Shown one piece after another: positions 1 through 64,000 of a stretch of 64,000 bases of DNA. Within the stretch, counting starts at the first letter, position 1. Every line of letters begins with the position of its first letter. The stretch comes from Mobula hypostoma. Taxonomy: Eukaryota. The stretch lies in assembly GCF_963921235.1 (NCBI RefSeq), contig NC_086108.1, positions 51,276,001 through 51,340,000 of the forward strand, read 5' to 3'. The notes beneath the pieces were generated by a model, which was not told the DNA's origin, made no database searches, and worked only from the letters and a program-made list of their open reading frames with translations. A program made the translations under genes and the position numbers.

Positions 1-118
1 TCTTTAAAATTTTACTTATTTTTTTTCTCTTCTATATTATGTATTGCATTGAACTGCTGCTGCTAAATTAACAAATTTCACGTCACATGCTGGTGATAAT
101 AAACCTGATTCTGATTCT
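1..118 (+). mobile_element. 3' tail of a Rex1/Babar-type LINE
   Basis: ...aacaaatttcacg...gataataaacctgattctgattct, the same tail that ends the RT-bearing copies at 7748, 13325 and 24098. Confidence 0.7.
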
Positions 119-317
119 AATGTTATAGTAATTACATTTAATCACCAATTTTTAAAGTTAAGTTTAAGAGGGTGGAAATTAAATAACTTCAGCCTCATTT
201 TTAATTAAAATTAATAATTTATTATTGTGCCTTTTATTTATTAATTTTCAATTAACCAATGCCTGGGACAAAACGTGAATATAAGCAAACTTGGAAGACA
301 AAAGCAAGAGACATATA

Positions 318-1290
318 CAGTGGTGAGAAAGTTTTTGAATTCTTTAGTATTTTCACTATGTCTGCATAAACAGGACTTAAAATGTGATCAGACCTTCATG
401 CAAGTCCTAAAATTAGATAAAGAGAACCAGTTATATAACACAAAAAACATTGTACTTATTTATTTATTAAGAAAACTGATCCAATATTACATGTATTTGT
501 TGGAAAAAGTATGTGAATCTCTAGGATTATTCGATAATTTAAAGGGGAAACTAGAGTCAGGACCAGAACAGCTTGGCATCATTGATGGAACTATGAATTC
601 TGAATTGTACCAGCAAAATCTACAGAAAAATGTCAGGGTATCCATCCATGAACTGAAACTCAAGAGAAAGTGAGTCATGAAGCAAGACTCTGCTCCTTTG
701 TCTTGTGATCTCTGCTCCTTTGTCTTGTGATCTCTGCTCCTTTGTCTTGTGATCTCTGCTCCTTTGTCTTGTCTTGTGAAGCAAGATAACAACCCTAAAC
801 ATTCAAGTCAGTCTACCAAACAATGGTTAAAGCAGAGGAAATTTCACATTTTAGAATGGCCAAGTCAAAGACCTGACCTTAATCCTATAGAAATGTTGTC
901 GAAGAACCTAAAGCAAGCAGTTCATGCCAGGAAGCCCACCAACACCCCAGAGTTGAAGCAGTTTTGTAAGAAGGAATGGCCTAAGATTCCTCCAAGCCCA
1001 TGTGCAGAACTGATCAACAGTTACCAGAAACATTTGGTTGAAGTTATTGCTGAACAAGGGGGTCACACCAGTTACTGAAAGCAAAGGTTTACATACTTCT
1101 TTCAACAAATACATGTAATATTGGAACATTTTTCTCAATAAATAAAAAGTACAATTTTTGTGTTATTTATTTAATTCGGTTCTCCTTATTTAGTTTTAGG
1201 ACTTGTGTGAACATTCGTTCACATTTTAGGTCATATTTATACAGAAATAAAGAAAATTCTAAAGGGTTCACCAACTTTCCAGCACAGCTG
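318..1290 (+). mobile_element. Internally deleted Tc1-family DNA transposon with ~200-bp TIRs
   Basis: TA|CAGTG...AGCTG|TA termini; long inverted repeats at ~318-520 and ~1085-1290; DDE C-terminal remnant QDNNPKH...WPSQRPDLNPIE. Confidence 0.88.
688..776 (+). repeat. 22-bp minisatellite (CTCTGCTCCTTTGTCTTGTGAT) x4 inside the Tc1 transposase remnant
   Basis: Units start at 688, 710, 732 and 754. Confidence 0.92.
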
Positions 1291-1472
1291 TAATTGAAAC
1301 AGGAACTATCAAAAGGACTTCTCCAAAAATAACAATAAAAACATTGAAATGAAAAGAGCAAAGGCAGCAAGTAAACATAATCTAGTCAAAAGTAGCAAAG
1401 GACATATCCTTAACAACTGAAGGCATTTTTTTTTGGAGGAGTGGGAGATGGAGGTGGAAGACAGGGAAAATA

Positions 1473-3071
1473 TAGTGGATTCTGGTTAATTGAGACATAT
1501 TGGGACCAGTACATTTTGGCCCAATTAAGCAGCTGCCCCAATTAGACAAAATTTCATGAAAATAGTTAAAAACATATAAAAAAAGGCAAATTACCACTGA
1601 ACGAAGGCAAAGCTTAGGAGGGTTAATGGCACCTAACAGCCACTCCTTTGCTTGCATCTTCGGAAACAGCTCTACTTCCATCTTTAATATCTCTATTTCT
1701 CCCTTTCAGGCTTCTTTTGAAGACCCTGACCTGGAGTTACATGCTGACTATGGTTCTTTGTGGGAATTGGACCTGCTCTCAGGGTTCCATAACTGGCCGT
1801 TGTTCAGCACACCAAAGACTCGGTCTAACAGTTCGGCTTGAATTCAGAAGCCTAGGATCTCGGGGCTCCGGAGACGGGCAGATTGAGGGTCGGTGCCACG
1901 ACAGGAGACCTGTGTGTGTCATGGGGGGAGTCGGGATATCTGCTGTGTGCCTAGAGACCTGGGATCATTGCGATCTTCAGGCACAGAGCTAAAAAAAAGC
2001 GACATAACAGAATTTTAACATCACAAACCAGCGAGTTGTTTGTTATGTCTTCCTGCTAGCTAGGAAAATGGGAAAGATAGAACCTGCAGTTATGTCTAAT
2101 ACCGGGTGAAACACTAAGTCTTTGGGGTAACTGCAAGTCTGTGTCTTTACTATTGCTTTGCTCATGCTTGAGTGCTCGATGGTGGTGCCAATGCTTTTTT
2201 TTGTGGGTGGGGGGAGGGGGGATTTCTGCTCACTGCTGTTTACGCACCAGGGGGGGAACTGGGGGGGAGACTTTGGGGTTCTAACATTTAACCTTCGTGC
2301 ATTCTTTGGGGCACTCCTCTGTTTTGGTGGATGGTTGTGAAGAAAAAGCATTTCAGGCTGTATATTGTATACATTTCTCTGACATTAAATGGTACCTTTG
2401 AAATTACACATTTAAATGAATAAACAAATTAAAACACTAACAATATTATTACAGTACTATAAAACTGTAGTTCCTAATAGTTATTGATGAAGGAATTATT
2501 CCCATGTTCTTTTGATTGACTAAATGAACAAAATCAGCGCAGACACTGAGTGCAGATACTGGACTGCCTTCATACTATGCTTTTGACAAATGCGTCCTCC
2601 AATCCTTCATTTTCACTGCAACTTCCAATGTTTGCTGATGGCTTCAAATTCTTCATACTTCTTAATTTGCAGTAGTGAAATTATTTCACTTTCACTCCCA
2701 GCCATTTCTAGCATTTCCAAGTCTAAATGCTTACCATAGTAAGCAAAACAGCTCCAAATTGTCTTACTGCTTACTTCTTGCCAACTATCAGTGACAAAAA
2801 TCACTGCTTTTTGAACACAAACACACATAACTAATGCAATTTAAAAACTGTTCACTCTAAAGCACAGTAGGGTTCAACGGTCATACAACTGCATGCAACT
2901 GACACTAGTTAGAAACTTTGTCAAGTCTCCTATCCCAATTAAGTGACTTGGTGTCCCAAATAAATGAAGGGAACCCCAGCTATTTTCTCATTTAGTTTTT
3001 GTTCTTTAAGAGTTGTCCCAAATAACAGGCTGCCTCAATTAACTGATGGCCCAATAAATCAGAATTCACTG
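1473..3071 (-). mobile_element. Deleted pogo/Tigger-type DNA transposon carrying a nested insertion
   Basis: TIRs TAGTGGATTCTGGTTAATTG...CAATAAATCAGAATTCACTG; minus-strand remnant QKAVIFVTDSWQEVSSKTIWSCF resembles the Tigger/pogo DDE C-terminus. Confidence 0.72.
1605..2402 (+). mobile_element. Unclassified non-autonomous retroposon nested in the Tigger-like element
   Basis: Compositionally distinct block with a LINE-like 3' end (tgtatacatttctctgacattaaatggtacctttgaa); loosely similar tails near 8480-8527 and 51660-51722. Confidence 0.45.
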
Positions 3072-4444
3072 CAATTTATTGGGAGGCCAAGAAAGAGGAC
3101 GATGTGGTCAAAATGCCACATTCAGCTCTTTCCACTAATCCATCCTCTTCCCAACTAACAAGGCACTTAAATTTTGTAAACTATTCCTTTGCTTTGCAGC
3201 TCAGATTATGCTCTACATTAATGCTTCTTTGCACATGAGAAATACACTACTAACAAAAAAAATGCAGATGTTTTAACTGCTGGAATAATATCAGCAAATT
3301 CTAATTTACACATATAAAGACTAATCATTACCCTTGAGCAGGAAGATGCCTATATGGATCCTACACTAAAATATTATGTTAAGGTACCCGAAATAATTGT
3401 TTCTCATTGATCATTCATTTAAAGTTTATGAAAGTGACATATTTAGAGAAACAAAATAAGGATCAGGTTGAAAACTGTCTCCAAATTTTGGACTACCTTT
3501 TGCACAAATAGAAACCTCATCATTTCACATTACAGTACCACTACTTGATTAAAATTGTGATGTGATCTCCTTGAATGACTGAATACTCTGTAATATTCAT
3601 CCAAATGTCCCTTCATACTCAAATTGTACACTACATCTACAGTACAGCAACTTACTGTAAAATGAACAGTTTGAGCAACCCCATGAATTACTACCCAGCA
3701 CAAAATATGGTATACACAAGCATTCAATTCTGTGAATTAGAAAAAATAAATATCTTCCAAACCCAAGAGATTAAACTATATAGTTACTTTCCATCTGAAA
3801 AACCTAGTCCTCCAGTCAGGTCCAGCTCTGCTTCTCGGCATTTTTAAAATTCTTACTTGTTCCCGTAACAATTTTTCATTCAGGATTAGATCAAGGGTTA
3901 AGTATGCTAAAGAGGAAATACACTGAAGCCAGGTAATGACAAGTTAACACTGGGTTATCCTTGATAAAAAAGATGAACTTTTACAGAACAAGTATGGAGA
4001 ATATGGATGTGGGGGTGTACACTAACACTACAGCAATGGAAGAAAGGCTCTTTAAAAAATGGTACCTTTCACAATGTGGCTCAGTCCGCCACTGAAAGAT
4101 TAAATTAGATTATGTACTCAAATTAGACCTGGAAGCACAATTTCCAATGCTAACACCTGAAAATAACCTTTGCTTCTCAATTCCTACATTAATAATGTAA
4201 TTACCCTCCACTGCAGCAATGCAGTAGTACAGGTTCATATGCTTGGGTCCAATACAATTGGTGTCCTCTCTGTCTGCTATTAGAAAGCTGTCACATTAAG
4301 TTACCATATTTGGATATATATTTCAGAATACTGTATATGAAATGTTTTGCATTATATTTAATGCTCATATTAATCGTGATATAGGAAAATTAAAAAAGGA
4401 AAGCTAATGAATATAGATTGATAATTATGTTAAATTTATTTACT

Positions 4445-4693
4445 TTTTATTTAGAGATACAGCACAGTAACAAATAGACCCTTCCAGCCCAAGGAGCCAA
4501 CGTCACCCAAATACACTCAAGTAACCAATTAACCTACTAATCCGTATGTCTTTGAAATGTGGGAGGTAACCATAGCACCCAGAGGAAAAACATGCAGTCA
4601 CAGGAAGAACATACGAACTCCTGGTGGAAACTGAACCCAGGGCAGTGGCGCTATAAAGTGTTACGCTAACCACTGTGCTACCACGCCATGCCA
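4445..4693 (-). mobile_element. tRNA-derived V-SINE (HE1-like)
   Basis: Minus strand GGCATGGCGTGGTAGCACAGTGGTTAG head and V-domain-like ...CTCCCACATTTCAAAGAC...GGTTAATTGG; more degraded relatives at ~15560-15860(+), ~31880-32050(+), ~43175-43475(-). Confidence 0.75.
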
Positions 4694-4844
4694 AACCATT
4701 TCTTCGTTAAAAAGCTCCAGTATAGAAAGAGATATTAAAGCAGAAAAAGTTAAGGCAAAATTGCTCATTTTTCCTAACCTGAATTCCTGTAAAAGCAGCT
4801 TTTCTCAGAACAAGCGTAAACCACAATGAAATTAACACTTCTAA

Positions 4845-7748
4845 GGACTTCATCACAGACTTTAAATAAAGACTTGTGTGAATGGGTATGTGCCTTTAAG
4901 AACACATCAGACATACCCAAACCAGAAGTCGCATATGAACCAGGAGATTTGCAGTCTGCTGAGAGCTAGATCAGTGGAATTCAACAGTGGTGATCCAGAA
5001 CTCTACAGGAAGTCCAACTACGGCCTGCAAAAAGCTACTATAAGAGTGAAAAAGCAATTCCGAGTGAAGTTATAGATGCAATCAGATGGACGTCAGCTGT
5101 GGTACAGTTTGCATGCCACTTCTATCTACAAGTTGAAATCTACCATCATAAATGGTTTTGATGCTCATGCACATCTTGAAAAGGAGAATAATACTACAGC
5201 TACGTAAGTCGCTATGGCATCTGCCGGACTCTGTGATATCGATCTTGGCAGCCGATGTTAGAATCTCCTTGAAAAGCTGAACCCTCACAAAGTACCAGGC
5301 CCCGATAGTGTACCTGGTAGAGCACTCAAAACCTGTGAGAATCGATTGGCTGGAATGTTCAAGAACATCTTCAACCTCTCACTGCTGAGCTGGAAGTTCT
5401 CATCTGCTTCAAAAGGGAACCAATCATACCACTACCGGAAAAAAGCAGGGTGAGCTGCCTCAACAACTATCACCGGGTAGCATTCACTACTAGACCCACT
5501 GCAACTTACCTACCACCACAATAGGTCTACCGCAGTTAGAATCTCACTGACTCTCCAAATTACCTTGGACCACCTATACCATAGCAATATCTATGTTAGG
5601 CTGCTGTTTATTAATTACAGCTCTCCTTTACTTGTACAATTAGCCAAAATTTCTATTCTAAATATAAATCCTATGATTAAGCAGTCATTACGAATCTGGT
5701 ATCAGTTTCGTAAGTTTTTTAATCTTAAAAAATTTAACCTTTTTAGTTTAATTTATCGAAACTATTTATTTAAACCTTCACTTAGTCATCCTATCTTTTC
5801 TCTTTGGAGGAATAAAGGAACTTTTTCCTTTATGGATTTGTTTCATAGAAGGTCGATTGATGTCCTTTGAGAAATTAGTAACTAAATATTCTCTCCCATA
5901 TTCACATTTTTTGCAATGTCTTCAGGTCAGACATTTCTTACAAGAATATTTAAGTAATTTTCCATATATACAAGATTATGACCTGTTAGACATTATTTTA
6001 AAAATGAACCCTTTAGTGAAGGGTTTCATTGGGAAAATTTATGATTTACTATTACAACAGGATAACTATCCTTTACTTAAGATTAAGTAAGATTGGGAAA
6101 GAGAGCTTAACATGAGCTTGATAACAGAGGATTGGTTGCGAATTTTGAAGTTGGTCAACTCTTCTTCGATTTGTGCCAGTCATTCTCTAATTCAATTTAA
6201 AATTGTACATCATTATTATTTGACAAAGGAGAGATTGTCTAAAATATTTCCTAATGTAAATAGTCAGTGTGATAGATGTAAAACTGAGATAGCTAAATTG
6301 ACACATATGTTTTGGTCATGTACTGTATTGAAACAGTTTTGGAAATCTATTTTTTCTACCATTTCTAAAGCTTTAAAAATCAATTTACAACCTAATAACT
6401 TGACAGTTTTGTTTGGTATAATTCCTCAATACATTCACGGCATTTCTATATCAGACCAACACGTAATTGCATTTGTCACATTATTGGCTAGAAGCGTTAT
6501 TTTACTAAAATGGAAAGACGCCTCTGCTCCCACTTTGATACAATGGTTCTCTCAGGTGATGTTATGTCTTTCTTTCCAAAAAAAGTTTTAACATTTTGTT
6601 TTTTTTTATTATTATTGATATACTGTTCAGTTTGGTTGACAGTTTAACTCTTATTCTACATATGGATATGTTGTCTTGATTATCTTGATGTATTTTTCTT
6701 TGTTGTTGATTTTCAATAATAATTAATAAAAAGATTTAAAATGAAAAATGATTAATTACGGCTCAGCATTCAACACCATCATCTCCACAGTACTAATCAA
6801 TAAGCTTCAAAACATGGGCTATTTACCTCATTTTGCAACGAGATCCTTGACTTCCTCATTGGGAGACCAGTCAGTGCAGATCAGAAATAAGATCTCCTTG
6901 CTGACCGTCAACACAGATGAATCTCGAGGATGTGTGCTTAGCCCACTACTCTACTTTCTACACCTATGGCTAGGCACAGTTCAAACACCATTTATAAGTC
7001 CATCAATGATACCACTGTTGCTGGCAGAATCTTAAGATTGTGGCAAAGGGGCATAACGGCAGTGAGAATGATCAGCTTGTTGAGTGGTGTTGCAACAACT
7101 CAATGTCAGTAAGACCAAGGAATCGCCTGTGGACCAGGAAGGGGAAATAAGGTCAGCAGTAGAAAGGGTGAGCAGTGTCAAGTTCGTAGGTATCAATATC
7201 TTAGAATATCTATCCTGGGCCCAACAGTCAATGCAATCACAAAGGTGGCATGCAGCGGCTGTACTTCATTAGGAGTTTGAGGAGATTCGGTATATCACCA
7301 AAGACTCTAGCAAATTTCTATCAATGTACTGTGGAGTGTATTCTGACTGGTTGAATTAATGCCTAGTTTGGAGATCTGATGCACAGATCGTAAAGGCTGC
7401 AGAGAGTTGTAGACACAGCCAGTTCCATCACAGGCAGAAACCTCTGCACCATCGAGAACATCGTTAAAAGACGATGCCTCAAGAAGACAGCGTCCTTTAT
7501 TAAGAACTGTCACCACCATCCAGGACATGCCCTCTTCTCATTACTACTATCAAGGAGGTGGTACAGAAGCCTGAAAACCTTCACTGAATGATTTCGCTTC
7601 TTCCCCTCTGCCATTTGATTTCCTTTATACACTATTTGTTCCCTTTATACAGTATTTCTATATTTTTCTGAAAGTAATATTTATATCTTGCTCTTTACTG
7701 CTGCTGCCAAACAAATGTCAATGATAATAAGCCTGATTCAGATTCTGA
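4845..7748 (+). mobile_element. Degenerate Rex1/Babar-type LINE interrupted by an L1-like insertion
   Basis: RT motifs (VRLLFINYS/SAFNTII, GCVLSPLLY, LNVSKTKE) and (GATTCT)n tail. Confidence 0.8.
5624..6750 (+). mobile_element. 5'-truncated L1/Tx1-clade LINE
   Basis: ORF2 C-terminal zinc knuckle QFKIVH...CDRCKTEIAKLTHMFWSC; A-rich tail; 14-bp TSD ATTAATTAC(A/G)GCTC at 5610-5623 and 6751-6764. Confidence 0.85.
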
Positions 7749-7869
7749 AGAATGAAAATCTATGCTAATTAAAATTATCCTTTGAGTATGCTCAAATCTT
7801 AATAGAAAATCCACGCATATCACATGATCATAATAAGTCAAAAAGCATGGTTTGACTGCACTGGCATCG

Positions 7870-8180
7870 CACACAAAAAATGCTGGAGGAATTTAGCAAG
7901 TCAGGAAGCATTCATGGGGGATGAGGAGAAACAGTGAACTTTTCAATACCCTTCATCAGGGCTGGAAAAGGAAGCAAAACCCAGAGTAAGATAGGGGAAG
8001 GGGGCAGAGTACAAATTGGCAGGTGATAGGTGAGATCAGGTGAGGGGCAAGGAAGAAATGTGAGTGGGGATAATGTGAGAAGCTGGGAGGTAATAGGTGG
8101 AAGATGTTAAAGATCTAAAGGAGGAAGAATCTAATAGGAGAGGACAGTGGACCATGTAACAAATGGAAGGTCGTGAGAAA
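7870..8180 (-). mobile_element. Old Penelope-like element terminal fragment
   Basis: cacacaaaaaatgctggaggaa... plus purine-rich tract, similar to the copies at 40055 and 45308; hammerhead core decayed. Confidence 0.6.
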
Positions 8181-9599
8181 CCCAGACAGTCTGGGGACTT
8201 CTCTCTCTGCGACACTAAGGATGTGAGACTGCCTCTGGCTGCTGAGCTTCGTATCTGTGAACTTTGCAGCGATTTGCCACGCTAATATGATGAACTGATT
8301 ACCGAGGCTTTGGGCCTACTCGGAGGACTTTGATCAATGGACTCAATTTAGTTCAGAATCCTGCTCTTTGCTTCTGTTCTTTAAATGATTTGTTTTGTGT
8401 TTTTTCTCTCTCTGTGGCCACTGGGAGGTTGGTCTTTTTTTTTAAATTGGTTTCTTTTGGGTTCCTTGCTTTGCAACAGCCTGTAAGCAAACAAATCTCG
8501 GTTGTATAATACATAATGCACTTTGAAACCAGACAGAGGTGATGGGCATATCACGAGTGCAAGGAAGGAGAATTGTGTCTGATTTGCATATATCCCTTTG
8601 AGCTGCTACACCACTTAAGATCACTGCTGATCTCACTGCATCATCTCCACATTTTCATCTGCCTACAGTACATTTTCACGTCCTGAGTCTTTTCAAGCAA
8701 TACTAGTGTTCTAATTTAAGCACAAGTCAAGATTTAACCTGCCTTGGGAAAAAAAGATAAAATTAGAATTACAAATAATTTTACACTAATTGGCCTTCCA
8801 GTTGGTGGAAGCACAGGTGCACTTGAATGTCAATCTCTATTATATATGGAAAAAGCCCATTACCCCAAATAACTGATGACATTCAATGAAGGACAAAAGG
8901 CAACAAAGTGAAAAGTGTTGACTAAATGTAGGGAAAATAGTGGTTCAACAATGGAAAACGAGTGAGATTGTACTACATCTCATCTCCCTAAATGTTCAGC
9001 CTGTTCAAAATGTATATCTCATGAGAATGGCTCCAGGTAGGAATCAAAATGGGAGATAAGAATAAATGGTCAAAATAAATCACCCCGTTAGATGAAGAAA
9101 TCCTGTTTCAATAAAGTCAAAGAAAGTGATATCTAGCCTGCTGAGCAACATTAAGACCACAAGGATTACGTAAACAGGAACCCTAGAAGAAATCAAAGCC
9201 AATGATGTTCAAGCAGAATAAGTGGAAAATCTCGTTTCCCATGGGTGCAGTAGAGCTAAATGAAGGATGGGGTGAAAGAATCAAAAGGATACTGATGTTA
9301 GCAAAAACAATGCTAGTTTTAATTCAGGCAAAACAATGCGTACTCTGGAAACCTGAAATAGAAACAGATGATGTTGCAAATATGTACAGGATAGGGCCCA
9401 GCAGAAGCAGAAATAATATTTCAGGTCAAGTCTACCGAAATGTCATCAAGAGAAATATGGTCTGGCATTTTCTATTCGTTTGTGCTATTTGTCAGCACCA
9501 GGTGTACCTTGATAAAAACTAAACGGTGCCGTGACCCAAATAAAAAGTGTAGTAACGGCAGCCTTAGACTGTAAAGCAGAGTCTTGCCGACAGTCAAGT

Positions 9600-9646
9600 C
9601 AGGCCAGGCCAGGCCAGGCCCGGCCCGGCCCGGCCCAGCCCAGCCC
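9600..9646. repeat. GC-rich pentamer array (CAGGC/CCGGC/CAGCC)n at the start of KIFAP3 intron 1
   Basis: caggccaggccaggccaggcccggcccggcccggcccagcccagccc. Confidence 0.9.
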
Positions 9647-9731
9647 GTTGACAAGACAACGGACACCGTCGCAGTTCACTACCGGCGGCAGCCAGCCCGC
9701 AGACTGCTGCCATACTCGCCGCAGCACCAAC

Positions 9732-9763
9732 CTCTTGAGATAACGAGCATCCTTCGTCTGCAT
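9732..9763 (-). CDS. KIFAP3: KIFAP3 (kinesin-associated protein 3) first coding exon; gene continues left of the window
   Basis: Minus strand reads ATG CAG ACG AAG GAT GCT CGT TAT CTC AAG AG|GTTGGT = MQTKDARYLK(R), matching the vertebrate KIFAP3 N-terminus MQGEDARYLKR. It is a 32-nt phase-2 exon in a CpG-rich island, head-to-head with NTMT2 as in human 1q24. Too short for the ORF track. I did not find exon 2 (KVKGGNIDVHP...) in 1-9731. Confidence 0.88.
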
Positions 9764-10695
9764 TTTTCTGGCCACTACCGCTCAGCTCTAATTAGAAGCC
9801 GTTTCTTTGTTTGCTGATTTTCCCCCACACCGCGACCACCTTCACATCTCCACACGGCGCCTCTAACAAGTGCAAACGTCCCACAACTCCGAGCGGTGGG
9901 CAGGGCCGAGCTCGAACGACAGAACAACCGGAGGTGTCACTCCGTCGCTAGCGCCGCCAGCAGGCAAGGAGGGACCGTCCGGGCCAAAATTACATTACGA
10001 GTCGGCAGAGGTTAACGAATGCGGTTGAATGTACGTAGATAGCATCACCAGCAAAATGCCGTGAATGTTTCCAAATATGTAATAAGATGAAAATGGATGT
10101 CCAGCCACTATGGGAAATATTAAGTACAATAAGTAAAACACAAACGAGTCCAGGCTATTGTACCCTCCAGATTCCGCTATTGCAATGTTGTCTTACTCTG
10201 CCTTCGTTTGTTTATACAAATTACCCGGGCTCCAGGCACCCAAAACCAAAATAAAATAGATTCCATTTCAATCACAAACGAATTAGTGCTATTACGACAG
10301 AGTTTTAATGTAACTCATAGGCAGCATAACCGGATTTCTAGGTAGTAATCAACCTCAGATGCTGGGTGGCATGGAAGATCTGATAATAAATATCATTGGG
10401 GAGTGTTACAAACCCTGCTGACCATGTGCAAACAATACAGAGCCCTGTTAAAGTATTCAGCCCCCAACCCCTTCTTCACATAAACGAGTATTACAACCAG
10501 GGATTTTGATCAAATTAACTGAGAATTTTTATTTGTGAATCACATGTCCTGTTTTCACAACAGTGGCCCCCAAAATAAGGAAAAATTGTAAAACATGAAA
10601 AACTAATCAAAAACTGAAATGTCAGCAGTTCAAAAGTATTCTTCCCTCTTTGCTCAGTAATTAGTTGAACCACCCGTCATAGCCATTACAGCCAG

Positions 10696-10909
10696 CAACA
10701 ACAGGAATTCTGTAGATGCTGGAAATTCAAGCAACACACATAAAAATTGCTGGTGAACGCAGCAGGCCAGGCAGCATCTCTAGGAAAAGGTGCAGTCGAC
10801 GTTTCAGGCCGAGACCCTTCGTCAGGACTAACTGAAGGAAGAGTGAGTAAGGGTCTCGGCCTGAAATGTCGACTGCACCTCTTCCTAGAGATGCTGCCTG
10901 GCCTGCTGA
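10696..10909. mobile_element. Young Penelope-like terminal fragment with inverted duplication
   Basis: 11-bp TSD ATTACAGCCAG (10685-10695, 10910-10920); inverted arms 10760-10819 and 10849-10908. Confidence 0.85.
10794..10829 (-). ncRNA. Minimal type I hammerhead ribozyme motif (Penelope-associated)
   Basis: Minus strand AGTC-CTGACGA-AGGGTCTCGGCCT-GAAA-CGTC-GACT. Confidence 0.75.
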
Positions 10910-11026
10910 ATTACAGCCAGTAGTCTTTTTGGATAAGTCTCTATTAGCTTTGCTCAACATGGTGGAGCAAGATTTGCCCATTCCTCATTGCAAAATTGCT
11001 CACGCTGTGCCAGGTTAGTTGGGAGC

Positions 11027-11691
11027 CAGACATCCCACCCCGCAAAAACTCATTTCAGGGAGGTAGCACCCCCGTCCCCCGCAACCCCATATTCCCCTCA
11101 CCACCCCCCAGTCGACCTCCAAGGGTGTATGTAATACTTTGTTTAGTGATTTTGTCCAATCTTTAAACCAAGTTGGGTATATGCAGAAAATGTGACATTA
11201 AAATATGTACTTATATTATATTATCATGTTTATTCTATTACATCTTTAGGCAAGTCTACAGGGAGTTTGGCCTCATCACGTAGGACATCAATAGAGTAGC
11301 TCCTTAGCAGCTAGCCAGCTAGTTTAAATAATGTTAGCTACGCGAATGAACGAATGACACCTGTTAAACTCATCTCAACATGTGAGTTACATTTTAACCC
11401 ACCATGGGTAATAGAAAAGTCACTGTTGCAAACAGTGCAGCGAGCAACTTTGTCATTATTTTTGAGGTCAATTGTAAAACCTGCCCACAGAGAAAACTGA
11501 TTGGTCTCTTTACGTGCTAAGCAGACCTATCAGGATGCTCACTCTCACTCTCTCTCTCCCTCTCCCTCTCCCTCTCCCTCTCCCTCAAAAAAATCGATTT
11601 CCGGGATATTTGTATATAATTTCCAGGCATCAGGGAGCCACTATCAATATGTGGGAAACTCCCGGAACTTCCCAGAGAGGTGGGATGTCTG
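11027..11691. mobile_element. MITE with 12-bp TIR CAGACATCCCAC and 6-bp TSD (copy 1)
   Basis: TSD GGGAGC at 11021-11026 and 11692-11697; collinear with 26570-27915. Confidence 0.9.
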
Positions 11692-12504
11692 GGGAGCAGT
11701 CTTGGTGGACAGCAATCTTGAGGTCCTGCCAAAGATGTTTGATCGGGTTAAGGTCAGGACTCTGACTGGGCCACTCAAGGACATCAATTTTCTTCATTTG
11801 AAGCCACTCAATTGTTGCTCTGGCAGTGTGGTTTGGGCCGTTGTCCTGCTGAAAGATGAACTTCCTCTCTATTTTCTAACAGAGGCTAGCATGTTTTTAT
11901 CCAGGATCTCTCTGTATCTAGCAGCATTCATCTTCCAACCAGTCCTAATCAGATTTCCAACCCCTGCTGCTGAAAAGCATCCCCATAGCATGATGCTATC
12001 TCTACTATACTTTACAGTAGGGATGGTGTTACCTGGCTCATGTACAGTATTAGATTTACACCTCATGTACCGCTTAGTGTTGAGGCCAAAAAGTTTCACT
12101 TTAGTCTAATCTAATCACAGGACCTTTGTCCACATCTTTTCGGTATCTTCTAAGTGATGCCTTGCAAAAGCTTTATGGGCAAGGATTTTTTTAAGCCAGA
12201 GATTCTTCCTTGCTCTCTTCCATAAATACCCTTTTGTGCAAGGCCATAGAGTCTGCGGAGCCATGAACTTCACCTCCAGTTGCAGCCACTAACTGAAGAG
12301 TTCCGCAGCTCACTCAGAGTATCTGTTGGCATCACACTTTTGTTTTCATTTTGGTTTGGTCTATTGAAAATCTACCATACTGTTGGACCTCACAGAGAGA
12401 AGGGGTATTTATTCTAATGAATTCATTGAAAATAGGCAATCCTTCAATTTTCTACATCAACACATTGGTGAGTTGGCAAGGTATTACGGTGTATTGCACC
12501 TGAA

Positions 12505-13325
12505 ATGATGAAGTGATGAGGAGACGTACAGGAGTGAGATCGATCAGCTGGTTGAGTGATGTCGCAACAACAACCTTGCACTCAGTGTCAGTAAGACCAA
12601 AAAATTGTTTGTGGGCTTCAGGAATGGAAAGTTGAGGGAAAGTCCTCATCAAGGGATCAGCAGTAGAAAGGGTAATCAGTTTCAAGTTTCTGGGTGCCAA
12701 CATCTCTGAGAATCTATCCTGGATCCAACAGATTGATGCAATTACAAAAAAAGGCACAACAGCAGCTATATTTCATGAGGAGTTTGAGGAGAATTGGTAA
12801 GTCACCAAAGACTTGCAAATCTCTACGGATGTACCACAGAGTCCATTCTAAGTGGTTACATCGCCGTCTAGTATGCGGAACCATTGCACAGGATTATAAA
12901 AGGCCGCAGAAAGTTGAAACCGCAGATAGCCCCATTATGGTCACTTGCCTTCCCGGCATTGAGGACGTCTTCTAAAGGTGATGCCTCAAAAAAGGCAGCA
13001 TCCATTATTAAGAACCCACATCACCCAGGATACACCCCCTTCCCATTGCAACCATCAAGGAGAAGGTAGAGGATCCTGAAGCATTTCAGGAACAGCTTCT
13101 TCTCCTCTGCTATCAGGTTTCTGAGTGGACCATGAACCCTAGTTCACGACCTCACTATTTTTAAAATCTTCTAAAATGTTTTTTTGCACTAATTTAATTT
13201 AATTTTTAAGTATATATTTCTTGTTGCAATTTACCGATTTTTATTGCAATGTACTGCTGCCACAAAATAACAAATTTCACAATGTATGCCAATGATTTTA
13301 AACTTGATTTTGTTTTGATTCTGAT
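12505..13325 (+). mobile_element. Rex1/Babar-type LINE 3' fragment
   Basis: AQQQLYFMRSLRR, ASIIKNPHHPG motifs and GATTCT tail. Confidence 0.78.
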
Positions 13326-14219
13326 TCGATTCAAACTCCTGAACCCATCTTGTGAAAAATTGCCAGCTATGCCCTGCCTTCAAAAATCATAGCAAATCCA
13401 TTCTGGCTACTTAACATCATATCCATCCACTGAAAGATGCAAGTTAAGATGTAATACTAAGAAGTGCTTACCAACAATCTGCATATTTAGCTTCAATAAT
13501 CCTAGTAACTCCAGATCTTAGTTTGGTTCAAAATGGGACTAAAGATCTAGATTCTGGAGATCAGCGGAGAAAAAAATGTCCCATTTTGTCAAAGCATCAG
13601 TTGACTGAATACAGAGAGGGAATATAGTAAAATTAGATTCAATGTTGTCCCACACTTGGAGGGTGTTAAATTGTGAGGTGATTAACAATAGATTTCTAAA
13701 GGATTTAGAAAGGCCAATGGAAAGGAGAGATATATCTGAATAAAATTTGAGTCAAAAATCCAAGTGATTTATGTTGGTAAGAAAAATGTGGAAAGGCACT
13801 ATAACTCAGTTATAAAAGGAGTGCATAAACAGAGATCTGCATTTAAAAAACATTGAAAATGGAGGGAAATTTTGAAAAAGCCACTTCGAAACACATACAT
13901 GATCATGACTTTTATAAATAGAAACAGAGCCTACAGAAGCAAACAGGTAACACTGACTCTGTGAAATTCTGGTTTTGTATGATATTGCGATATTCTGATC
14001 ACACACCATTGGAAAAATGTGCAGAGTCTGGAGAAGATGCAGAACAGATTTAGTGAAATGATCGAGAAGAGAAAATTAATTGACATGAATTAAGTCAAGA
14101 ATCTGCAATTGTTCTCCTTGGAGTAGAAAGTTGTTTCTTGTCATATGTACAAGTACATGTATGTACAGGTGCAGTGAAAAATTTAATTGTAGCAACATCA
14201 CAGACAGATAGCATCAGAT

Positions 14220-15439
14220 TGTCATGGTCCGGTCTGTTGACTCCTCATTTCAGTTCATTTCCTTTTCCCGTGTTCCACTGGGCTCCTTGTTTAGGGCACC
14301 TGATCCTCATTCAAACTGGCAGCATAAAAACTCCAGCTTACATCTACTCTCTGCTGGTTCGTCACCGCAGCCAGGGTGGCTATGCTTATCCTGGAGCTGC
14401 CGAGAATCGTGGACTCTAAGTTGCTTTGGTGCCTGTGGCTGCTTAGAGAATTCAGTCGTTTTCATGTCCAGCTGAGTTGCTGGACGTTTTGCCACTACTC
14501 TGAGTCAAGATGTGAATTCTGTCGTTTTCACGTTCGGCTGAGATTTGCTGGCCAGTTGCCACCACTCCGAGCCAAGATACAAATGGACTGTCATCGTTTG
14601 GTTTTTGTCGTCTCGTCTCCAGCCAAGTAGGTCCAGCCGTTTGCTGCTACTCCGAGTTGGGAATCTGTCTCTTTGTGTCCAGCTAAGTGATTGCCGGCTG
14701 TTTGCCACTTCATGAGCTTCTCCATGTCAAGATTCGTATTGTCAGTCGTTGGTTGGGTTAGTTGTTTCATTTCCAGCTGATAGGTCTGGCCGTTTGCCAC
14801 TACTCCGAGTTGGGAATCTGTCTCTTCGTGTCCAGCTGAGTGAATGCCGGCCATTTGCAGCTTCATGAGCTACTCTGTGTCAGGGTATGGATTGTCTGTT
14901 GTTGTTTGGATTGGTCGCCTCGTTTCCAGCTGAGTAGGTCTGGCCGTTTGCCACTACTCCGAGTTGGGTATTCTGTCTCTCCATGTCCGAGTCCAAGTTC
15001 AAGTCCAGGCTCTGTGTCCAAGTCTGAGTCCAAGACCAGGCACCGGGTCCAAGTCCAAGTCCGAGTCCAAGTCCAAGTCCGAGTCCAAGTCCAGGCTCGG
15101 TGTCCAAGTTCTAGTCCAAGTCCAGGCTCTGTGTCCAAGTCCTAGTCCAAGTTCAGGCTCCGGGTCCAAGTCCGAGTCCAAGTCCAGGCTCTGTGTCCAA
15201 GTCCTAGTCCAAGTCCAGGCTCTGTGTCCAAGTCCAGGCTCCATGTCTGAATCCAAGTCCAAGTCCAGGCTCCGTGTCCGAGCTCCTCATGTTTGTTGTC
15301 CCGCATCCTCGTCTGTGTAAGCATTCTATCCTCGCTCCCCGGTTTTCCTGGCAACTATTAATAAACACACTTCTGTTATTGCTACGTACGTGTCTGTGTC
15401 CTGCTCTTGGGTCTGCTCCCAAACGCTGCCCATGTAACA
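14220..15439 (+). mobile_element. Solo LTR (Gypsy-like) with internal tandem repeats
   Basis: TGTCA...TAACA termini; 5-bp TSD CAGAT (14215-14219, 15440-15444); AATAAA at 15360. Confidence 0.88.
14985..15285. repeat. (GTCCAA/GTCCGA/GTCCAG)n hexamer array within the solo LTR
   Basis: Directly visible tandem hexamers with a recurring GGCTCT/GGCTCC higher-order unit. Confidence 0.9.
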
Positions 15440-16539
15440 CAGATACATAACATTCACAAGAAAAATATAAATTATGCAAAATTGATGGGCTATTGCAACA
15501 CTGCTAAAGCTATATGACTTCATGTTAAGGTACCTTTAAATGAATGTACAGGAAATAATTTATGTGGCGCAACCCATATAACACATTGCCAAAGGCCCAG
15601 GTTCAATCATGACCTTGGGTGTTGTCTTACTGAGTGGGTTTCCTCCAAATTCTTCCTCCACAACACAAAGACATGTGAGTTGGCAGAGTATTTGGCCATT
15701 GTGAATTGTCCATAGCATGTAGGAGTATGGTAGAATCCAGGGGGAGGTGATGGGAATGTGGGAAAAAAATACAATTAATATACATTTTATGTAAATGGAT
15801 CAAGGTTTTGGTGGGCTGAAAGGCCAGCTTCAATGCTGCATTTCTCTATGGCTCTGTAATGCATAAAGTTATAATAGCTCACCATGACAAACAGGTTCTA
15901 AATAGGTTCTGTTGGAGGAAGAATCAAAAACAAAACTGCACCAATTTAAGTCAGTGGAAGTATTTAAAATTTTGCTTTATTTGGGAACTAGATGGACTAT
16001 GGAGGGAGGAATAAATAGCGGCCTGTGGAATAAAATCTGGCAATGCATCATCAGCTTGATGGGAAATACTCTTCTTCCATGCAAGGAGGAGTTTCTTTAG
16101 CCCGAGGGTGGTAAATCAGTAGAATTCTTTGCCACAGATGGCTGTGGAGACCAAGTCATTGGGTACATTTAAAGCAGAGGTTGATTGGACCTTGATTAAG
16201 TAAGGAAGTCAAAGGTTATGGAAAGAAGGAAGGAAAGTGGAGTTGAGAAGAAAAAATAAATCGTCCATGATTGAACGGCCTAATTCTGCTACTAGGTCTT
16301 GTGATCTTATGCTAAGCAATCTAGGGCTATTATGAAAGGAAAACAATTCCACAACTGAAATTACACTGATCACGTAGTGTGGTTGTTGAAGGTTAGTCCT
16401 GAGGTATCACCACACTAGTTCCTTAGGTAATGTCCAACAATCTAGAGCAACTTCTCCCATGTGAGGGGGAGGGGGGAACGTTGACTCAGACCATGAGAGG
16501 CCTGCATCAGGCATTTTCATGCCTTACAAGGGCAAGTGT

Positions 16540-16745
16540 TGGGCACGTGGCCAAGTGGTTATGGCATTCGTCTAGTTATCTCAAGGTCGCTAGTTTGGGC
16601 CTCAGCTGTGGCAGCGTGTTTGTGCCCTTGAGTAAGGCACTTAATCACAAATGGCTCTCATCTGTGCGAGGAGTGGCACCCCACATAGACTTCCAATCTG
16701 CACCTTGTAAGGCAAGGCTTCTCCCATGACTTTCCTATTACCATG
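16540..16745 (+). mobile_element. tRNA-derived SINE fragment (same head as 60639-60949)
   Basis: GGCACGTGGCCAAGTGGTTA...CCTTGAGTAAGGCACTTAA. Confidence 0.7.
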
Positions 16746-18649
16746 GCAGAAACATTTGCTGATGATTGCACAGTGTTCCATTCCATTTGAAACTCTCAAA
16801 AATATAACAATTATTGCCTGAATGCAGCAATACTTAGATAGCAACCAGAAATAGAATGATATAGCATGTAACAGCTTGCCACACAAATGCCAGACTATAA
16901 TTATATCCAAGGCAGAATCTACACATTTCCCCCTGATGTTTTACAGCATTACCGTTACTGTATGGGACATCACCTTAAGGTCGCCTTTGACTTGAAACTT
17001 GACTGGGCCCACTACAGACAGAGTGGGCTGACTAGTAGAAGAAATGACTCATTTCCTAGATATATTCTGAAATGTTAGCTGTTTCTTGTTCCACAAATGC
17101 TGCCTGATCTACTGAGTTTTTCCAGCATTTTCTATTTTTATTTCGGATTCCCAGCACCTCCACTTTCTGTTTGAAGCTCATCTCCATACAGACAGAGCAT
17201 ACCAGTTGACTGGCTCCAACTTTATCATCCGAGGCATTCTCACCCTTCACTACCTGGCTGCATTGTGTACCATTTACAAAATAGCATGTACTAAATCACC
17301 AAAGTGTCTTCACCAATACCTCCCAAACCTACAACCTCAACCATCCAGAAAGGACAAAGGTGGCAGATCAATAGGAAAACTAGCACATACATGAAAATAT
17401 ATTGTTGGTCTTTCACATTAAACAAATCTAGTTGTTGGAAGCCCAATGCAGCCTTCACCATGACAGTGGTTCAAGTAGGCAGCACCCCATCATTTTCTCA
17501 AGGTCAATAAAAGGATAGACAGCAAGTGCTGCCAAATTCATTGTTGTCCAAAGTGTTCCACCACCATCATATTGCTCCTAATTTGCTGTTAATTTTAATA
17601 GAATGATTGGTGGGCTCATAGTTTCATTAAAATACATAAGAAGTATATTCATTCTACAGATGGTAGTGATTTGGAATAATCTATCAGATGGAATAATTGA
17701 AAGGGAAGCATTGGGGTAGTGCGAAATATAATTGGTTACTATGAAGGAGGTATTGGTGTTCTCAAAGATGAAAATTTCTTAGGCTGTAGATCCTTTTGTT
17801 TCTTACTTCTCAAGTTATCCTTCTTCTAAATGCTATCTTTACAACAATACAGGCAACCTACAAACTTTGTATATAAGCTGCTTTCTTTAAAGCATTTGTG
17901 TACTTTCAACCCTACTAGAATACTATTAGTCAATGGCACGTGCTTTGTCCTCTATTTCCCAAACCTTCCTCTCACCAGCTTTCCTATTCTCTTCTCTTTG
18001 CAAATTTATAATGCAATCATTTCTTGCAAACTACCATTCACCCCGATTCTTTAAGACTTCATGTGTTTTTAAAGCTTTTCTGTTTTCTTCACCTAAACAA
18101 GCTTCCAGGTTCTGTACCCAAGTGAATCTCAGTTTTACATGAATTCCTTTACGCAGCATGACACTGGCATTCCATAAACAATGATTTTGCTTAATGTTAA
18201 TAGAAAGCTTGTTGTACAATTCATAATATTTTCCTTTCTGGCCTCTGATTTCCCTTCCTTACATGATCTTGCATTTCTTGATTATGAACCGTACGTTTTC
18301 TTTTCCTCTTTCGTTATGTTAAACTTACAGTTATTCCTCTTCACGATCACTTCTTCCAATCCTAGGACTTTAAGTATTTGTCTTCAGCTTTCAGGTCCTG
18401 TTGCAATCTGCACGAACTTGATATCAACGCTAACCTCTTCGCAAGCATTTGCACATATCGTGGTGGCTCGCTTACTGAGCCAGTGCCACTTTATATGCAC
18501 AATTGCTCAACGATAATCGAAAAAAAGATGCAAAATCAACCAACAGCCCTTACATTGACTGACAAACTACAGATGCACGATTTTAAGGTGTTTAAAGCGA
18601 CAACGAGCTATCATTGCAACATTGAGTGTCACTTTCACACAGTAAAATC

Positions 18650-19180
18650 CTCTTATAAAACATTATTTTAACGCCAGTATTGAGTCCCTCTCGAGCGTGT
18701 CTGCATTAGGTCAGCGTCCAAGCGAAAGGATCCGGTTGGTGAGAAGGGTTATAATTCATGTTGAGCGACGCGTTTTCAGCACCTGCCTGGGGAACAGGGC
18801 CTGATCAGTTTCAACAGTACGCCAACTGGTTGAAGCGGGGGCTGAGAACATTCGCACCGAGCTGTCTAAACAACATTGTGGCAGAAGCCACAGTTACTCT
18901 GACGGACGAGAGAGCGTCAGTGACCTTCCAGACTTTCAAGAAAATGGGGGAAGAGCTGAAATGGAAAAAAGCCCACGACGCGTTTAAAGTGCGCTGGGAC
19001 AGAACCGACGACTGTTTGTGCCGCAACAGCATGTCCTTCTTCCTGCACAAAACCATCAGAAGTGACTTTTTTTCCAGCTACCTTTTTCTCTTGGAGGGGC
19101 TGCCTCTGGGTGAGTTTGACTGACGCTGCGGTCTGGTCGCCTACAGAGATTCGGCACCGCGGCGAGAATGAAAATATCCG
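18650..19180 (+). promoter_or_regulatory. CpG-enriched NTMT2 promoter/exon-1 region with TATA-like boxes
   Basis: Local CpG enrichment; TATAAAA at 18654-18660 and TTATAAT at 18749-18755; the transcription start cannot be determined from sequence. Confidence 0.5.
18944..19109 (+). CDS. NTMT2: NTMT2 (METTL11B) coding exon 1
   Basis: MGEELKWKKAHDAFKVRWDRTDDCLCRNSMSFFLHKTIRSDFFSSYLFLLEGLPL matches the NTMT2-specific N-terminus (human AHFAFRSRWQKTDDELCRHSMSFILHKAIRNDFFQSYLYLLEKIPL). Strong Kozak AAAATGG, donor G|GTGAGT, phase 1. Confidence 0.92.
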
Positions 19181-20392
19181 AATGCCTTCCACAGGTGAAT
19201 TTGAATATGAAAAGAATCTTATATTAAATTGTGTCCAATTGTATTTCGTATTACTAGATAGCGATTTATCATTACAGGTTTGGTTGAAAACCTCATGGGA
19301 AGGTTTGCTAGTACTGCACGAGGTGGGGGTGGTTTTAGACTAGAGTTGCGGGGTGGGGAGAGTGCAAGAGCAGATTGTGGAGTGATTGTGGGGAAAGATG
19401 TTGTTAAACCTACACACAAAGTCAGGAACGAAAGGCTGATCATAGTGGGACTAACGAGTTTAGAGCATGGATCAACACGTGGAATTATGATATGGTAGCC
19501 ATTAGTGAGACTTGGCGGCTAGAGGGGCAGGAAGCTCAATGTTCCGGGGTTCCGCTGTTTAAGACGTGACAGAGCAGGAGGGATTAAAGGAGAAGGGGTG
19601 GTGTTACTAGTCGGGGAAAATGTCACGTCAGTGCTCAGTCAGCACAGACTGATGAGATCCTCTATTGAGGGTTATATAGGGAGAACTCAGGACTAAGAAA
19701 GGGACGACCACGTTAACGGGATTATATTATAAACCACGGGAGTTAGACAAGCAAATTTGTAGAGAGATGGAAGCTTCGTACTGTAAGAGGGCTGGATGGG
19801 ATAGAGTTTGTCATATGTGTTCAGGAATGTTTCCTTGATCAGTACGTAGAAGTCCCAACTAGAGAGGGTGTGATACGAGATCTCCCGTTAGGGAAGGGGA
19901 CAGGCAGGTGACAATGGTTTGTATAGGGGAACACTTTGCCTCTAGCGATCATGATGCCATTAGTTTCAAGATAATTATGGAGTTAGATAGGTCTGGTCCT
20001 CCAGGCGAGATTCTAAATTGGGGGAAGTCCAATTTTGATAGCATAAGAAAGAATCTAATGAGTGTAGATTGGGACAGGTTGTTTTCTGGACAAGTTGTAC
20101 TTGGTAAGTGAGAGGTTTTCAAAAGTGAAATTTTGGGAGTACAGAGTTGGTATGTTCCTGTCGGAATAAAAGGCAAGGATAACAGGTTTAGGGAACCTTG
20201 GTTTTCCGGAGATATTGAGGCCCTGGTTAAGAAAAAGAAGGAAGTGCATAGCAGGTCTGGGCAAGTAGGAACAAATGAGGAATTTGAGGGTTATAAGAAA
20301 CACAACAAAACACTTAAGGATGAAATCAGGAGGGCTAAAAGAAGGCATGGTGTTGCTCTAGCAGACAAGATGAAGCAGAGTCCTAAGGGCTT

Positions 20393-20790
20393 ATAATAAC
20401 AACAATAATAATAATTAAAATTAATAATAATAAGTACTTTATCGATACCAAGTGGGAAACACTTTTATTAGAGCAGCAACATTTAAAAACACACTTAGCA
20501 GTGTGCAGACTTAACTAAAATTAAATACAGAATAATAATGTGCAAAATAAAGCAGAGACTATTGTACTATAATGCATGTTCTCCTGTGGCACAGAGATGA
20601 ACTGTTGTATATACTTATGGCAGTTGGTAGGAAAGATTTTCTGTAATAATCCTTGTGACAGCGGAGCTGAATGACTCTGCTCAGAAGGGTGCTCTGCTGC
20701 TTATTCAGGAGGTCATGGAGAAGATGAGCCGGATTGTCCATAATGGATAACAGTTTTCTTTGTGACGTCCTCTCCACCACTAACTCATAT
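20393..20790 (-). mobile_element. Rex1/Babar-type 3' fragment nested in CR1
   Basis: LLSIMDNPAHLLH...RCHKDYYRKSFLPTAISIYN; (TAT)n-like tail. Confidence 0.72.
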
Positions 20791-21308
20791 AGCAAGAGTA
20801 AAATGATAGTCAGGGACAAAATCAGGTGTGGTCACCTACGCATGGAGCTGAAAGATTTGGGGGAGACGTTAAATGGATTTTTTCCATTGGTATTTATTTG
20901 GGAGACTGACTCAGAGTCTATGGAAGAGAGGCAAAGCAGCAGTGAGATCACGGACCATATACAGATGACAGAGGAGGAGATGCTTGCACCGATTAGGGTG
21001 GGAAAACCCCAGGGCCTGACAGGCTGTAACCTTGGCCCTGTGGGAGGCTAGAACAGAAATGGCAGGGGCCCCAGAAGAGAGATTTAAAATGTCCTTAGCC
21101 ACAGGTGGATTGGAGAATAGCTAATGTTGTTCCATCGGTTAAGAAAGATTCCAAAAATAAGCCAGAAAATCATAGGCTGTGAGCCTGACATCAGTAGTTG
21201 GTAAGTTATAGGAGAGTATTCTAAGGGACCAGATATTTGGATAGACAGAGATTGATTAGGGATAGTGGCTTTGTGTGTGGTAGGTTGTGTCCAACCAATC
21301 TTGTAATA

Positions 21309-21928
21309 TGATGTAAACCAATCTTGCTGAACATCTACGCTCTGTCCGCCAGAGAAAGCAGGATCTCCCAGTGGCCACACATTTTAATTCCACATCCCAT
21401 TCCCATTCTGACATGTCTATCCACGGCCTCCTCTACTGTAAAGATGAAGCCACACTCAGGTTGAAGGAACAACACCTTATATTCCGTCTGGGTAGCCTCC
21501 AACCTGATGGCATGAACATCGACTTCTCTAACTTCCGCTAGGCCCCACCTCCCCCTCGTACCCCATCTATTACTTATTTTTATGCACACATTCTTTCTCT
21601 CACTCTCCTTTTTCTCCCTCTGTCCCTCTGAATATACCTCTTGCCCATCCTCTGGGTCCCCCCACCTTGTCTTTCTTCCCGGACCTCCTGTCTCATGATC
21701 CTCTCATATCCCCGTTTGCCTATCACCTGTCCAGCTCTTGGCTCCATTCCTCCCCCTCCTGTCTTCTCCTATCATTTTGGATCTCCCCCTCCCCCTCCAA
21801 CTTTCAAATCTCTTACTCACTCTTCCTTCAGTTAGTCCTGACGAAGGGTCTCGGCCTGAAACGTCGACTGCACCTCTTCCTACAGATGCTGCTTGGCCTG
21901 CTGCGTTCACCAGCAACTTTGATGTGTG
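21309..21928 (+). mobile_element. 5'-truncated Penelope-like element (GIY-YIG C-terminus plus terminal repeat)
   Basis: Stop-free frame 21326-21541 AEHLRSVRQRKQDLPVATHFNSTSH...RLKEQHLIFRLGSLQPDGMNIDF; 12-bp TSD AATCTTGTAATA (21297-21308, 21929-21940). Confidence 0.88.
21834..21869 (+). ncRNA. Minimal type I hammerhead ribozyme motif (Penelope-associated)
   Basis: AGTC-CTGACGA-AGGGTCTCGGCCT-GAAA-CGTC-GACT. Confidence 0.78.
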
Positions 21929-23019
21929 AATCTTGTAATAGTTTTTTTTTGAGCAAGTTACCAGGAAACTTGATGAAGGCAAGTCAGCGGATGTTGTCTA
22001 CATGGACTTTAGCAAGACCTTTGACAACATCTCACATAGGAGGTTGGTCAAGAAGGTTCAGTCGCTTGGCATTCAAGATGAGGTAGTAATTTGGATTAGA
22101 TATTGGCTTCACAGGAGAAGCCAGAGAGTGGTGGTAGATGGTTGCCTTTCTGAATGGAGGCCTGTGACTAGTGGTGTGCCTCAGGGACTGGTGTTGGTTC
22201 CATTGTTGTTTGTCATCTATATCAACGATCTGGATGGTAATGTAGTAAACTGGGTCAGCAAATTTGAGGATGACAGTAAGGTTGGATATGTAATGGACAG
22301 GGAGGAAAACAATCAAAGCTTGCAGAGGTATCTGGACCAGCTGGGAAAAATGGGCTGGAAAATGGCAGATGGAACTTAATGCAGACAAGTCTGAGGTGTT
22401 GCACTTTGGGAGGACAAACCAGGGTAGGTCTAGCACAGTGAGTGGTAAGGTGCTGAGGAGTGTGGTAAAACAGAGGGATCTGAGCATACAGACCTTTAAT
22501 TCCTTGAAAGTGGTATTCTGGGTAGATAGGGTTGTAAAGAAAGCTTTTGGCACATTGGACTTCATAAATAAAATTATTGAGTACAGGAGTTAGGATGGTA
22601 TGTTGAAATTGTATAAAGTATTGATGAGGCCTAATTTGGAGAATTGTGTGCAATTTTGGTCACCTACCTATAAGAAAGATATCAATTAGACTGAAATAAT
22701 GCAGAGAAAATTTACAAGGATGTTGCCTGGACTTGAGGACTTGAGTTATCGAGAAACGTTGAATAGATTAAAACTTTATTCCCTGGAGAATAAAAACATG
22801 CGGGGAGATTTGATAGGGGGATACAGTTATGAGGGGTTAAATGCAAGCAGGCTTTTTTCCACTGCGGTTGGGTGAGAGTAAGGCTGAAAGATGAAATGTT
22901 TAAGGGGAACATGAGGAAGAACTTCTTCAATCAGAGTGTGGAACGAGCTGCCAATGGAAGTGGTGGATGTGGGTTCGATTTGATATCTAGGAGAAATTTG
23001 CTGAGGTACATGGGTGGAT

Positions 23020-24098
23020 ACCAGTACTAATCAACAAGCTCCAAAACCTGGGCTTTTGTGCTTCCTGCAAATAGATCCTTGACTTCCTCACTGGGAGAAC
23101 ACAGACAGTGAGGATTGGAAATAACATCTCCTCCTCACTGACAGTCAGCCCTGGTACCCCTCAAGGATGCCTGCTTAGCCCACTGCTGTACCCTCTCTGC
23201 AACCATAATTGGGTGGCTAGGCACAGCTTAAATGACATCTTTAAATTTGCCGATGACAGAACTATTGTTTGCAGAGTTACAGACTGTGAAGAGGAAGCAT
23301 ACAGGAGTGAGATAGGTCAGCAAGCTGAATGGTGTAGTAACAACAACCTTGCATTCACAGTCAGTCAGACAAGGGAATTTATTGTGGACTTCAGGATGCG
23401 GAATTCAAGGGAACTCATCAAGGGCTCAGTAGTGGGGAAAGGGTTAACAGTTTAGAGTTCCTGGGTATCAACATCTTCATGCAATTATTATTACTGTGAC
23501 CAACATTTTAATGCAATTATGAAGAGGGCAGGATGATGGCTATGTTTCATTAGGTGTCTGAGGAGACTTGGTATGTTACTAAGACACTCGCAAATTTCTA
23601 CAGAGACGCACGGAGAACATTCTACCTGATTGCATCACTATCTGGTATGGAGGGGCAACTGCACAGGATTAGAAAAAGCTACAGAAAGTTGCCAACTCAG
23701 CCAGCTCCATCATGGGCACCAGCCTCCCCAGCATTGAGGATATCTTCAAAAGGTGATGTCTCCAAAATGTGGCATCCATCTTTAAGGACTCCTATCAACC
23801 AGGACATGCTCCCTCATTGTTGCTATCAAGAAGGAAGTGCAGGAGTCTGAAGACACACACTCTATGTTTTAGGAACAGCTTCTTCCCCTCCACCATCAGA
23901 TTTCTGAATTGACAATACTTTACCTCACTATTTTTTGCTTTCTTTTTGCACACTTATTTAATTTAAAATTTTTAATATATACAGTAATCCTCATTGTAAT
24001 AGATAGTTTTAGATTATGTACTGCAATATGCTGCTGCTCCAAAACACCACATTTCACAACATATGCCAAATATTAAATCTGATCCTGACTGTGATTCT
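23020..24098 (+). mobile_element. Rex1/Babar-type LINE 3' half nested in CR1
   Basis: [22 protein letters not shown] motifs; GATTCT-like tail. Confidence 0.82.
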
Positions 24099-24327
24099 GG
24101 GAGGAGTATGGTGGGCTCTGGTCCAGGCAGGTCGACAGCACTAGGCTAATTCATAGTTGGGCATGGATCAGATGGCTGAAGGGCCTGTTTCTGTGCTGTA
24201 GTAGTCTATGACTCTATGATTTAGCAATATAGCATATGGTGGATTATGAATTACATCCATCTCTAATCCCAAACAAACAAAGGTTGTAAGATTACCTGGT
24301 AATCATGAACTGCATATTTGATAACCA

Positions 24328-24810
24328 AGTGGGGACCAAAGGTGCACTCAGCTCTCCCCTGTGGCTCCCCGTAGCTGTTTGCATGCGACAGTGGCCACAC
24401 CCCGGGCAACGGCTTTGACAAGCCGGCTAAACCAGGTGAGGGTAGCCGACGGGTCTTAAACCCTCGGTGAGATAGGGAGTTGTCTATCCCAGCATGTGAA
24501 GACAGACTCCGGCAGATTGAGCGGACAAGACCAATGGAGGGTCCAACGGTCAAGAAGGCGGTCTCTGCAACCTTCGTGGAACATGTAGAGCACGACAAGA
24601 CACAGAAGATGTCCTGGTCATCCACTGCACCTAGTCCCATCTCCAGCCGTCTCGACTCTGTCTTGCCACTGGATCCAGATGGGAATTGGGAAGAGAGAGT
24701 GAGGCTGACGCTGCGCAACTCTCCCTCACTTAAATCCAAATCACGCGCTAGTCTCAACACCATCATAATGGTGTCGAGGTCCTCATCGACGTCAACGATG
24801 GACGAACAAC
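24328..24810 (+). mobile_element. Short non-autonomous retroposon (probably RTE-derived)
   Basis: 10-bp TSD TTGATAACCA (24318-24327, 24811-24820); CpG-rich; short (AAC)n tail; no pol III box A/B recognised; the RTE affinity is an inference. Confidence 0.7.
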
Positions 24811-25159
24811 TTGATAACCACATAACAACAGCTAATTGTTAATTCAATAAAATCTTGCTGAAGGGCCTTACAATTTGTCATAATATGGTTTGGTGGAGCA
24901 ACATGTAGAGATGTAGAGAACTGACTGATCCTCAGTACAGGAAAGTTTACTGCTACTGGTAGAAAATATGGGATTGATTTAAATATTCAATAACAAGTCT
25001 CTTCTGTGAAAAAAAAGGAGATTAGGTGGTTAAGGGAATTATAGCAGCATACTAATTTTATTGCTTTTACTGTGAATGATCAGTATTTGGTGTGGTTTAT
25101 GATGTCGGCTGCAAAAGAACAACCACAAAACAAAGCCCAGGGCAACATCATTTGAATTC

Positions 25160-26085
25160 TCTGATGTATTGTTCTTATGTTATTTGTGCAAAGATCAAGT
25201 ATGGATCAGAGCTGGCATTACAGGTGTTCATAATCCATATCAATAATCTGATTGAGGGATGTGTCATCAAAAAGCTGGGTAGAATTATGGGTTGTGAGGA
25301 GGATTCAGAGAAGTTTCAAGAGGTAACAGACAATTCAAGTGGATGGGTGAGGACTGGGCTGATGGAACATAATGCAGAAAAGCATAAGATCGCCCACTTT
25401 GGTGGAGAAAATGAAAATATAATTTATTTTTTAAATAATGAGAATCTGAAGGGTGTAGGTATTCAGAGAGACCTGCATATCCTTGTTCTTGAATCACTGA
25501 AAGTTAACATGCAGGTTCAGCATGCAGCTGGAGGGAAAGCTGTGTATTTGTCACTTGAGTACATGTTGCAAGACATCTTCAATTATATGGAGCTCTTGTG
25601 AGACCACATGTGGAATTTGCATACAGCTTTAATCTTCCCATTTGATGAAGAATATACTTGTGTATAAAGGAACTAAGGCAAGTGTACATCTGATTAATTT
25701 GTGGAATGTCAGGTTTGTCCTATGAAAAGAATTTTGGCAGACAAGGCCTGTATTCAGTAGAATTCAAAGAAATGTGATGCAATCTCAATGAAAGATATAA
25801 AATTCTGTACAAACTTGACAAGTGGAGATGCAGAGATGACATTTCCTCTTTTGGTGGAGTCCAGACCCGGAAGTCAGAAGCTTAACAGATGGGATTGACA
25901 GTTCAGAGCTGGCACGAACTGAAATTCTTTTAAAGGTGGATAGTGAAACTTATAAAATGGAGACTTAGTCACTTGGAATATTCTTAATTTTTTGGATATT
26001 AAAGAAACAGGAATATAGTTATTGAATGACTGAGTAGGGGCAAGAGGTCAAATATTTTTCTTTTTCTATTCCGTATGTTCTTTGC
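25160..26085 (+). mobile_element. Highly degraded CR1 3' portion
   Basis: HFGGEN, QRDLHILVLESLKVNMQVQHA remnants. Confidence 0.6.
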
Positions 26086-26147
26086 TCTCTCAAGAGAGAG
26101 GATAAATACCTAACCACATCTGATTTACAACCCGTTTGGATATCAAT

Positions 26148-26520
26148 CACACATACAAAATGCTGGAAGAACTCAACAGGCCAGGCAGCACTCATGTGTT
26201 CCCAAGTACGCCTGCCTTTTTGTCGGCTACGTGGAACAGTCTATGTTTGAAACCTATACTGGTGTCTGTCCCCCACTTTTCCTACACTACATCGATGTCT
26301 GCATTGGTGCTGCTTCCTGCTTGTCAACTTCATCAACTTTGCCTTCAACTTCCACCCTGCCCTCAAATTTACCTGGTCCATTTCCAACAGTTTCCTCCCC
26401 TTTCTCGATGTTTCAGTCTCTATCTATGAGACAGCTTATCTGCTGATGTCTGTTATAAACCCTCAGACTCTCACAGCTACCCGGACTATACCTCTTCCCA
26501 CCCTGTTACTTCCCACCCTG
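26148..26520 (+). mobile_element. Penelope-like RT fragment with a short inverted terminal piece
   Basis: PKYACLFVGYVEQSMF...LFLHYIDV (degenerate RYIDD motif), preceded by acacatacaaaatgctggaagaactc in the opposite orientation. Confidence 0.72.
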
Positions 26521-26569
26521 AACAGTTTCCTGCTCCCTAAAATTGTCCGAAGTTAGACTGTACGTATGT

Positions 26570-27915
26570 CAGACATCCCACCCTGCAAAAAGTCATTTCA
26601 GGGAGGTATCACCACCATATCAGGGAGGTAGCAACCCCACCCCCCGCAACCCCATATCCCTCCCCACCCCGTCGACCTCCAAGGGTGTATGTAATACTTT
26701 GTTTAGTGATTTTGTCTAATCTGTAAACCAAGTTGGGTATATGCAGAAAATGTGACATTAAAATATGTACTTATATTATCATGTTTATTCTATTACAACT
26801 GTAAGCAAGTCTACAGGGAATTTGGCCTCATCACGTAGGACATCAATAGCGTAGTTCCTTAGCAGCTAGCCAGCTAGTTTAAATAACGTTAGCTATGCTA
26901 ATGAACGAATGACACCTGTTAAACTCACCTCAACATGTCTTTTACATTTTATCCCACCATGGACAATAGAAAAGTCACTGTTTCAAACAGAGCAGCGAGC
27001 AACACTGTCATTATTTTTGAGGACAACTGTAAAGCCCGCCCACAGAAAACTGATAGGTCTACTTAGCAGGGGTCCCCAACATTTTTTGCACCGCAGACCA
27101 GTTTAATATTGACAACATTCTTGCGGACCGGCCGATCGGGGGGTGCGGGGTAGGTGTTAATCACAACCGGAATATAGGTGATCTGTCAATTATAAGTCAA
27201 TACCATTTTAAGTAACGTTTGGATATTAAACACACAGTGCTTATTTCCTTGTACGAACATATAAAATCATTGCAACACACCAATATCGCTGTATCAGTGG
27301 GAGCCTTGGGCTTGTTTTCCTGCAACAAGATGGTCCCGTAGAGGGGTGATGGGAGACAGTGACACTCGAAGGGGGTTCCTGATGTCCAGTCTATTCTGAA
27401 ATTTAGTTTTCGTTGCATTCATTGCAGAAAACTCCGCTTAGCAGCAATATGATGTTGGAAATGGAAGCAGCGTTTTCAGCGCTTTCATGGCTATCTCAGG
27501 ATATTTAGCCTTGACTTTGATCCAGAATGCCGGCAGAGATGTTATGTCAAACATACTTCTCAGCCCACTGTCATTTGCAAGCTCGAGAAGTTGATCTCCT
27601 TCCCGCGCTGACATGGATAACGCGTGGGTAATGACCTCACATGCGTTCAAGCTCAACAGTGCGTGACAGGGAATGAGGAAAGGTGCCGCTGACTCATCTC
27701 ATTTCATATCGCCAAATCATACAGTTCCCTCGCGGCCCAGTGGATGGGGACCACTCTTAGCACGAAGAGAGACCAATCAGGATGCTCGCTCTCCCTCTCC
27801 CTCTCTTTCTCAAAAAAATCTATTTCCGGGATATTGTATATAATTTCCGGGCATCAGGGAGCCACTGTCGATATGCGGGAGACTCCCGGAACTTCCGGGA
27901 GAGGTGGGATGTCTG
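26570..27915. mobile_element. MITE with 12-bp TIR CAGACATCCCAC and 6-bp TSD (copy 2), containing a nested hAT element
   Basis: TSD GTATGT at 26564-26569 and 27916-27921. Confidence 0.9.
27067..27755 (-). mobile_element. Deleted hAT (Charlie/Buster-type) transposon
   Basis: TIRs CAGGGGTCCCCAAC...GATGGGGACCACT; hAT dimerisation-domain remnant FWIKVKAKYPEIAMKALKTLLPFPTSY; CTTAG duplicated at the flanks (the expected 8-bp TSD appears eroded). Confidence 0.85.
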
Positions 27916-28094
27916 GTATGTGAAGTACTGAATAGTGCGCGGTTCTGGTTATCAAATCTGAGGAGGGGCATTGGGCTTGAGAATACCTTTACTGGAATAA
28001 TACTTGGATTCCAGGAATTAAATCAAGAGGGAAATCATGGAAACTTTGGTACTATTCCCTGAAATTGAGGTGACAGGGTGATCTGATTGAGGAA

Positions 28095-30092
28095 ATGATG
28101 AGGGTGATGCATAGAGTTGGGAGTAATGTATTAGCATGGATAGAGGTTTGGTTAATTAATAGAAAGCAGAGAGTTGGGATACATGGGTGTTACTTTGGTT
28201 GGCAATCAGTGGTGAGTGGTGCCGTGGTGTTGGTGCTGGGCCCACAACCGTTCACGATACACATTAACAATCTGGAACAGGGACTAAGTGTAGTATATCT
28301 AAGTTTGCTGATGACACTAAATTGAGTGGAAAAGCAAATTGTCCAGAGGATATAGAGAGTCTGTAGAGAGATATAGATAAGATAAATGAGTGGGCAAGGG
28401 TCTGGCAGATGGAGTACAATGTTGGTAAATGCAAGGCCTCCACTTTGGAAGGGAAAACGAAAGATCAGATTATCATTTAAATGGTAAAAGTTTGCAGCAT
28501 GCTGTTGTGCAGAGGGACTCGGGAGTGTGTGTACATAAATTGCAAAAGGTTAGTTTGCAGGTGCAGCAGGCTATCAAGAAAGCAAATAGAATGTTGGCCT
28601 TCATTGCTAGAGGGATTGAATTTAAGAGCAGGGAGGCTATGCTGCAACTGTATAGGGTACTGATCCGGAGTACTGCATGCAAGTCTGGTTTCCTTACTGG
28701 AGGAATTATATACTGGCTTTGGAGGCGGTGCAGAGGAGGTTCACCAGGATGATTCCAGAGATACGGGGTTTAGACTGTTACGTACCCTGTAACTGGGTTG
28801 CCAAACCAGCAGAAATGGATCACTCAGTTGGAGTCTGGATTACTAGATCTAAGAAAGTTTTATTAAAGAAACAAGCAACACAGTAATCGAAAGGATAATA
28901 AATGCAACAGCTCAGCAATGATAAACACACATGTGCACAGAATTTAGATAACAGGATCAATCAAGCTCTATCGTTGTCTAGGGGTAAATGACCAATTTCA
29001 AAGTGACACAAAGTCCAGTTCAATTTAGTTCAGTTCGCAGTAATTGTTGCTGTGGCGATGGACAATGTGGGGGGAAGGAGAGAGAGAACAAGAACGAATA
29101 ATCATTCAGAACGGCTTCCACACACAGACCTGCGATATTGCTCACAAGCAGCTTTCGGGCGAGTCCTTTGTGATGTCACCTGAGGTCACCGACTGTGACC
29201 CCTCCTCCAGATGCGGTCGATCCTCTGCAGTGAACCTGGCACCCAAGCAAGGGTGGACACACACCGGGTTCCTGCTGATCGTACCTTTCCACCCTGTGCG
29301 TCTATGGCTTGGTTCCGCAACCAGCCTTCCAAAACGACTCCCGCCGACTTGCGGGGGGGGCACCGCTTCCAGGGTCTCGTTACCTCGTGGTGTCGTGTGT
29401 GTCCTGCCTTAGCGAACCTGTCCCTTTTTATCCCCCTGCTGGGGTATCGCCTGTCCATCACTTCAAACAGTTCAGAGTTCAAAGGGGGAGCCGCTCTAGA
29501 CAGCTCTCTCTCCCGTCCCTTCATTACACATCTCCAAATGCTGCTCCATTGTCTTCCTTATCTCTCTCTCTCCCGAAGACAGGTGGCAGACCAACTGCTG
29601 ATCACACAGGACAGCTAACATCTATGTGTCTTCTTGTCACAAGACTATGAGGAGAGATTGCGTCACCTGGGACTGTACTCGCCGGAATTCAGAAGGATAA
29701 GACGAGATCTTATAGAAACATATAAAATTGTGAAAGGGATAGATAAGATAGAAGAAGGAAAGTTGATTCCACTAGCAGATGAGACTAGAACTAGAGGACA
29801 TAGCCTTGGGGGAGTAGATTTAGGACGGAGATGAGGGGAAAAACTGCTTTTCCCAGAGAGTAGTGATTCTGTGGAATTCTCTACCCAATGAAGCAGTGGA
29901 GGCTACCTCAGTAAATATATTTAAGACAAGGTTGGATAAATTTTTGCATAATAGGGGAATTAGGGGTTATGGGGGAAAGGCAGGTAGGTGGAGATGTCCA
30001 TGGCCAGATCAGCCATGATCTTATTGAAAGATGGAGCAGGCTCAATGGGCCAGATGGCCTACTCCTGCTCCTATTTCTTATGTTCTTATGTG
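28095..30092 (+). mobile_element. CR1 LINE 3' portion split by a solo LTR
   Basis: QVQQAIKKANRMLAFIARG, LEAVQRRFTRMIP|YEERLRHLGLYS; tail ttatgttcttatg. Confidence 0.85.
28776..29641 (-). mobile_element. Solo LTR with 4-bp TSD
   Basis: TGT...ACA termini; TSD AGAC (28772-28775, 29642-29645); AATAAA on the minus strand near 28860; CR1 reading frame resumes across it. Confidence 0.88.
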
Positions 30093-31074
30093 GTAGCTGG
30101 AGCTCTAGGGCAGAGCCTATGAAAACCAGGTCATATAGGAATGAAGCTGGGAAATACTTCTACAAATAGAACTTAGTGGAAATTTGAATCCCTAAGTTAT
30201 AGTTAGCAGAAAATGATTGGTCACTTGTTAAATATTAAATCCAAAGTTGATTGGTTTTTATTTATCAAAAGTATTCAGGGAAGTGAGGTATTGAACAGAA
30301 TTAGGTTACAGATCCGCTATGATCTTATTGGAATAGGCTCTAAGGTCGAAACATCTTATCCATGTTCCTATATTCCAAACTCTCCCAGAAGCTTTCTCAC
30401 ATAATACCACTAAACCTTCTTTTATTTTGTTTCTACGCTCACTCATTCATCTTTTCCAAGAGATCTATCTCATGCTTTCTCAGATTGCTTCTTGTGAAAC
30501 CCCAAGTCACTCAACTTCTCCTTTTAGCCTTCATTCCAATTAGCGTTATAAATAGTCTAACTTCTCAGCCAGTCTATATTTTATTTATGGTTACCTGCTT
30601 CTAAACAAACCCAACTTTTAATTCATCTACATTTCCAAGGACTTTGTGTCCTTTCATCCCTCACTTTCTGTCTTGAACCACTCTGATCAGCATGGGCCAG
30701 TCTTCCTACAGCACTCTATTAGTGCAGATAATCTCTGTGAAACTGACCTGCAGTTCTTAGAAAGGTTTCTGGTAGCAGAAACAAAATAAACAGCAGGAGC
30801 GGGTGTCAGCTATTCGGCCCTTTTTGTCTGCTCAGTTTGCTCAGATCACAGTTATTTTTCTACTTCAGCAGTGCATTCCTATCGGAGCCTCATATCACTC
30901 TATGCCTTAATTTTTGTAATACCAGCCGTAAAGCCTCTCTTCCATTTTGATTTGAACTTATACAGCCAGAGAATCTCCGATAATGATTTATGTTCTAGTG
31001 GTCATTTTTGCTTCTCATCCAGATGTAGCTCATTGGTGACACTATCTGCAACACAGGCCCAGTGTTCATTTATG

Positions 31075-31480
31075 CTTTATACTTTATACTCTATACTTTA
31101 TTGTCACCAGACAATTGATTCTAGAACGTACAATCATCATAGCGATATTTGATTCTGCGCTTCCCGCTCCCTGGATTACAAATTGATAGTAAATATTAAA
31201 AATTTAAATTATAAATCATAAATAGAAAATATAAAAATGGAAAGTAAGGTAGTGCAAAAAAGCTGAGATGCAGGTCTGGATATTTGGAAGGTACGGCCCA
31301 GATCCGTGTCAGGATCCGTTCAGCAGTCTTATCACAGTTGGAAAGAAGCTGTTCCCAAGTCTGGCCGTACGAGTCTTCAAGCTCCTGAGCCTTCTCCCGG
31401 AGGGAAGAGGGACGAAAAGTGTGTTGGCTGGGTGGGTCGTGTCCTTGATTATCCTGGCAACACTGCTCTGACAGTGTGCG
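31075..31480 (-). mobile_element. Rex1/Babar-type 3' fragment
   Basis: ARIIKDTTHPANTLFVPLPSGRRLRSLKTRTARLGNSFFP. Confidence 0.78.
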
Positions 31481-32544
31481 ATGTCATTCTCCATATTTAT
31501 ATATAGAGAATGTCTGTTTGTACCTTTTAACTACTTTGCTTATTTTCTCCAACTGTGCCTACTTTCTCATATTGTTTCTCTGATATCCAACATTGAAATA
31601 TCATTTCCTCCAGCGAACGAATGGAAGGACAAAACATTGCCCCTACCATAAACTCGGTAACAACTACTTCATATTTAACAGTCCATAGCTCCATAGCTTC
31701 AGGGTCCAGTTTCGCCTCAAAATGATTCTCATCTGACTCTCCAGCCCTATATAGTGTCCAACATAGGAATAGCTTTCTTCTGTTGCCTTAAATTGTTCAC
31801 ATCTGCCTTTACTTCAGTCAATCTGCATTCGAGGTTTACATCAGCTTGATTGCGTCTTCTAAGTAAGAGGAGTTATAATATGGTACAGTGATGCAGCTTT
31901 TACTGGTCCAGAGACCAGGGTCCAACCTTGACCTTGAGTTCTTTCTGTGTAGAGGTTGCATTTTCTCACTGCAGTCATGTGGTTTTCCACCAGAACGATT
32001 CCCCATCATATCTTATGCAGGTAAATTAATTGGCCAATGAAAGTTACTCCCAGACACCTGTGGTAACATAGAACTATCAAACCATTAAACACCGTAATTG
32101 ATTTTTCTGTATCTGTAATTCAGGAATCAAGGGCTTCTAAATTTTAATTCTCCTTGGTACCTTTGGCGACAAAAATGACACAGGGTATCTTGAATGCATC
32201 TAGAATGATAACTACATTTTTTGAGGGGGAGCATAGTTACATTCTGAATTCATAATGGGAGGAAAGCAAGACTGATTTAAACAGGTCCTGTTTCAGTTTT
32301 CACTCTATTCTATCCAATATTTGATGTCAGGTTCAGGGTGACAGTATCCTTACTCTGCATTCATACCCATGTGTCTAAATACAAAATTGTATGAATATTT
32401 ATTATACCATCCATAATATTTAAGATGAAAACTGCAAAACAGGTTGAAGCGTGAAAAGAATGCTGATAGTATTGTGAATTTGGAAAAGGTATGAATAAGT
32501 TCATAAAATAAGCATTCAACTTTTCCCCACCAATGAGTAGAAGC

Positions 32545-32830
32545 TTTAGTTAGAGCCTTCAGCATTTTGGGCATCGAGGGAGAGAGGAAGAGGAGAGCCA
32601 TCCGCAGTACCAACGATGTGGTAGGGAGGGCCTCAAGGTGGCTGTGGCTCAAGAGAGGGGAGCCATGGAGTCATAAGTAGCTAGCCATCTGGACACAAGC
32701 TGGGGTCTGATCTGCCCCGGCTGGGTCACCTGGAGGAAGTTGTATGATGTTGAGGGACCTGAAACACCCGATGATTCCAGGAACATCACTGAAGATGTGT
32801 CCAGAAGCATCAATAGATGTATGTACACAG
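32545..32830 (+). mobile_element. HERO-clade non-LTR element, extreme 3' fragment
   Basis: ILGIEGERKRRAI...ASRWLWLKRGEPW and a 3' UTR homologous to 58088-58230. Confidence 0.75.
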
Positions 32831-34807
32831 CCAATTCTTTTGCATTTATTACAGCCAGTAATTTCCTGGATAACATCAAGTTCAATCTTGTAGCCATATC
32901 TAGAGAATTCATCTAGATTTGCTGGTATTACATCTGAACTATTCTTTCCACAAAATTAGTCATTGATTTGCTTCTAACTCTCATAGTATTGAAATAATTT
33001 AGCTGAGGGAGCAGTTCAATTTGAGACAAGGACTGAAGAATTTTACTTGGGCAGAGATCAGTTCAGTTTACAAAGATGTAAAAGAGTTATATGAATATAT
33101 GAAATTTATAATGTGCTGTATAATATTGAATAATTCCCAAAATATATAAAAATCAAAACATTGCTGATGTTGTAAATCTGAAACAAAACAGAAAATGTGG
33201 AACGTTGTCTGCTTCTTATTCCACAAATGCTGCCTGACTTGTATTTCCAGCATTTTCTGCTCTTCATTGCAAAGAATATATATTCTTATATTGGCAATAT
33301 ATACAAATATATTTCTTGCTGAAATGACCCCAGTGTTTGGAGTTTTTATCTGTAATCCAATGTACTCACACTGTTCATCGCAGAGGGTCAGTCCTTGAGG
33401 ATGGTGAAATGCTGTATAATAATAGCCAACTAAGGTGTTGATCTTTCTGTTCCATCAAAGCAATAAATGATTTCAACAGTTCTAAATGTCTCTGCCATCA
33501 AATGTTTAAAAACATTACTTGTAAAACAAATTATTTTAAAAAGTTAAAAATTTAAATTTAAAATACATAAATCAAAAAATAAATTACAAACATTAAATGG
33601 GAGAAAAGTAATTTTAAAAGGACTACTTATTCAGAGATTTACTGAACTCTCAATGGTTAGCAGTCAGTGGCTCATATGGGAACCAATAACTCAAACTGAT
33701 AAGATTCATCTTATTCCCTAACTTTGCTAGTGGCCAAGGAAAGCTTGGGTGTATTTCACAATATGTAGCATGTAATGGAGGCCAAATTCCACTTCCAAAT
33801 TAAAAATGTCTAGAAAAGGTCCTCAGGACTGTTAAAGTTATAGATAATATTTCTGAGTAATTTTATTGTTAGATTAAATATATTGGCATTATTACTTCTT
33901 TAATTCAATTCTGTAACCTGTATATCTTGTGTTTTTGCATGTGCTGATAATATTTTGAGAGTTAACTCTTCTTATTGCTACATAAAAAAGTGATCCTGCC
34001 AATGTCTCTATTGGTTTAGCTTATAAAAATATAGATGGTTTGTAATCATGACAACTTTATTACCTACAATCCCCCCACCAAAAGTATAAAAGTGGCAGGA
34101 ATGCCTTCTGATAATTGCAAATTGCATTAGACTGTGAATACTGTGCATTTACTGTGAATAAAACAAAGATGTCATTATTTTTGGAGAGAGCAGAGATATT
34201 ACTTGGAGGAACTCTGTATAATTCTTGAGCTCATTTCCAAGATATTTTCTGACATACAATTTTGCAAAATAGTTGATTGTCCTTAATTAGGTCAGTGCTA
34301 TTAAAAGCAATTTAGATTGACATGTTATAGTGGGGATCTTGAAGGGAAGACAGATAGGGTCCTAAAGCCAGCCTGAAGTCTGCTTAGGTCCTCACAGAAC
34401 CAGGTTCATAGGCGTTTTGAGAGTCTGCTTCTGCATAAATGGCTGCAAAAGCACAAGTGTTAAGTGTAGGTTCCAAACTTCTGCTAGACCCCATTCAATG
34501 CCTTTGTGCTTCTCCAGTGCTTTAGAGCGCCAGGCATTCATATGACCTGAAATAAAATTGCATAACACATGAAGTACACAGTTTTCAGATCTATTTCATT
34601 TTACATTTATATTAGATATTTTAATTCACAAAAAAACTACTCAGCTACAATGTATGTCGAGACAGATGTTAGATATCCAAAACCAAATATGTTATTCTTA
34701 CAGAAAATATTTCACAGATGAAATAGGACGTTCATATTCATTTCAGAAACAGTGATAAGAAGAGCACAGTAATGTTCCATGTGGACATGTTAATTTATAC
34801 ATTCATA

Positions 34808-35600
34808 AGATCAGAATCAGAGTCATAATCGGGTTTATTATTACTGACATATGTCATGAAATTTGCTATTTTGTGCCAACAATACAGTGCAAGACATAAC
34901 AATTACTATAAATTACAAAAATAAATCAATAAGTTGTTCAAAAAAAGGAATAGTAAGTTGGTTCATGGACTATTCAGAAATCTAATGACAGAGGAGAATT
35001 CTTATTATGTTAATTGTGGATCTTTAGGCTCCTTGATGGTGAAATGAGAAGAGGGCATGTCCCAGATGGTGAGACTCCTCACTAATGGATGCTACCTTCT
35101 TAAGGCACCACATTTTGAAGATGTCCACGATGAAGGGGAGACTTGTGCCTGTGATGGAGCTGGCTGAATCTACAAGACTATGGACCCTCTTTTGATACTG
35201 TGCGTTGGAGTCTCCATGCCAGACAGTGATGCAACCAGTCAGCAGCCTCTCCACTGTACAATGGTAGAAATCTGCTAGAATCATTGCTGACCTACTAAAT
35301 CTCCTCAAATTGCTAATGAAATAGAGCCACTGGCACACCTCCTTCATGATTTTATCAGCATGTTAGGCCCAGTATAGATCCTCTGAGGTGATCATGCCCA
35401 GGAACTTGAAGCTGCTCACCTTTTCCACCGCTGACCCCTCAGTGAGTACTGGTGTATATTCTTCTGACTTCCCTTTCCTGAAGTCCAGAATCAATTCCTT
35501 TTTCCAACTGATGTTGAGCAGTAGGCTAAATATGCATCCTTTAGGTGCGCTGATGTTGATTATCAACGAGGAGGAGATGATGTTACTGATTTGCAGTGAC
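34808..35600 (-). mobile_element. Rex1/Babar-type LINE 3' portion
   Basis: KELILDFRKG, SSFKFLG, LLTGCITVWHG; (AGAATC)n tail on the plus strand. Confidence 0.8.
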
Positions 35601-37769
35601 TGATCTTGTTCAAGATGTGGATGTTGCTGGCCGTGCCAGCATTTAGTGTCAGTTTCCAAATTCTCCAGAACTGAGGAAGCAAGTAAGGTCAACTACATTG
35701 GTGGGCCTGAAATCCCATAGAGCCCAGACTTGATTAGTGAAATCGGTGTTTTTTACAGGAATCCAGACATTTTATGTTTATCATTATTGATATTAACTCT
35801 TTACTTCCAGAGTTTAATTATTTAGATTTGAATTCTCTCACTGCTGTAATAGAATTGGAACTCGTTTCCATATCAATGAACCAGCACTCTGGATGCATGT
35901 CAGGAGAGTGGACATACAAATTAATTGACCCTATTATACTGGTCTGAAACCACTCATGCATGTTTGCTTATCACCTGTCAACCCCACCTCTAAACCATGC
36001 TCCAAAGGACATGAAGTGCCAGTGTCTGAGTTGGAGCTTGTGTCTGGGGTCAAAGCGTCTACTTGTTCTTGGGTTTCTGAAATAAAATATGCCCTTGTTT
36101 AAGATCACAGTGAAAAAAAGAGGATAAATAAGAAGTGTTTGACTAAACTCTCCGCACCTTATGAGCTAGAATAAGAAGTGGGACATGTGGAGTAGGATTG
36201 GATTACAAACTATTCCAATATTGTCAGCAATTTCCACGTCAGCCTTGCTCGAGGTGTCTCTGGCTCCATCACCAATCCCAATGATAGCCAGCAGTCTTGA
36301 GTAGCTAGATCTGTTTTGCAACATATCCCACGTACAATGGTGGTAGTGTCTCCACAATGTACACTAATCCATCTAAAAATGGTTGGTGTTGGATGAACTG
36401 AAACATTAGATAATCAAATCAGAGTATGTTGTTAGCTGTGTCAAACTTTACTGTGGGTTATTCATGCAGCAGACTCTTGCATATCCACTACTATCCAATT
36501 GCTTGAATACTTGCTTATTACAATATTGTAGCATAATTTGGATTCACAGCAATTGTTTTACTCAAGATGGTTCAGAAGCATTTCGTAAAACACTGTATAC
36601 TCAAACTTTATCCTCAAAATCTCATATTGGAAACATTTATATGGTTTTGAAATTGGATGTATATATACTATTCTTTTGAACAGATTTATTGTTATTAATT
36701 GTAAATGATGTTTTATTAATATATGACTTTATTGTTAATTGTATCTGATGTTTTTTTTCTCATAATACTCTCAGCCCTCCATTAATATGTATTTTCTCTT
36801 TGCATGTTTAATCTTCTTGGCCCAGGCAGTGAACCATTTACTGAGTGATAAGGTAGACAAGGGCAACTCCCAAAGCCTTTGCACATTCTGCTTGTAGTTA
36901 GTTTTTACAGCATGTACAAGAACATCTGGTCTCCATTTAGTACATCTAACCTGACAGCATAGTAAAGAGTAGAAATTTGATTGCCTTATAGAGAATTATA
37001 GATGCAAATCCCCACTGTGATGAAGCTTACTGCAGAACCACTACCAAACTTTCATCTCACCTATCTCTAACAGCTTTCAGTCTTTCAACTCCAGCTGAAG
37101 TGAGACAGAGAAATAGGAAAACACAAGTATATATTCAGTAACTAAGTTTGTTTGGTTCACTTTTAACAGATAAACATTATGTAAGGACAAGAACCCTGGC
37201 CGGCACCAACTGGGTAACTACACGTAGTGTTCCCGTATGAATTACGAGTGCAAATCTGTTTTGATAGCAAATTCCAAATGCTCACACATGGAGATAAAAA
37301 CCAAAACCTCCAAAAATGAGCTCAAAGGAACACCCTCTTTAGAAAAACAGACGTGTGGAGATGGAGGTGCTGGGTGATAAATCACTGCCAAATAACACGT
37401 CAAATGCTAAACTTTTAATATCTTAGGTCCTTAACGTCGGAGACCAAACATTCACCTTTGATTGAAGCTAAGTGGAAAATCGTGCTTTTGATTATTTGTA
37501 AATCTGTTTTCCCAGCTATTTTTATTGGAGATAATGCACCATTATTTTTTTTACTCGTAACAATTGTAATTAAATTCGAATTTGATGTATTAAAAGATCA
37601 GGCAATTTTTGTAAACTGTTTGAAATAATATTAAGAAATGATTCTTTGATTGATCCTTTTAAATGAATGTTAAACAATGAAAAAAAGACAGAAAGAGTAA
37701 ACCGTAAGTTAAGAACATGATAGATTGATTAATTTCTTCTCATATCAACATTTTTTGTTTTGCTTTTGA

Positions 37770-38000
<231 letters not shown>

Positions 38001-38803
38001 TAATGCATGTCAAACACACTCCTGGATAATCAAATCAATATTATAGTTATTTCTGGGTGAACTTCAAATACAAGTTGGGTGCAGTGTATAATATCTCAAT
38101 ACTTAACTATTTACAAAAAGTGTGCATTTATTCTCATTAAACTAAGGTATGTTTGTATCGGAGAACAGCACCCGAATTTGTAATCACACCAGCAAGGTCC
38201 CTGATTCAGTCCCTGTCCAAGTAGTGTTAGCTGCAGGGGAGCTAAAATTCGGCGAGGTTTTCCAATTCACATTGCAAACCAACAGACCTTTCCATGATAT
38301 CCTGATTACTGAATGTATTACCATCAGAGGCAGATTTTCAAAGCAGCTTTTAATGTGATAATGTACCAGTTTACTGACTAGACTAGCAATAGGAGGAGTA
38401 CTGCTAAGGGTTGTTGACTAAAGACTACATATGTGGAGAGAGGCTGGAAGGATGCATTTGATGGGGGTGGGGAGAGCAGAGCTGAGATGATTGATGGCTC
38501 TCGCACTGAAAGTGAAAGGAGGTGTGATCTGAAAATGAGGCCGGCGTCAGTTTTATATGGGCAGTGAAGTTCAGAATAATTTTAAATTGGTGATGGAACG
38601 CGAGAGAATATTGAATGTGGTTTAAATAAGCATTTCAGTGGCAATCGGATGAAGTGTGGATTAAGATGGGTGGGTTGCAAAATGCAAAATAAATTGCTTT
38701 GCAAGAAAGTGGATTTTGAAACAGAGCCCAGATTAGGTAGTGGGGCTATTGAAAAGTTTAACCCAAAACAGGTTTAGAATAGCTGAAAGCATCCAGAAAC
38801 ATA

Positions 38804-39368
38804 CACTCAATGGCCACTTTATTCGGCACTTCCTCTACCTAATAAAATGGCCACAGAGTTTATGTTTTCTGCTGCTGCAGCCCATCCACTTCAGGTTTGA
38901 CTTGTACATTCAGGAATGCTCTTCTGGACAACACTGTTGTGACATGTGGTTATTTGAGTTCCTGTTACCTTCCTGTCAGTTTGAACAAGTCAGTCCGTTC
39001 TCTTCTGACATCTCTCATTATCAAGGTGTTTTTACCCACAGAACTGCCACTCACTGGATTTAATTTTTTTGTTTTTTGCACCTTGTAAGCTCTGCAAGCT
39101 CTAGAGACTGTTGTGCGTGAAAATGCAAGGAGATCAGTAGTTTGTGAGAGACTCAGTCCACCCCGCCTGGCACCAACAAACATTCCACGATCAAAGTCCC
39201 TCAGGTCACATTTCATCCCTATTCTAGTGTTATGTCTGAACAACAACTGAACTTCTTTGACATGTCTGCATGCTTTTATGCATTGAGTTGGTGCCACATG
39301 ATTGGCTGATTACATATTTACATTTACAAGCAGGTATACAGGTGTATCTAATAGAGTGGTCATGAGAG
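38804..39368 (-). mobile_element. Non-autonomous Tc1-like element (CACTCAGTGGCCAC-type TIR)
   Basis: TA flanks; N-terminal HTH remnant DLRDFDRGMFVGARRGGLSLSQTTDLLAFSRTTVSR; further copies at ~41040-41497 and 43770-44993. Confidence 0.8.
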
Positions 39369-39890
39369 TATATTTTGGAACTTTCTTAAAGACAAGTAGC
39401 ATACTGTGCATCATGGCTCCCTTCATGCTCCATTACAGTAGGTGGCAGTAACGCACCTTCCTGATAGGTGTGAGCCACCATTAGCACAAAAGAGCAGTTG
39501 TTAAGTTCAAAGAACTAACTGCTTAAGCAGAAAATTATCTCAGCTTATTCATTAATGATGCAGTATTGGCTGAGGAAGCTGGTGAGGAGAGGATGATAGG
39601 GACGTAGCTGTGGGTTTCCACAGTACATGTGTAAACCCTGCCTGTACAACCAGATAAAAGAACACTAAAGGACAGCAGGTAAACAAAGGAGTGATACATT
39701 ATCAGTGAAAACTTGGGCTCCCTCAAGGGATGAGAAAATAAGTAAATTGCAGCAAGGAGTGACAGCCCCAAGCTAGGCAAATGCCATAACGAAGGGCAAT
39801 GCAGATAAAACCACACCTGGTGGTAAATGTTAAGAGAAATTCAGGAAAAAATGGTATATTGTCAAAGATAATAATAGTCACAAAAATGAC

Positions 39891-40022
39891 CCTGACGAAG
39901 GGTCTCGGCCTGAAACGTCGACTGCACCTCTTCCTATAGATGCTGCCTGGCCTGCTGCGTTCACCAGCAACTTTGATGTATGTTGCTTGAATTTCCAGCA
40001 TCTGCAGAATTCCTGTTGTTTG
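39891..40022 (+). mobile_element. Young Penelope-like terminal fragment starting at the hammerhead core
   Basis: Near-identical to 21837-21928; flanked by CACAAAAA(A)TGAC (39879-39890, 40023-40035). Confidence 0.82.
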
Positions 40023-40054
40023 CACAAAAAATGACACTGGTGGTTTGTAGCAAC

Positions 40055-40760
40055 GGACAAAAATGCTGGAGGAACTCAGCAGGTCAGTCAGCTTCTATGG
40101 AAATTAGTAAACAGTCAACGTTTCGGACCAAAACTCTTCATCAGGACTGGAAAGGAAGGGGGGAAGAAGGCAGAATAAGGTGAAAGGAGGAGAAGGAGGT
40201 GAAGTCAGGTGGGTGTGAGATGAGGGAATGAAGTAAAAACAGGGAGGTGATAAGTAGAAAACGTGAAGGAGTCTGATAGAAGAAGAATCAACCAAGAGAG
40301 AAAAGGAAGTAGGAAGGATATCAGGGGAGGAGATGGTCAGGGAAGCAGAAGAGAAGAGGTAAGAGGGAGCCACAGTGGAGAATTGAAGAAAAAAGAAGGG
40401 GGATGGAGCAAAATTACTGGATGTTAGAGAAATCAATGTTCATACCATCACGATGGAGGCTACACAGACAGAATATGAGGTGTTGTTCCTCCAATCTCAT
40501 CAAGGCAGCAGAAGGGGCTGTGAACTGACAGGTCAGAATGGGAATGGGGACTGGAATTGAAATAGTTGACCACTGGGAAATCCTGTCTTTTTATAGCAGC
40601 TGGAGTAAGGGTGCTTGACAAAGTGGTTTCCCAATCTATGTTGGATCTCAGTGCAGAGGAGGCCACATTGGGAGCACCAGATACGTAGATAACCACAACA
40701 GATTCACAGGTGAAGTATTGTGCTGAAGTGACTTAGAGCACTCATGGTGCGAAGGGGAAG
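40055..40760 (-). mobile_element. Older Penelope-like element 3' part
   Basis: GIY-YIG remnant (QDFPVVNYFNSSPHSHSDLSVH) and degenerate hammerhead at 40112-40149. Confidence 0.75.
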
Positions 40761-43700
40761 GAGGAAAAATGTTGTTCTGAGTGAAATGAAGGAAACAGAG
40801 GATGGGACGGTGAATAGTAAAACATATATAAATGCTGCAGCCTTAGCATTTCGCAATTCATACAAATGGCTCAGGTAGTCACCAAAATTTGCTAAATCTG
40901 ACACAAAAGTGTGTTCAAAATTAGATTGTGAACAGGATATAAGGAACATAGATAAGAAGTGAGCAGGCAAATGGAGTACAATGTGAAAAGTTGTTAAGTG
41001 GTCTATTTTGGCAAGTAAAAAATGAAAGGAGATGCATACACTGTGTATATTCATAGTCTTTGGTTGCTGTAGCCCATCCCCTCAAGGCTCGACTTGTTCT
41101 GCATTCAGAGATGCCCTTCTGCACACCACTGCTGCATCCTCCAGCACTTTTGTCTGGTTATTTAAGTTACTGTCACCTTCCCAGTCTGACCATTCTTCAC
41201 TGACCTCCTTCATTAACAAAGCATTTGGTTTCTTGCACCATTCTTTGCAAATTCTAAAGTCTGTTGTGCATGAAAATCCCAGGAAATCAGCAGCTTCTGA
41301 GATATTCAAACCACCCATCTGGCACCAACAATCATTTCACAGTCAAAGATTACATTTTTCCCCATTCTGATGTTTGGTCTGAACCTCTTGACAATGTCTG
41401 CATGCTCTTATTCATTGAGTTGCTGCCACAAGACTAACTAATTAGACATTTGCATTAACGAGTAAGTATATTGCTGTACCTAAGTGGCCACTGAGCATAT
41501 TACATAAATAGTACGAGATTACAGAGTTCCGAAATGCAGAGGATCTTGGCTGTCCTTTGTGAATCACCTATGAGTAATTCACAAGAGATTTGTACACAGG
41601 TGCAACAAGAAATCGGGAAAGTTAAATAAATAAAATTATTACTTATTCCTAGAAAAATTGAATACAAAATCAGGGACTTTGGAGTTCAATTATATGAGGT
41701 ACTGGTAAGATATTGAATATTGTGTAATGCATTGGTCTTCTTATTAAAAGATGATTATTAATGAATTGAAAGCAATTCAGAGAACTAATTAATAGAGTAT
41801 TCAGGTTGTCTTCTGAGGAAAGATTAAACAGGATAGGCTTGTGTCCACTAGAGTATAGAAGGAGTGAAGGGGCATTCAAATGAAACACAAAAAATCCTGA
41901 GGGTCTTGTGGTGACGATATTTCTTCCTGTGGGAGAATCTAAAACCATGAGAAAGAATTTTTTTCTTTAGAACTCTCTTCCTCAAAGGGTGGTAGCATAA
42001 GAGTCTCTGAATATTTTTAAGCCAGAGCTAGATAGATTCTTCAAAAACAAGTTACAATTAGACTAACCATGGCCTTTTAAATTGCAGAGGGACCTGCTCT
42101 TGCTTTTAACTTGTATGTTCATATGTAATATGATTTGAACATAGTATTGAGACTTACCACTGAATTGTGAGCTGTCTTTCACGGTATATCATGAAAAGTT
42201 TTTATTGCTGGCTTTTTATTTGTTTAGTAAAGCATCTGGTAACAATTATTATAACGATGGGATGTCTACAGGAGTGGAGTTTTGGAACCAAACCAAATAC
42301 TTCGAGTAACTTGGTTGAACAGAATCAAATAAAATGAGGGTGCGGGAGAAAATTTTGAGGATGCTGCTAGTGTTGGAGGATTATGGTTTGAGAAATGACT
42401 GAGAAAATTGAGATTGTCATTTTGGAGGAGAGATATAACTGAGGTGTACTCAATTATGAAGTCCAGTCAGGACGAACAGAAAGGGCCCAATTCCCTTCGC
42501 AGAGTAGTGAATAATTAAAAGATGGAGACTTAATATGACTGGTAAAATTAGATTAGAGAGGGAAAAAGTTAAAGTCCTCCTGAGAGGACAGTGAGGACTG
42601 AACCCCTCATCACATTTTAAACATACCCAAGTGAGAACTTAAAGAGCTGTGAACTGCAAGACTGTGCACCAAAAGTTAGAAGTAAGGGGAAGTGACGTAA
42701 CTCCAATTTTGGAGTGGAACAACACACAATGCATCAAATGCCAAAACCCTGTGCCTTAAATTTTTGAAATGTTATGGTGTTACCGTTCTATGAATCAACA
42801 TGTTTCACTTCTACATGATGCCCTACTTGTTTGGCTATTAATTTCTTTCCTTAAGTGTCATAAATAAATGTACTTTTTCTTTTGGCTTACTAGTAAAAAT
42901 TAATTAGAACAGAAAAGCAACAACTTTGCATCTCAATACATTTGAATCCACCTTCAGTTTTAAAGAATCAGAGAGTTATGTAGCACAGAAGCAAAGCCTT
43001 CAATTCACCATGTCAACAAGTTGTTTTCTATTCCATTGAGTGTTTTACTTGAATATTTCAAACTTGATTTTTAACCTTCCTATAATCTTTAATATTATAA
43101 TTATCTTTTTAGTCAGATCATTTTTTATTTGACTTTCTATTTCCTTTTATACCCAGGTCAACTTGTGCTTAAAAGCCATAGTCATGCAACACAGAAATAG
43201 GTCCTTCGACACAACTTGTACACTAACCTCCAACATCTACTTACACGAATCTCACTGTATTGCTTTACCTCCCCTATTCAATTATGCACAAGGGCAATTT
43301 GCAGTCACAAATTCACCTCCAAAACACACACATATTTGGAATGCAGGAGGAAACTGAAGGACGCAGTGGAAATCACAGGGAGAATGTGCAAATGCACACA
43401 GACTGTATCAGATACCAGGGTTCAACCCAGGCTGCTGGAGCTATGAGGCTGTGGTAGCTCTCCATGAACCACTGTAATGCATATACATCTATGGCACCTA
43501 CTGTGGTAAGGTGGTTTCATAACACATCTTGCTCATCTGTATATATTATAATCTCTCAAACCTGCAGACTGCAGTTTCAAAGTGACTGTACATCTAAGAG
43601 GCTATGGCAAGAACCCAGGTCATGATAAAAATCATTCCAAGCACTTTTGCAATTGAAGCAGGATAAAAGGAATTAGAGGTTAACTATGTAAGTGGCCAGA

Positions 43701-43769
43701 AGTCAGGCAAAATATAAGGAAGTAAGTACCAGGTGCTGCATACAGAAGAGAAAATAAGGTAAACACATA

Positions 43770-44993
43770 CACTCAGTGTCTACTTTATTATGTAACTCCT
43801 GTATCTAATGAAGTGGCCACTGAGTGCACATTCTTGGTCTTCTGCCACGATAGCCCGTCCACTTCAACGTTTGACATGTTCTTCTGCACACCACTGTTGT
43901 AACATAGGATTACCTGAGTTACTGTCGCTTTCCTGTCAGATTGAACCAGTCTGATCATTCTCCTTTGACCTCTCTCAATAACAAGATGCTTTCACCGACA
44001 CAGCTGCCACTCACTGGATGTTTTTTGCTTTTCACACCAGTCCTTGTAAACTGCAGAGTGTATTGTACATGAAACCCCCGGGAGATCAGCGGTTTCTGAG
44101 ATACTTAAACCAGCCCATTTGGCACCAAACAATTATTCCATGGTCAAAGTCACTTAGATCACATTTCTTCCCCGTTCTGATGTTTGTCTGAATAACAACT
44201 GAATCTTTTCTTCTTGTAAAGTTTAATGGTGCTTGGTAGACTAACTGCCACCGCTACCTACTGAAATAGAATATGGTGCAGGAAGGGAACTCGACCCACT
44301 AAATTATCCCCCCCCTCAAAAAAACTCAAATAATATAAAAAAACTCTAATGCTTTTCAGAAAGTAAAATACACACTTATATATATTACAATGACAGTGAT
44401 ATCCAAACAAACTTTCCATGTTAAACTGTGTCTGTCCCAAAGATCTTAATTTAGCAAATAGATGTTTCCTTTGCACCTTATAGGAACTGCATTCAAACAA
44501 TACACAGTATGCTACATCATTTCTTGACAAGTGCACTCCCTACAAATGGCCATATCATTTTGAAGAAAGAATTATTCAACCTTGTATGTCTAATATATAA
44601 ATGTATAAGTGCAACTTCTTCTCTCCTTTTATACTCATCTCCCAGTTGAAATCACACCATCCTCTGAATTTTATTTAAGTGCCGTCCTTTCATTTCCTTA
44701 TCCCAACTTTATTGCCACAGTGATCTTGAACAGATTTAAAAATTCTGGCTTTCACCTCCCCTCTATGCAAAGGCATCGCTACATTCACATCCTCCTCATT
44801 TCCTTCAACCCCAACATGGGTAGGGACCCAAAAACTGAGTGCACAAGCCTAAACCTCAACAGCTGTTGTCCAACTTAACTGAGCCTCTCGACCATGTCTG
44901 CACGCTTTTATGCATTGAGTTGCCACCGTGTAATTGGTCGATTATATAGTTGCATTAACGAGCAAGTGTGCCTAATAAAGTAGTCACTGAGTG
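43770..44993 (-). mobile_element. Non-autonomous Tc1-like element with a nested unclassified insertion (~44205-44876)
   Basis: TIRs CACTCAGTG...CACTGAGTG; collinear with 38804-39368 apart from the insert, which is flanked by AACTGA repeats. Confidence 0.72.
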
Positions 44994-45307
44994 AACGTTT
45001 TAATATGTTCTACTACAATAGTTGAAACAATAGTTTTTTTTAATGAAGAGATTCAGTTGATTCAGTGTGTTCAACCAATGCACCATCAGCATCGCCAATA
45101 GAATATTTAGCAATTTATCTAAAACAGTGGAATACAAATCAGGAAAAACTGCTCTGTGTTTCTTCCTCTGGTCAGTAAGGCATAAGCTATAGAAGTAGTC
45201 AGAAATTCTTACTTAGAGGGTCTTAGCTCTTAGAGGCTGGAGAAACATTATGCCTAGAATTGGATTTCCCCAATATCTGATATGTTAAACAGCTACTTTC
45301 AGAAAGG

Positions 45308-46032
45308 CACACAACAAAATGCTGGAGGAACTCAGCTGGTCAGGCAGCATCTATGGAAATGATAAACAGTTGACGTTTTGGGATGAGACCTTTCTTCAAG
45401 ACTGTGAAGGAAAGGGGAAGACTCCAGAAGAAAAAGGTTGGGGGGGGTGGAGGAGAAGGAGGATTAGCTGAAGGTGATAGATGAAGCCAAGCAGATGGGA
45501 AAGATGAGAGGCTGGAAAAGAAAGAATCTGATAGGAGAGGGAGTGAACCATGGGAGAAAGGGAAGAAGAAGAGGCACCAGGTGGAGGTGATAGGCAGGTA
45601 AGGAGAGGAGGTACTCTTAGAAAGGATAGGCTGAGTAACCTGGGGCTTTTCACTTTGGGGAGAGGGAGGGTGAGGGGTAACTTGATAGAGGTGTACAAAA
45701 TAATAAGAAACATAGATCGTGTGCATAGCCAGAGACATTCTCCCAGGGAAGAAATCCAAGGGGTGTAACTCTAAAGTGTTCGTAGTAATGTATAGAGAAG
45801 ATATCAGAGGTAGGATTTTTACACAGAGAACGGTAAGTGCATGGAATGCACTGCCAAGGATAATGTAGAGCAGATACATTACAGGCATCTAAAAGACTCT
45901 TAGATAGGCACATGGATAAAAAAAATGGAGGACTTTGTGGGAGGGAAGGGTTAAATTGATATTGTAGTTAGAGAGTCATCACAACATCGTGGGCCAAAGG
46001 GCCAATACTGCACTGTACTGTTCTATGTTCTG
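45308..46032. mobile_element. Penelope-like fragment (minus, to ~45610) abutting a CR1 3' end (plus)
   Basis: aaaatgctggaggaactcagc head; DRLSNLGLFTL...RGNLIEVYKII; tail tgttctatgttct. Confidence 0.7.
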
Positions 46033-47361
46033 CATTCAGCTCTATGTTGCACTAATGCCATATCAGGATTCACTGGGACATCCTTGCTTTAAGAAATTAT
46101 TATTGTTGTTTACTTCCTCGAAGGGAATTCAATGCTCGATCTGTACAATTCACAGATGTTCTGCCTGCTGGGTAGGCAGCAGCCAAGTCATTGGTGCCCG
46201 TGTCCATGGGAAATGGGTCAGTGCTGTTTCCAAGGCAGTCTCAGGCACATGGATCTCCCAAGGAGATCCCAGAGCCTTCGGGTGGACCGGGACAATTTTC
46301 CCTCAGTGTGGTCATAAGCCTTTGCAATTAGTCACATATTGAGGCATCTGTGGACTGCTGCTATCATTTCACAGAACCCTGCATATGCACTATTGGTGGT
46401 GAGGTTTTATTGGAATAAAAATTACAGGGGGTGATTTGCAACTTTAAAAGAGATATTTTGGAGATTGGTGGGGGATCCCAAGACACATGTAGTTCACATA
46501 TGGTGTGATTAATTTTTATAAGTCTGAGAGGCATCCATTCAGACACAATTAGCCTAGACTTCAAATGCTCTCCAAAGCAGACAAATATCCATTCTTTCTG
46601 CTCTTTCAAAAACTCAGAAAACTCTCATGATGAAAATGATACTGTGGCGGCTGGCACTTAAGGATTATTCAAATCTAAGGGGGCCAAGACCACCTGGCAT
46701 TTTATGGCGTTACCAATTATGAAAGATTTTGCCATGATATTGTTAGCCACTGATTCTACATATAAATAGTTGGAAATCCAGCTGCCAGCAGAAATATCGA
46801 ATACTCCCCAGTGAAAAAGATATTTATCTCTGGTTGGAGGGGTGGGGCGGTGGTGAGCAGTGACTACTCTGATGCAATGAGGGATTGACTAATAGGACAT
46901 GGAGCACAGAAATTTACAGCACCGAGACAGGACCTTCAGCCCACAATGTTGTGCTGAACCAATTCAAGTAGTAACCAAAGGGCCAACTAAACAAGCTACT
47001 TCTGCCAACTCAATGTCCATACTTCCCTCACCTTCATACTGTATGCCTATCTAAACATCTCTTAAAACTCCTTAATATATCTGCCTCTACCACCACCTCA
47101 GGCAGTGTATTCCAGGCACCCACAACTCTCTGTGTTTAAAAAAAAACTTGCCCCTCACATCTCCTTTCAACTTATCTCCTCTAACCTTAAGTACATGTCC
47201 TCTGATATTAGACATTTCAACCCTGGGAAAAAGATACTGTCTGTCTACTCTATCTATGCCTCTCGTAATCTTATAAACCTTTATCAGATCTCCCCCCAGC
47301 CTTTGTCACTCCAAGTTTTTCCAATGTGTTGTTAGAGTACATGCCTTCTAATTCAGGGAGC

Positions 47362-48919
47362 TGTCATGGTCCGGATTGGGGTCCCTTTAAATTTACCTTG
47401 TTTATGTTACGATCTGGACCGTTGATTCCCTGCTTTCCTGTGTCCCTCAACTTTGGTGATTAGAGGCAATTAACGCTCCGCTGAACTGGTAGTTTATAGT
47501 CTCCGGCTTTCAGCTGTTCGGCGCGGGAGCGTCTGCAAAGTATGCAAAGTCACGGCGTGCTAATGTCATCTGCCCGAAGCGAGTGCCGGTAATTCGCCTT
47601 TCCTCACCGGAGCAACCCTGTCCAGTTACCTCGCCGAATCGAGCCTGCAAAGTTTCCTCATCAAAGTGGGTCCGTCAGTTAACCCGCTGCAGAGAATCGA
47701 GAGCCGCTGTCTACTGTTCCCGGGCCGAGTTGAGAGCTCGACACTACCCGGAAGTCCCAAGCACCACGTCCTGGCTCCGGCGGCATCCAAGTACCACGTC
47801 CACGTCCTGGCCCTGGTGGCGTTCAAGTACCGTGTCAAGTCCTGGCCTTAGCGGCGTTCAAGTACCATATCAAGTCCTGGCCCTGGTGGCTTCCCAGTTT
47901 TGAGTCAAGTACTAGCCCTGACGGTCTGTGATTCCTGTCCTACCGGTCTGAATCCCTTCCCTGCCCCTCTGGCCTCTAGCCCTCGTCTGCAGCCCCGCCT
48001 GCACTTCGGTCTAGTTCCATCACCAGAGCTAGATAGGTACTGTCTGGTGTTCATTCATGTTGGTCTTGTCTTGTCTTGTCCTCGCCTCCATGGGGTAAGT
48101 CTAGCCGTCTTGCTGTTGCCCCGCGGGGAGTCATGTCTTGTCCTGTCCTCGCCTTCATGGGGTAAGTCAGGCCGTCTTGCCATTGCCCCGTGAGGAGTCA
48201 TGTCTTGTCTTGTCCTGTCCTCGCCTCCGTGGGGTAAGTCAGGCCATCTTGCCGTTGCCCCGCGGGGAGTCATGTCTTGTCTTGTACTGTCCTCGCCTCC
48301 GTGGGGTAAGTCAGGCTGTCTTGCAGTTGCCCCGCAGGGGTCATGTCTTGTCGTGTCTCGTCCTCGCCTCCGTGGGGTAAGTCAGGCCATCTTGCTGTTG
48401 CTCCCGCGGAGGATCATGAGTCCCGGCCCTACGTCCTGTACCCTAGGAGGGGTCCCGGCTCTCTGTTCCATGTGCGAGTCCCGGCCCTCTGTCCTGTACC
48501 CAAGGAGGGGTCCCGGCTCTCTGTTCTGTGTATGTGTCCATGGTTCCATGTACCTGCTCTCCCAAGACCGAGGCTCTGTTTTCCATGTTCCTCCTCTCCC
48601 TAGCCCATGTCATGTCCATGCCTGGTTCTGGGGTCCGAGCCCGAGGCAAGACCCAGGTACTGGGTCCTTGCCCAGTCTCGGGCTCAGAGTCCATACCCTA
48701 TCCTCTTCATGTCTCCTCTAGTTCTGGGAGTCGATTCTGAGTCCTAGCCCAGACCCTTGGTCCCAGCCTAGTCGTAGTCCTCAGTCCTTGCCTAGTTCGC
48801 TATCTTCTGCTCCTGCCTTGCTCTCCTCGTATCGAACAATAAACTAAATCTAAGTAACCTCACAAGATGTGTCTTGCATTTGGGTCCACCCTTGCTCCCA
48901 AAGCCCTGCCATTGTGACA
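47362..48919 (+). mobile_element. Solo LTR (Gypsy-like) related to 14220-15439
   Basis: TGTCA...TGACA termini; 5-bp TSD GGAGC (47357-47361, 48920-48924); shares the TGTCATGGTCCGG start; AATAAA at 48838. Confidence 0.9.
48056..48415 (+). repeat. Five tandem 67-76-bp units inside the LTR
   Basis: Units start near 48056, 48132, 48199, 48271, 48342. Confidence 0.9.
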
Positions 48920-49058
48920 GGAGCATCCTGGTAAACCTCTTCTCCACACTCTCCAAAACCTTCACATCCTTTCTATAATAGTGTGGCCAGAACTATATGC
49001 AATACTCTAGATGTTGTCTAACTAAGGTTTTAAAAAGCAGCAACATAACTTCTTAACT

Positions 49059-49543
49059 TCATCGGGGCCTCTCCTCCCGCCATTACAGACATTTACACCA
49101 CACGCTGCATCCGTAAAGCAAACAGCATCATGAAGGACCTCACGCAGCCCTCATACAAACTCTTCTCCCTCCTGCCATCTGGCAAAAGGCACCAAAGTAT
49201 TCGGGCTCTCATGACCAGACTATGTAACAGTTTCTTCCCCCAAGTCATCAGACTCCTCAATACCCAGAGCATGGACTGACACCAACCTACTGCCCTCTAC
49301 TGTGCATATTGTTTTGTTTATTATTTATTGTAATGCCTGCACTGTTTTGTGCACTTTATGCAGTCCTGGGCAGGTCTGTAGTCTAGTGTAGTTTTGTGTT
49401 GTCTTATTTAGTTCAGTGTAGTTTTTGTATTGTTCATGTAGCACCATGGTCCTGAAAAATGTTGTCTTGTTTTTACTGTGTACTATACCAGCAGTTATGG
49501 ACGAAATGACAATAAAAAATAACTTGACTTGACTTGACTTGAC
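49059..49543 (+). mobile_element. Rex1/Babar-type 3' fragment with (GACTT)n tail
   Basis: ANSIMKD...LFSLLPSGK...NSFFPQ remnant; 13-bp TSD TAACTTCT(T/G)AACT (49046-49058, 49544-49556). Confidence 0.8.
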
Positions 49544-51771
49544 TAACTTCTGAACTCAGTGCCTCGATTAATAAGGACAAGCATGCCATATACCTTCTTA
49601 ACCACGCTATCAACTTGTGTAACTACTTCCAGGGAGCTGTGAACTTGGACCCCAAGATCCTCTGCTCATCAACATTGTTAAGGGTTTTGCCCTTAACAGT
49701 GTACTGTCTCTTTACATTTAACTTATCAAGGTGCAACATTTCACATTTGGCTGGGTTAGACTCCAGCTGCTATTTCTCCATCCACATCTGCAACTGATCT
49801 ATTTCCCGTTGTATTTTTTTGCCAGTCTTCTACACAATTCGTAACACCACCAATCTTCATATCATCTGCAAACTTGCTAACCCACCCATCAGGGCATTTA
49901 TGTACATCACAAATAGCAGAGGTCCCAGTACAGATCCTTACAGAACACTACAAATCACAGACCTCCAGCAAGAATGAGTCCCTTCACCCACTACCCTCTG
50001 TCTTCCATGGGCAAGCCAGTTCTGAATCTAAACCAGCCAATTCACTGTGGACCCCATGCATCTTAATATTCTGGATTAGCCTCTTATACCTTCTTAAAAT
50101 CCATGTAGACAATATCTGCAGCTCTACCTTCATCAATCACCCTTATCACCTCATCAAAAAATACAATCAAGTTAGTAAGACCTCACTTGTGGCTACGGAG
50201 GGCACAAATATATTGATCAAGGTCCTAGCAATCTCATCTCATCTCTCATATCCCTAGGGACTTGTAAACCTTAAAGCTCTTTAAGAGACCCAACACTATC
50301 TCTTCCTTTACTTCGCATTAATACGCTCAACACTGATCTCCGTGTCCTCCATGTCTTTCTCCTTGGTAAATAATGATTTAAGCACTCATTATGGACCTTA
50401 CCCACATTTTCTGCAACTAAGCAAATGCTCCCTTCTTTATCCTTGAATGGTCCTTCCCTCTCCCTAATTGTCCTCTTGTTCCTGATGTATGTATAGAATG
50501 CCCTGAGATTCTCTTTAATCCTACTTGCCAAGGAATATTTATGACCCTTCCTGGCTTTCCTAATTTCCTTCTTGGGTTCTTTTCTGGCTTCTTTATAATC
50601 CTCAAGGGCTCTGTTTGACACTAGCTTCCTAAGCTTTACATAATTTTTCTTTTTATTCTTGACTAAATTCATCACCACCCTTGACATACAACGTTGTCTT
50701 ACCTTGCCACCCCTGTCATTCCTTTTGACTCTCCTGTATGCTGTGCAGTTGGTCTTTAAACACTCTCCACATATTGGATACGGGCTTGCACAAAAAAACA
50801 GATGTTCCCAATTAAATCTCCCTAGTTCCTGCCTAATACTCCCATAATTTGTCCTGATCCGATTTAATACTCTCCCACGAGGTCCGTACAAATCCTTATC
50901 TATAGGTATCTTAAAACTTAAGGTGTTGTGGTCACTGTTCCCTATCTGGTCACCTAATGAAAGGTTGGTCACCTGGCTGTTATGTTTTATAAGTCCAAAA
51001 ACAAATTGAAAGAAAAAGGCAGGAGAGCCAGGGATAACTCAAGTACATTTCATATTTACATTAGTGAAGTGTGCTCTTATATGCTGGCATAATGATATAT
51101 GCCATTCATGTACTTTTACGTATAACCTGTAATGAATTATGTAAACAACAAAGAATGCTTAATCAAACAATATATTTACAATATTACTGAAATAAACTCT
51201 CCTCCCTGCTTAGCTCTAAACTCCACCTCAATATAGAATGCATTCTAAGTGACGGAAGGACTGTTTGATGTTCTGAGAGTTATGTGATTGGACTGTACTT
51301 TATATTGGTCTCCTTCAGTTTCTCGGCGTTTTCTTTCTTGTGGCTGACCTGTAAGTTCTTTGTATCTGGGTGGGGGGGGGGATTTTTTTTAATGCTACTG
51401 TTGCTGTTCTTTTTTGCGAGTGAGGAGTTGGTCATTGTTTTTGTCTCTGCCAAGAGGGGTTGGGCATGTATTGTTATTGGTGCTGTCTTTTTCTGTGGGA
51501 GGGCAGGGTCATGGATTGTTATTGTTGCTGTTGTTTTTCCGTGGGTGACAGTGTCAGAGATTGTTATTGTTGCTGTTTATTTTCTGCAGATAGGGGGTTG
51601 GGAATTCTGGGGTCTGCAAGTTTTGTTTCTTTTACTTTTTCATGGATATTTCATGGCTATCTGGAAAAGCCAAATATCAGAGTTGTATTGTATATGCATA
51701 CTTTGACAATAAAATGAACCTTTTATTTTGATCTTCACAATAAACACAGTATAGATACTGTAGATATAATA

Positions 51772-52180
51772 CAGGTGTCCCCCGCTTTTCGAATGTTCGC
51801 TTTACGAAACCTCACTGTTACAAAAGACCTACATTAGTTACCTGTTTTCACTTTCAGAAGGTGTTTTCACTGTTACGGAAAAAAAAAGCAGCGCACGAGA
51901 TTTTTGCTACGGAGAACAGTGCCAGTAATGATCGTGGAAAAGTATTTCTACTTTATATAGGCTGTGTATTTATCATATCATTCCTGCTTTTACTATATGT
52001 TACTGTTATTTTAGGTTTTATGTGTTATATGGCATGATTTGGTAGGTTATTTTTGGGTCTGCAAACGCTCACAAAATTTTCCCATATAAATAAATGGTAA
52101 TTGCTTCTTGGCTTTACGACATTTCGGCTTACGAACTGCTTCATAGGAACGCTCTACCTTCGGATGGTGGGGGAAACCTG
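51772..52180. mobile_element. Tigger/pogo-type MITE 190 bp upstream of NTMT2 exon 3
   Basis: TA|CAGGTGTCCCCCG...TGGGGGAAACCTG|TA. Confidence 0.8.
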
Positions 52181-52366
52181 TATTTGTTCAGGAAAAAATA
52201 GAGGTAACATTTACAATCCTTCAGGTTGAAACTTGACGTGGGCTTGATGTTATCCTTCACCAGTACTGCAGATGATATTTCAGGCAGAATTTGTACAGAA
52301 TAATATGGATTATGTGGCTATCCAATATCAATCCATTATAGACTAATACTGTACATTTAATTTTGA

Positions 52367-52627
<261 letters not shown>

Positions 52628-53377
52628 TGACTAGAAAAGAAGTGTGCAATTTTGATATCAGAACTGCAGCAATGTTGATACTTGTTGAATTATAAATTAT
52701 TGGTAGTTTTTTTCATCAGTTCAAAATTAATGGATGGTCTTACATCTGTAATACCTCCGTCGGTGGAGCTTTGTTTTAGAAGTTAGCAGACTGAAGAACC
52801 ACTCCAGGCACTTAAGCACAAGATTTAGACTGACACTGCATTGGATTGAGGAATGTGTCTTTTTTTTGCACTTAATATTAAACCAAGTCTTGAAATTGTT
52901 GTGGCATATTTAGCATCACAGCAATGACTTAACTTTCAAAACTACTTCATTGACTGTAAGCTACATCTGAACAGTTGAAGGTTATGAGAAATGTTATATA
53001 AATACAAAAATGCAAATCTGTTGTTTCCTGTGTGTAGATATGCACATTGCCATCACATTTACTAAAATTTGCTTAATATTTTATCTAATAAATTAATTAT
53101 CAAATTCAAATTCTGATGGAGCAGATAAAAGAATCAAACAATGAAGACAGGACCCCAAAGGAAAATTAAGTTGATAACACTTGATTATTTAAAAACAAAC
53201 TGAACCATATTCAATCACCCTATTTTGGAGAGATATGACCTTCCTCATGAGGAGTGAAAAAGGATCAGTTATGCCAACTTTGAGCAGCTCACGTAATCTC
53301 TTACAGAACAGAGCTTGCAGCAATCAGGGAAAATCATATCTTTCTACTTTCTTGGTTGAAGATGGTGCATTGTTTAA

Positions 53378-53725
<348 letters not shown>

Positions 53726-54289
53726 TAACTTCTCTAGTAAACTTGTTCATCTCAAACAGTCCTTATTTTAGACTTCCTCTTTGGTGAAATTATCCATAAG
53801 ATATATAAAAATTAACGTTGGATAATGCTATACCTTGATCTATAAAGTCTGCTTTATACATGATTCAAGTTTAAGGTATTTAATTCTCAGTTATTAGTGA
53901 TTTCTTTTAACTTGATAGCAATATGCAAGATTTTTATCAGGTAAAATTTTATCAGGTAAATGCACTTTCAGTTCACTGTCAATGTGGTTTAAAGAAGTGA
54001 AGCCAATGACAGTAAAGTTATTTAAGCACCTATTATTCTGTGCAATGACACTGATCAAAAAATTTCCAGAATGTCAGTTATAGTTGGGTCTATAGAAAGC
54101 CCAGTTTAGCTAGATATCTTGGAGGTGTCCTCAGTCAGGGGCAGAAAACAGAAAAATTACGGACACATTAAACATGAATTGAAGCAGTCAATTTTTAAAT
54201 AGAAATGATTTACAGCTATAATTTTTGACTCAAGTAGACCAGAGCCTATCTCCGGATTTTAGAGCTTAGGACCGACGAAGAACCACCCT

Positions 54290-54295
54290 AATAAA
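54290..54295 (+). terminator. Candidate NTMT2 polyadenylation signal
   Basis: First AATAAA I noticed downstream of the stop codon (another at 54771); followed by a GT/T-rich tract. Confidence 0.35.
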
Positions 54296-57200
54296 AGTCT
54301 TGAACAAACTGTTGCTTAGAAATTCAATTGTGTAGTGTTTTCTAGAAACTCTGCATGTCTGAATACTACCTGATTTTTGAATGTAATTCTTTTGTAATGT
54401 GTTTGCACAGAATTTTGCCACTTCTAAATTCCGTTGCACACTCTATAATATGATTCATGCATGTTCTGACAATGAATTTTCTAAAGTGAGCATGCACGTA
54501 ATGATGCACTGCTTGGTAGGAGAAATTAGTTGAAGTGAGTCCATAGTCTTCCTGGTGTTGGGCACTCCTATCCTAACAAAGTTTTAATAATCCCCATAAT
54601 CTAATGGGAGCATTCCTGAGTTGATCCCAGCACAATATTTTGCTTAATTTAATTACTTTTTATCTTTCAGACCCCCCCCTTTATTAAACAAACCCTAGAC
54701 CACCTGCCCAACCTGAGTTCGACACTTGTATATCCTGCATCCGCTGATTCTTTGGTTCCAGGCCCTCATCAATAAACCCCTTCCTTTGCACGTACTCAAT
54801 CAAGTCCTTCCCCTTTTCAGCCTCAATTTATTGATAATGCCTGACTCATTGAGCTCCTTCCCTCTCAGCAATCAGCTCATAATTCACCCAAACTTCTCTT
54901 CCTCCACTGTTTGACTGGTGATCGCAACCCAATCCTACTTTCAAACTCTCATCTCTGCTCTATGATATTGCTCTTCCTGGTCCCACCCAATGCAGTATAC
55001 TTCTATAAGATTATTTCAGTACCACCCAGAATTTGCAATTCAGGCAATACTGTTCCGCTAAGTGTTGGACTACAACCAAAACAGTCAGTAGGACAATGAG
55101 TACAACAGCTTAACTGCAGAAGTAATGAAGTTCTAGGCTCATGTGTTTAAATAGTACCCTTATATTTGCCTTTCTTTTACACAAATGTACAACTATGAAT
55201 TTGTTTTAGTGTGCCATCAAGTGTTGGGATTGGGGATGGCTTTCAGGATTTTTGTATAATATTGATTTGGAAAATACAGGCAATAGTTTGGAAATAAAAT
55301 ATTTAGAATCATAGAGAAGTATAGCACAGAAACAGGCCCTTCAGCGCATCTAGTCCATGCCAAAACCATTTAAACTGCCTACCTCCATCAACCTGCACTG
55401 GGACCATAGCCCTCCATATTCCTACCATCCTCGTACCTAAACAAACTTTCCCCTCACATTCCCCTTAAACTTCTCACTTTTCACCCTTAACCCATGACCT
55501 CTGGTTGTAGTTCCACTTGTTTACTTCTTGGTGTTTTTTATCCCCAAGGTAAAACTACATTGATGGAATGAAATTAATCCTTTTTACATCATTACTAGAG
55601 AGTCATTAATAATATGAAGTGAATACCATCCATTGGCAGTATATTGACACATACTGTATACTGTAGTTGTGTCTAGGGTAAACAGCTGTTGATACTTGAT
55701 GCATTCTTGGCCACTGGTTTCCTCCTTCTCTTGGCATATTCAATGAACAACTTAATCCCACTGCAGTCCCTTCCCCAGCAAAATGGCCAACTCTATCAGC
55801 TTTGATAGTTCAATGCAAGCAAAGACTAATGGTTCAGGAGCAAGGTTCATCCAATAGCTCTGCCTGTCATCGAGTTAAATGAGCATTGAATGAGAATCCA
55901 GCTCAATGAATGAATTAAGCAGCATAATCAGCGTTATGTGAAAGACCTGCTTATTACGGAGTTACTCATAGTTTACTGATTGAAATGTCTCTGTCAAGAG
56001 CAATTAGCTAACTCTTGACCTTAGGATGAGTTTGAGGGGCATGTCCAACTAACTACAAATGTTTTCCTCTGATCTGTCATACCTAATGAGACAATGAAAT
56101 AGTTCATGGCATTTCTCAGTCTTGTATTGGAAAAAGGAATTAGAAATGTTCATGCCACCATAATAGCTTCGAAATTCTTAAGAGGCATAAGAGCGCGGGG
56201 GAAATTTGTGCCAACAGTATAATAAAAACACAACAGTTTGAACAATTTTACAACTCCCATTCTGGTAAATCTCCAAAATATTGCAAAGAAACAATTCATG
56301 AATGGAAGAAAACGTTTCACGATGCAAATGAAAAACAACTGGAAGAAACTTCCCCTCTGTCATCATCGTTCTCCCTCACTTCTAAAATAAAACTTTAAGA
56401 TACAAAACAATATTTCCTGAGGTCGACTGAAATAAAAATCTCAACTGTTTAAAAAGTGCACTTCATCAATCATCGGGTTAGTTTGGAATGGCCAGTGTCA
56501 ATCTGACCAAAAGTTTCATCAGATTTTATAGAGATGGGATGAGGAGCTCCAGCTGAGAAGCTCCTCAGTTAATTCAGCATGTGGCTTTGAAGGAGCTTCT
56601 TAAGTTTCAACAGCTGCATAACTGCTGAATCTCAGACTCCCTTATGTCATTTAAGAAGACAACTTTGCATCTGATATAATCAGCAAAGTTCAGTCACTAA
56701 TAACATTACCATTCAATGTTGCAAAGTAAACTTTATTTTGATTCTGTAAAATTTGTCTGATGACCACAGAATTTTTTACATGATGTGAAAATACTGTTCG
56801 AACATTTTTTTGCATTCCTTTCTCTGGCCATAGCAAAATCTCAGGATCTAGCTGACAGCAAGTAAATGCCAATTGGTGTTCACAAGCACCTAATATAGCT
56901 CATTGTGATTGCTTATAAAGTTGATTCCTGTAAGGAAACTCCTATGATGATTATTTTTATTTGCGAACGTTTTCAGTGAATTTCTACCTCAGCTATTCAA
57001 CCTCAAATTATCAAATGAAGTTGGTTGTGTCTAGCGTTGACTCCAAATTACAACATAAAATACACACAATTTGTAAATAAATACACTGTTTCTGGTTTAC
57101 ACATGGCAAATTTTTGAACATCGAAAGCAATAGGACTATCTGGGACCCTGCAAAAAGCACAGTTGGTGTTCTCTCTTCACTTCATGAAGCTATTGCAAGG

Positions 57201-57867
57201 GGAAGATAAAGGGGAAGGAGAAAAATCTAAAACCAGAAATGGGAAGAAGCAAATAAAATTAAAATAATAGCGCTTCAATATACTTTCTTAATTAACTGTG
57301 TCAATATCAGAAGTTTAAATCCCATTTCAGTAAGTAATCTAGGCCAACAATCATTCCTTTATTGAAATGGTCCTGCGTTGTCAGCAGTCCCATTCCTTGG
57401 TCAATTTCCAAAACTGCAGCCGCATCACCAATTACATTTGCAGAAGTGGAAATCAAAGATGCCAAGAGCATTTACTTCTTCCAGTGCCAGACAGCAGTCA
57501 CTCCTCTTCCAACCTCAGCAGAAGCAGATGAGCTGGTGTATATCACATTACTGTTTACTGGACCCTACTGAGTGCAAAGTGGCTGCTGATTTGAAATCAC
57601 AATATTAAGAAAGCTGAAATGATTTTTAAAACACAGTTCTAAAACCGCCCCCCCAATCTGTAATGAATGCAGATGTACTTAACTCTTCATCTGTGAGGTG
57701 GATCCCATAAGTTTCTCTGAAAGTTCGGTCATTGGGGATATATAATGGGTACATATGAGAATCACTTCTCTTAATGTTTAGCTAAAATTGATGTGAGAAC
57801 AAATGGTCATTCACTAAAACTAAAACAAGTCATTTTTCCACTGAAGTAAAGGATGTGAACAAGCCTG

Positions 57868-58035
57868 AGGAAATCTTCAGATGCTGGAAATCCAAGCACG
57901 ATTACTACTACTACGTCGACTCAGGCCTAGGGGGCCAGTGTTGGGCGTGATGCCAAGCAACACACACAAAATGCTGGAGAACTATGGAAAGGAGTACAGT
58001 CGACATTTTGGGCCGAGACCCTTCATCAGGACAGT
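57868..58035 (-). mobile_element. Penelope-like terminal fragment with mutated hammerhead and a 54-bp nested insert
   Basis: Minus strand CTGATGA-AGGGTCTCGGCCC-AAAA-TGTC. Confidence 0.7.
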
Positions 58036-58087
58036 TGGTTTGACTACTGTTGCATTGTATGTATTTTTGCTTGTGATTAATGTGATT

Positions 58088-59335
58088 CTGAGATACATCC
58101 TGTGGATGCTCTGGGACTCATCAGAGTGACATAACCTGGGGTCGTCGGGTGTTTCGGGTCTTTCAACATCATACACCCTCGGCCAGGTGACCCAGCCGGG
58201 GTTGATCAGACCCCAGCTTGTGTCCCAGCAGCATTGGCCCACGGGTCACCCCTCCTGATCCATAGCCATCTGGGGGCTCTCTCAGCAGCCTCTGTGATGG
58301 TCCTGATCGCTTTCCTCTTGCCAGCCCCAGCGACGTCAGGTAGAGTGTAGACTCTGCAGAGTCAGCAGCCGGCAAAACCCCTGCACTCTACTTCGATGGG
58401 CTCGCAGCAAGCCCTCCAGCCTTGCCTCTAGCACTGCTCCAACAGCTCCTGGTACCTGGCCCGCTTCCGCTCATTTGCCTCCTCAATGAGGTCCTCCCAG
58501 GGAACCGTCAACTCAATGAAGACAACCTGCTTCGAGGACACTGAAGAAAGGACCACATCTGGCCTCAGTAAAGTTGTTGCTATTTGGTCGGGAAACTTCA
58601 GCTGCCTCCCTACGTCAACTTGAAGCAGCCTATCTGCTGCGGTGCTAAGCAGGCCCGATGATGATGCTGGTCTGGGCTGACATAGGGGCCGTGCTCCGGC
58701 TCTGACAAAGGAGATGTTCTTCCTCTGACCACTCTGTTTGCTGGTGGTCATGGCCATCGCATTACTCTCTGCCACTGCCTTCAGCAACTGATCATGAGGC
58801 CACTGGTAGTGACCTTCCCCCAAGGCTTTAGGGCAGCTGCCAAGGATGTGCTCCAGTGATCCTCTTCCTGGACAGAGAGGACAGGCTGATGTATCACTCT
58901 TGCCCCCGCCATGGAGGTTTGCAGGGCTTGGCAAGACATCATAGACAGCCTGGATCATAAATTTAATGCGCTGGGGTTCTGCCTGCCAGATGTCAGACCA
59001 GGAGATTTTTCACTCCAGCGCACCTTCCCACCTTGTCCGTGCTCCCTGCTGCCGCATGCCCACCACCCTGCTATTCCTCTCCTCTTCAACGCCAGCCCGC
59101 ACTTCCTCCAGGACTCGCTGGCGTCTGTCCTTGCCTTTGGCCTTGTCATAGCGAGGTTGTGAACTCCTCATCCGGGCTGCTGAAGGGAAGTCGCAGCTTA
59201 TTGCACATTCCATACGGTGCTGCGCCGCTCAGACTACGAGGTAGGCCCAGCCACCTTCGAAGGTAGTTACTGACCTTTCTCTCCAGCAACTCCACAGTTG
59301 GCACAGGCACCTCGTATACCAGTAGTGGAGGATGC
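58088..59335 (-). mobile_element. 5'-truncated HERO-clade (restriction-like endonuclease) non-LTR retrotransposon
   Basis: CCHC knuckle CPLC...LEHILGSC and PD-(D/E)xK-type motif RPDVVL...IELTVPWE...K..RY; upstream LRRWLGLPRSLS; stop codons present. Confidence 0.85.
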
Positions 59336-59749
59336 CCTTTAAGGCCTTTAATACTTTAAGGCTGTCCTCCCTTTCAATATTCCATCATGTGATGAGCTCT
59401 TTGCTGGGTTGCAACAAAGTTTTATAGGAGTTCCAGTGAGTAAATTGTGAAGAGCCTGTGAATAAATCATATGCATATGTTCCAAGCTTCACGCGCCTTT
59501 GTGTAAGCCAGTGCAGTCTGCAGTGGATTTCGTTAAAAGTTAAGAGCTCACAGAACACACATACCTTGCACTGGCTACTAAGACAGTAAAGGATCACGGC
59601 CATTAAAAATGAAAGCTTTTGAAGATTTCTAGTGACTGCAACAATAGGATGAGTCTGTGAAGTGCTTGACTAATCACAGCAAGCCTTAGGTGTATTCTTT
59701 AGCTAAACTGACATGACAGTGCATAGGAAGCCTCCAATTTATACATCGA

Positions 59750-60550
59750 ATGAGTGGAAACATTATCTCTGATGAATAACATGATCACCGCAGATGGAGA
59801 GAAAGAAGGTGTCTGGAATGAGGCCACACCCGTGTACAAGAAGATGATGTAGTTTGTTGAAATCGGGCCAGATACCTGTGCGAAGTTGGCACACCTATAC
59901 CCTGCAACTCATTTAATGAAGTAATAGAAAAGTTACAAAAGCAACGTGACCCAGCACCATTACATATTGTTAAAAGTTACAGATCTGCAACCAATAAGTG
60001 GAGGTCAGGAAAGATAATTAGCAACTATATAGTTACCCTGAAAGATCTGACCTGGCATTGAAACTTCAGTGCATTTCCAAATCACGTGATGAAATGATGG
60101 ATTAATAGATAAGAACATCCAGTCAAAAGATTGACATCTGAAAGGGTATACAAGGTAACTATATCTATCAAAATGGCCTCCAAAGATAGAAAAGAATTTT
60201 TAGCTTCACAAAATGCTAGAGTAAACTCAGCATTGGTCCAATGACAGGAGCTAATAATACAGAAACTCTGGTGTCATGTCCAGGTCAAATTAAGATGATT
60301 GATGAAAAAAGCAGGGGGTTGTGGAAAATTCTGCTACTGTTGCAATGGGTATCATTCAGCAACACAAGGTGTTTTCATTGCAGAAAATAAGGATCAATAA
60401 TCAGGAAAAAAATCGAATAAATCTGTAAGATCCAAGATGTGTCTGAAGTGAGTACTTCTGGTCAAGAGGAGTCAATGTATGGTGCTGGCAATCAGGGTTA
60501 AATTAAGATCAAACGGCTTTGTCCAGGATGGATTACATGCCAATAATATC
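59750..60550 (+). mobile_element. Highly degraded Gypsy-type gag remnant
   Basis: Frameshifted translation gives VIEKLQKQRDPAPLHIVKSYR...ISNYIVTLKDL..H.NF, resembling Gypsy gag. Confidence 0.45.
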
Positions 60551-60638
60551 TAGCTTGTGTAAAATGTGGAAACTCTGTGAAGTGTGGAATTTGTAAATAT
60601 GTCCAATCCCTGTGTTGTTTATTATGAATGTTAGTATG

Positions 60639-60949
60639 TGTTGGCACGTGGCCAAGTGGTTAAGGCGTTCGTCTGGTGATCTGAAGGTCGCTAGTTCGAG
60701 CCTCAGCTGAGGCAGCATGTTGTGTCCTTGAGCAAGGCACTTAACCACACATTGCTCTGCAACAACACTGGTGCCAAGCTGTATGGGTCCTAATGCCCTT
60801 CCGTTGGACAACATCGGTGCTGTGGAGAGGGGAGACTTGCAGCATGGGCAACTGCCGGTCTTCCACACAACCTTGCCTAGGCCTGCGTCCTGAAAACCTT
60901 CCAAGGTGTAAATCCATGGTTTCATGAGACTAACGGATGCCTATAGTAT
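60639..60949 (+). mobile_element. Full-length tRNA-derived SINE with CORE-like central motif
   Basis: Box A-like TGGCCAAGTGG, box B-like AGTTCGAGCC, GTGTCCTTGAGCAAGGCACTTAAC; 11-bp TSD ATGTTAGTATG (60628-60638, 60950-60960). Confidence 0.85.
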
Positions 60950-60960
60950 ATGTTAGTATG

Positions 60961-62395
60961 AATGGCAGCGATGCTTCACTACTAGATGAACTCAATGCCT
61001 TCTATGCACGCTTTGACAGGAAGAACACGACTACAGCTATGAAGATCCCTGCTGCACCTGGTGACCCTATGATCTCTGTCTCAGAGGCCAACGTTAGACT
61101 GTCTTTAAAGAGAGTTAACCCTCACAAGGCAGAAGGTCCTGATGGAGTACCTGGTAAGGCTCTGAAAACCTGTGCCAACCAACTATCTGGAGTATTCAAG
61201 GACATCTTCAGCATCTCACTGTGACTAGACTGAAATCCTGCCTCAGCAAGGACATGAACCCATTGCAATTAGCCTGTCGTCACAATAGGTCAATGGCAGA
61301 CGCAATCTCCATGGCTCTCCACATGGATTTAGACCACCTGGAAAACACAAACACCTACATCAGGATGCTGTCCATTGTCTATAGCTCAGCATTTAATACG
61401 ATAATTCCCACAATCCTGATTGAGAAGTTGCAGAACCTGGGCCTCTGTACTTTCCCCTGTAATTGGATCCTCGACTTCCTATATGGAAGACCACAGTCTG
61501 TGTGGTTTGGTGATAACATATCCTCTTCGCTGATGATCAACACTGGCACACCTCAGGGGTGTGTGCTTAGCCCACTGCTCTACTCTCTGTATACACATAA
61601 CTGTGTGGCTAGGCACAGTGCAAATATCATCTACAAATTTGCTGACGATACATCCATTGTTGGTAGAATCTCAGGTGGTAATGAGATGGTGTACAGGAGT
61701 GAGATATGCCAACTAGTGGAGTGGTGCCGCAGCAACAACCTGGCACTCAACGTCAGTAAGACATAAGAGCTGATTGTGGACTTCAGGAAGGGTAAGACGA
61801 AGGAACACATACCAATCCCTATAGAGGGATCAGAAGTGGAGAGAGTGAGCAGCTTCAAGTTCCTGGGTGTCAAGATCTCTGAGGATCTAACCTGGTCCCA
61901 ACATATTGATGTAGGTATAAAGAAGGTAAGACAGCAGCTATACTTTATTAGAAGTTTGAAGAGATTTGGCATGTCAACAAATACACTCAAAAACTTCTAT
62001 AGTTGTACCGTGGAGAGCATTCTGACAGGTTGCATTACTGTCTGGCATGGAGGGGCTACGTCACAGGACTGAAAGAAGCTGCAGGAGGTTGTAAATCAAG
62101 TCAGCTCCATCTTGGGTACTAGCCTACAAAGTGCCCAGGACATCTTTAGGGAGCGGCGTCTCAGAAACGGAGTGTCCATTATTAAGGACCTCCAGCACCC
62201 AGGGCATGCCCTTTTCTCACTCTTACCATCAGGTAGGAGGGACAGAAGCCTAAAGGCACATACTCAGCGATTCAGGAACAGCTTCTTCCCCTCGGCCATG
62301 CGATTCCTAAATGAACATTGAAGCTTTGGACACTACCTCATTTCTTTAATATACAGCATTTCTGTTTTTGCACATTATTTGATAATCTATTCAAA
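60961..62395 (+). mobile_element. Rex1/Babar-type LINE RT region
   Basis: SSAFNTIIP, GTPQGCVLSPLLYSLYT, YKFADDTSIVG, LNVSKT, RFRNSFFP. Confidence 0.88.
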
Positions 62396-62399
62396 ACCT

Positions 62400-63140
62400 C
62401 CTCCCAGTGGCTGAAGAACTGCCCCCTAAATTGCCGCGTGGATTCTGAGCATTCAGAGGCCCAATGGGTATGATCTTTGCCACACAACAACTCCATGAAA
62501 AATAATAGGAGCAGCACTAAAGACAACAGCTTGGCCTTCACTGGACTCATTCAAACTTTGATTCTTTCAATTGAAAGGTGTAAAGGAGCTCTCTTCTCAA
62601 ACTTGGCTGCCTGCAGAAATTCATCTTCACTTTCTGTCTGCAAATTGTTATCTTAACCAACGGATTCACAACTGAGAAAACCTCAGTGCAGGCTAGTGTC
62701 ATTGTTCTAAGATCTTTCTCAATGCTTCTTGTTATGGTGATACGCTTCATCTACAAGTGTCACACTCCAGGACAAATGGGTTAGTGCCCAATAGTTTCCA
62801 CTCCACAACTAAGATTATTCCAATTTCAGTCGGTGAGTTGCAGTATCCAGATGATGCTTGCATCTGTCAACATTTAGAGACTGAGCTCCAAGTCACTTAG
62901 CATCTGCAAAACAAAGGCCTTCTACCATCCTGCCCCATTGTATTACACTGCAATTCAACAGAAAACCCTGGAAAATATGGAAAATTCAAGGCAGATATTG
63001 ATGATATAACTTCCTATCACCTTCAGAGTGCCAGTATATCCTTTCATTGTCTAAGGAAATGGAACAAAGACATCAACCCCAAAGCAAATTCATACTTAAC
63101 AGACAGCAGAGTTCCCTGTCCTCCTGAATGGTTCTAACCA
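62400..63140. mobile_element. Degraded RTE-like RT fragments
   Basis: ELQYPDDACIC-like motif near 62835-62870. Confidence 0.4.
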
Positions 63141-63169
63141 CAGAATGGAAAAGGGCATAGAAGCTGAAT

Positions 63170-63815
63170 AAGAAAGTATGGTGGGGGGGGGAGGGGGAGG
63201 ACTACAGCTAGCAAGCTAGGTGAGACCAGGTAACCGGTAAGGTGGGTGGGTTGGGGACGGGTGGATGAGGTAAGAAGCTAGGAGGAGCTATGTGGAAGAG
63301 GTAAAGGGCGGAAGAAGAAAGAATCCAATAGAGGAGGCCAGTAAAGCATGGAAGAAAGGGAAGGAGGAGGGAAACCAGAGGGAGGTATATTTGTTTTGTT
63401 TTACTTGGTTTGCAAAATTTAAAAGTTTGTAGTAAATTGAACTAAAGTTTCAATCATTGTAGATACTGGTTTTGCCATGTTTTCAATTAACTGGGAACTA
63501 AGCCAGTCATTCTATGTAAACGAATGATTGACTTGCACTTCTTCCAGTCAAGTCTACTGTATTTGGTGTCTTCTATATTGGAGAAACCAAATACTAATTA
63601 GATGACCGCTTTGAGGATTTTCTCCAGCGGCAATTCAGAGCTTTCTACTGGCTGACATTTTAATTCTCCAACCACCTCACACTCTGACCCATCTGCCAAC
63701 GGCCTTTGGAACTGCTTTTAAGAATTCCAGTGTAGACTGAGGAACAGCATATCATCGTTCATCTTCTGGCCGTTTACTACTAAATTCTGCAAATTTGGGT
63801 AACTTACTTTCTCTG
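63170..63815. mobile_element. Degraded Penelope-like fragments in both orientations
   Basis: Purine-rich terminal tract and GIY-YIG-like remnant (YIGETK, RLRNSI...). Confidence 0.5.
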
Positions 63816-64000
63816 TATGACCAGAACTGGTAATTGTTTCCGAAAGTTGTCCACCTATGGTGTTGAGTTGTGGAGTCATACAATAATGAATCATGTCAAC
63901 AGGTCCTTCAGCCCATGGCATCTATGTCAACCATGATCATAGTGCCATTCAGCAATACAGCATGGATACAGGCCCTTTGGCCCATCTAGTCCCAATTTCC

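What the first reader, a model, noticed from the sequence alone, without database searches (positions are those of the whole stretch)
21834..21869. Dispersed minimal hammerhead ribozymes carried by a young Penelope-like family
Seen: AGTC-CUGACGA-(AGG..CCU stem II)-GAAA-CGUC-GACU. Both hammerhead catalytic boxes are intact, stem I is AGUC/GACU, the cleavage triplet is GUC, and stem III is reduced to the palindrome ACGU. It sits ~290 nt after a stop-free GIY-YIG C-terminus. An identical motif is at 10794-10829(-), a core-only copy at 39892-39923(+), and decayed copies at 40112(-), ~45365(-), ~57997(-) and ~7930(-). Established: Penelope-like elements carry such minimal type I hammerheads, thought to cleave as dimers through the palindromic stem III. 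Inference: this copy is sense within NTMT2 intron 1, so it is transcribed in the pre-mRNA and might cleave it if it pairs with another copy.
Basis: partly seen in the sequence, partly recalled or inferred. Interest (0 to 1): 0.78.

Follow-up and report, generated by a model that had tools for sequence, protein, structure and literature searches.

The report
Ray Penelope retrotransposon's minimal hammerhead
This small self-cutting-RNA motif is standard cargo in the end repeat of a young Penelope-like jumping gene, present in about 33,000 identical copies in a ray-like fish genome; the copy inside a host gene intron is likely an inert leftover.

Summary
Observation confirmed. The 36-mer at 21834-21869 has both hammerhead boxes, a GUC site and the ACGU palindrome. 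It ends a 605-bp, 5'-truncated copy of a Penelope-like element (PLE), sense in NTMT2 coding intron 1. The genome holds 32,886 identical copies (reversed control 0) and 98,552 core matches (control 118). Four fetched copies show repeat-ORF-repeat units (3.5 kb, about 98% identical); two have an unbroken 1,043-codon RT + GIY-YIG frame with the Neptune-type zinc linker. This is a published kind (Cervera 2014), and the scan has noted it before in other shark/ray genomes.

Corrections: stem II likely reads GGGU/GCCU after a bulged A; the decayed copies belong to older subfamilies; young copies lose catalytic G8 at about the neutral CpG rate. Pre-mRNA cleavage is unsupported: the lone motif is predicted to misfold, the only other core-intact sense copy is 18 kb away and lacks a stem I arm, and 46,894 copies were reverse-transcribed straight through the motif. 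One weak new hint: insertion starts are about twice as frequent at the cut site as at neighbouring positions (22 versus 5, 12, 5, 16), which is inconclusive.

The parts
21324..21928 (+). 5'-truncated copy of the young PLE family (endonuclease C-terminus, pseudo-LTR, hammerhead, ending at the first of two preferred 3' ends)
   Evidence: 95.4-96.9% identical to the repeats of full-length copy L039
21323..21541 (+). Last 72 codons and stop of the PLE ORF (C-terminal half of the GIY-YIG domain)
   Evidence: 71 of 72 residues match P0121 972-1043; the full ORF hits GIY-YIG and RVT_1 below Pfam cut-offs; the fragment alone has no Pfam hit
21834..21869 (+). Minimal type I hammerhead motif: stem I AGUC/GACU, CUGACGA, bulged A, stem II GGGU/GCCU, GAAA, ACGU palindrome, predicted cut after 21865
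   Evidence: Sequence; 32,886 identical genomic copies; folding
21297..21308 (+). Left copy of a 12-bp target-site duplication, followed by about 15 nt of filler
   Evidence: Seen directly; the same 12 bases at 21929-21940
21929..21940 (+). Right copy of the 12-bp target-site duplication; the interrupted sequence is an older LINE RT fragment (CR1-like label recalled)
10697..10853 (-). Short young PLE end with the identical hammerhead at 10794-10829, reaching the second preferred 3' end
   Evidence: 94.9% to L039
10849..10908 (+). Inverted partial arm joined back to back with the 10697-10853 copy
39891..40021 (+). Young PLE end truncated inside stem I; core and cut site intact; sense in NTMT2 intron 2
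   Evidence: 98.5% to L039
40049..40716 (-). Older-subfamily PLE end with endonuclease remnants and hammerhead at 40113-40148 (boxes intact, GUU triplet)
   Evidence: 72-76% to L039
45308..45412 (-). Older-subfamily PLE end, hammerhead 45368-45403 with both boxes mutated
57982..58033 (-). Older PLE end, hammerhead 57998-58033 with G12 mutated
7870..7965 (-). Old PLE end with a partly deleted hammerhead
18944..19109 (+). NTMT2 coding exon 1 (host gene)
   Evidence: tblastn with ray NTMT2 proteins, 93%; donor site
37780..37955 (+). NTMT2 coding exon 2 (host gene)

Best explanation
The motif is the minimal type I hammerhead in the pseudo-LTR of a young, very abundant Penelope-like retrotransposon, likely of the Neptune clade, and the copy at 21834 is a 5'-truncated insertion that is likely inert in the NTMT2 intron. 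Shown: full-length elements are repeat-ORF-repeat units of 3.5 kb with a hammerhead in each repeat. Copies end at two sites about 60 and 98 nt downstream of the motif, so reverse transcription (inferred) starts downstream and runs through an uncut hammerhead. Inferred: selection keeps the motif only in replicating parent elements, where it would cut slowly and conditionally, as a dimer through ACGU or with help from the element's protein, trimming the RNA near its 5' end. Inserted copies then decay like other methylated DNA.
For: [quoted passage not shown] Copy numbers: 32,886 exact, 46,894 with both flanks, 98,552 core matches; 16 of 20 core matches in 600 kb of arbitrary sequence have both stems fully paired. 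3' ends: 136 of 308 copies at +55 to +70, 144 at +91 to +110, 2 between, the 30-40-bp tail of PMC8557442 and PMC11167929. Between subfamilies, the free N7 varies (C 29, T 33, A 12, G 1 of 75) while G8 stays (66 of 75; A in 2). In contigs of four other organisms, flanks diverge and loose ends fall at the motif's borders. 7 of 13 distant PLE loci (26-33% protein identity) carry a same-strand minimal hammerhead with different, still complementary stems and palindromes. Neutral decay: tolerated C7U 2,317 versus core-breaking G8A 1,416 (ratio 1.64); the same context bias outside the motif is 1.46 (95% CI 1.05-2.02). The lone 36-mer folds best into an inactive rod (-10.0 against -6.0 kcal/mol for stems I+II), and with flanks stems I and II are lost.
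Against: No cleavage assay or raw RNA reads exist here, so activity of any copy is untested. The 1.64 ratio exceeds the point estimate 1.46 (binomial p 7e-4 if 1.46 were exact), so slight selection on G8 is not excluded. An anchor-selected check independent of the motif was weaker (G8 kept in 15 of 20 old copies; core 0.80 versus stems 0.79), and the 75-copy set was chosen by likeness to the motif. No compensatory pairs occur within this genome. Clade assignment rests on motifs, without a tree. Pfam hits lie below the curated cut-offs.
Confidence: 0.87

Rival explanations
1. The intronic copy cuts NTMT2 pre-mRNA by pairing with another copy, so such insertions damp host genes.
For: It is sense in intron 1 with an intact core; a second sense core lies at 39891 in intron 2; tens of thousands of copies could supply partners.
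Against: The partner is 18 kb away beyond exon 2 and keeps only 1-2 stem I pairs, and it folds otherwise. A nested one-site active dimer scores -8.8 against -28.3 kcal/mol for the inactive dimer. Published minimal hammerheads show no monomer cleavage and low dimer cleavage (PMC4209133); the Anolis one needs the element's protein, and no cut ends were seen in RNA-seq (PMC11167929). Core-breaking mutations accumulate at about the neutral rate.
Confidence: 0.05
2. In this family the motif is kept mainly for a role other than cutting, such as a protein-binding fold, the start of the transcript, or a splice acceptor whose AG is the first two bases of stem I.
For: The young family has G10.1-U11.1 instead of G-C, and one older subfamily has A6C (6 of 75). 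5' ends cluster just upstream of the motif (11 of 23 unbiased copies start between -23 and +11). 21 of 30 older copies with pyrimidine-rich upstream sequence have YAG at motif positions 1-2. In D. virilis the PLE intron ends at helix I (PMC4209133), and hammerhead mutants do not impair insertion in vitro (PMC11167929).
Against: What is conserved across PLEs at about 30% protein identity is exactly the catalytic core, the cut triplet and a palindrome. No strong donor was found in the young repeat, and 0 spliced genomic copies joined the ORF end to the motif.
Confidence: 0.15
3. The short copies are an independent non-autonomous retrozyme or SINE family that spreads through circular RNA.
For: Most copies are short and non-coding; animal retrozymes are proposed to derive from PLE repeats (bioRxiv 10.64898/2026.07.22.740005).
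Against: No head-to-tail arrays of motif-bearing monomers in the window or in 600 kb; copies are nested 5' truncations of the autonomous element sharing its two 3' ends.
Confidence: 0.04

Closest known systems
Minimal hammerheads (min-HHR) in pseudo-LTRs of metazoan PLEs, including fish Neptune, Poseidon and Xena (Cervera and De la Pena 2014, PMC4209133)
   Same: [quoted passage not shown]
   Different: Scale and uniformity: 32,886 identical and 98,552 core matches against about 4,000 (coelacanth) and 9,000 (Xenopus) variable motifs and 97 identical in D. virilis (descriptors differ). G-U rather than G-C at 10.1-11.1 in the youngest family. No cartilaginous fish is named in the sections read.
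Neptune-clade EN+ Penelope-like elements (Craig et al. 2021, PMC8557442)
   Same: Single ORF with RT then C-terminal GIY-YIG, CX2-5CxxC linker, CCHH motif, DKG, pseudo-LTRs, inverted 5'-truncated partner copies, 30-40-bp tail.
   Different: No microsatellite target preference was obvious in the junctions viewed; many insertions have 10-14-bp target duplications. No tree against named clade members was run.
Poseidon element PAc of Anolis carolinensis (Frangieh et al. 2024, PMC11167929)
   Same: Hammerhead in the repeat; two RT start sites downstream of it giving the tail; uncut RNA is the main template.
   Different: PAc's ORF starts inside the hammerhead and its RT starts lie 111-118 nt into the ORF in an AC-rich loop. 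Here the ends lie in UG-rich stretches about 60 and 98 nt past the motif, and the likely start codon is at +135 (or +57 in some copies). Poseidon lacks the zinc linker.
Animal non-LTR retrozymes (bioRxiv 10.64898/2026.07.22.740005)
   Same: Type I hammerheads related to PLE repeats, reported in one chondrichthyan.
   Different: Those are tandem arrays of motif-bearing monomers; these copies are dispersed truncations of an autonomous element.
Conserved intronic hammerheads of amniotes such as RECK (reviewed in PMC6155905)
   Same: Type I hammerhead in an intron.
   Different: Those are conserved at one locus across species; this is a recent insertion about 3-5% diverged from its family.

Membership tests
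Minimal type I hammerhead of PLEs | CUGANGA and GAAA boxes, U16.1 and an NUH cut triplet | tested here: met
Minimal type I hammerhead of PLEs | Short stem I, stem II, palindrome in place of helix III, extra base between 9 and 10.1 | tested here: met
   AGUC/GACU, GGGU/GCCU, ACGU, bulged A
Minimal type I hammerhead of PLEs | G10.1-C11.1 pair (highly conserved, not absolute) | tested here: inconclusive
   G-U in this copy; C in 37 of 75 motifs and dominant in other organisms
Minimal type I hammerhead of PLEs | Position in both flanking repeats of a PLE | tested here: met
   L039, L040, L041, L047
Minimal type I hammerhead of PLEs | Self-cleavage after C17 as dimer or with protein | not testable with these tools
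   No assay; only contigs available; genomic junction excess inconclusive
EN+ Penelope-like element | One ORF with PLE-type RT and C-terminal GIY-YIG with CCHH motif | tested here: met
   Pfam hits are below curated cut-offs, motifs read directly
EN+ Penelope-like element | Pseudo-LTR partial tandems, inverted truncated partners, 30-40-bp tail | tested here: met
Neptune clade | CX2-5CxxC zinc-finger-like linker between RT and endonuclease | tested here: met
   CX4CX2C at residues 910-918; definition from PMC8557442; Nematis has a reduced form
Neptune clade | RT phylogeny groups with named Neptune elements | not tested
   No clade-labelled references among the 120 homologs listed
Non-LTR retrozyme | Tandem array of non-coding monomers each with a hammerhead | tested here: not met
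   None in window or 600 kb
Domesticated intronic hammerhead | Same insertion conserved at the orthologous intron across species | not testable with these tools
   No relative genomes held; young age argues against it

The most novel reading that the evidence does not exclude
The ray genome keeps a fossil record of hammerhead cleavage in the germ line: a few hundred insertions start exactly at the base after the cut, about 2-4 times more than at neighbouring positions. That would be in vivo evidence that a PLE hammerhead cuts a small share of template RNAs, readable from one genome that carries about 100,000 core-intact ribozymes.
Probability: 0.25. Interest if true: 0.55.

Novelty: new member of a known kind. 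Interest (0 to 1): 0.3.

Why it matters
The biology is known: PLEs carry these motifs. What this genome adds is statistical power. About 33,000 identical and 100,000 core-intact copies, plus intact recent elements, make two open questions testable by computation: whether PLE hammerheads cut in vivo (a base-resolution map of insertion starts) and whether sense-intronic copies cost the host anything (orientation bias). The single intronic copy in NTMT2 is ordinary.

Tried and rejected
Rfam at gathering threshold: 0 matches in the window. Loose core pattern in the window: not above chance. Folding z-scores of the motif are not significant (-0.37 and -0.19). Expression: no RNA holder listed; all 23 runs were contigs, which cannot show RNA ends. 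Splice test: 0 genomic copies join the ORF end to the motif within 12 nt, and no donor scored 6 of 9 or more in the young repeat. Preferential box conservation in young copies: not seen beyond sequence context. Motif-independent core-versus-flank comparison was confounded by truncations; its 3'-end count had an offset error and was redone. The motif list was incomplete and was redone. A T just before cut-site junctions looked like non-templated addition (17 of 22) but control positions show it too, so I dropped it. The seven-sequence motif alignment misregistered the stems, so no formal pair count was run. Pfam on the interrupted LINE was not run because its frames hold stops. Lunse et al. 2017 is not held. 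Look-up of earlier findings by sequence gave nothing.

Full report
Observation. The other copies are where claimed, within a few bases. The loose core pattern is not enriched in the window (12 found, 7.1 expected) and Rfam finds nothing, so the case rests on the family. The exact 36-mer occurs 32,886 times in the 3.48-Gb genome, against 0 for the reversed control. A relaxed core pattern gives 98,552 matches against 118; it does not check stems, but 16 of 20 such matches in 600 kb of arbitrarily chosen sequence have both stems fully paired.

Host. NTMT2 exon 2 is 97% identical to a Hypanus sabinus protein, so the genome is likely a stingray-like batoid (inference). Coding exons lie at 18944-19109, 37780-37955, about 52370-52620 and 53465-53722 on +. 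The motif is sense in the 18.7-kb first coding intron. Upstream non-coding exons were not examined.

The element. A search with the 70-residue endonuclease fragment scored 150 places, two with 1,043-codon open frames. Of 15 long-frame loci fetched, L039, L040, L041 and L047 have two same-strand motifs 3,514-3,519 bp apart and are 97.7-98.5% identical. The L039 and L040 proteins hit RVT_1 and GIY-YIG below Pfam cut-offs. L040 shows DKG, YIDD, a CX4CX2C linker and two cysteines between the GIY and YIG motifs. By PMC8557442 this linker marks Neptune and Nematis, reduced in Nematis, so Neptune is likely; no tree was run. The closest homologs listed are bamboo-shark proteins at 69-73%. The window copy spans 21324-21928, is 95.4-96.9% identical to L039's repeats, has a 12-bp target duplication and interrupts an older LINE RT fragment (the CR1 label is recalled). 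Matches to the element cover 3.7% of the 600-kb sample.

How copies arise. Of 308 distinct copies in all fetched loci, 136 end at +55 to +70 and 144 at +91 to +110 past the motif, 2 between, 21 shorter and 5 longer. This is the PLE tail, which PMC11167929 traces to two RT start sites. Copying therefore likely starts downstream of the motif and passes through it. 46,894 copies keep both flanks, so most templates were uncut there. Back-to-back inverted arms, as at 10697-10908, are common.

Is the motif selected? Between lineages, yes. Among 75 motifs within 11 mismatches in 664 kb, the free N7 is C 29, T 33, A 12, G 1, while the adjacent G8 is kept in 66 (A in 2); this set was chosen by likeness to the motif. 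An anchor-selected set was weaker: G8 in 15 of 20 older copies, core and stems alike at about 0.8. In contigs of four other coded organisms, flanks carry many near-fixed differences, the motif has one major one (U11.1 to C), and loose ends fall at its borders (the table was cut by 19 rows). 7 of 13 distant PLE loci carry a same-strand minimal hammerhead with other stems and palindromes; most of the other six end in or shortly after the ORF, and one has a motif on the opposite strand. Within young copies, hardly: at the N7-G8 CpG the tolerated change occurs 2,317 times and the core-breaking one 1,416 times, ratio 1.64, while the same context bias at 101 CpG sites outside the motif is 1.46 (95% CI 1.05-2.02). 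Slight selection is not excluded.

Structure. Stem II is better read as a bulged A plus GGGU/GCCU: older copies have GGG/CCC (C at that place in 37 of 75), matching the published consensus (PMC4209133). The youngest family thus has G-U at 10.1-11.1. The lone 36-mer prefers an inactive rod in which GACG pairs with the cut site (-10.0 kcal/mol against -6.0 for stems I+II only); with natural flanks both stems drop to about zero probability; a nested one-site active dimer scores -8.8 against -28.3 for the inactive dimer. These energies ignore tertiary contacts and proteins.

The pre-mRNA idea. In the window the only other core-intact sense copy is at 39891, 18 kb away in intron 2, and it keeps only 1-2 stem I pairs. 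Published minimal hammerheads do not cut as monomers and cut weakly as dimers (PMC4209133); the Anolis one needs the element's protein, is dispensable for insertion in vitro, and left no cut ends in RNA-seq (PMC11167929). I could not test RNA ends or intronic orientation bias. I rate the idea at about 5%.

Do insertions start at the cut? First series, two mismatching bases before the start: 226, 380, 839 and 467 matches for starts at +29, +31, +33 (the base after the cut) and +37. Junctions to non-element DNA were 2 of 20, 3 of 30, 5 of 30 and 2 of 30 sampled, after I removed 0, 2, 1 and 3 script calls as element-derived. That projects to about 23, 38, 140 and 31, with wide overlapping intervals. 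Second series, five A/T bases before the start: 5 of 7 at +26, 22 of 70 examined (71 found) at +33, 12 of 18 at +34, 5 of 17 at +36, 16 of 30 examined (32 found) at +38, after removing 0, 4, 2, 0 and 2. The excess at +33 is about twofold. Poisson p is 5e-4, but the controls are overdispersed (variance/mean 3.5; z 2.1), the +38 anchor differs slightly, and the series share some loci. It is a hint, covering under 1% of copies. None of 26 such copies runs into the ORF. A stronger cluster of starts lies just upstream of the motif: 11 of 23 unbiased copies begin between -23 and +11, 1 of 23 between +29 and +36. I checked this after earlier scan notes raised it.

Literature seen. PMC4209133 and PMC11167929: parts 1-2 of 4 each. 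bioRxiv 10.64898/2026.07.22.740005: parts 1-2 of 5 and passages. PMC8557442, PMC6765202, PMC6155905: passages. Lunse et al. 2017: not held; known from its citation in PMC6765202 and from recall. Five searches listed no paper on hammerheads in ray or shark PLEs specifically, but the preprint includes one chondrichthyan, and no supplements were read; they may list such motifs. Hammerhead numbering is recalled standard usage.

Verdict. Real, correctly identified, and a new member of a known kind. The copy number is notable, the intronic copy is ordinary, and the scan has met this family before (85 findings in at least 23 genomes hold the search words). Interest 0.3.

Noticed in passing
window 21812-21835 and older copies such as 40147-40165(-): The first two bases of stem I (AG) follow a pyrimidine tract: 21 of 30 older copies with pyrimidine-rich upstream sequence have YAG there, and some young copies have a branch-point-like TACTAAC about 17 nt upstream. 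Possible splice acceptor, as for the D. virilis PLE intron; a sense copy in an intron could act as a cryptic acceptor. No spliced genomic copy was found.
   Followed up: partly
600-kb sample (C2 and C12 blocks): An older subfamily has CUGCUGA (A6C) in the catalytic box, 6 of 75 motifs, with a shared T-rich upstream flank, so the change was amplified.
   Followed up: no
window and 600-kb sample: 5' ends of young copies cluster between -23 and +11 of the motif, near two initiator-like words (label recalled); possibly the transcription start of the repeat.
   Followed up: partly
L129-L131, L149-L167: Inverted-arm junctions recur at the same microhomologies in independent loci (9 of 20 sampled at one 4-base overlap; 3 loci share one odd junction).
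   Followed up: no
window 26201-26510 (+) and 63504-63745 (+): Further PLE fragments: an RT piece about 80% identical to the young family and an old endonuclease remnant.
   Followed up: no
window 14628-15301, 47765-47924, 48063-48436: Tandem repeats of about 153, 31, 35 and 72 bases.
   Followed up: no
window 327-520 / 1085-1279: Pair of nested inverted repeats about 560-750 nt apart, 78-89% complementary; possibly a small DNA transposon.
   Followed up: no
window 6894-7576, 12513-13081, 23064-23855, 35050-35518(-), 61456-62255: Five diverged copies of another LINE-like repeat.
   Followed up: no
L443:2517 (-): A metagenome contig carries a minimal hammerhead with the same ACGU palindrome, on the strand opposite to its PLE match.
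   Followed up: no
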